From the human T2T-CHM13v2.0 reference genome, Homo sapiens: a stretch of DNA of 64,000 nucleotides. The stretch is taken from the NCBI RefSeq assembly GCF_009914755.1, contig NC_060947.1. One strand, given 5' to 3'. The translations under genes and the position numbers were made by a program. Positions 1 to 64,000 of the stretch are shown here, in pieces (position 1 is the first letter of the stretch; every line of letters begins with the position of its first letter). The notes beneath the pieces were generated by a model. The model did no database searches. It had not been told where the DNA came from and was given only the letters and a program-made list of their open reading frames with translations.

Positions 1-1949
1 TAGTTTTATCACTAGAGAGCTACTATATGCACAATGACTAGGAGTGAACAACACCGTTGCAAAGAGACACAAGGTCTAAGTGGTAGGCTTCTGTGTACCA
101 GACTCACAGGGCCCAAGATTCAAATCTTCACATCAACAAAAAGACAGATTTCTTCATATATTTGACCTTCATGATGTATTACGAATAGTTAGAGCTACAA
201 CTGTTGAATCCATTAATGCTAAGGCTCTACCATATCTGCTATTTGGGATTAATCTGTTCCTTCTCCATTTATGTATTTCTCCTTTGGATTTTGGTTGCTA
301 ATTATCTAGCAGTGCTTGAGAATTTCTTATGGCCTTTCTTTATAACCATTGTTTGTTCCTTTTTAGGTACAAAATGGTGCTCTGTGGGATGAATGAAATG
401 AATGGTGGTGGGTTGGAGAAAAATGAACTTGTTTTTACACATCCTGCCCATAAATTGTTTAACTTCTCCCAGATGACAGAGCTAAGATTCAGTCCCTTTT
501 ATTGCCTTCTTTATTTCATCCAAAATAAGACAGAATGCAAAAAAAAAAAGGAAAGAAAAAAAGAGGAAATGCTAGTTTTCTTTCTTCTTTATGGTCTGAA
601 TGTTATACTGACACTTAAATACTAGTTGGAAAGATAAACGTTTCAGCTTAATTTCTCCTACTTATGAGTCATTTCTTTTCCCCCTTCTAATCTTTTTGAG
701 AATTCAGTCATCAAAAAGAGTCCAATCATTTCTGCCACTAACTGACTTGTCATTTAATGCATTCATGAATATCTGCCACATGTACACCATGTGCATTTAA
801 AGGGCCTGCTTCAAGCACTGCTATTTATTCTCCTAGAAATGCATCATTACCTAAAGGAATAAACCTTTTAACCTGTATCAGCAATCAAAGAGCTCAAGTA
901 AATGATGAAGTAAATGAGTCCAAATTATAGTGCACTTGGATCAGAATTCATGGACCCCTTTGCCCTTGGCTTATAAATTATCTTTGGAAGCAATGGCCTG
1001 TTTGCAAATAGTGTAAAAGACAAATATGTCTGAAGTCTCCCCTTCCTGGACCCCCACTTTGTATTCAGGTCTGGTTGGGCCAAGATGAAAAACACAAAAC
1101 AGCTCTTTATAAATGCACAAAAATGCATACCCACTACAGGGTTTTCTATAATGCCAAAAATAATGGAAATTATCTAAGAGCCCTTCAAAAGGGGTTGGGT
1201 AAATAAAACATAGTGTGTTCGTAGATTGAAGAGCTATGCAGCCATTATAAAGGAAATATGCTTATTCTAGTAAAAGTATAAAAAGGTGCAAGGGAATAGT
1301 AAAGGCTAAATTCAGTATCGTGGTTACTTTTGGCGAGTAGAGAAGAATATGTATTTAGGGAGGGGTAGATAAGCAGACTTTAACTAACTTCATAATGTTT
1401 AATTTGTTAAGCTTTATGGCAGGTACACAGGTGTTTTTACATTATTTTTATATCTTTCTGTGTATCGAATTATTGATTATTTTTTAATTCCTTGGGTAAC
1501 TAACTAGGAAATGTCTACTGAAATAAAGTCCTTGACAATGTATTTCATTACAATGCTTAAAAATTGTCTTATGTGTCAAAAGAGGATAATGTAATATGGA
1601 ATGAGCATAAATGACTATGGGTGAGATTTTAATCTTAGAAGGCCTTGATTGTTAGGGATTATTTGGGGGGAAGTTATTGATGTGGGCATCAAAGGCAGAC
1701 TAAGTAGCATTTAAAAAGAGGATTGAAAAGCATATATCCAAATTGGTTTAGCAAGGTACTCAGTGATTTTTAGAAAAATTTCAGCTCTAGAATTCTACAG
1801 TGCTATAAAGATAGTGCTGGTAGCCATTTTTACCTGAACTTCTGATATCTTTGACCAGCAATCTGGTCGTCACCATGGTCAAGCCTAAGCTTCAGTTATT
1901 AAGAAAACTTATCTTTAGTCTGTCATGTATAGAGTAATTTGCTGGCTGC

Positions 1950-2760
1950 CAAGAGGGCTAGCAAAATTAATAAGGTATGGACTTTGTCCTCAAGAAACAC
2001 TCAAGTAACAGGGGAAGACAGACACATAGTCAACTCACCCTACTGCAATTAAGCTCTATAGCAAAGGTATGAGCAAATGGCTTTGGGAGGACACCCAAAG
2101 AAGCACTTCGTGGGGGCAGGAAAGGGTTAGGAAAGACTTCACAGAAGACATGACATCTGCTCTGGATCTTGTAGATGAGTAAGGTAATTTAAGCAGAAGC
2201 AAAAGCATAACCAAAGGCATAAGACATGGAAGTGGCTTATTTCAGTGACCAGTGAATAGCCCAGCATGACCTAATCACAGGAGAGTGTAACCAAGATCAT
2301 AAGCACTCTTGAATATCATACATAAGAGTTTGGATTTTTTTTTCCTGTAGGTATTAGGGAACTAGCCGAGGATTTTAAAGAATGAAGTAACTTGATTAAG
2401 TTTGCATTTTGGAAGAATCACTAGAGGATAAATTGAAGAGAGAGATGAAGCAGGGAGACTAGTTAGGAAGCAAGATAGTCTAGACAAAACAACGATGGAG
2501 CCTGACCAAGGGAGGGCAATGGTAATGAGAATGAAAAGAAGATGAGAGGACAGATTTTAAAGTCATTACTATATTAGAAAAAACATGGCAGAATGAGGGA
2601 GTGAGGGAAAAGTAAAACCAAACCCTTTAGCTTGGAGGTTAGGTGGTTTACTGATAGAATGTAGAAGGAAACCCAGGCTTTACAAGGTATATAATATAGA
2701 TTTAGTTGGGAAAAGTTTAATCTGAAAATGTCTACAGGACCATCAGGTGGAGATGTCCAT
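1950..2760 (-). mobile_element. L2 LINE fragment
   Basis: Reverse complement of L2 3' motifs, e.g. GGAGACTAGTTAGGAAGC and GAGTTTGGATTTT..CCTG; boundaries approximate. Confidence 0.6.
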
Positions 2761-2769
2761 CATCAGGGC

Positions 2770-3190
2770 TTGTTTGCTATCTTCCCAAAACACATCTGGA
2801 ATCCAGCCTTTTCTTTCTACCTCCATTGCTCCCACCCTAGTCCAAGCCACAGTCATCTCTCCTCTGGAATATCAGAATAGCCTCCTAACTAATTTCCCTT
2901 TCTTCCACTCTGACCCAACTCATAGTCTATTCTCCATATGGCAGTGAGAGTAATCTTTAAAAATTTAAGTAAGATCTTATCACACCCCTCCTCAAAATCT
3001 TCCAATAGTCTCCTATAACAGGTAGAATAAATCCAAACTTTTTACCATGACCTACAGGGCCCTACAAGATCTGGCCTCTGATTATCCACCTAAGCTCATT
3101 TCCTACGACTCTCCCTTTTTCTCATTTAATTTCAGCCACAGTGGCTTCCTTTGCTATAATTTGTGCAAACCAAATGTGTTCCCATCTCAG
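2770..3190 (+). mobile_element. L2 LINE fragment
   Basis: CCACCCTAGTCCAAGCCACAGTCATCTCTCCTCTGG...AATAGCCTCCTAACT resembles the L2 3' consensus. Confidence 0.65.
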
Positions 3191-3271
3191 TGAAGAGTTT
3201 CACTGACTCTGTGAGGGCTTCCATGAGGGTCTGATTGCCATAAACACAATGCTTAATGTCCCTGGTGATCC

Positions 3272-3360
3272 AGCTGGGCGAGGTGGCTCAGGCCGGTAAT
3301 CCCAGCACTTTGCCAGGTGAAGGTGGGAGGATTGCTTGAGGCCAGCAATTTGAGTCCATG
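3272..3360 (+). mobile_element. Alu left-monomer (FLAM/AluJ) fragment
   Basis: GCTGGGCGAGGTGGCTCA..TAATCCCAGCACTTTG..GGAGGATTGCTTGAGGCCAG. Confidence 0.75.
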
Positions 3361-3989
3361 GTGATAGTTCTGGAAGTTCCAGCCCCCCCTGGAATTATTT
3401 GGGCAGGTCCAAGCAGGCCCCAAGAAAGATGCAACACAGCCGGCCAAAGTCTAGAGAAGAGCAACTAAATAAATAATCAAGAAAGTTGGGGTGGGGGCCA
3501 GGAAACCCCACAAAAAGACATTTGAAAACATGGTATATGTTTATGGTTTCTGCCATGCTATCTCAACCTCTGGTCAAGTATCACCTTAGAATTTTTTTCT
3601 AGGATTTTCATTCCTAAGGACCTAGCTCCCAAGTCAATTGGAAGTTTTTGAGTCATTGAGTCTACAATTCTTTTATAGTCTCCAGAATGACTAACATAGG
3701 GCTAGAGGCACAGTAAGCATTTAATATATGTTCTAGGGACCACCTGAATTGAAATGAAATTTAATGGGATTATATGCAAAATTCAAAAAGGTAAAGATGA
3801 AGGAGACTTGACTTGGCAGAAAGAACTAAGTTTTGGTTTGACCTCAACCTGAGTTGATGGAAAGACTCTATTGACTCTATTATATTCTTCCAGTGCTTCT
3901 CAATAAAAAAAAATTTTGTTGAAAGGATAGAGGAATGACTAAATATATTAATGCAAATTCAAACAGCATTGGTAGAAAATAATGCTCCA

Positions 3990-4260
3990 GGTCAGGTGCT
4001 CACGCCTGTAATCCCAACACTTTGGGAGGCTGAGGAGGGAGATTCACTTGAGCCCAGGAGTTTGAGACCAGCCTAGGAAACATAGTGAGACCTCGTCTCT
4101 ACAAAAAAATAAACAAAATTAGCTGGGCTTGGTGGTGCACACTTGTAGTCCCAGGTATTCAGGAGGCTGATGCAGGAGGATCACTTGAGCCTGGGAGGTC
4201 AAGGCTGCAGTGAACTAAGATCACAGCACTGCACTCCAGTCTGGGTGACAGAGTGAGACG
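3990..4260 (+). mobile_element. AluJ
   Basis: Dimeric Alu with J diagnostics (GGATCACTTGAGCC, GAGGTCAAGGCTGCAGTGA). Confidence 0.9.
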
Positions 4261-4323
4261 AAAGAAGCGAAGGAAGGAAGGAAGGAAGGAAGGGAGGGAG
4301 GGAGGGAGGGAGGGAGGGAGGGA

Positions 4324-4405
<82 letters not shown>

Positions 4406-4560
4406 AAGAAAGAAAAAGAAAGAAAGAAAGAAAGAGAAAGAAGAGAGAGAAAGAAAGAAAAAGAGAGAAAGAAAGAAGAGAAAGAAAGAAAAAGAAAGAG
4501 AAAGAAAGAAGAAAGAGAGAGAAAGAAAAAGAAAGAGAAAGAAAGAAAGAAAGAGAGAAA
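4261..4560 (+). repeat. Compound (GGAA)n(GGGA)n(GAAA)n polypurine microsatellite grown from the Alu tail
   Basis: About 300 nt, almost purely A/G, directly after the Alu. Confidence 0.95.
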
Positions 4561-4889
4561 CCAAACAGAAAAGAATGCTCTAAAATAAGAAGCAAAAGTT
4601 TGTTGTTGTTGTTTTTTCATTCTGTTCTGGTCATTTATTTGGGGTACCGTGTCTATTTCTATACACTCTAAATAGAGACAGACATTACCAACTACAATGT
4701 GCCTACGAGTGGAAAACCAAAGTTGTGAGAGTTCTGGAAACAATATCAGTCAGAGTTTCACCTGATGAAGAGATGAGAAGGGGACATAATAAAGGCCTTT
4801 CAATAATTAAAGAACCGTTGTACATTAAAAAAAAGAACCGTTGTAAAAAGGGACAGAATTATTTTACATAGCTCTAGGGGATAGTACCG

Positions 4890-5047
4890 GGGGTGGGGGT
4901 GTGGATTAAAATACTACCTATTGAATACAATATTCACAAACTAGGTGGCAGGATCCGTACTCCATACCTTAGCATCACACAATATTCCTATGTAACACAT
5001 CTGCAAATGTACCCCCTGTGTCTAAAATAAAAGTTGAAATTGTAAAA
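4890..5047 (+). mobile_element. Old L1 (L1PB/L1MA-type) 3' end fragment
   Basis: ATGTAACACATCTGCAAATGTACCCCCTGTGTCTAAAATAAAAGTTGAAA, a typical L1 3' terminus. Confidence 0.7.
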
Positions 5048-5496
5048 AGGAATGGGAGTTATAGAAAAACAAAGATCATCTCAGAATAAGGAGGTACTTT
5101 CTTGCAATAATTGATATCTCATGCTGGACTGGGCTGACTAAAATAGCTGTACACTACCTTATAATGGTCTTTGATTAGGCATATCCTGCTACGATTAGAT
5201 AAACATAGCAGGATATTGTAGAGGAGATTTTTTCATTGAGAGGAAGGTTGAACTAACAAAGTGTTTTTCAAATAAGATTGCAACCAATTAGTGGGGCCAT
5301 GAAATCCATTTAGTGGGTCCTGAGCAACATTATTTAAAATGAATTAGAATAGAATAGAAAATATCAGAGAGCATCACACATAGCAAGGATGAGTGTGGTT
5401 TTGAGAACTTGTTTTGGAAACAATGTTTACGTATGTATGAACGTGCCTACTAGGTTGCAGTGTAACGTGTTTTTTATTACTGTGGATTGCAATTAA

Positions 5497-5880
<384 letters not shown>

Positions 5881-6383
5881 ATTTTGTTGTCATTTTCTTT
5901 CTTGTGGATTTTGAGGTAACTTTTAAAAGTTTAAAATCTACAATATTCCATGGAGTTAAATAAGACGGTAAATTATGGTTTCATCTATTTAATGCATCCA
6001 TTTTTTTTAATGTTCTCTCTCTGTGTTGTCCTCTCTGACTGTTTGTTGCTGTTTTAATTTTACAGTTCAACGGCTTTTTCAATTTAAATGGTAAAAGCCA
6101 AGTTATGGTGCCATATGTGACGAATGTTAATTGCATGGATGTGGTGTTCTTGTTACTTTTTTTCTCAAAGACAATTTCCCCATCCCGCACACTTCAGTTT
6201 TGAGCAAATGTTATCCTCCATGCCACCTTCCAATATTTAACCCTGTATTTGCTGTACAGACATTTTTATAGCTCCACGTTCTGTGAAATTTAGCCAATTT
6301 GTCCTCTTGTGCTCCTTTTTATACGTTAACGATTTCCTAAGCATTTGTGCATTTTCTTACAAGTTATGTTTTATCGTTTCAAG

Positions 6384-6498
6384 AAATGCTGTTAACCTGG
6401 CAGTATTAAAACTGAATGAGCAAGGCCTCTTGGACAAATTGAAAAACAAATGGTGGTACGACAAAGGAGAGTGCGGCAGCGGGGGCGGTGACTCCAAG
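6384..6498 (+). CDS. GRIA3: GluA3 flop exon (115 nt, mutually exclusive with flip)
   Basis: tttcaag|A AAT GCT ... TCC AAG|gtcagc; encodes [38 protein letters not shown] (flop signature N..N..GGGD). Confidence 0.98.
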
Positions 6499-9400
6499 GT
6501 CAGCCTCAATGTCACCACAACCGGGTACCCTTAGTGACGAGTAATCGGCAAGACTGTTATCTTATTATTGAGGAGAGAGCACAAGACTCACACATAAAGT
6601 GGAATGACCAGGTTATTCCCCTGCCTGGCAGCTTTGGGAACCAAAAAGACTTTAGGGCACTGCCCACATTTTTGATCTAACTTGGGTCCCTTCTTCAACT
6701 CCCAGACAGAGGCTCCAACCACACCCTTTCCCTTCCTTTACCCACCAGTTTGGTTGCCTTATGAAAGCCATGATGTGGGTTTCAATGCCCTAGGCTTTCA
6801 AGAGTCCAAGGCTTTCCTGTGAGACTGTCCCCGCCTGCCTCAGTTGAGTGGTATGAAAAATCAGATCCATCTACTGAAAAATCAGGGCATAGCCTTTTGT
6901 TTTCTAGGTTGTGATGGTTGCTCACAGAGGTTGGTTGGTTGAGTAAGGGTGGCTTCTTCAATTATGTGTCTGAGTGATGAGATGTTGTTCTCTATATGTG
7001 ATAGCCCATTTAAGCAGGCCCCACTTAACTTGAAAGCCAAATAACAAGCTCGGTTTCAAGTTAAATGGGGTCTTTCTTCAATAGGCCACCCCATATAGAG
7101 ACTTTGCAGAGACATTTTGTGTATTTAAGCAAGTGCGTCGCCTAACTGTGATACTATATGTGTGTATGAATCCCTGATTTAGCTTCTCCTTAGCCATGTT
7201 CTTGGTTCAGGTAGGTCTAATTGTTATCCAGGCTGCCATCATGAGAAAACCCATCTTACTTGGCATTCCTTTGACTTCTAATGCTCTTTGGAGCTAGAAT
7301 GAATGAATAGCCATCATCCAAGCAACAAGAAATAGGGGCAAGCTCAGAAGCCGCGATACAAAGTCATGGAAACACACTTCGGGTAAGTACAGGAGAGGAC
7401 CTGAAAATAGAATCCTCCTTGGCCCAAGGGGCATGAGAATTATATTGAAGCATGTAAACTCACCTCTTGTACGACCAAGATCCCATGGGCATCTTAAGGT
7501 GAAGAACAGTGTTTCCCAACCACAGACCAACAGACAGGCAAGCCAAAACTTTTCTTCTTCAGAGACAATGGTTGCACTTCTGCTCCTCTCTTTCCCTCTC
7601 TATCCCTCAGGATCCTGATGGAAAAGTTAGTTTGCCAGTCTGCAAATATAATATGGGTTTGGAAACACTGATCCAGAACACTTTCAAAGAAATCAATTTT
7701 AAAAGAACTTTCTTCAGCAAATAATCTTACCAGGCATTGGCATGGCCTTTTATCGTAAAACCTTGATTAACCAGAACTCACCTAACCAGTACCCCAACTA
7801 ACTGAATTGCCCCTTCAGTACTTCACATTGATGAGAAAGCAGCAATAGTATTCCAAAAAAGAAGACTGCAAGGAATTGATTTTTTTAAAAAATACTTACC
7901 AAGAGATGACCTATGGTTGGGTCACATTCGGCTCTTTCTCCTCTATCTTCTCTCCATCTGGATTGACCCTCAAACGTTAGAGGCTGCTTCCCTGAGGCGA
8001 GAAAGTAGATAGAAGCATTTTAAGAAAAACTGTTATTAGCCAACAATGAACAAAATGGTTGTTCTTATTGAAAATTCCATTCATCCCTTATGGATTCCAA
8101 TTAATCAAGGTTTTACTATGTGTCAAAAAGCAGTAACTTTCTTTCCCACCAATGTGAACTGATGACACTGACAATTTAGCCAAGCTTTTGGCTCATTTCA
8201 TATTTACAATGGCCAACTTGATGGCCAAAGTATTTAGCACCTGTCTTTTTCTCATGTTATTTGCACGGAGAACCTAATTGTATCATTGAAGTGAGTTGCA
8301 GAATGAAAATTGAGCTGGATTGGATGCATTGCTCTCACGAATTCATCATTCATACTCATCATGGTTAAAAAGGAGCCATGGACTGTAACAAGATGACTCT
8401 AAAACATCCACATGATGCCAAGTGCCCAGAAGTTTTCAGATAACCAGACGTTTGATGTTATATAAACAAACAAAAAAATCTGCACATATTTGGCTGACTT
8501 TTTACTTTTCACCCAGATGTTTTGGTACATGAAGACCCCAAAACTTTAGACCAGCTATTTTTTCATTACAACCAGCAATCAAGCTTTTTTTCCCTCAGCT
8601 AGTACTGCTGCAAAGTTTTTTATCAAGTAACTTTATTGACAGCTCACGATTTCCAGATTATCTGAATTTTGATATGCAAATAGAAAAATATTTCAGTAGA
8701 TCCTAAATGTTTTCAACTTCTCTAACCATAGTGCTACCTGCCAGGCATCTTTCAAATCGCTTTCCTTGGTCATTCCTACAGCCAGTCTTTTGAAATAAGT
8801 CAACCCTTTTCTCAACTATGGATAATAGTATGATCGATCAGTGCTGCATACCCAACGATTGCTTATTCCATTTCTGGATTACCAAGAAGCTTGCCTTTGT
8901 CTTCTTCCTTCTTGCTACCTGCTGTTTTCTGAGAGTGAGCAAGAGAAGGGGCAAGAGATGAACGTGAATCTGGTTACCACTACGTATTAGTGATGCAAAA
9001 AAAAAAAATCAATGGAGAAGGAGGTAGAAATAGCAGTAAAACCTCATTAATTTGAAGCCCTCTAATTAATAATTTGTGATAAACTAGACAGGGACCAGTC
9101 TACAAGTTAACTTTATATTATCAGGCATGAGGACAAGAAAGGTTTGTTAAGCAAATGAAGAGTTTAGACTGGAATGTCAGTTGAATTTTTTCTTAAGAGA
9201 ACAAACCCTTTTCAAATGTTAGAAGCACTTATTAGATATAATCATATTCGTTACATATCTATAGGCTAAAGTAGCTCTCACGAGGATCTCCACTAAGGCA
9301 ATGTTTTATAGTCAGTTTGAATTACAAAATAGACTTAAAGTAATAAAATTGTCATTCTTTAAACCTATTTTGTAATGCAGGACTTGCTTTACTCATTCAG

Positions 9401-12400
9401 ACAATCCTTTCCCTCTGTTCCTCCAAATCAGTGAGGTTTTACTGTATTAGCAAAATGGCTTGAGATTTACATCTCTTCATTGTGTCCCATCTCGTTAACA
9501 TGAAAATTGACTGTTGAATATACCATCATTTCACAGAGAAAGTGCGATCCAGAGATGGTGATGACTTTGAGAAGGTCACACAGCTAATGCTGTCATAAAT
9601 CTCTGCTGACTTTCAGAGTCACCTCTTGTGATAATATTGCAGATGGCAATTTAGCACTACCACCTATCCAATGAGCAATGTGAATCTGATTGCAAGCGAT
9701 ATGTTTCCATAAGAATCAGGTTCATTCGCAACTACCTTGGTTACTAGGCAAAAGGCATATTTAAGCTGTTCCAGCCCTCAGTACTGATTACTAAAAATGA
9801 CAATAATCACAACGCCTGACATTTATAAGTGCTTTTACTTTTTCAAAAACACTTTCAGACCTATTATCTCTGAAACCAGAAGAGGGAGAAATACCTGTAT
9901 CACTTATCTTTCTGTCTCTCTCTCTCTCTCCAACCTTTAACTAATGATAAATGGGCAATTATATTAAGTCATTGACTTTTTCTTCCCTGGCATGAGACAT
10001 TACACATTCTGAGATTAGTCTAGAAAAGTTACCATACTATGGAAAGAAACAGCAAATTTTCAGGCTGTCGTAAATGTGCATGAGCTTAAACTAATAAAAC
10101 TAATGTTTTATTATTTTATTTTATTTTTATGGATACAGGGAATTAAAAACAAGGTCAGTCTCTGAGGCAGCCCCTGAACCATACCTACAAGCTGAAACCA
10201 GAATACTCCTTGGCTTTCCCAATTTCCCAAACCTGAGCTAATAGGACCTAAACAAAACAGACTTGATCATTTCTTGATGAACTGTAAATGCACATGCAAG
10301 GATCATGTAAATTAGAACTGTGCTTTGGGAATTTTTAACCTGCAAATCACCCTTTTGTGTTCATGCTTTATTACAATGTGTGTGCAGATGCAGTAATTAA
10401 GAGCCAGTAGGTTGTTTCAGTGATAAACCCAGATCACCAGGGATTTGTGACATAGCCAGTGAAAGTCTATCATTGTAAATCACAGCAGAATGGAGGATTT
10501 ATGTACAGAACTACCACATAGGCACATCAGCCTCCTTCTGCAGCTGCCTGTCCCCTCAAAAGTTTATGTTCTTATCCACCCTACTTCATTCCCTTAATCT
10601 TGGGTAAAGGGCACCAGCTTCGCTTTCCCATCTAGCCTTACCTTACAAGATAGGGTAGGGTCAGTGAAACGAGCTATTTGTGACTGAGGTGGAAAGTTAT
10701 TAACAAACCCTACCCAACCTCACCACAGAATTATACCAGACTTTAGTCCTCTCTAGGGATTAAAATAGACTCCCAGTTTCCATATATTCCAAGATGAAAA
10801 TCAGCACATGTGTGCTCTTGGGAACATTGTAACAATATTTAAAGGGACCATTCTGAGCCCCTTGACTGCAATGATAATTGTAGGATAGGTGGGTGCCTTA
10901 ACTTGAGAGGCATATAAGGAAATGAGGGAGGAGGATGGGATGTGCAATTGAACCTCCATTATTTAAATAAATGGTAAGATGCTCATTATGACTTATAGAA
11001 TATTGATAGAGAAATGCAGTTTTACTATATCTTCAAAAATATATAGGAACTAGAATAAACTGACCAATGTGATGCTAGGAAAAAACATAGGGAATTTGTT
11101 TAAATCGTTTCAAAAAATGCCTGCAATTAAAATCAGTGGTGTTTCCTTTCACATGGGTGCTCTTAAGGTACCTAAAAAGAGTTTGTTCTCTGAAGAAATT
11201 AAAACATGTTCCTCCTCCCTATCACTAGCTATCTTTGTTTTTTTAAATCCCATGCATTTGCTTAGCAAGTCTTCTCTTCAAAGATAGTAAAAAGTTACAC
11301 TCTCGGACAGCCCATTTCCAAAATCCCTCAGCTTCATATTTGGTGGCACATAGATGAATGAGGTTATACTGTATTTCCCATTGGTATACATGAGATCTTC
11401 AGTTTTGTGTGTATTTCTTCTTCTTCCATGTATGTCTACAATTCTCCTCTCCTATGCCACCGTCTCTTAACCACTTCTCTTCCACACCCAGAATTCTTTG
11501 ACTTTCTTGGGCCGTGGGTAATGGATATGAATCTGCATCTGCCTTTGCCTGCAACAAAATGGACCTTTTATTGGCAGGAGCCATCCCTAAAGGTTGACAT
11601 TTCGGATACTCAGGGTTAAGATGGATCCCAATGACTCTTTATTGACACTGTTATGTGTGTAGGCAAGAATCATTACAGATCGATGGCACTTCCTGGGTCT
11701 TAGCAGAAGTTCCTGTGAATCCTCAAGACTCTGGTTTGGGATCGAGGAGTAGGGTGAGTATATTGTGCTCTTCGTTGGTTTGCATGATTCTATGCTGGTA
11801 CTGCCTCCTGGAAGTATGAAGAACCTGACAGTTTTCTTTCCTGGTAGTCACTAAATTTGCTCCTTGAACTTACTCAGGTCTTCCTCCCAAGAGCAAATCC
11901 TCACTTTCTCTCAAGTGACTGCTTCAAGCAAGGGACCTGTTGCCTTAAGAACTGAACCAGTCCAATGGCTGCCAAAACCATTGATTTTGCCAAATGATAT
12001 TAAAGAATAAATTCTACCACCGGAAAAAAATGTAATCCAGAAAGAAAACACTTTTAAAAAATAATTCCATTCTAATGATTTTTTAAAAAATGAACTATGG
12101 CCTTAACATGGTTTCTATGATTAGGACATTATTATTTGCCTTTGGTGTTATCCTGATAACATGAATGTGTTTCTTATTGACAAATAATGACCAAATGTCC
12201 AACACCAGAGCTACAGAAAGAGCCACAGGAATGAAAAGCCTGAAGGTAAGAATGCTGTTATACAATTGCCAAGAGGAAAGATGCCATTGCAGTGGCAGAC
12301 AGTGAAATGGTGTATGTTTATTCCCTTTCTGCCCTTTGAAGACCAAATCATTTGGTTTCCTTTCATTTGAAGAGAAGGTTATACACAATCTCTGAAAGGT

Positions 12401-12697
12401 AGGACAGCCATGGAAAAGAAACATGAAAAATTTGATGCAATTGAAATATATTTGGTGAGGGTGGGAGTTGGGGTTGGTGGAACAGGGTGGGGGCAAATTT
12501 CTTTTACGAACAATTGAATTCCATTCTCTTTTGACTTTCTAGAGAGCGGTATAGCATTTGGCCCTTGGCACATGAGGCTGATCCCCATTGATCAGAAGTG
12601 GCAAAAGTGTTGTCCAAGTGCTGGATTCACCTTTTTGCCTAATTTCATCTAGCATTGAAGCAAATGTTTTTCAAAATATATACCTAAGGCAATGGCA

Positions 12698-12700
<3 letters not shown>

Positions 12701-12760
<60 letters not shown>
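12701..12760. repeat. (AT)30 microsatellite
   Basis: Uninterrupted AT dinucleotide run. Confidence 0.97.
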
Positions 12761-12762
<2 letters not shown>

Positions 12763-15139
12763 CTATTTGTATGTCCTGTCTAACATCACTGCTGGAAGGG
12801 CAGATGTGATGTGTAGATGCTAGAATGTATGCTAATAGAGGGTGGTATATGCCCTGGCATGGCAAACAGATCTGATTTCAGATCTGATATATAGACTTCA
12901 CTTGTTGCAATCTAGCTAAAACTGATTATTTTTCTATGAGTCATGGTCAAGGGATGGCTATTGGAGAATAAAGAGGATGTTGGCACCCATCAGATTGAAC
13001 TCTCAATGCATATTTTGTCTAGGATCAGGGGAATGAGTTAAATGTCTTCAGAAACATACATCATGTGAGTTTCTGGTACCGATCTGTTTCTCTCTTCTCA
13101 TTCTATGCTTCTCTAGGTGCCATTGGAATGAACTAAAGAAAACACACTTATATATGATAAAACCCAATAAAATTTGATAGTTTGATCTTTCAAAGGATCT
13201 TAAACCAGAGTTTTCAAGTGAATCATGCCAATTATGTATTTGAGAAAGTGTCTATGGCCATATTTTGTTCAAAACTTAGCATTTTCCCTGAGCCCCTTCT
13301 CTCTGTCAGGGATAAATTGAGTAAGAGGTCTTCCCAGACTATTGGGTTCAACTACTAGATGGAGAAGTTGAACAGAGGTCCAGTTTGGCAGTTTAGTAGA
13401 AATCTATCAGTGAAATACACAACCTATGGAATCAAGGGGTCTACTGCTCTGTATTTGAGAGGTTGTAATTTAGAAATGTCACTGGCTTTACCCATGTGTG
13501 TAAGAGTTGCTTCTGGGGCTGCTGCTGCAGCATAGATGCTCATCAATAGGTTTCAATCACTAGCATTGTTAGGCCCTTAGTGAAATGACTCACAGCTTTC
13601 AACTCTTAATGTTATATGCACGCATTATTGAATTTTCTCTTTGCACTTATATTAAATTATTATCCCAATAGCAAGGAGTTAAATAGGTTTGAGCTATATT
13701 TGTGAACTACATGAATATAAATACTCTCTCAGAGATGGTTTCTAGCAGCTAAGCACTGCATAACTGCAAATCATTGTAGCTGCCCTTGTTAAATGAGGAT
13801 TATTTAGGTTGCCAGAGTTCAGTAATGCCAGCAGCCATATATGCACATGCTCCCACGTTGTACAGAAAGCCCAGGCTGATCCAAGGATAGAAGGATTGAA
13901 ATAAAATCCTCATTTTCCTGGAATCCTACATTCAGGAACCCCTGTGAAAACAAAGGGATAGAGATTTGTTTTAAAGGACTTCAGACACTGGTGTACTCAA
14001 GGGCATATTCTGAACTGCCATGGCCTTAAACAGCTGCTATATGGAGAGATAAATCCCTTCATTATACATATCCCAGGTTAATCTACAGAAAAGAATGTAA
14101 AGTACCACATAGTAAATTCTTTAATACAGCAAATATTCTTCTTTTGCTTGATCATCAATTGGCTTCAGCTAAATAAAGCAAGACCAACCTGGGCAGAGAT
14201 GTCTGTGACTGCCTGCCTGTACATGCCTGTTATGTCCTGGGTGATGCTGGGGCTTTTCCAGAGAATGCTAGAGAAGCAAGTGAGTGATTGGGAAAGATGC
14301 TTTGCCATCATGAAAACCTGAAACATCTTCAGTAAAAGAGTTAGCAAAAGAGAGGATGGCTGTTCTCCCTCCATTGGGCCAAAGACATTTCTAAAAAGTT
14401 GTTCCCAAAAGATCACTAGATACCAAGAAGCAGGTGTTAGTAACTTAGAGCAAGGGTTTGGTTAAGGGATAGGGTGAGGGAGGGGCTTCCAGCTTAGGCC
14501 GTGATAAGTTTCCATTCTCGTCATCCAGATAATGTGTTATCAGAGCAGATTTCTAATTGACTATGCAAATGCACCACCCTTGCTCATACATTTCTTTTAC
14601 TTCTCTGTGATCTCTTTGTCTTTCTCCATAACCTACATATTTACACATATATCTATCTCTCCTAAGGGCACCATTGAGGATCTTCTGGAATAATTAATTA
14701 AACAGACATTTGCTCTTTAGGTGTCCCTGCTCTGAAAGGAGAAGTGAAGCCATTTATAGTAGTATATATCCCATAGTATTTCAGGGGACTAAATCATACT
14801 ACAACCTGGGTTCTGATATTTTTCAGGCCCAGAACCATATTGACAGTATAGATTCCTCTCTTTACCCTTCCAGGATCACCAGATTATTTCACAGAATCAA
14901 CTTGGTAATTAATTGACAAGACCCAATTTTCCTTCTTTTCCCCTAAGCTCAGCACCCTCATATCACTCTCTTCACCATTTCTTTGTTCATGATAAGGAAT
15001 CCAACCTGGTTCTAAGCTACTATTTGCTATTTACTATTTTAGGTATTTCCTGAAATTAAAACTTTAAAATAAATTAAGCAGTTCTTTTGAAATACATCAA
15101 AAGTTTTATTTATTTTGTTTTTTAAAAAAATTAAGTTTT

Positions 15140-15455
<316 letters not shown>

Positions 15456-17509
15456 AAGTTTCTACTTTCACAGAAAAAAAAATCAATGGCATTCTTATCC
15501 TAAAGCTGTCTCCATATGTAAGGTTGGCCATCACTAAGATAACATTGATTCTTTAAAATGGCTGGTTGGTACAACCCAGGAACTGAGCCTGGAATCCAGG
15601 AGACCACCAGCTGGCAGGTGGAGGCCTTGGATTGTGAGCAGTCTTAGTAGCTGAGTTAGTGGCAGGTGTGGATGGTAGAGATAAGCAGAAATTTTTATAA
15701 TCCAATAATGTTTTCTTCAAAAAATGAACTCATTATCAAAGTATTATGAATTACATTACTATCCTCCATATAAAAAACAGACAGATGTAATTCCATGACT
15801 GTTCCCCACACTCAGGAATCATCACTGAGACACAATTCAGCATTAACTTCACATACTTTTAAATGACTATCTAATTCCCATTTCTCTCACTCTCTCCATC
15901 TGATCAGCAATCCATATGCATTTTTATGACTTACATGCCACAAAATGTTTTCTTAGGGGAACCTTACACTCTTCCACCCCACCTCAAACATTTTTTTAGA
16001 CAAAATAGAACAAAGAGTTGTAGTTTATAAATATTTACTCTTTGTTTCATTTCCCATTTCTCAGAAGGATTTGTATTTTAACAAATCATGTCACTTGAAG
16101 ATGTGAAATTCTCACAGTGGAATTTCAGCTGCCAGTGAGATAAATATTTTTGGATGGAGGGATGTTCCCAGTCCCCATGAAATTATGTCACAAAGCACTC
16201 CTGTTTTTTCCCTAAGCCTGCTGACTCATGTCTTTGTCTTAAGACGGCTCTACTCAGCAAAAAGTTCATAGCAAGCCCTTCAGAGGGGAGAGTGCCTGAC
16301 TAATTTCCACGATAGGAATCTGACCTACTTTGTTTAATTCTTTCTGTTCTCTATTGAGGTGAGTACAATAAATATTTCTGACTTATAATTCTCTTAGGTA
16401 CCAGTTAAGGGCCTGCAGTAATTGCTGTGAAACATTACACTGGAGACATTGCTGCACCACAGTAAAAGGCCCCAGCTGCAAAATACACCCTTGCTAGATT
16501 GATAGTTATTTGGAGTATGGGGGTCCCTAAAGGAAAATAAAGTCATCACAAATATCTAAGCTTGAAGAGCAAAAATAAAGAGGGATGCTACCCTTTTGTG
16601 TATTCCATTGGAGAATGTACAGAACACAGCTCAATGTATATTAATTGGCCTCTTGACCCACCCCATAAGTTGCTGCACAGGTTTGTGCAAATTGCTTAAC
16701 CTATCTGTGCCTCAATTTCTTTTTGTATTAAATAGACACCATAAATCTACCTTCTTAGGGTGATCATTAAACCTGAACAATAATTATAATCATAATAATA
16801 AGTATGTAAATATACTAGATTGAAAAACAAAATACTAAAAGAGTTATTGATTTGACAAGTATTTATTAAGAAAAATATCCTAAATGGAGATACAAATACA
16901 TGAGCCATATTCCCTGCCCTTGAGAAGCACACAGTGTAGTGGGAGACATAAGACATAGGCATAAATAATAAGGCAAGGTAGAAGTCATGGAAGAGACAGA
17001 AAACATTGAAGAGCAAAAATGGCTTCATGGAGAAAATGACATTCAAAATGATCAAATGCCCACCTATTTCCACTTCCTTCAAAATACCTATGTGTAAGAG
17101 TGTGTGTGTGTGTTGGGGAGAGGGTGTCAATACCTTCAGTTGGTTAGGATTGGGCTAGGTAACACATCTAATAAGGTACAGTAAGAAAGAAAACTATGTG
17201 GACAAAAGCAGTTTTCCTCTGCCGTCTCAGAAATTTAGTCTACCCCACAGCAACATAGAGTTCTAGGAGATTTGGATTTTAAAGTACTTTCTTTTCTTGG
17301 CATCTATTGTAACCTTGTTAAGTGGTATTATCTGTGATTTCTGATTACAGCTTTTATGTTTGTTGGCTGTGCTGCTGCTTGAAATGTTTGTTTTTCTCCC
17401 TCATTTTTATTTAGAAGTTCCCAAAAGCACATTGGTTCCCTGCCAGGTTTCATAAACCCTGTGATTATTTTTCCGATCCAAGGCTAAACTTCTAAGAGTA
17501 GGTCATTTG

Positions 17510-17686
17510 TCAAAATTCTCTAAAGTCCTGTGGTATCTCACAGGAGGTCTGGATACTCAAAGGCAGCATTTGTTGCCTGTAGCATCTCCCGGCCCCGACC
17601 CAGGTGTGACAACAAAAAATGACTCCAGACATTGCCAAATGTCCCCTGGAGGACAAAATGGCCTCTGGTTGAAAACTATTGCTCTA
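17510..17686. mobile_element. MER20 (hAT-Charlie) fragment
   Basis: GTGACAACAAAAAATGACTCCAGACATTGCCAAATGTCCCCTGG..GGTTGAAAACTATTG. Confidence 0.75.
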
Positions 17687-17899
17687 AAGTAACCTACACT
17701 GTAATGGTTTAAGCCATGGGAGTGAAAAGCAGTTACTAGCCAGTTCGTGGAAGCCACTAGATGGCCTAAGGCAGGGATAAGCCATTGTTCAGAAGTAGGA
17801 TGCTAAGTCACCGATGTACTGAGCCTGGGTTTTGGCAAGAGTGGACAGTGGCAGCCCAGCATGGACCCCTAGCACAAGAATAGCCTTCCCTCCTCCAAA

Positions 17900-18418
17900 A
17901 CCTGTTTCTGAAATGCTTTGTCCCAGGACTTCTCTACATTCTTAAAAATGATTAAGAATCCCAAATAGATTTTCTTTATGTGTGTTACATCTATTCATAT
18001 TTACCACATCAGAAATTAAAACTGAAAAATTGTTCATGTATTCATTGATTCATTTTAAAAAATAATAAACCCAATATATGCTAACATAAATAATATACTT
18101 TCATGAAAAATAACTATTTTTCTAAAACAATAAAAAGAATAGTGAGAAGAATGGCACTGTCTATATTTCTGTAAATCTCTTTGGTATCTGGTATAATACA
18201 GAGAATGAGATTCTCATTTCTGCTTCTTCAATCAATCTATTGTAATTTCACCCATCATATGGCCTCCAGGAAACTCCACTGTATATCAAGAAGGAATAAT
18301 AGTGAGAAGGGCACTTAGTATTATTATAAAAATAGTTTTGACCTCACAGATCTTTTGATGAAAGGGTTTCAGGGATCCTCCGGGGGTCCCTGGACCACAC
18401 TTTGAGAACAACTGCTCT
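17900..18418. mobile_element. hAT-Charlie-type DNA transposon relic (family uncertain)
   Basis: Ends in GGACCACACTTTGAGAACAACTGCTCTA, a Charlie/MER5-like terminus; AT-rich body. Confidence 0.5.
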
Positions 18419-20798
18419 AAACTGACATGCCACACTTTTATGAATGTAGTTCACTTAAGGGTTGATAAATTTCTTTTGAAACTAGGATCTCTAGGAACAG
18501 TGAAATCTCCCTATTAGACCTTAGTGTGAGTACCTTTAATCAGACTGCTCTGTTCCTAAGATCTGGTGAGCAGCAGTACTGAAGAAACTGAATGACGTAA
18601 TTTGAAGAACATATTACCGGGAGGGAGGACAGGACCGGGTAAGGGCTTAGTCAGGTAGCAGTGTGAGGACACTGGGCCCTTTGCAATAAGAAAAGAGGAA
18701 GCACAGAAAGGAGGAAGAATTTGCTTTGTAGTTTCTCCTGTGGTCCTGATGAGCCCAGTCACTCATATGCCATTGGAAAGCATCTTCCCCTGTATCCTGA
18801 GCTAATTGCCACATTGCTGAGCCTGGTGCCACTGCCTGACTTAAGGCATAGCATTGCAGGAGAAGTGGTAGTGATGAGACAACAACAGGGAAGAGGAAGA
18901 GAGAGAAGAGCATCAGATGGTGGAGAATAGAGGAGAAGACAGTGCCAACACTAAACTCAGGGCCATCGATGGCCTGTCTGTCATTTGAAAGCCTGACTTA
19001 ACTTTCACTGCCAGTAATATCTTAAAGAGGCTCAAAGTTTTATTTGAGTATATTTTTGTTGCTTTGCATTCCAAGCAACTGGTTAGCATTTGAGAAGCCT
19101 GGGGTTCCGAGCATTGGTTGAAGGAACTTGTTTAAAGTATAAAAGGATCTCAATTTCCTAGTGAGATACAAAATCCAAATATTCTGGCTGCCAGGTCCTA
19201 CGCTAACCAAGAAAGTTACCTCCCTGATATTAAAGATTTATAGTTATTCAAACCGCAAGTACTCTGAAATTGCATTATTTTTAAATGATTATATCTTTCT
19301 CAGACTATCTGAAGATAAGATAGCCCCTCTGTTTTAAACAGCAAATGAGGGAAGAAAGGAAATAGGTTTTGGGACTTTGTATGATAGAGACCAGATCTCT
19401 GTGACTATAGCAAGTCTTATTAGTGACTGGATATGTTAGTGGGTCCAACTTATCCAAAATAGGCTAAGAAATTTTTACAGCATGTTCACAGTTCCATAAA
19501 TTTTTCTGCTGTCCTCTTTTTAAGTTAGTGACATTCAGACCAACATGCACTAATATTTGGCAATATTGCTCCCATGAATGTGAACAGACAGTTTATTGCC
19601 TCAGAATTATGCCACCCTCTCTACATGGTGCATTTTTTATCCCAAGTCATTAAAGATTCTTCATTTAAAATCTAATAGCTCTAGAAAGAAGACAGGATAA
19701 AGGTCATTATTCCCATTTTACAGCTGAAGAAATTTATAAGGGAGAAAATCTTTATCCTAGAACCAGTAGGGTTTCGGGCACTTGCCCAGTGGCTCTGAAT
19801 GCAGTCCTTATGTTTTAAGCAGTGAAGGACTAAGGAGCAGTGGCCTGGCCTCCTGGGGATATGTACTAGCCTCTTAGTTGAGGAAGTCTTATCTTACTAG
19901 AACAATTAAACTATTTCTCTACAGCGTTACCCAACAGTGGCAGAGTCATTTTGCTGGTTTAGGCCCTGCCATATTAATAATCCATTTTGAAACAATCTGG
20001 TTTGCCCTCTGGTGATCTAAGTTGACCACAGACATATGGCCATATCAGAAGGACAGCCAATCAGTAACTCAAAAACAATCCATAGACCAGTTTTTACATT
20101 GTTGAAAATACTCCCCTTATCCAAAACAGAGGTCCACAATATACCTTTAATACTAAGACCAGTATGTGCATAAGAATTTCGACTACATGTTTGTGGAGTA
20201 AGAACATGTACGTGGTACAGTTCTTTCTGAGATCATTTTCAGCTGGGCAACAGACTTGTGTGATAAAGGACAATTAATTAGAAGGCATGTTATTTATGTA
20301 GAATCTATTTTCAATTCTGTTCGGATTTATCCATTTGTCTCGGTCCACAATATGGAAACACTTCCCCTTCTGGGTCTGTCCTTTTCCCGACTCCTCCATA
20401 AAATTTGCTTTCTGTCTGGAAGTACAACAAGACACCCAGTTAGATCAAACTTAACACATCTCCTTCACAAAGCTACTGCAAGCTGCCGCCGACGATTGTC
20501 ACCTGAGGGGAGACCCTCCTCACCACACACAACCTATCTGAGGAGTGCCTTTTTTTCTATCCTCATTATTTAACAGTGTGTGCCGATTACTCAAAGCGAT
20601 ATGGGCAGGCCCTGGTAAATATAGCGTTGCTGTAGTGTTAACTTTTTATAAGGTAATGCTCAGGTTGCCTGCAGTGTCTAAAATTACTCTGTGGCCAGGG
20701 CCCCCTGCTTTATCGCTTTCTATAGTTTTAAAGTAGTTTGAAGCTTGAATAACATAAAATAACATAATATAATGTTATTTATGTTATTTCCCACGTGA

Positions 20799-20924
<126 letters not shown>

Positions 20925-23536
20925 TGAAGGTCTTTTTGTACTGATTAGCAATCACATTTTGACCCACTGTTTATTTTCTACCCTAAAACGGCTTTCCTTC
21001 CCAACACACACTCCCTGACACAGTGGGACCCCTTTATAACAACAGTGCTAAAGGAATAAGACAAATGCCAGCCTCAGAGGCCTGCCACATGACATCAATT
21101 GTTGACTCTATAGAACAGTTATGATGATTAGGAAACTCAATCTGGCCTACTGCATTTCCAAAGTTATAAAATAATGAGCTGTGTTATAAGGGGGTTTTAC
21201 TGTATTTCACATTTCAAAAGTTCAAAGAGAAAATATAATAACAATAACAACAACAACAACCAAAAAAAAGAAAGATTTATTTGTGACAGTACTTTCTCTT
21301 AACCTCTTACAGTGTCAGAGACTTTGTAGTTATAAATGCATTTGGTTATTAATATATTATGTCAATCCCATCTGAAAACAGTCAAACGAATAAATAACAA
21401 AGACTGGTCTCTGTAAGCAGAATGATTAGCCTCCTGCCAGCTGCTGTTGTATTGAGTTCAGCATTAATTTGGATCTCGAATCTCATTAAGTCTGTCACAC
21501 TTCTCTCTTCCAAAGGTGTCATTTGAATCTCTGTACGTAATACTTTTAAAATTTAGTCGCATGCTCCTTAAAGGTATACATCGTTAGGATAACATCACAT
21601 TGATAAGCATGAAACACTCTTCCCCGCCTCCTTCCTGCCCCCCTTCGCTCCCCTAAGAAAGTTCTTTTTTAGTTTCAATTTTTGCCTTTCCTTTTTTTGG
21701 ACTAATATCGTGGTATCAGTTAATTCATTTCATGAAATGCCACTCATTTTCCCCGTGCAATGAACCATTTTGCTACTGGTTTTCTACATCCCACATCAGG
21801 GAATTCTATAACTCTTGTGAAACTTAAATAATACATGGAACTTGAAACTGTTCTTCTTGTCACAGCTTACATGGGTTATGTCAAAGGACCTCTCCCCCCA
21901 TTAAATATCATATACATATAAAAGTCTAATCGCAGAGGAAGGGTTACCAGAAATTGGTCTATTTCCCAATGGACTGTGGAACATCCTTGCAGATAGCCTC
22001 ACCAGTCTCCTTAAAGAGATAATCCAATATTTCATATGTGACAGAAATTATTACTACTTGTCTAGCTGTCATTCATCCTAAAAGAGTGACTATTTGCAAG
22101 GTTGTTGTGAATATGAGGCATTCCCACACCCCGTTTCTGAATGCAATTCAATTTCAATTGGACCTTTTATTAAAGTAAACAAGTATAGGACTGGCTTCTA
22201 TGAAAATGGGATAAGAAGGACACGGCCATATTGTCTTTACTTTTAATTATTTAAATGATACCAAGACCAGCTGAACTAGAGTGTTAAGTGTCAGCAATGG
22301 CCATCATCTGTCACTGTGTTGTCACTTAAATAAGATGCTCAAAATTCACTGGCTTAACAATTTGGGTATTCCATTCAATTACATTCAGCAGCAAAATGGT
22401 TACATACCCTCTAAAAAGACTACAAAATGCTATTTTATTTTATTTCTTTTTCAAAGAAAGACTCCTGGCCCTTGGTGTGTCCTACCTCAAGGTAGGGCTC
22501 AAGACACCAACTTTTTTCTTTCCATTGTTCAGCAGTTCAGACTTTGCTTTTTCATACAGGCAGATAGCTTAGTCAGATTTGCACAGTTTGACCTGAAAGT
22601 CACTGACCGGCTTCCTCAATTTTTCCCCCTTGTTACAAAGAAAGCAAATAAGTGTAATTTTTAAAAATTATTCTCTACATTCCCTGGAGTAAAAGTTAAA
22701 AATGAGCTGGATTTTTAAAAAAATCATCAGCCTCCTGGAAAAGCTTTCTGATTTGTATGGAGCCAATCTAGGACCCGATGGATCCTCTGACACTCTCCTT
22801 AAACTCTCAGGAAAATGGAACGGAGCCAATTCTTTGTGCTGTGCCCTTGTTCCAGCAACACAAAGACTTGCTGCCCTGATTTTAACTAGGATGAAGATTT
22901 AGCAGCCAATCTCCAAAGGGAGCATTTTCTCAGCCACTAGGGGAAAGAGGAGAGTTAACCCTTTTTAAGCAAACCCTTGCAAAATAACTCCTCAGAGAAA
23001 AATAGCAGGAACCTCTAATATTATCATGTCGTATCTTAAAGACTAGTCGTTCACAAAGTTTGTCACAGGGAGAGCAAGGGAGAAAGGGGTGTTGCGGGGC
23101 AGAGAGGGGAAAGAGTGCTTCAAGTTCCCAAATGAAAAGAGTGTTACATTTATAGAGATTATGTCACCGCTCAACTCTGGCAAATGGTGTTTATCAAGGC
23201 TGGCAGAGGAATAAATTATGCTTGTGTTTACTCTTTTGTTCCCATGGCCAAGTGCTGTTTTATTAATTGTTGAACACCATTTTGAGGCACTAAGGAACGT
23301 AAGGAGTCAAGATGAAAGGACATTTAGGTGAGGATCAAGACTGTTAACAGAGGCACAATCTACCGTCTTGCTGGTCATTGCAAAACATTAGCCAGTTGCC
23401 AGAATTGAGTCATAACACTTACATCAATGTTTAGTTATTTTACAATTTAGAACTCCCCTGTACTGTTGTAATATATTATAATGTTCCATTGCCTTTGTTT
23501 TCCCCAAGATCTAATCACGTTGTTCATTTCTCTTAG

Positions 23537-23782
<246 letters not shown>

Positions 23783-24017
23783 GGGTACGGTTAAGGTCTA
23801 GTAAACTAATCAGCTTTACTTTACTGTATGTCAATCTCTTTTTTTCTTCTTTTTTTTTTTTTTTAGTTTGGTTTATTGTTCAAAGCATTGTCTCTTTGCA
23901 ACCATTTGATTCTTTGAAAACAATGGTTGTGCTTTCTTGTCAGGCAGTGGTGCTTTTCTAATAGAATGGTTGTAATTAAATTGTGGTCTGTGACCCAAAA
24001 GGAAATACAATTCTCCA

Positions 24018-24347
24018 GAACATCATTGTTCAATAGAAAATATATGCAAGCCACATACATGAGCCACGTGTGCAATTTTAAATGTTCTAGTAGTCATATG
24101 TTAAAAAGTAAAACAAGTGAAATTAATTTTAATGATACATTTTATTTAACCCAATATATCCAAAATATGATCCTTTCAACATGTTATCAATACAAAAAAA
24201 AGAATGACAAATTTTACATTCTTCACGCTAATCTTGCAAATCTGGGGTATATTTTATGCTTATGGTACATCTTGACTCATACTAGTTACATATCAAATGT
24301 TCAGTAGTCACACATGGCCAGTGGTTATTGTATTGGACAATGCATCT
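24018..24347. mobile_element. MER33/MER3-type hAT element
   Basis: TGTTCAATAGAAAATATATGCAAGCCACAT ... TAGTCACACATGGCCAGTGGTTATTGTATTGGACAATG. Confidence 0.75.
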
Positions 24348-24388
24348 CTAGAGAAAGCAGCTGCTCTGGAACAGATATTAAAATTAGG

Positions 24389-24779
<391 letters not shown>

Positions 24780-25052
24780 TCACTTAAGCTTTGAGTTCTT
24801 TTGTTGTCCCTTCCTTGGAACTGGTGCACAGGTAAGTGTCTATCAAAGGATAGTCTAGGCTCCCAGCTGCTAGCCAAGCCCTAATTCATACTTCAGTGAA
24901 CCTGAGTGTTGCCACCTTGACTCTGGCAACTACAAACACCACCAATAATTCAGAATGTTCAAATGCAAGCTCGAATTAGAATAATGTCTCCATTCTGGAC
25001 GTGTTTAAAAGAATATAGTCTTGTTACTTTAAAGTGCATCTGTCATCACTAA

Positions 25053-25579
<527 letters not shown>

Positions 25580-26553
25580 TAAATAATATTTCATTCAAAT
25601 AAATCATTTGTCTTGGTCATGGAAAACATAATTTTGTCCAGTGAAGTTGCTGGTTGTTCCTTCTTCCTGCCTTTTGCCACAACATATTCAGCACACTGCA
25701 CCAATCCGCTGACAGTGTTCCCATTGCATTGGTGGATGTACAATACATGGATTCATCTGTAATTGCATTGTTTGCATGCAAGCATTTAATGTTTCAATGT
25801 GCTTAAAATGTTTTACTCTTGAGTAGGTGCCATAGGCCCATTACAATTTGGGGCATATGTTTTTATAGGATAATATTAATACATGATTCATAATCCATTT
25901 TCAAAGTGATCCACTTTCTTTCTGTAGCCTACACATAGACAGGCTTGCTGGACATGAGCAATTTCAATCTAACTTAATTATCCCAAATTTTGAGGTGCTG
26001 GCCTCCAAATAAATAATACACCTGAAATTTGTGTAGCAGTCATCCAAGTGTTCTCACATCTATTGGCTCATTTGAGATAAGATGGATCAGGCAATTATCA
26101 GTAAGACCCAGCCCATGAAGTGACTTACTCAAGGCAACACAGTTAGGTAGTGGCAGTTCTGGGACTAGAACCCAGCCCTTCTTCTGCCTATAGCCATATC
26201 TTTGCTAAACCATGCTACTTCTAACCACCCATGGCCTGATGTCCCCCAGGAAACTTGAAATCCTAATGGGATCCTGTCAAATGGAGAGCAGATCTTGAGT
26301 TTCTGTTCCACTTGTCCACAAAAAAAGTCTTGAGAAACTTCACCAAGCCTCCATATGCCCCATTCCTTATGCACTCCACACAAGATTGAATATTCAATCA
26401 CTCCTACTTTCCCCAGAAAGAATCTTTCTGAAACAGGATTACATCAAGGCTCAGGGTCACATGACCTCCAGACTCTTTATCAACGATTCCATCTGAGAAT
26501 TTATGTCCCTACTATCCAATTACTATAGCCTCAGACTCTTATTAAAGCCCCAG

Positions 26554-26715
26554 AGCAGTATTCATCAAACATTAGTGTGCATGCAACTCATGTGGGAACC
26601 TTCTAAAAATATAGATCCTGATCCAGCAGGTCTGGGATGGGGCCTGAGGGTCTAGATTTCTCACAAACTCCCAGGTCATGCAGATGCTGCTGGTCCCAGG
26701 AGTAGAAAGATTCTA
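26554..26715. mobile_element. MER5A-like hAT element
   Basis: GCAGGTCTGGGATGGGGCCTGAG..TCTCACAAACTCCCAGGTCATGCAGATGCTGCTGGTCC. Confidence 0.75.
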
Positions 26716-26743
26716 GAGAAAATAAACTCAGAGAATGTAACTT

Positions 26744-26950
26744 AAGAAAAGAAAGGAAGGAAGAAAAGAGGGATAGAGATACAGGAAGAAAGAGGAAGAA
26801 AGGAAGGAGGGAAGGAAGGAAGGATGGAGGCAGGGAGGCAGGGAGGGGGGAAAAGAAAGAAAGAGGGAAGGAAGGAGGGAAGGAAGGAAGGAAAGAAGAA
26901 AGGGAGGGAGGGAGGGAGGGAGGAACTGAAAGGAAATGAAAGGAAAGAAA
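26744..26950 (+). repeat. GGAA/GGGA-rich low-complexity tract
   Basis: Degenerate purine-rich tetranucleotide repeat. Confidence 0.85.
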
Positions 26951-29614
26951 CTGGGATCAGCAAACCTTTGTTAGGACATAATGTTGCCATCCAAAAGTGG
27001 CGGCCTGGAACATCAAACCTGAGGGGAAAGTCTCAGAAACTAATATGCCACAACTTCTGGCTTTCCTTTACTCATCTGAGTTGATCCACTTTTGTGAAGC
27101 AAAATTCAGGCTACTTGAGGCAACACTCACATTTTAATAGACTCCCATGCCAGTGTGGTTATAGCCCAATTACCTAGCACCTTGGCAACCATCTCCAGGG
27201 TGAAAGAAAGGTTGGGAAGAGCATCTGCAAACAAATCTGTCCTCCAAGCCTGTACAAAGTCTCCAGACAAGAAGCAAAAGCCTCATACGACGCCAGGAAA
27301 ACCTCACTTGTGTTAGTCAAGAGGCATAAAGCAAGCTGCTTTGAAACCTCTCTGTTGTCCTCAGCCAATTTGGTGATGTGATTAGGGGAATGTTGGTTAA
27401 GTGAAGAGTGAGATCTTCACCCACTCATCTTTTATTTCCCAAGAAGGTCTGGAATATCTCCTGGTGACTTCTAATTTGTTACCTAGTTATTAGGCTTCCA
27501 GTTCTCTGAGTTGGCCTAAATCTGTCAAGGTCTATCCAGGGGCACCGACATCAAGAGGTACCCTGAGATTTTACTTCTATTACTAATTATCAGAGCCCAC
27601 CTTGGGAGTTTATAGTACCAGTAATTGTTCAGGAAAAATGACTCAGGGCAAATCACCTGCAAAAATGTGATCTAGTGAAATCTGGTTAATAAAAGGGCAT
27701 CCTTGAAAGATGAGGGAGTCGTTTCTCATTTTCTATGGGTGATAGTCACATCAGGATTACTGGGCTTATTGTGGGAACATGTGCCTCGGCCTCAGATCAT
27801 GTTTAGCTCCCACTAGGGAGCAGAAAGCCTCTTGACTACCTGGTGCCTCTCTGGGTTACTGACCAGCCACTGGAAGTGTATCCTCCCAAGCATGCCTTGG
27901 CAGGTGACTGCCCATCAAGTGCTCCAGATTCACTGCACCCTAGGGTTGACTGTGCTAATTGTTTTAGGAAGTTATTTCTCATTTCCTAATTGCAGTTCAG
28001 AAGTACTTCTGGCTTCTTTGGTTTCTTCAAAAATATTTTTGAAATCTCTGTCCTTTACAAGACCTCAACATGCCTGAAGTTAGGGGAAAAGATTTTCATT
28101 TTTCTTGTAGGAGTTTTCTGTTTAGTCATCCTAAAAATATTAGCTTTGTGGATGCAGCCCATTTTCAAAGTGATCCACTTTCCTTCTGTAGCCTATGCAT
28201 AGGCATGCTTACTGGAGACATTTTGCTGCTGAAAAGAATTCACGTTATGTTAAGTATGAAAAAAAAAAGCATTCTGGATAACCAAGGTGATGATGTTCTT
28301 TCTCCCAAGGGACTTTTACATCAGTGATAATAGTTCATTTGACCCCATTTAAAAGTGGAAACAGAGGCACTGAGAGGTTGGGTTCCTTTCCCAAAGTCAT
28401 GCCACTAGTTAGTGATGTCCCATGCCCACTGGGGAGACAGGGGGAGACTTTATTCTTTCTGCCAGATACAAAACTTCTCCAAGCTTCTGCGATACATATG
28501 ACTCAGGACTTAGGGGTGCCAAGGAAGAGGTTTGTCTACTTTCATGTTAGTCTTATTCTACCATCCTTGGATGCTTTTGGCCTTCAGGTGCATATTTGAC
28601 ATTCTTCTTACAGATACTTTTACTACAGGGCCAGTGGTAGATCATAATTACGTCATTCTTTTGGGATAAAATTCGGTGTTAGCTTAGAAGAAAAGGAAGT
28701 GTTTCATTAGTGCAGAATGAAAGGATAAAGAGAGGGATGTAAACTTGAAGAGGAGGTAAGAAAGTGTCCTACAGTATTCAGAATCAGGGGCAAATGAATC
28801 CCCTGCACTAGTTAGTGCCTCCAAAAAGAAGACACTATCAGCATTTCAATCAGGCCTATATGTCAGGGCAAAGACCGCATTGATGCCAAGTCCCCTTCAT
28901 GGGTATCACTGCTCTGGCCTCTTCCTAGAATCTGCTGTCTCTTTAAAGTCCCAGAGCTATTTTCAGACTTTAATAACTAAGGTTGTAGGTACTAAGAGAA
29001 ACAATTGCTCACTTTTCTAGCAATAAGCAAAATATTTTCTTCTCACAGTTAAAATGGATTTCAATTCAGTAAGCCATAGAACACTGTTTACCCTCTGTCC
29101 TGGGTGAACAATCCTTTGTCATAGTTTCTGCAATCAGAATACACTCTTTTAGTTCTTGTGAATATCTGTATTAAAATGCCATGGAAACTTTCTGGTATAC
29201 CTACATCATAAGTGATTAAAGCCTTGAATTAAACTTCCTGCAACACCTGCATATTCCTTAGTACAATACATATAGTAGAGAATGTAACCAGACCTGTCAC
29301 CTAAAGCCAGTCAAATAAATGAGGTGCAACCCCAGAAATGCCAATTTCAGAAAACAGCCATAGTTTTGTCCAAGATAGACTGAGCCATTATAAACTTCTC
29401 AATTCCTAATAGGAAGCCCCTTCAAATTTAAATATCCCCTTGCCTTTGCAGATCCCTTCCCACTGGAGGCATGTGATGAGAGGAAATCACCGAAAACGTG
29501 GCTGCTTCAAGGATCCTGAGCCAGATTTCACTCTCCTTGGTGTCGGGCATGACACGAATATTGCTGATGGTGCAATGACCTTTCAATAGGAAAAACTGAT
29601 TTTTTTTTCCTTCA

Positions 29615-29622
29615 GTGCCTTA
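29615..29622 (+). promoter_or_regulatory. miR-124-3p 8mer seed site (GTGCCTTA) in the 3' UTR
   Basis: Exact complement of the miR-124 seed plus A1. A miR-25/92-family 7mer (GTGCAAT) lies at 29570-29576. Confidence 0.6.
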
Positions 29623-29819
29623 TGGAACACTCTGAGACTCGCGACAATGCAAACCATCATTGAAATCTTTTTGCTTTGCTTGAAAAAAAATAATTAAAAT
29701 AAAAACCAACAAAAATGGACATGCAAGATTCCAGTATGCGAAAAAAAATCTTATTAAGTCAATTCAACAAAAGCCATTCTTTGATACCACTGCAGAGTAT
29801 ATAAACACCATGTTCTTTA

Positions 29820-29821
<2 letters not shown>

Positions 29822-29858
<37 letters not shown>
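29822..29858 (+). repeat. (AC)n microsatellite in the GRIA3 3' UTR
   Basis: About 18 perfect AC units. Confidence 0.95.
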
Positions 29859-29859
<1 letters not shown>

Positions 29860-31635
29860 TTAAATTCCAATTCAGCAAAGAGGCCCATCTAAGCTAAAAA
29901 AATTAATTCTTCCTGATTAAAAAGAAAAAATCTGTCTCCCAGTGTTTGGGAAGACGGACTGGCATTTCTTCTAGGATCTGCTGACCAGATGTTTTTGGTA
30001 TTTCCTGTTGGTGGTGATGTTCTGTGCACTCTATTTCCTTTCAATGTTGCTGAAATGTGTATATCTTTAGAATGTAAATGCAACACTTAAGAAAATTCAA
30101 ACACTTTGGAAAAGGGACTAAACAGTGATTTCTCTGTGTTCTTGAAATGGTTTTGTGAAAATGCTTTGATAACTTCCCACTCAAAGAAGAGATTTACAGA
30201 GCTTTCGAAATTGACTTTGTGTGTAGCAAGGGACGGGGCACTATCAGGATACCTCTTGGTGCTTTCCTAAAATGGATCCCGGGGCTTTCCAAGGAGCCTG
30301 GAATTTCAGCTCACAGATCTGTTTTTCTTGCTTCAGTGTGCATTTTAAGTCAATAGAGCTGAGTATCTAGCATTGAGGTGAGGGAAATGCTGCCTATACT
30401 CCCAGATGTGTTTAGAATATCTCAGAAACAACACTGTGTTTAGCTCGGCTTTCTCTGCTAAGTATGCCTTTCAAGTGTACACCACGGAGACAGGACCGCG
30501 TTGCAAGGCGGGACAGCAGGTTCAGACCACAGTTCTCAGTCTGACTTTACTCTTGCTAGGTCTGTCCTACTAGCTGTTGCCTGCTACCGCCCATGGCTCT
30601 CCATCGGACTGCATGTGTCCTTTTCTAGTTTGCAAAGACTAAAATGCATTCCCAAACCTACTGCTAATCTGAGGGCCTCAGCATCACTTCCAGATCCTTG
30701 CTTGGAGCAGTCTCTCTATTGACTCTCTCAGATCGCTCCACTGCTCCATGGGCTATCAAGTAACTAACTGCATACCTGCCGTTGGCATCATCAGAACAGT
30801 CCGAAGAAATAGTCTCCACTCACTAATTACCTCCTATATAACGACGTATGCTTCCTGTAGTTCAGTAGTTTGCTCTCATCGATAACGTGCATTGGGAAGT
30901 TTCCAGACTGCAAAAACTAGGAGCTCGCATTCATTTCCCAAGTGTGACCCTTAGATGCTTAGTTGACTCGCTGCATATTTGCTCTTGTCTTCAGAAAAGA
31001 AAGGAAGAAGTATCGTTCCAACGAAATGTTTCCAGAAAAGTGTACTATAAACTTTCATTCCAAAAATGGTGTCATAAGCAAACAACTCACTTGTCAAATT
31101 TCAAATGGTATTGAACAAAAAAAGAAAGCTGTTGTGTTTTTGTTTTGTTTTGTTTTCATGAAACTGTGATTTTCAACTTATGAATGCTATAATGTCCCAG
31201 CGCGGGAAGCTCACGCTGTGTGAACATGAAGTTGTATAAAACAAACCAACCAACCTACACACAAATGTTTTCATAGGCACTGTATAAAGAAAAATGTATG
31301 TTTATTAACTCAAATCAGTTTTTCAGAGAGGAAACGTCACTGAGATGAAGAGGCGGGTAAATTGGTTTGTTATTTTTTAAAAAAAACTTGCATGTTTAAA
31401 AAAAAGTTGATTGCTTCAAATTTCTGCTACTAACTTCAAGCTATGGGAGTTTGGCAGTAGTCACTTGAGGATTTTTTTTCCAATTCTTTTCTTTTTGTTG
31501 TTAAAGCTGTACTTCAGTGAACAGAAAAATTGCCAAGCAAACTAATGGCTATAAAAGCGTAATTTGCATGTGTGGGCATAAACTACAGAGCCTCATTGCC
31601 ATGAGGTATTGTACAAAGTTTTAATACATTTTGTA

Positions 31636-31641
31636 AATAAA
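31636..31641 (+). terminator. Polyadenylation signal AATAAA of GRIA3
   Basis: AATAAA with nearby TGTA motifs (31610, 31632) and downstream TTCTGTTTCTGTGCTTTGG. Confidence 0.8.
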
Positions 31642-34600
31642 ATTGTAAAGAAAGAATTCTGTTTCTGTGCTTTGGCTAGATGTTTAAAATTTACTTGGAT
31701 GCAGATGCCAAGAAGTTATTCACTAACTGACTTCCCCTAGAAGCTTTGCCAATGATGTAACAGTCACCTTACTGGTGACTTTCACAAAGGATTACTCCTC
31801 TCCCCACCCCAACTGCAACTGTAGTCAGGCGCAGACCCCTAGCTTAAGCAAAACCATACATCCAAGAACTTAGATTAGTTTAACTTTAGGATCTTCCATT
31901 CCCATTCTTTGTCTCCTCCACCCTTTGGGACTCCTTTCCAGAGGCCTGCCTTGGCTCTAAACTTGATCTTCAATTCTCCCATCTCCACAACTGACCTCCC
32001 ACAGAAGTACCTAAATTCAAGATTATTGACCTTCAAAAACACTTCCAATTACTTTCCTATGCCATCATAACATATATGTCCTAGTACTCTTAATTGCTTA
32101 GCTAAGTTTTGTGCTGCTGCTTCAATTACCAATAATAATTCCTAACTGGAAAACGTTTATTCCACCAAGGATCACTAATCTAGAGTGGGAGAAGAAATAA
32201 TGAATTTAGAACTATACTGATTTTAGAATAGTTCTGACAGAGAAATGAAAAGCTAATTATCTAGTCTGATTTGTAGATTCTGAACACGTAATACAACTTT
32301 ATCCAACAAATAAAGCAAGTGTTTAAATGTACACCAGCTTATATCATAATCACCTTAGAGAACAGAGGATAATGATAGGAGGAAAGGAGAGGGGATAATC
32401 TGCAACTGAACCAAAAAAGAAGGAAAGTGCAGCTGAGATGCTAGAGAGATCAAGGAAAAAAGATATCTGGGGTTAGGGAGTTAGGAAGCAAGGAACGCAA
32501 GAGCTTAAAGAAGAAGAAAAATGGGAGTGGGAAAGGAAGACTGAGAAAATTCTGAAGTGAAGGCTGATATAATCACACTGTGGACAGCTTGGCTTACTGT
32601 AGGCATCATCATAATTACTACCATTTTCACTGTGCTCTGAAATGCTAAATAGCTGTTAAACCACTCACACTTCATAACTCTTCAACTGCTTTTTAAAATT
32701 AAGACACCTGTTGCAGTCCTACCAGAAGACAATTGATTCTCCGGAGCAAGTTCAGTGACTAGATTAGAGTGATGAAATCAGTTCAAGTACCAAACAATGT
32801 CCCTGGATCCTCCAAAACAATAGATTTATGTTTTAACAGCCACTTCAATTCCTTACCCCTAAAGGAGAAGCTAATCTCAGTTGCTGTCACAGATAATGGA
32901 GCACTATTTTGGTGTAGGTGGGATTTTGGGGTTTTTTTCTCCTTGGAAGAAGGAGGAAACAAAGGGGGCTGCTTTTAGTATTTCTCAAATTGGACTATAA
33001 GTAGTTAGATATTTTGCTTATACATAGAGTCAACCTTACCAATCAGGTCTTCAAAAAGGCCTTGTATTTCAAATGCCACACTCTCCCTGTGCACAAAAGA
33101 AGAATTCCTCTTGGTCTCTGCATCAGTATTCTTGCCCTGTTAAGACTCACATCTGATCACACTCAGTCAACAGAACAATCTTCAAACAGGAAGGACAAAT
33201 GTATTTAAGGAAACCTTAGTAAGATCATGGCAGAAATGTTGCAGGAAATCGTCTCCCTCCTGTTGGATGAGGGAAAGGGTCAACTGTGACTTCAGAAGAT
33301 GAACGTAGAGGAGAACAAATTGAGAAGCAAGAAGCAAAACCATTATTCCTCAGAATTCAGACTCAATCAAGCAAAAGATGCATTAATATGCTATCTCACA
33401 AGGGTCAGAAACCATTTGTAACACAAACACTACCAAAACCTACTGTTACTGAGAGAGTTACTTTCAAAACCTGAGCTTTTTAGCGACTCTGAACCATACC
33501 CCTCCCCTTTTGTCCTCACTCTGTTGGACTGAGGTTCCTGGGACCAATTTATTATCAGATCACTTGGCAGACATGAAACTCAGCAGCTGAGGTGTGGGAG
33601 TTCTGTGCACTCCCACAGCTGAATTCAGATTCTCTCTTAGGAGAGAATGGTGGGTTGCACTAAGAATTAATGAAACCTGCCTCCAGAACTAAAAGTGCTA
33701 TGAAGTGCTAGGAGACTTCCTGCACACCTAAGATCAAGAATCATAGACTAGCCATTTACATTCGGTGAAAACATGGGGCACTCAGATTTTCTCAAAAGGT
33801 TTCCAGGGAGAGCATTGTTGTCAGGAGAAGATTGAGGGAGGCTTTAGGGGGTTGATCACTGTCCCAAACCTACTGCCATATACTCAACCTCCTCAATGCT
33901 GAGGGTTCACAAATTCATTCAAATGGGCAAGATTCCCCAAGTTCTCTGACAGCCATTGTTATTGTAACCATATGTCACCTGCACAGGATGGTTGTGAGAG
34001 GGCATACACTCTCTGCTTCTCTTTGCCAGATGAGGAAGGAGCAATCTTGGCCCCTACCCTCAGAGGGCTTACAGTCTTGGTACAAGGTAGATGATGACTG
34101 AAAAGAATCTGCATTCATTTATGTATATTGCTCTGCTCAGAGAAAATACTTTTAAAAGCCCAAAAGGAAGACTTTCCCTTTGCCCCTTCACTTGGACTTG
34201 CTCTTCCTAATACAATCGGGGGTGGGGGAGTTGACTAAATTTTTCTTCGTGCCCAAAAGCTGTGAGCCTTTGCAATTGAGGAGTCATACCGGGACCCTGA
34301 AAGCATATAGCTGCTGAGAACCTCAGAATGACCACTTTCTTGCCAGCCTTTCCACCTTCTGAGCAGGAGGTATTTGCTTATTTGTTGATTCACAATGCCC
34401 TAGCTATAAACATGTAAAAGAACCTACAATGACAACCTAAGAAAAATCCTCTCCCCATGTCAGCAGCTTTGGAAAACTTACCCCAGGAGTGGTTTCACTG
34501 AGCTTCAATCCTATAGCAAAATGGTTGATTTACAATTTTCCTAATAAATATTCATTAAGCCTGAACAAGTCAATTAAAGCTCTGGTGGCAGCTCACACGA

Positions 34601-34893
34601 GGCTTGAATATAAGCAGACAGAAGGAAACAACTTCTATAAATATTCCCAAATAACATTACAGTCTTCCCCCATGAGAGTGCAAGAGTTTATCTGAAAGAT
34701 TGAAAACCCTCTCTGAACCCAGTGAAGGCCTCTAAGGTCCACATTTCCTCCCATTTACTGTACAGCTTCAGAAAAGCTTGTTGCATCCTCAGTCTCCACT
34801 TCCTCAATTATTGCAATATGGTTTCTACCACCACCACTGTACAGGAACTTCTCTTGACAAGGTCATCAATAAACTGCAATCCATACTTTATAG

Positions 34894-35106
34894 CAAGGGT
34901 TGGCAAACTTTGGCACACAGGCTAAATCCAGCCCACCACTGGTTTTTGTTAATAAAGTTTTACTGGAACACAGCCACAGCCATTCACTTATGTATTTTCC
35001 GTGGCTTCATTCACTCTGCAGTGGCAGAGTTGACTAGTTGCAACAGTATTGCCCAAAGTCTAAAATATTTACTAACTTGCTCTTTACAGAAAGTTTCCCG
35101 ATCACT
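34894..35106. mobile_element. MER58A-like hAT element within L2-like sequence
   Basis: GGGTTGGCAAACT..AATAAAGTTTTACTGGAACACAGCCAC..AAAATATTTACT..TTTACAGAAAGTTT. Confidence 0.8.
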
Positions 35107-36126
35107 ACTTTACCCTACTTGATAGCCATTATTTTATTTTATCTCTTTCCAGAATTTGATGCCATTAACCTCCTCCAGTTTGGAAATCTCTATTATTTTT
35201 ACTTCCATGACAGCACTCTTTACTGGGTTTCCTCTTACCCTGCTACTGATAATTTTTCTTCTGCTTCCTGGTCTCCTCTTCTATCTCTTAATGTCAATGT
35301 TCTCCCAAGTTCTACCACATTTCCCCCTTTCTTTACACTCCATATTCTCTTCTTGTGTGCTATCCCATGGTTTCCATCTCCACTTACATTATGATGTGTT
35401 TCAAGTCTTCATTTCTATCTCAAAACTCTCTCGTGAGCTCCGAACAAGTATAATTAAATGTCTATAGGAGCCCCCCTCACTTGGATTATGCTATAAGCAT
35501 GTCAAACTTGACATCTCCAACACAGAAACTATTGTGTGTTCTCTTGCCCTCGCCCCACTGCTAAACCAGAGCTACCTATAAGAATCCCTCTCTTGATTTA
35601 AAACACCATTGATGGGGAGTCAAATTAAATATAAAAATAAAACTAATGGACTTTAAAATTGGTGGATATGACAATCTGAAAAAAACAGACTTGCACTCAA
35701 AAGCAGAAGCCACAGTACAATGACAATGGAAAAGCAGATGGGTTAGTTTAACACCAACTTGTATAGCTATAAGATGTAGTGAAAAGTAAGCATATGGTTC
35801 TTTGTATATTTTGGATCGCCAAATCATAATATGATTTGCACTCTTGCGGAGGAAAACCATCTAGGGTTATCACCAAGGAAGGAATGTGCAAGCCCTGAGC
35901 ATGCTAGCCAAGGGTCCCAAATCACTCCCCAGAACAAAGCAATACAAGGAGGTGGTTATGGTCACTCTGAGGGAGATATTAGATGAAACCTGGGTGGAAT
36001 CAAAAAAGGAACAGGTGGGGAGTTTGCATGTTCAGTTTATATATACCCAAGCATATGTATTTCTGTAAGTGTTCAGAGAACTCTAAGCAACCCATGTTTT
36101 AGATTTTTTTTTTTTTTTTTACCTTT

Positions 36127-36518
36127 TGCTATGGACTGAACTGTGTCTCCTCCAAAATTTGTATGTTGTACTCTAATCCCCAATATGACTGGATTGGAGA
36201 TAGGGCTTTTAGGAGGTAATTAAGGTAAAATGAGGTCTTAAGGGTGGGGTACCAATCTGATAGGATTGGTGGCCTTATAAGAAAAGGAAGAGACAGAGAT
36301 CTCTCAGTCCACATGCATGCATGGAGGAAAGGCTATGTGAGCACACAGCAAGAAAGTGGCCATCTACAAGTCAGGAAGAGAACCCTCACCAGAACTTGAC
36401 CAGTCTCACACCCTGATGTTGAACTTCCAGCCTCCAGTACTGTGAGAAAATTAATTTCTGTTGTTTAAGCCACTCAGTCTGTGGTATTTTGTTATGGTGG
36501 CTAGAGAAGACTAAAATA
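36127..36518 (+). mobile_element. MaLR solo LTR (MLT1A/B-like)
   Basis: TGCTATGGACTGAACTGTGTC ... CTTCCAGCCTCCAG..CTGTGAGAA..TTTCTGTTGTTTAAGCCAC..GTGGTATTTTGTTATGG. Confidence 0.8.
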
Positions 36519-36906
36519 CCCTTTCCACTGTCACAGAGAGTTGGGTCATACAGGCACAATGGTGGGAGAGGGGATCAATCACCACTGTAAATCCAGTCAC
36601 CAAATTCAGAAGCCTGGAAATCAACTCTGCCTGCTCCCTCCCTCATTCTTATCTTGAATCAAGTTCCAATGATTCAATCTCTCTGATATCTCTGAAATCC
36701 ATCTACTTATATGAGTCCCTACCTTAGTTTGAACTTATAACAGTTTCTATGTGGCCTAATATAATATCCTCTTAGCTGTCCCTCTTGTTTCCAGGTTTTT
36801 GTCCCTCCAATTCATGCTCCACACTGCAACCAGAGTGACTTTTCCTGATCTCATCACTCCTCAGCATTAGTGGGTCCCTATTGCTCTTTGGCACAAGAGT
36901 AAGCTC

Positions 36907-37208
36907 TTTTTTATTATTATTTATGTGTTTAATTTTGGTTTTAGAGAGACAGGGTTTTTCTCTGTTGCCCAGGGTGGAGTGCAAAGGCATCATCATAGCT
37001 CACTGTAGCCTTGAACTCCTGGGCCCAAGCGATCCTCCCACCTCAGCCTCCTGAGTAACAAGGACCATGCCTGGCTAATTTTTTTTAACTTTTTTAGTTA
37101 AAAACTAAGTCATACTATATTCCCCAGGCTGGTCTTGAACTCTTAGCCTCAAGCAATCCTCCTGCTTTGGCCTCTCAAATTGTTAGGATTACAGGCATGA
37201 GCCACCAG
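36907..37208 (-). mobile_element. AluJ, antisense
   Basis: CATCATAGCTCACTGTAGCCTTGAACTCCTGGGCCCAAGCGATCCTCC. Confidence 0.88.
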
Positions 37209-37306
37209 CTCTTTATTTTACCATAAAAGTTGCTTATAATCTGCCACCTGCCAATTTCTTCACCCTTGTTGCTATTCACTAAGACCTAGTCATATGCAAC
37301 TTTTTA

Positions 37307-41836
<4,530 letters not shown>

Positions 41837-44800
41837 CATATACAACTATTTAAAATTCCTGGCCTTGCCATGTCTTTTCATGTTTTCATGTTTTTGCACA
41901 TGCTTCTCTATTTGCTTTTATGCCTGACTAGTTTGTACTCTGTCTTTAAGACTAACTTAGCATTGTTTCCTCTGGGAAGCCTTGTCTAACTGTGTTAGGG
42001 ACTTTCCTTTTTGCTCCCATCACAGTAGTACTTACCTACCTCATTGTGCTGTAATGAAATATTATTTTCCCTACTGGGTCATGCACTGAGACCATGGGAA
42101 GAGTCTCTTGTAGTCATTTACATAGCTGGAACAGAGTTGTAAAGGTTTGATGGGCAAATGAATGAAATGTGGAAGTGGGGAAAAAAACAGGCATAACTTA
42201 GGAAGTAGTGTTGACAGAGAAGAGGTGCCACCTTATATGATACAAAATGCAAAATCTCCCAGACTTTCTGTCCAAAAAGGCCCAACTTCCACATAATCAA
42301 TCGGTCAGCAAAAGCAGTTGTCCATAACTGGTCATCTTTTCCAGGTCTCTCTTCTCCCAAAAGAAGCTCTACCTTATCTCCCACCAGCCAGGCAGCCTGA
42401 CCTTCAGATTCCCTTGGATGTGGAGTATCTCTTGCACCACCACTATGGATGCCCTCCCTGGCCAATGCCAAGCTACTGCACCGCAGCTAGGTCCTAAATT
42501 GATTCATAGGACACTCAGGCATGCAAATCTAATCTCCTTTGTGAGGCTTACCCACTGGATAGTGGAGGAGAAATAGAAATTGTAGTCTAAACGAATAGAT
42601 TTAGCTCATACACAGTGGTATTAAGTTCAGTCAATGTCGAAGTCATAGTGATCCATCCCTCATATTCCCCTTCAATCAATGATTTACTGCCCAGCTATAA
42701 GGAGTGTAGTTGGCTGACAGCTGTTAGCGTCTTCAGAATCTGCCAGGGATTTAGAATATGGATCATACTCTTCTTGGGACATCTAGCAACTAATGACTGA
42801 GCAAAGTGGTGATAAGCAAGGTCACACTCCCTGGGGGTGATCCCCAGTGAATGACCAAGCAAAGCAGTGGTACAAAAGCCTAGCTATTCCCACCCAACAT
42901 GGGACTTCTCTAATGAGCAATCTTTGCTCCAGAGAGCCCCCTCGGGCTGGCAGAGACTTTGTCAAGACACAACCAGGAAGAGCACCACCCACTGCATATC
43001 TTCTGATGGCTCCCCCTCCTCAATCCTTCTTTGTCTCTATTTCTTCACAGGTGTTATTCCCTAATAAATTTTTGCACTCCTAATTCCTCTGAATCTGCTT
43101 CCTTGAGAAGCCAACCTGTAACTTTTGGTGCCAGAAGTGGCCCAAGAAAGGAAGCCATAAGATGCTGTGTGGATATTGGATTCATCAGCACCTGTCTGGC
43201 ATTAAGGACCCCATTCCTGGTGGAAAGTTATGCACAGAGAGCCCCTGACACAAGACAGAGTCCCAATGTCTAAATATTTCTCCTGTGGTGTTTCAGGAGA
43301 ACACACCAGTAAGGAGAATTCATTAGCTCATGGAATGACTCAAGCATTTCAAATGTATGCGAGAAATATAAGTATAAAGAAAATGGAATCTTATACTTTT
43401 ATTTAGTTACATTGATGCCCTGCTGAAGGGCAATAACAACTAAAAACTAAATGTGCGAACACAAAATCTCTTTAGTAGCTTACAAAGAAGACCTAATTTC
43501 ATGCAATGGGTGAGCATAAAAAGTTGAAGACAAAACCCAGAATTTGATCATTAGAGTGGCTGAACTTCAAGGATAACTGAATGCTCAACTGAGGCAGATA
43601 TGTTATGCCAAAGTCGAGGTCCTAGTTGTGAAAACTTAGGACCCTGACACAGGGGATGGGGACATCTAAGTGGATGCTCCTGAAGATTTTGACTCCCCAG
43701 CCCTCTCAAAAGCTTCTGAGCCTGTAGAAGTGCCTCATGCTTGCCCAATAAGAGCTAGTACTTCTTCTGTATAAGAAGACACTACATAGATCTTTCCACC
43801 ACAAAGCAGCAGGCCTATATGCAGCAAAACATTTCCACAATCAAGCTGGACCTGACTGGGGAGGAAAAGGACTATATCCCAAAGGAACTGCCGGCAGGTA
43901 CTGAGAGGAATCAAGGGAGGTCCCATGGGACTATGTTCTGAAGGTGCTTGACCAAGGAGAGCTTTCTTGTAAGACCGGATAAGGGAGAGTTTGTTGGTTT
44001 GGGGCCACTCTCTTAGAATACAAGACTTAACACCCTAACAGAGACACCAGAAGTTGGTGTAACTTGCTGCTAAGGTGGCTCCTATAAGCCTGGAAAAAAA
44101 AACAGCCCATACTGAGAGATGTTAAAATTCCTGAATTGCTGTGGCACATGCCAGAGAAAGAAATTAAAAGGCTGGGAGAAGCGGGCATGTTGGAGTGGAT
44201 ATGAAGCCAGAAGATCCACTGGAGGATTATGTCACATAGGAGAACCCAGAAGACACATCATTCACCTAGCCCATCAGGAATACTGGTGAAAGGGGCAGCA
44301 AGATCACCAAGAAGTTCAGTGGTGGCTCTCCTCTGCAGGCCAAAGCACATGATAAGAGATGTGATTCCTTGATTTGTTGATAGAAATGGAAATGATTGCC
44401 AAACCTCCCAACCCTGGCAATAGAGACCAAGTGATAGCACTCCACCACCAGAAGCCCAGGGGTTTGTAATTATTAAAATAACAATACACAATTAGATTGG
44501 CAACCAAGTGGGCCTGATATGTAGAGATGGTTAATAGAACACTGCATCCCTAAAGGCAAAATAGATAGCAGCCAAAAGGGTATTGCTTAACATATATAAT
44601 TTTTTAAAAGAGTAAGCATAAATGAGCAGGAACTAGGTCAGTCTCCCCAATTAAAACGCCATAATTTCTAGTTTAGTTTCCAGACCTGAGCTAATTTTCC
44701 ATCCCAGAACACACCTATTAGAGAGATGGCCTCCAGTGGGAAGAGCCCTGCATTACAAGTCTTTCCCCCCAGTCCTTACCAAAAGGACCCCACAGCCATC

Positions 44801-47800
44801 TACTTGGCAAATTTACTGTACATTTATTGTACATAAGGTACATTTACTGTACACTAGAAAAAGAGGCATATCCAGATATTAGACCTGGGGTCTGAGTGGA
44901 CACTGATACTTGCAGACATGAAGCATCATCATGTCCGCTTGTTAAAGGGGGGTCATCTGGGTGTCAAGTAATAAAAAAAATCCTAGCCACTTACAATGGA
45001 GCCACTGTATCTGCTGACTCACATGATGGTCATTTTCCTGGTCCCTGAATGTACAGTTGGAATGGACATATTTGGCAGTTGAAGTAGCCCCCACATCGGG
45101 TCCTTGGCCATAATGAAGGTTAAATAGGAATTTCTGAAGCTGCTCCTCCTCCTCCTGCAAGAGACTAAGATAATAAACCAAAACCAGTATCAAATCTGAA
45201 GGAGGATTATGGAAATTTTTGCCCCTTGTAAAGATTTAAACAATGCAAGGGAGAGCAAGATGGCCAAATAGAAGCCTTTACCAATTGTCCTCCCCTACAA
45301 AAACACCAACTTGAACAACTATCCACACAATAAAGCACCTTCATAATAACCAAAAATCAGGTGAGTGATCAAAGTACCTGGTTTTAACTTCATATCACAG
45401 AAAGAGGCACTAAAGAGGGTAGGAAAGACAGTCTTGAATTGCTGATGCTACCCCTCCCCAATCCCCAGGTAGCAGCCAGGTAGCACGGAGAAAGAATCTG
45501 TGCCCTTGGGGGAGGGAGAGCACAGTGATTTGGGGACTTTTCATTGGAACTCAGTGCTGCCTATCACAGCAGAAAGCAACATCAGGTAGAATTCAACCAG
45601 TGCCCACCCACAGATGGAGCATTTAGACTAGCCCTATCCAGAGGGGAATTGCCCATCCCAGCAATCAGAACCTGAGTTCCAGCTAGCCTCACTACAGCAG
45701 GTCAAAGTGCTCTGGGCTCCTAAATAAACTGGAAAGGCAGCCTAGGCCACAAAGACTGCAATTCCTAGACAAGTCCTGGTTCCGTGCTGGGCTCAGAGCC
45801 AGTGGATTTTGGGTGTATACAAATTAATGAGACACCAGCTGGGGTAGCCAAAAGAGTACTTGTGCCATCCCTCCCACAACCCTCAACGGCAAAGTCACAG
45901 CTCCAGAAGAGACTCCTTCCCTCTGCTTGATGACAGGAGAAGGAAGAGCAAAGAGGACTTTGTCTTACAACTTGGATACCAGCTCAGCCACAGTAGGATA
46001 GGGCACTAGGCAGAGTCCTGAAGCCCCCAGTCCAGGCCCTAGCTCCCAGACATTTCTAGGCACGCCCTGGCCAAGAAGGGAGTCCTCTGCCTTGAAGTAA
46101 AGGACCCAGTTCTGGTAGCAAGCATGATCTGCTGACTAAAGAGTCCTTGCGCCCTGAATAATCCGCAGTGACACCAGGTAATATGTCAAGGGCCTTGAAT
46201 GAGCCTCAGAGATGTGCTGGCTTCAGTTGTGACCCAACACATTCCTAGCAGTGGTGGCTATGGAGACCGACTCCTGCTTGAGAAAAAAGGAAAGAAGAGT
46301 AAGGGAACTTTGTCTTGCAGCTTAGATACCAGCTCAGACACTGTGATGGAGAACCTAATGGGCCCTTAGGGTCCCCCATTCCAAGACATGGCTCTTAGGT
46401 GGCATTTCTGGACCTGCCCTAGGCAGAAGGGAGCCCAGTTCCCCGAAGGGTGAGTCTCAGTACAGGCAGCAGTCACCACAATCTGACTGAAGAGCCTTGA
46501 GCTTTAAGGGAACATTGGTGGCAGCCTGGCAGCATTCCCCATGGTCCTGAGGTGGCAGTGACCATGAGGTAAGGCTCCTCTGCGTTTGGTAATGGAAGCG
46601 AAGACTGAGAAGGACTGTGTCTTGTGGTTCAAGTTCCAGCTCAGCCACAATACAATAGAATACCAGGTAGACTTCTAAGGTTCTTTACTCTAGTCCCTGA
46701 CTCCCGGGCATCCATGTGCAGAAGAATGAAACTAGACCCCTATCTCTCACCAAATACAAAAATCAAATCAAAATGGATTAAAGACTTGAATCTAAGACCT
46801 CTGACTATAAAATTACTACAAGAAAACATTGGGGAAACTCACCAAGATATTGGTCTGGGGAAAGACTTGAACAATGCAGCAGAGCCACAGGCAACCAAAG
46901 CAAAAATGGATAAAGGAGATCACTTAAAATTAAAAAGCTTCTGCACAGAAAACGAAAATCAACAAAGTGAAAAGGCAACCCACAGGATGGGAGAAAATAT
47001 TTCCAAACTACCCATCTGACAAGGGATTAATAACAAGAATATATAAAGCACTTGATCCAATAACAAAAAAAAAAACTAATACTCTAATTAAAATATGGAC
47101 AAAAGACCTGAATAGAAATTTCTCAAAAGAAGGCATACAAATGGCCAACAGGTATATGAAAAAATGCTCAACAACACTAATCATCAGAGAAATGCAAATC
47201 AAAACTACAATGAAATACCATCTCACCCCACTTAAAATGGCTTATATCCAAAAGACAGGTAATAACAAATGCTGGTTAGGAATTGCTGAAAAGGGAACAC
47301 TTATACACTGGTGGTGGGAATGTAAATTAGTACAATCACTATAGCCAACAGTTTAGAGGTTCCTCAGAAAACTAAAAATAGAGCTACCATGTAATCCAGC
47401 AATCCCACTGCTGGGTATATACCCAAAAGAAAGGAAATCAGTATATCAAAGAGGTGTCTACACTCCTATGTTTGTTGCAGCACTGTTTACAATAGCTAAG
47501 ATTTGGAAGCAACATAAGTGTCCATCAACAGATGAATGGATAAAGAAAATGTGGTACATATACACAATGGAGTACTATTCAGCCATAAAAAAGAATGCGA
47601 TCCTGTCATTTGCAATAACATGGATGGAACTAGAGGTCATTATGTTAAGTGAAATAAGCCAGGCACAGAAAGACAAACATCACTGTTCCCACTTATTTGT
47701 GGGAGCTAAAAATCAAAACAATTGAACTCATGGAGCTATACTGAACTCATGGAGATACAGAGTAAAATAATGGTCACCAGATGCTGAGAAGGGTAGTGGG

Positions 47801-48044
47801 GTTTGGGCGGTGGAAATGGAGATGGTTAATGTACACAAAAAAAATAGTTAGGAAGAACAAATAAGAGTGTTGGTGGCAAAACAGGGTGATTATATTCAAT
47901 AATAATTTAGTTGTACATTATAAAATAACTTAAAAAGCATAATTTGATCATTTGCAACATTAAGGATAAATGCTTTAGGTGATGGATATCCCATTTACCC
48001 TGATGTGGTTATTACATATTGTATGCCTGTGAAAAATAAAGTAA

Positions 48045-49658
<1,614 letters not shown>

Positions 49659-49914
49659 GAAAAATAAAGTAAAATAGCTAAAAGAGTATAACTGAATTGT
49701 TTGTAACACAACAAAATCATAAATGCTTGAGGTGATGGATACCCCATTTACCCCGATGTGATTATTACAAATTGTATGCCTGTAAAAAATAAAATAACTA
49801 AAAGAGTATAATTGGGTTGTTTGTAACACAAAGGAAAGATAAATGCTTGAGGTGATAACACCTCATTTACCCTGATGTGATTATTACGCATGTATCAAAA
49901 TATCTCATGCAACC

Positions 49915-49986
49915 CATATATATGTATGTGTGTGTGTGTGTATATATATGTATACATGTGTGTGTGTGTATATATATATATATATA
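49915..49986. repeat. Mixed (TA)n/(TG)n microsatellite
   Basis: Alternating TA and TG runs. Confidence 0.85.
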
Positions 49987-52900
49987 CCTACTATGTACCC
50001 ACAAAAATTAAAAAATAAAAAAGAAAGAATAGGATGTAGCTAAATAAATACACAAATAACACAAGGGAGGCAATTCCTATAATAGCTTCTTTAATTGAAA
50101 AATCTGGCCCTTCAACATCAGCTGACATAGGGCAGGAATGAGCCTGTCTTAGTGTCTCTGCCATGCCCAGTCATTGGTACATGGCTTCACTGCAAACACA
50201 GTGATGGATTTCAGAGCCCAGCAGCTGGGGCCTTTGGTCAGTTATGCTGTCATGGTTGAAGGTCTTCCAGGCCATTCTCATGGCAGCCATAATATATTTT
50301 TGTTAAGAAATTCTACCAAAGCAAAATATGGTTGAGGTAGGTATCAAAAAAAAATCTGACCCCTGAAGAAACTAGATAGATCTTGGAAAATGACTGTTGA
50401 CTAGTGCAAACTCAATCACAACATAGCCCCATGGTTTCATGTACATGATATACAGCTGTTGGTTTGGTAAATGCCTTCTTTCCTATCCCAGTCAGGAACC
50501 AAGATCAGAAATATTGAGGATTCATATGGAAGAGACAACAAATATTTATACTTTTGCCTTAGTACTATGTTAATTCTTACACCTCTGCCATAATGGAATC
50601 CAAAGAGATGTGGAAATGTTAACTCTTACACCCTCTGTCATAATGAAATCCAAAGAGATGTGGGTATCCCTCAGAATACTACATCGATCCCTTACATTGA
50701 TTGACACCATTATGCTGATCCAACAGGATGAGCAAGATAAGACTAACATACCAAGGAGGCCTTGCTAAGACACATGCTCCAGAAGGTAGAATATAAACCC
50801 TTTAAAGATTCAGGGACCTGATACTTCAGTATAGCTGTTAGGAAGTCTATTATCAAGGGCATGCAGGAACATCTCCTCCTAAGTAAAAGACAAATGGCCA
50901 AACCTTGTAGACCCTACTATAAAGAAATAAACACAATGCCTGATGGGTCTCTTTGGGTTCTGGAGGCAACACATTTCATACCTAGGAATATTGCTCTGGC
51001 CCATATAGTGGGTAAAGCAGAAGGCTACCAGTTTTGAGTGGGGCCCAGAGCAGGAAAGGGCTCTGCAGTAGACCAAACCTATAGTGCAAGCAACCTTGCT
51101 ACTTGGGCCATACATCTGGCAGACCCTATGTTCTTGGAGATTCCGGTGTTGAAAAAAATATGCAAGGTGGAATTTATGGGAGAGATGTGGGAGAATCAAA
51201 GTGCACTTTGAGTTGCCCCTGGAGTTTTAGGGCAAGGCCATGCCAAAGAACATACATATCACTTGAAAAATAGCTCCTGGCAAGCTATTAGTCCCTGATA
51301 GAGACAGAACAGTTAACCACAAAATAATGATAATGATCATGCATTTAGAAATGCCCACTATGAGCTGTGTCCTGTTAGACCCACCAAGTCTTAACATCAA
51401 GTAGGCCTAGCAGCAATCACAATAAATGTGGAAATGGTACATCCAGAACCTAGTGCAAGCTGAACCAGAAGACAGGCAAACTGCATGAGAACGTAGCCCC
51501 GACTGCCATATCACCCACTATAGCTGCTCTAGTGCCCTTCCCTCAACTCACACTGATGATCATATTGGAGGGTCCCATATGACCACCTGGAAGAGAAAGA
51601 AAACTTCCGAATTTGGTGTGTGGATGGGTTAGCTTGGGGTATGGGTGCAAGCCAAAAGTGAAAAGTGGCTGCCTTACAGCCTCACTCAGGAGCAGCCTTG
51701 AAAGACAGTGTTCTTCCCAGTGTAGACTCAAGAAAAAGAAAGACAGTAAAGAGGGAAAAATGTACCCAGTGGGCAGAACTATAGGAGGTGCACCTGATCA
51801 TCTATTTTGTATGAGTGGAGACATGGTCCAAGGTTAGAATAAATACAGACTTATAGCCAGTGATGACTGGCTGGGTCAGGGCCCAGAAAGAGAAAGATTG
51901 GAAAATTGGAGTAAACAGCTTCTAGGATTATTGGCATGTTGATTGACATATAGAAGTGGACACAAATTGTGACAATCTTTGTGTAAAATGTTAATGTCCA
52001 TCAGAGGAGATCTACCATGAAAGAGAGACTAAACATCAAACAGTCTAAATGGTTGGCCAGTTGATGCTAACCAGCCTTCTTCATCACTCACCCCAACACT
52101 GGCAAAACAGGTTATGAAAGAAGTAGCATGGTGGTAGGGACAGGGGCTATGCATGGGCCCAAAGTATATGAACTTCCACTCACTTAGGGTGTTCTAGGTA
52201 GTTTTAAATGTCTAAAATGCCAGTAACAGTAACCAGTGCTGAAGTCCTCATATGACACAATTCCCCAAGGAGAACAATCAGCCACTTGGTAGCAAGTTTA
52301 CTACAGTGGGCTGCATCTATCCTGGAAGGGCCAGCAGTTCATCCTCACAGGGCTAGATACCTATTCTGGGTATGGGTTTACTTTTCCTGCCTGTAGAACC
52401 TCACCCAGAACCTGGGAACTTATGAAATGCATGATCCACAACTATGGAATTCCACACAGCATGGCATTCAACTAGGAGACCCATGTTACAGCAAAGGAGT
52501 TATGGGAATGAGCCTATGACCATGGGATACATCGATCATATTGCATACTACACCATCCAGAAGTAGCTGACCTCACAGAAAACTAAAATGGCCTCCTAAA
52601 GGCACGGTCTCAGAGGCAACACTCAGAAGGTATGAATTAAGTCAGAGATCACCATATGATACTGTGTTCTCTACAGGAATAATAAAAGGTTCAGAAAGCA
52701 AGGAGTGGAAGCAGGAATGGCCCTACTAAGCATCACTACCAATGACCCACTGCAGAATCTTGTGTTTCTGGTCCCTTAAACTCTAAGTTTTATAGTGTTA
52801 GAGGTCCTAGTTCCCAAAGGGAGTGCACTCTTACCAAGGGACACAACAGGATACCACTCAACTACAAACTATTACTGACAACTGGACACCTGGGCTTCTT

Positions 52901-55088
52901 GTGACCAGCAGCCAAGAAGAGGGCTCACCATCCTATCAGGCGTAATTGACACTAATCATCAGGAGAAGGTATGGATAATATTTCACAATGAGAATAGAGA
53001 GGAGTAAGTGTGGAGTTCAGATGACCCACCTGGGTGCCTCCTGGTACTCCCCTAACCCATTGTAACTATGAATAAACATATGCAGCAAATCCAGTCTGAG
53101 AAGGGTATGGTTACCAGGGACTCTGATCTTTTAGTAATGAGGGTTTGAGTCAGACACCAGACAAGCCACCAACACCTGCCAAGTTGGTAGCTGAGAGTGA
53201 GAGGAATTTAGAATGGATAGTGGAAGAGGGAGGCAATGAGTACCAGTTGAAGCCCAAGACCAGCTGAGGTAGGGTTGGAGAGCTGTACTTTATCCCACTA
53301 ACCCTTCTCTTCTAAGAAAGGCTCACAAGAGACCTGAATGAACTTCTCCATGAACATGTATGGAGAAGCGGAGCAGCATGATACAAGGGGTGGACTGCGG
53401 CAGACCTACAGATGTGTCACTCAGATCCCTCTTCAAGAAAGGACTCACTTCACAGCTGTAAGGAGAGTAATTATTTCATAGCCACCTAGCTGTTAGCACC
53501 TTCAGGATTGGCTTCAGTTCTTGGGCCAAGGTCATGCTCTTCTTGGAGCAGCCCCTAGTCAATGACTGAAAAAGGCTGTGGTGCACAGATCTAGCCATTT
53601 CTGTCCAGTGCAGATGCTTCCAATGGGAATCTGTTTCAGAATTCCCCACTGGACTGACAGAAACTTTCTCAGGTGTGCATTGAGACTGATGGTGCCTCCT
53701 GCCCAATCCTGCTTCCTTTTCAATCACAGGCGTCACTCTCTAACAAATCTCAGTGACTACTTCCCAGAAAACCCATCCTTCCTGCAACAGTCCGTTTTAA
53801 AATAACGTGCTCCATCTTTAGGAATTGTGCCCCTTGCCCCTACTCCAAATACTGGGGAAACTATGTGGCTTAAGTCACCTTGTAGTAGCAGAGGGTAAAC
53901 AAGACTGCCAAGAGTAAAAGTGTTCCTTTTACTCTTCACTTTGCCTTTGACAAATATCCTGGTGAAACGCCAGGCTTCTCTAAAATGGCTCAGGCATTGA
54001 GGGTCCTACCATGGGCCTTCCTTTACTTCCAACTCCTGCCCCATACCTGACCCTCATCAGGGACCATGCCTTAATACTGGTCACTTTATTGTGGAAATAA
54101 AAAGCCCTAAAATCATCTGAGAGAAACAGTTTGCAAGTCTTAATGTGGCTTTCCTCTCTTCTATTTTCTCTGGTGGGATTACTTACAGGCATAAATATGA
54201 AAAATACATATCACATGCGATGATTCACAATTATTAAAATTAAATAAGAGGAAATCTTTGGCATTCACATTCATTTTCTTATTCGGAAGAGACATCCCAT
54301 TCTACTGATTGCAATATAAATAAGTTTGGAATAATGATTGTGATATTCCATTAAACTAATGGATTCAATCTCATAAGTCATTTTTATGGATAAAATTTAA
54401 CATACTGTATTAATTCCAAACAGAATACATGTGCAGTTTGTTACAGGAAACTAGATTACTACATGTAATGTCAACAGTCATTACTTCCTGGTGTTATTTA
54501 CCTGATCCCAATTTCCTAGCTAATACCACTGTGTGTGTAATGAATAATGCACTGTGGAAATGTACACTGTGCAAAAACACACTATATATAGTACAGTTAT
54601 TAGCGTGGACATCACCTAATAAAATAGTTTGCATTTCTTCCCTGCCTCCCACCCGCTTCCCACTATTTTTAATGTAATATATACCCGGAAGAAACACTTC
54701 AGAGGTGGGGAAGGACGTCCAAAGTGAGCAACTTTTTATAACTATTTATTTACTATTAAGATGTAAATGAGCAGACAAGTAATAACCACCCAGATCAAGC
54801 AAGAAATGGAAAGCTTTCAACACCCCCAGAAAGCTCTCTTGTGCCCCCTCACCATCTATACCTAGGAAGTAGCCACTATTTTAATTTGTATCACCACAGA
54901 TTCGTTTCAAAGTGAGCAACTTTTAAAAACTGTAAATTCGGTGCTTAAAAATCTCCTAAAGCAAAGATTGAAGTTATTTGTCACTATTGCAAAAACAGGA
55001 AAAGTCCAGCACTCAGCAGTGAGGCTTAACAACAATAACTTTCAGTTTTTCAGGTGGCTGACTGGCTAGTTAAAAATTATCCAAACCT

Positions 55089-55973
<885 letters not shown>

Positions 55974-57166
55974 AAAAATTATCCAAATCTCCAACCTTAC
56001 TTCTCCCTTTAGAGTGTTTAAATCAGTAATCAGTTCCTTCGCTTTTTTTTTTTTTTTTAATCTCTGCCCTTCCTCACCCCTCCATTCTGCCTCTCTGGTC
56101 ACCACTTCCTACACCAAGTGGAGTTCTGGCTTTTGAGAGTTAATCGTACACATCTCTTCTGAACTCCATATTCAGTGATGTTCAATTGGTAGCTTAAAAT
56201 TGGTAGCCATGGTGGAAGTATTTACACAACAGAAAAAACTGCAAATGCTATACCTCTGGGCCCCGCTGCCCCCAGTGATGATTGCTAAATGTTTATCAGG
56301 ACACCACCAGGCCACTATAATACACACACACAGACACACACACACACAATACATTCAAATTATGCCAAATGCCTCAAAGAGCTTTGGGGATTAAAAATGC
56401 TATCCAGTCACACAAAGCAAAACCAATCACAGAAGATTAGTAGGAGCAAGTTTCAACTCAGCCAGTCTTTTCAGATTCATACTAGCTTGCCACTGGTGGT
56501 GGTTTGGTTTTGCATCAAATGTCACTTTGTGAATTGGTTCTACAATATGTAAATGCATAGTAATTTCCTAATTGAGGTAAACTATTGCTAACCTCACCTG
56601 AAATATTTGCAATAGACTTAGAGACACAATAATATATTGCAGAAATAGTTGAAAATTCACTGTGTGAAACAGAATTTTAATAACTTGTCTCTGTATTACA
56701 ATCTCTATCTGTTATTTATGGCTTCAGGCATATAATACTTTGTCTCCGAACCAGACAGTAAGTCCATTGGGATCAAAAATAGTGACTTCTTCTTACTTTA
56801 AATTCTTCACAGTGCCTAGCATAGTATTAGGTTTCAAGCAGATGGCAGGTAGCAATGTATTAAATTCACTGTTTCCTCTCCTATTTCCTTCTCTATTCCA
56901 TCCCCCTAATCAGTTACCCTATACTTTCTTAGTTACTCCCTACCATCTCTCTAATCCACCCAGTCACACAAAACAAACCCTACCACAAAAATTAAGAAGA
57001 GTATTATAAATATTCTGTATTTCAGAAACAGAGTACATTCATTTGACAAATATTTGAACACTAACACGAGGGGCATTGTTCTAAATATTGTAGGTACATG
57101 CAAAGATGATTTAGACACAGACTTTTACTCGAAGGAGATTCCAGGTGAAAAGAATAGATTATACAC

Positions 57167-57572
57167 TGTCTTAGTTCATTTTCTGTTACTTATAACAGAA
57201 TATACGAACTGGCTAATTTATAAAGAAAATGAATCTATTTCTTACAGTTATGGAGGCTGAGAAGTCCAACGTCAAGGGGATACATCCAGTAGCTTGTGGG
57301 GACTCTCTACAGGGTATCACATGGTAAGGGGGCTGAGTGTACTAGCTTGGGTCTCTCTTTTTAGTTTTATAAAGCCAATGGTCCCACTCCCATGATAACT
57401 CATTAATCCATTAACCCATTAATCAGTTAATCTATGAACAGATTAATCCATTCATAAGGGTGGAGCCCTCACAACTCTATCACTTCTTAAAAGCCCCACT
57501 TCTTAATACTACCACATTGGGGATTGAATTTCACCATGAGTTTTGGAGGAGACAAACATTCAAACCATAGCA
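57167..57572. mobile_element. MST-family MaLR solo LTR
   Basis: TGTCTTAGTTCATTTTCTGTT..CTTACAGTTATGGAGGCTGAGAAGTCCAA ... ACAAACATTCAAACCATAGCA. Confidence 0.85.
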
Positions 57573-58146
57573 GATACATATTTAAGAAACTCTGATACAA
57601 GTAGGAAAATAATCCAGATAAAATGCCATGGGAGTGTAAAGGAGGGAGAAACTACTTTCCACTAGGATAGTTTTTGGACATGCCGAGTTGGAAGTAGAGG
57701 TAGAGGAGTAAATAACCAAAGCAGGAAAGCACAGGAGCACACACCAGAAACAGCAGTTTGTCTGGAGTGTAGGATGTGGAAGGAGGAACAGCTTAAAATG
57801 AAGTTGGAAAGCGGAGGTCAGATTATATAGAATTATCAATATTTTACTAAAGAGTTTGAGCTTTACCTTTGGTCTTTGTGTTACTCAAAGTGCGCCAGAT
57901 TATGTTGCAGTAAAATCCACAAAACCAATGACTTAAAACAACAATATTTATTTCTTAATCATGCTACATGTACATCATGAGTACTCTGGGGGCCCCTCTC
58001 CCTTGGATCCAGGCCAACAGAGCAGCCACCACCTGGAGCCAGAGGGACAAAGAATGGGGCAAATTGTACACGTGCTCTTAAAGCTTCTGCCCCAAGATAT
58101 CACACATCACTTCTGCCCACTTTTCATTCACTATAACAAGTCACAT

Positions 58147-58642
58147 CGTTACTAAAATATCAAAGGTTTGGTCTAGGTCCCATTGCTCATAGCATGGAAA
58201 ACCAATCACTGAGATGAGTATTGCCAGGGAAGAAGGCTTTATTCAGGTGCTGCACCTGAGAAGATGGAAGATCAGTGTCAAATCCATTTCCCTGACCAAC
58301 TAAAACTAGGGGTTTATATAGCAGGAAAGAAATATGACCATGTGTGGGAAAACAGGAATTAGAGAGGGGATAAAGAAGAGGAGTTGGTCAACAGGAAGCA
58401 GGTGGTTGGTTAGGCAATAATGATGGGTGAGGGATCTGGCATCTTATTGTCCAGATGTGGTGATCTGATAAATTTCAGTTTCTTGATACCATCTGAGGGG
58501 CCTGATGGTTGGTTTCCTGAGAAAGGAACTCAGATAAAACAAATGTAATTTTCTCAAGTTTTAAGACTGGGAGGGTTAATTTCTACATGTATTCAAAAGA
58601 AACCATAAACATCAGTTCTAAGGGACAATTATGCCAGTTTCA
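58147..58642 (-). mobile_element. ERV1-class solo LTR nested in an older MLT1-like LTR
   Basis: On the - strand it starts TGAAAC and carries TATATAA and AATAAA; 4-bp TSD ACAT at 58143-58146 and 58643-58646. The flanks rejoin as the MLT1-like AAGTCACAT|GACCACACCTAACTTCAAGGG. Confidence 0.7.
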
Positions 58643-60440
58643 ACATGACCACACCTAACTTCAAGGGAGTGGGGAACTGCAATCTTACCATGTGCCTAGT
58701 GGAGTGGAGAGCAAGCCAGACATATTTAATAGCACTAATGACTACCAGAGTCTTTAAGAAGGGGTTGGATATGGTCATATATAGATTTCAGAAAGATCAC
58801 TTTAGCAGTGCATATTGGAAGGACGTGAGGGATGCTAACCTGGAGGAAGAAAACCTAGTCAAAAGGCTGGTGTAGTATTCCAGGGGCAAGATGATGGTGG
58901 TCTCCTCTAGAGCAAGGTGGAAGAATTAAAGAAAAAGGAACACATGCATGAGATATTCAATGAGATACTAAGGAGAATCAACAGGACTAAGCCAACGGGC
59001 CATGAAAGTAGGAATGGGGTAAATAGAACTGCTGCTGTTAGAAATGTCTGTTGGGCAGAGATTGTGGTGGTGCCCAGGGCTGTTGAGGTGTGACTGGTGG
59101 TGGAGCAAGGCTGGCAAGTATGGTTGATGGTTTTTCACTATTGGTGGTGAGCTGTGAATAGTGGCTGGTGGGTGTGGGTGGTAAAATTCAGTATAACTGA
59201 AGCATATATGAGGTGGGGAGTAGTAGGAATTTAGAATGGATGGGAAGGTAGCCAAGAGCCAAATAGGAAAGTCTTTGACTACCATGGTACGTGGTTTGGA
59301 TTTTATCATAAAGACAAAAGAACCACCTAATTATTTTAAACATATCATCCTGATGATGCTTCAAGTACATGGCAGTTATAAAATGAGAAAATCATGTGGT
59401 AAAGTAAGGCCAAGGATAGCTGGCCAACCAGTATATGCATGAATCTGACAGAGTTCGAGAGCAGAGGGGTGGGCTGTGTAATGTAGACTGCATTGCCATA
59501 ATTCATATCTATCTGACATTTGATAACTGTCTAGACAAAGGTTAATTGGAATGCTTCTTGTTTTCACAAACAGGATTTTAATTTTCCATTTTTATTTTAT
59601 ACTCATTTTTCCAATTCATTTCCACTTTTGAGCATGCCCACAGGGACACCAAGTTTAGAGCAGGCTCTACTTGCCAGAAACTTCCTTCATGTATTAACTT
59701 CAAAATCTGGCCTTAGTGGAAAAACTGAGTTCAGAGAAATGACGAACGATTTGGTGACTGCTATGAAAGAAGTCTGAGAAGTTAGCACATGTTTGGCAGA
59801 ATGGACTGAAACTCTGCAGAGTGAAAATCTCAGACCTGAAGTTGTCTTCATGAGGAATTTAAATGCTACCATCATCTCCAATATTTATGTTAATGCAGGC
59901 TTCATTGCACTTGAAAGTTCAGAAATTTGAGCATCAAAATGCAAAGATACCATAGACATGAAATAAAAATAGTCACAAGGATATTTATATCTAATAAAGT
60001 TCAACAACCAAGTTATCGACACATGGCAATCCACATATTGCAGAAATTGAAGCAAAATGAAACAGGTAAGAAGCTGCTAACTCACTACATTAACAATTTT
60101 AGAGCCCTTTATAGAAAAAAAATACTTAAAATCTACTACTGAAAGCTAAATATTGGAAAATAAATCAGAAGATATTCTATGTGGAGTTCTTAATGTAGTC
60201 TAAGAGGATGGGGAGGAAAAAGACAGAAAAACATTCCAGTTAGTAAAGAACTATTGAACATAGGCAAGGCAGATACAGAGAAAAGGGAACAGACACACGA
60301 GACATTTAAACTGACCCACAAACACAGCACTACCAATTTGTGAGTGCTTGATGCGGGCCAGGCACCATATTATGTAATTTGCATACATTATTTCATTAAT
60401 CCTTTCAGCTTCCTTTGAAGTAGGAACTTACATCAGATAT

Positions 60441-61140
60441 TGTCTATGGGTACTTGAGTCCACACCTGACTTTCTATCTGTAATCTTCCCTGTATTGCCC
60501 AGGTTGGGAGCCAGAAAACCTACATTTCCAAGACTCTCTTGCCAGCTAGATTTTGGCTAGCTTTTGCCAATGGAAGGCTCTCTCACGAGGTAATTAAGTA
60601 GGAGAGGAGAGAGAAACTATTCTGCATCTGGCTTTGGCAGTGGAAGCACCCCGTGACTGCAGGTAATTACGGGCTCCAGCAGCATCAGTGGAGTTCTAGG
60701 AGCCCCAGCAGCACTGTCAGCAGCAAGTGCATGCTCACAGACTCTAGGCCAGGGGTGTCCAATCTTTTGGCTTCCCTGAGCCACATTGGAAAAAGAAAAA
60801 GTGTCTTGGGCCACACATAAAACACACATTAATAATAGCTAACGAGCTAAAAAAAAATCACAAAAATTTCATAATGTTTTAAGAAAGTTTACGAATTTGT
60901 CTTGGGCTGTATTCAAAGCCATCCTGGGACATATGTGGCCCATGGGCCGTGGGTTGGACCAGCTTGCTCTAGGGATATTAATTTTCCACATTTTTGCTCC
61001 TCCATCCTTAGAGAGCTGTGGTTTTCTATAGTTACTGACATCTAGGTTATACCACCCTCTGCCTTTTGCACCTCCAGCCTTTCCAACACTTTTGTAATCA
61101 ATTTCCTATAATTAAATCTCCATCTGTTTGAAGCACCTAG
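60441..61140. mobile_element. Old ERVL-type LTR (LTR33-like), split by MER30
   Basis: CTACATTTCCAAGACTCTCTTGCCAGCTAG..TTTGCCAATGG motif; boundaries approximate. Confidence 0.5.
60750..60966 (+). mobile_element. MER30 (hAT-Charlie MITE)
   Basis: CAGGGGTGTCCAATCTTTTGGCTTCCCTG ... GGGTTGGACCAGCTTG; 8-bp TSD CTCTAGG(C/G). Confidence 0.9.
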
Positions 61141-61875
61141 AGAGATTTCTGGCTTTTCCATTGGCAACACATCATATCATTTAACCTTTTCAACAACGCT
61201 TTAGGCACTATTATCCTTATTTCAGACATAATCCAAATATCACCTGGCCTAAACAATCTTTTAGATACAAATGAATTCATATTAACATCTATTATCCAGA
61301 ATTTCTTTTTACATATCTTCCTTCCCTCTTCCTTGAACCCCTAGAATGTCTACTACCCCTCTGAAAAGCTCCCCCCAGTATTTTGGGGAATTTTTAAAGG
61401 GAAGTATTATATGTCTTTCAAATTATTTAAGGCACTAAATTGCATGTGACAGAGACCTGCCTCAAATTAGCTGAAGCAAAAAAAGTAATCTGATTGGCCC
61501 ACATGACTAGGAAGTATTTTGAGTTAGACCAGAGAATTGAAGGAAGAATGCAGAACCAGGGCCCTGGCTGAAACTTAATGCCATCAGAAATTTCTCTGTC
61601 TTCATTCTTCTCTTATGTCTGCCGTTTTCTAATTGGCTTCACTCTTTCCTATTACAGATTGTCCTTATCTACATGGAAGGGAAGAGAGCCACTGGCAGCT
61701 CCAACATCACACCCTTAGAGTATGGCCATAGAGGGTGACCCAAGAGGCTAGATGACATTTCCTCCATCTGCAAGTGAAGAATTTAGGGCAAGGATTCTGA
61801 TTAGCCATTTTAGAGCATGTACTCATGTCAGTTTTATTTTGTGTTGCTATTTTTGTTTTGTTTTGTTTTTTTCTT

Positions 61876-63040
<1,165 letters not shown>

Positions 63041-63426
63041 TAAGGAGAATGAAAAAAACCTGTTAGGTGAACAGAAACAAAAACAACCACAGACCACTAT
63101 AGTTGTCATCCCCACCCACCCATATCCCCTTCCAATGCTGCTCTGACTTGCAACTGTCAATGCCCAACTGCCTGAAAAGCCAGTGTACTTTCCAACTTTT
63201 GTTAAACCTCAGGAAGGCTAAAAGGTGCATGAGAACAACTGGGGGCCTCACAACCATGTGAGTTTTTTCATTAGGTCATCAGCGTCCTTTCTCCCTAGAT
63301 GTAATCTACATCAGGGCAGGGATTTTTTTTTGTCTATTTTCTTTTTTATTATTATTAACGTTGGTTATTTATTTATGGACCTACTCATTTTAGCATGGTA
63401 AAATGTACTCAAAATAAAATTTACTA

Positions 63427-63770
63427 TTTTTTCTTCAACTTTTAAGTTCCAGGGTACATGTGCAGGATGCGCAGGTTTGTTACATAGGTAAATGTGTGCC
63501 ATGCTGGTTTGCTGCACAGATCAACCCATCACCTAGGTATTAAGCCCAGCATCCATTATTCTTCATGTTGCTCTCTCCCTCCACCCCCCACCAATGACAG
63601 GCTCCAGTGTGTATTGTTCCCCTCGAAGTGTCCATGTGTTCTCATCGTTCAGCTCCCAGTTATAAGAGAGAACATTTGGTGTTTGGTTTTCTGTTTCTAC
63701 GTGAGTTTGCTGAGGATAACGGCTTCCAGCTTCATCCCTGTCCCTGCAAAGGACATGATCTTGTTCCTTT
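63427..63770 (-). mobile_element. L1PA 3' end fragment inserted into an older L1M fragment that runs to the window end
   Basis: TTTTAAGTTCCAGGGTACATGTGCAGGATG..., followed at 63772-64000 by L1M-type 3' UTR (GGAACCACCATTCTACTTTCTGTCTCTATGAA). Confidence 0.8.
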
Positions 63771-64000
63771 CAGTGACATTAAGTACATTCACATTGCTAT
63801 TCAACCATCGTCACCATAAATCTATCTTCAGAACTTTTTCATCTTCCCCAGCTGAAACTCTACGCCCATTAAACTATAATTATCCATTTCCCTCTCCCCT
63901 AGTCCTTGGGAACCACCATTCTACTTTCTGTCTCTATGAATATGACTATTATAGGTACCTCATATAAGTAGAATCATATAGTATTTGTACTTTTGTGGTT

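What the first reader, a model, noticed from the sequence alone, without database searches (positions are those of the whole stretch)
6305..6586. Competing helix that loops out the flop exon
Seen: TCTTGTGCTC (6305-6314, 70-80 nt upstream of flop) is the exact complement of GAGCACAAGA (6577-6586, ~80 nt downstream). It extends through CTTTTTA (6315-6321) pairing with TGAGGAG (6569-6575, G-U pairs, A6576 bulged), about 17 bp enclosing flop and both its splice sites. It shares 6569-6578 with the extension of the long-range helix and crosses its core (pseudoknot topology). Inference: the two are probably alternative conformers; this one can form co-transcriptionally and hold flop silent until flip, 14 kb later, is transcribed.
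Basis: partly seen in the sequence, partly recalled or inferred. Interest (0 to 1): 0.75.

Follow-up and report, generated by a model that had tools for sequence, protein, structure and literature searches.

The report
Short helix flanking GRIA3 flop exon
A short stretch before the GRIA3 flop exon can base-pair with a stretch after it, but this looks more like chance than a proven splicing switch, whereas the neighbouring long-range pairing towards the flip exon is shared by all four AMPA receptor genes.

Summary
The complementarity is real. 6305-6314 is the exact reverse complement of 6577-6586. A 7-pair extension (3 G-U, A6576 bulged) gives 17 pairs that enclose the flop exon (6384-6498) and both its splice sites.

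Support for a function is weak:
- Chance: a helix this good appears in 13 of 1000 shuffles and at 29 of 1044 window positions for 100-nt flanks, and in 23 of 100 shuffles for a 400 x 130 nt search space.
- Folding: only about 11 of the 17 pairs are predicted to form. In naked RNA the helix vanishes once more than about 100 nt of context is added. It dominates only if the exon is barred from pairing.
- Paralogues: GRIA4, GRIA2 and GRIA1 have no analogue. Both arms lie outside paralogue-conserved intron blocks.

By contrast, the core of the long-range helix it is said to compete with (6539-6550 x 20581-20592) is the top helix at the homologous place in all four GRIA genes, with compensatory changes.

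The overlap and pseudoknot topology hold. The proposed holding function is unproven, and orthologues could not be examined. I put chance complementarity at about 0.6 and an ATE1-like GRIA3-specific selector at about 0.25.

The parts
6305..6314 (+). Upstream arm, core (TCTTGTGCTC), 79-70 nt upstream of flop
   Evidence: (I7), 5: exact reverse complement of 6577-6586.
6315..6321 (+). Upstream arm, proposed extension (CTTTTTA)
   Evidence: pairs with 6569-6575 in the isolated duplex; mean pair probability at most 0.19; only C6315-G6575 reaches about 0.6.
6384..6498 (+). GRIA3 flop exon (115 nt), enclosed by the helix
   Evidence: Annotation supplied with the finding; 90-95% identical to the flop exons of GRIA4, GRIA2 and GRIA1.
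6569..6575 (+). Downstream arm, proposed extension (TGAGGAG). It is also part of a local hairpin and of the long-range duplex.
   Evidence: 6565-6573 pairs with 6529-6537 (probability 0.93-0.98); 6569-6574 pairs with 20560-20565.
6577..6586 (+). Downstream arm, core (GAGCACAAGA), 79-88 nt downstream of flop
   Evidence: 6576-6582 also pairs with 20545-20548 and 20556-20558 in the long-range duplex.
6295..6304 (+). Intron segment next to the upstream arm, exactly complementary to flop exon 6432-6441. Together with 6310-6314 x 6418-6422 it is the predicted competitor for the upstream arm.
   Evidence: I10; probability about 0.82, duplex -19.7 to -22.3 kcal/mol; not above chance (30 of 100 shuffles).
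6520..6591 (+). Flop-side strand of the long-range duplex (the docking region). The core is 6539-6550.
   Evidence: -61.3 kcal/mol with 20538-20617. Its best partner in the 64-kb window lies upstream of flip.
20538..20617 (+). Flip-side strand of the long-range duplex, 263-184 nt upstream of flip. The core is 20581-20592.
   Evidence: the block is conserved in GRIA4, GRIA2 and GRIA1 with compensatory changes.
20801..20915 (+). GRIA3 flip exon
   Evidence: Annotation supplied with the finding.

Best explanation
The 10-bp perfect inverted repeat around flop is most likely fortuitous. A pyrimidine-rich intron tract upstream of flop happens to complement the purine-rich distal tail of a real, ancient docking region downstream of flop. 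It may form transiently as a helix of about 11 bp, but it is not a dedicated, selected switch.

The selected structure in this neighbourhood is the pairing of the flop-downstream region (core 6539-6550) with the flip-upstream region (core 20581-20592). All four AMPA receptor genes share that pairing.

Shown: the complementarity, its borderline statistics, its context-dependent predicted stability, its absence from the paralogues, and paralogue covariation for the long-range core.

Inferred: that the local helix has no regulatory role.
For: Statistics:
- The helix score is reached in 13 of 1000 shuffles and at 29 of 1044 window positions with 100-nt flanks.
- It is reached in 23 of 100 shuffles when 400 nt upstream x 130 nt downstream are allowed.
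- Exact inverted repeats of 10 nt or more average 1.8 per 1078-nt tile over 117 tiles.

Folding:
- Core pair probability is 0.93-0.98 only in the tight windows 6295-6596 and 6250-6650.
- It is 0.009 or less in all 15 wider window tests (5, 10).
- Forcing the core in 5823-6700 costs +11.4 kcal/mol of ensemble free energy.
- The extension is not predicted to form.

Paralogues:
- With 100-nt flanks, the best flop-enclosing helices in GRIA4, GRIA2 and GRIA1 are matched by 83, 34 and 208 of 300 shuffles.
- With wider flanks they are matched by 76, 23 and 26 of 100 shuffles, and they sit at non-homologous places.
- Both arms lie outside the paralogue-conserved blocks, which cover the last ~45 nt upstream and the first ~52 nt downstream.

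Contrast: the long-range core is the top-scoring helix at the homologous place in 4 of 4 paralogues and carries compensatory changes.

Literature: in a genome-wide catalogue of conserved complementary regions of this strength, the authors estimate false discovery at 10% to over 50% (PMC8052449, passages read).
Against: Among the 4 internal exons of the window, only flop has such a flanking helix (score 32 against 15-17). For narrow flanks the nominal p is 0.01-0.03.

If the exon is barred from pairing, as it might be when covered by proteins, the core is the dominant intron-intron pairing in all 5 contexts tried (probability 0.89-0.98).

The downstream arm sits on a docking region that does have a verified second partner. 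The layout matches the experimentally proven ATE1 R1/R3/R4 module (PMC7797038, abstract and section 14 read).

Flop is transcribed 14.3 kb before flip, yet flip predominated in control human hippocampus (flop about 10%; PMC8749388, passages read). Some mechanism must hold flop back.

Absence from the paralogues does not exclude a GRIA3-specific element, and orthologues were not examined.
Confidence: 0.6

Rival explanations
1. 6305-6315 is a GRIA3-specific selector that pairs with the tail of the docking region (6575-6586) as soon as that tail is transcribed. This loops out flop and delays its definition. The flip-upstream selector (20538-20566) later competes for the same segment.
For: The complementarity and topology are confirmed. 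The shared segment 6566-6591 pairs at -22.4 kcal/mol with the local arm and at -18.3 with the flip-upstream partner, so real competition is energetically possible. The core probability is 0.89-0.98 when the exon cannot pair. Only flop, of the 4 internal exons, has such a helix. The architecture is the same as ATE1 R1/R3/R4 (PMC7797038). The two candidate selectors share a GTGC-plus-T-run motif.
Against: No analogue exists in GRIA4, GRIA2 or GRIA1, although the docking-to-flip helix is conserved there. There is no detectable homology between the flop-upstream and flip-upstream introns beyond a T-run; the best local alignment is matched by 123 of 200 shuffles. The statistics are borderline. The helix is absent from the naked-RNA ensemble. 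Only about 11 bp close a loop of about 260 nt. From recall, not from any call here: classical experiments by Solnick and by Eperon in the 1980s suggested that short stems with long loops act weakly in vivo.
Confidence: 0.25
2. A cooperative rather than competing arrangement. The local helix and the long-range core (6520-6560 x 20570-20617) form together as a pseudoknot. Flop is looped out, and the flip 3' splice site is brought within a few hundred nucleotides of the exon 13 donor. Together this favours flip.
For: The long-range core (-44.3 kcal/mol) does not use any base of the local helix. For the shared segment, the local pairing is slightly more stable than the long-range one (-22.4 against -18.3).
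Against: No tool here evaluates pseudoknots or their sterics. All the conservation and statistical objections to the local helix apply equally. Flop-to-flip junctions make up 11% of GRIA3 junction reads in human RNA-seq (PMC8257547, passages read). This shows that flop is often not looped out when the flip acceptor is used.
Confidence: 0.08
3. The relevant partner of the upstream segment is the flop exon itself (6295-6304 x 6432-6441 plus 6310-6314 x 6418-6422). This intron-exon duplex would mask exonic enhancers or act as a minor ADAR substrate.
For: There is an exact 10-bp match (I10). It is predicted at probability about 0.82 in every naked-RNA window tried. It has a shorter span and is transcribed earlier.
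Against: It is not above chance: 30 of 100 shuffles give an intron-exon helix at least as good in GRIA3. There is no analogue in the paralogues (48, 39 and 14 of 100), although the exon sequence is nearly identical. It is A/U-rich and weak (-11.8 kcal/mol for the 10 bp).
Confidence: 0.05

Closest known systems
ATE1 exon 7a/7b competing structures R1-R3 and R3-R4 (Kalinina et al. 2020, PMC7797038; abstract and section 14 read)
   Same: Both have two mutually exclusive exons. One element in the intron between them is complementary to an element upstream of the first exon and to another upstream of the second. Pairing with the first loops out the first exon. Both sit in a pseudoknot-like layout with very long-range pairing, and a dependence on co-transcriptional folding is proposed.
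   Different: [quoted passage not shown] Here the flop-upstream arm has no paralogue counterpart and no demonstrated conservation. It pairs only with the distal tail of the docking region. The reported ATE1 energies are -33 to -36 kcal/mol (PMC8052449, Table 1 passage), against about -21 here.
Docking-site/selector-sequence control of mutually exclusive exons, and its origin by tandem duplication (Ivanov and Pervouchine 2018, PMC6071210; abstract read)
   Same: One docking segment (6566-6591) is complementary to two alternative partners, each upstream of one of two tandemly duplicated 115-nt exons.
   Different: The model predicts that the selectors are homologous copies. No homology was detectable between the flop-upstream and flip-upstream introns. 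That paper's main text does not mention GRIA or flip.
Pairs of conserved complementary regions that loop out exons (Kalmykova et al. 2021, PMC8052449; passages read)
   Same: The length (at least 10 nt), energy (at most -15 kcal/mol) and distance criteria are met. In that catalogue, exons looped out by such pairs show lower inclusion.
   Different: Catalogue entries must lie in conserved intronic regions, which is untested here. No GRIA gene name was found in the 3 supplementary files held. The catalogue's 10-kb distance limit would exclude the 14-kb GRIA3 long-range pair.

Membership tests
Pair of conserved complementary regions (criteria of PMC8052449) | At least 10 nt of near-perfect complementarity with hybridisation energy of -15 kcal/mol or lower | tested here: met
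   10 exact bp; -20.9 kcal/mol for 6305-6321 x 6569-6586.
Pair of conserved complementary regions (criteria of PMC8052449) | Both arms in the same gene, no more than 10 kb apart | tested here: met
   Both arms are intronic in GRIA3, with 262 nt between the core arms.
Pair of conserved complementary regions (criteria of PMC8052449) | Both arms lie in evolutionarily conserved intronic regions | not testable with these tools
   No vertebrate genomes are held. Exact-pattern scans of two collections gave one chance bacterial match and nothing else. At the paralogue level the arms lie outside the conserved blocks.
Docking/selector competing structures of mutually exclusive exons (ATE1 type) | One docking segment complementary to two selectors, one upstream of each exon | tested here: met
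   6566-6591 pairs with 6304-6322 (-22.4 kcal/mol) and with 20538-20566 (-18.3). This holds at the level of sequence complementarity only.
Docking/selector competing structures of mutually exclusive exons (ATE1 type) | Selectors similar to each other (duplicated copies) | tested here: inconclusive
   A shared GTGC-plus-T-run motif of about 13 nt is visible. The best local alignment of the two upstream introns is a 10-nt T-run, matched by 123 of 200 shuffles.
Docking/selector competing structures of mutually exclusive exons (ATE1 type) | All elements conserved, with pairing kept through compensatory changes | tested here: not met
   This feature is met for the docking core and the flip-upstream selector in 4 of 4 paralogues. 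It is not met for the flop-upstream selector, which has no analogue in 3 of 3 other paralogues. Orthologues were not tested.
Docking/selector competing structures of mutually exclusive exons (ATE1 type) | Disruption and compensatory restoration change exon choice | not testable with these tools
   This is a bench experiment.

The most novel reading that the evidence does not exclude
GRIA3 has added a lineage-specific third element to an ancient helix that joins the flop-downstream and flip-upstream introns in all four AMPA receptor genes. That element is a flop-upstream selector at 6305-6315. It captures the tail of the docking region within seconds of flop being transcribed and loops flop out. 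It thereby compensates for the 14.3-kb head start that flop has over flip in this gene alone. This would be an ATE1-like three-element switch, and the first RNA-structure mechanism for flip/flop choice.
Probability: 0.25. Interest if true: 0.7.

Novelty: new member of a known kind. Interest (0 to 1): 0.35.

Why it matters
Flip/flop choice sets AMPA receptor desensitisation kinetics, and a 2021 survey states that its regulatory mechanism remains unknown (PMC8257547, passage read). In GRIA3, flop is transcribed 14.3 kb before flip, yet flip predominated in control human hippocampus (PMC8749388). Something must therefore hold flop back.

A flop-looping helix would be a concrete, oligonucleotide-addressable answer in an X-linked intellectual-disability gene. 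My evidence suggests this particular helix is probably not that answer.

The same work shows that the structure it was said to compete with is conserved in all four AMPA receptor genes with compensatory changes. That structure is the more promising entry point. I found no RNA-structure model of flip/flop choice in the seven full-text searches aimed at one.

Tried and rejected
1. Orthologue retrieval. An exact 23-nt pattern spanning the flop donor was scanned in genome contigs and viral contigs. The single hit (L009) is a GC-rich bacterial coding repeat that shares only the 23-mer. No orthologue was obtained.

2. Boundaries of ultraconserved element uc.478, to see whether it covers the arms.

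4. RNAduplex on whole 100-nt flanks as a chance statistic. It is too permissive: 127 of 2000 shuffles and 648 of 1722 window positions were as good, because it strings together large internal loops. I replaced it with a contiguous-helix score.

5. Total duplex energy as evidence for the long-range pairing in the paralogues. It discriminates poorly: z is -1.7 to -2.4 for GRIA1, GRIA2 and GRIA4, and the GC-rich GRIA1 flip-side segment pairs about as well with non-cognate flop sides. I relied instead on the position of the top contiguous helix and on compensatory changes.

6. Repeat-element origin of the long-range arms. Both segments are single-copy in the genome at the sensitivity of this search. 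Very old repeats would be missed.

7. Rfam. No family covers the flop flanks.

8. PCCR catalogue supplements. GRIA1-4 names occur 0 times in the 3 files held. The full catalogue may not be among them.
Full report
**Observation.** The window holds the 3' part of GRIA3: flop at 6384-6498 and flip at 20801-20915, separated by a 14,302-nt intron. I read 5500-6800 and 20600-21200 directly.
- 6305-6314 (TCTTGTGCTC) is the exact reverse complement of 6577-6586 (GAGCACAAGA). The repeat finder lists it as pair I7, with 262 nt between the arms, and a script confirms it.
- With A6576 bulged, 6315-6321 pairs with 6569-6575 through 4 Watson-Crick and 3 G-U pairs.
- The isolated duplex is worth -20.9 kcal/mol, or -22.7 with three outer pairs.
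- The arms lie 79-63 nt upstream and 71-88 nt downstream of flop, so the loop contains the exon and both its splice sites.

The sequence observation is correct in every detail.

**Is it more than chance?** I used a contiguous-helix score (G-C 3, A-U 2, G-U 1, with penalties for mismatches and bulges) on the 100 nt on each side of the exon.
- The observed score of 32 was reached in 13 of 1000 dinucleotide shuffles and at 29 of 1044 positions of identical geometry across the window. An exact run of 10 or more was seen in 7 of 1000 shuffles and at 17 of 1044 positions.
- Of the 4 internal exons in the window, only flop has such a helix (32 against 15, 16 and 17).
- When the search space is widened to 400 nt upstream x 130 nt downstream, closer to what an unconstrained reader scans, 23 of 100 shuffles do as well.
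- Exact inverted repeats of 10 nt or more are ordinary here. There are three in 5823-6900 (shuffle mean 0.63; 29 of 1000 shuffles reach 3 or more). The mean is 1.8 per 1078-nt tile over 117 tiles.

The signal is nominal (p about 0.01-0.03) for a pre-specified narrow geometry and disappears under a broader one.

**Predicted folding.**
- In tight windows (6295-6596, 6250-6650) the core has mean pair probability 0.98 and 0.93. In each of the 5 wider windows and the 10 windows it is 0.009 or less.
- The predicted reason is that the upstream arm is taken by the flop exon. 6295-6304 pairs exactly with 6432-6441 (pair I10), and 6310-6314 pairs with 6418-6422 (probability about 0.82). These partners are closer and are transcribed earlier.
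- Forcing the proposed core in 5823-6700 costs +11.4 kcal/mol of ensemble free energy.
- As a steelman I barred the exon from pairing. The core then dominates in all 5 contexts tried (0.89-0.98).
- In both regimes the G-U extension is not formed (mean 0.19 or less). 6565-6573 closes a local hairpin with 6529-6537 at probability 0.93-0.98, although that hairpin alone folds no better than shuffles (z -0.56).

The realistic helix is therefore about 11 bp, and whether it forms depends on whether the exon is free to pair. The competitor intron-exon pairing is itself not above chance (30 of 100 shuffles).

**The long-range partner is real and ancient.**
- Scanning 6250-6800 against the whole window, the only two exact complementary 12-mers both map just upstream of flip and in antiparallel order: 6539-6550 x 20581-20592 and 6671-6682 x 20438-20449.
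- The extended duplexes are 6520-6591 x 20538-20617 (-61.3 kcal/mol, 51 pairs listed) and 6670-6714 x 20406-20450 (-44.3).
- For both query strands, the best of 1583 target windows across the 64 kb lies in that same region.
- Both segments are single-copy in the genome at this search's sensitivity.

I fetched the paralogous flop and flip loci from the same genome (assignment to GRIA4, GRIA2 and GRIA1 is by chromosome and exon sequence, from my own knowledge). In 4 of 4 paralogues the top-scoring contiguous helix between flop +1..+130 and the sequence upstream of flip is the same homologous element. The search took the 400 nt upstream of flip, or 280 nt in GRIA2 because the intron is short. The helix starts at +41 to +53 with GUAA and ends 166-248 nt upstream of flip with UUAC. 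Shuffles as good: 13, 16, 2 and 0 of 100.

The cores are:

| Gene | Flop side | Flip side |
|---|---|---|
| GRIA1 | GGUAACCAGCAAC | GUUGCUGGUUACU |
| GRIA2 | AGUAAGCAGCAG | CUGCUGGUUACU |
| GRIA3 | AGUAAUCGGCA | UGCCGAUUACU |
| GRIA4 | AGUAAUAGGUGCA | UGUGCCUGUUACC |

After the GUAA anchor, the pairs change on both sides (C-G / U-A, C-G / A-U, A-U / G-C). GRIA4 also carries a two-base insertion on both strands that keeps the pairing.

Total duplex energies are a poor statistic here (z -1.7 to -2.4 in GRIA1, GRIA2 and GRIA4; -6.0 in GRIA3; non-cognate controls are sometimes as good). The evidence therefore rests on position and covariation. With only four sequences this is suggestive, not a formal covariation test.

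**The local helix fails the same test.**
- With 100-nt flanks, the best flop-enclosing helices in GRIA4, GRIA2 and GRIA1 are matched by 83, 34 and 208 of 300 shuffles.
- With 400 x 130 nt they are matched by 76, 23 and 26 of 100, and they sit at unrelated positions.
- Alignments of the four paralogues show conservation only in the last ~45 nt upstream of flop and, between GRIA3 and GRIA4, in the first ~52 nt downstream. Both arms lie outside these blocks.
- In GRIA4 the long-range helix ends at GGGAG:CUCCC. In my reading of the alignments this corresponds to GRIA3 6569-6574:20560-20565. The core arm 6577-6586 then has no GRIA4 counterpart.

**Relation between the two helices.**
- The shared segment 6566-6591 pairs at -22.4 kcal/mol with the local arm and at -18.3 with 20538-20566.
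- The rest of the long-range duplex (6520-6560 x 20570-20617, -44.3) uses no base of the local helix.
- The competition therefore concerns only the distal third, and coexistence as a pseudoknot cannot be excluded.
- The two candidate selectors share a GTGC-plus-T-run motif. However, the two upstream introns show no homology beyond a T-run (123 of 200 shuffles as good).

**Literature.** I ran nine full-text searches. Seven of them looked for an RNA-structure account of flip/flop choice or of GRIA splicing. One search looked for uc.478, and for a PTBP link to flip/flop. None found an RNA-structure model of flip/flop choice.
- PMC8257547 (passages read) states that the regulatory mechanisms are unknown. 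It reports flop-to-flip junctions at 11% for GRIA3; these cause a frameshift.
- PMC13078869 (passages read) confirms that the two exons can be included together in Gria2 and Gria4 and then trigger mRNA decay.
- PMC8749388 (passages read) reports that flip predominates in human hippocampus (flop about 10% in controls). It also reports that the flop and flip exons overlap ultraconserved elements uc.478 and uc.479. Their boundaries were not obtainable (supplements closed).
- PMC7797038 (abstract and section 14 read) describes ATE1. Elements R1 and R4, immediately upstream of the two exons, compete for R3 between them. This was validated by compensatory mutagenesis and is the architecture proposed here.
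- PMC8052449 (passages read) shows that helices of this strength are very common (about 75 per gene) and estimates false discovery at 10% to over 50%. Its 10-kb limit would exclude the GRIA3 long-range pair. The 3 supplementary files held do not mention GRIA1-4.
- Protein-based regulation of GluR-B flip/flop by SRSF10, and by MeCP2 with LEDGF, is reported in PMC8522700 and PMC4924826 (passages read).

**Verdict.** The complementarity exists and its geometry fits a known, proven kind of switch. Every indirect test available here leaves it at or near chance: statistics, ensemble folding, paralogue comparison and the position of conserved blocks. Meanwhile its supposed rival passes the paralogue test clearly. 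My odds:
- about 0.6 for fortuitous complementarity riding on the purine-rich tail of a real docking region;
- about 0.25 for a functional GRIA3-specific selector;
- the rest for cooperative or intron-exon variants.

The decisive evidence is orthologue conservation and compensatory mutagenesis.

Noticed in passing
window 6539-6550 with 20581-20592 (extended 6520-6591 with 20538-20617); L002/L008, L003 and L004 at homologous places: In all four human AMPA receptor genes, a helix joins the intron about 45 nt downstream of flop to the intron 170-250 nt upstream of flip. It carries compensatory changes and, in GRIA4, a paired 2-bp insertion. The loop it closes ranges from under 200 nt in GRIA2 and about 450 nt in GRIA1 to about 14 kb in GRIA3. 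I found no description of it in the seven literature searches aimed at such structures. It deserves its own follow-up.
   Followed up: yes
window 6670-6714 with 20406-20450: A second long-range complementarity (-44.3 kcal/mol, with an exact 12-mer at 6671-6682 / 20438-20449). It is collinear with the first and is the best of 1583 target windows in the 64 kb. It was not checked in the paralogues.
   Followed up: partly
window 20747-20789: A near-perfect A/U-rich hairpin directly upstream of the flip 3' splice site (-15.5 kcal/mol, z -5.3, 0 of 200 shuffles as good). The roughly 60-nt block is almost identical in GRIA4, GRIA2 and GRIA1. It covers the region where the flip branch point and pyrimidine tract would be expected.
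   Followed up: partly
window 6480-6523: A hairpin that places the flop 5' splice site in its loop: GGUGAC 6487-6492 pairs with GUCACC 6511-6516 (-19.7 kcal/mol, z -2.9, 2 of 200 shuffles as good). The intronic strand is conserved in GRIA4 but not in GRIA2 or GRIA1.
   Followed up: partly
window 5814-5881: The hairpin at the exon 13 donor is, from my own knowledge, the R/G editing-site hairpin (-39.2 kcal/mol, z -10). It matches Rfam family mir-2985 above its gathering score (84.8 bits against 68).
   Followed up: no
window 6075-6085 with 6436-6446, and 6295-6304 with 6432-6441: Two exact 10-11-nt intron segments are complementary to the same stretch of the flop exon (pairs I5 and I10). Intron-exon complementarity is not above chance in any of the four paralogues.
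   Followed up: yes
L009 (genome contigs record), positions 2001-2023: An exact 23-nt match to the flop donor region inside a GC-rich bacterial coding repeat. There is no further similarity, so it is a chance match and not host contamination.
   Followed up: yes
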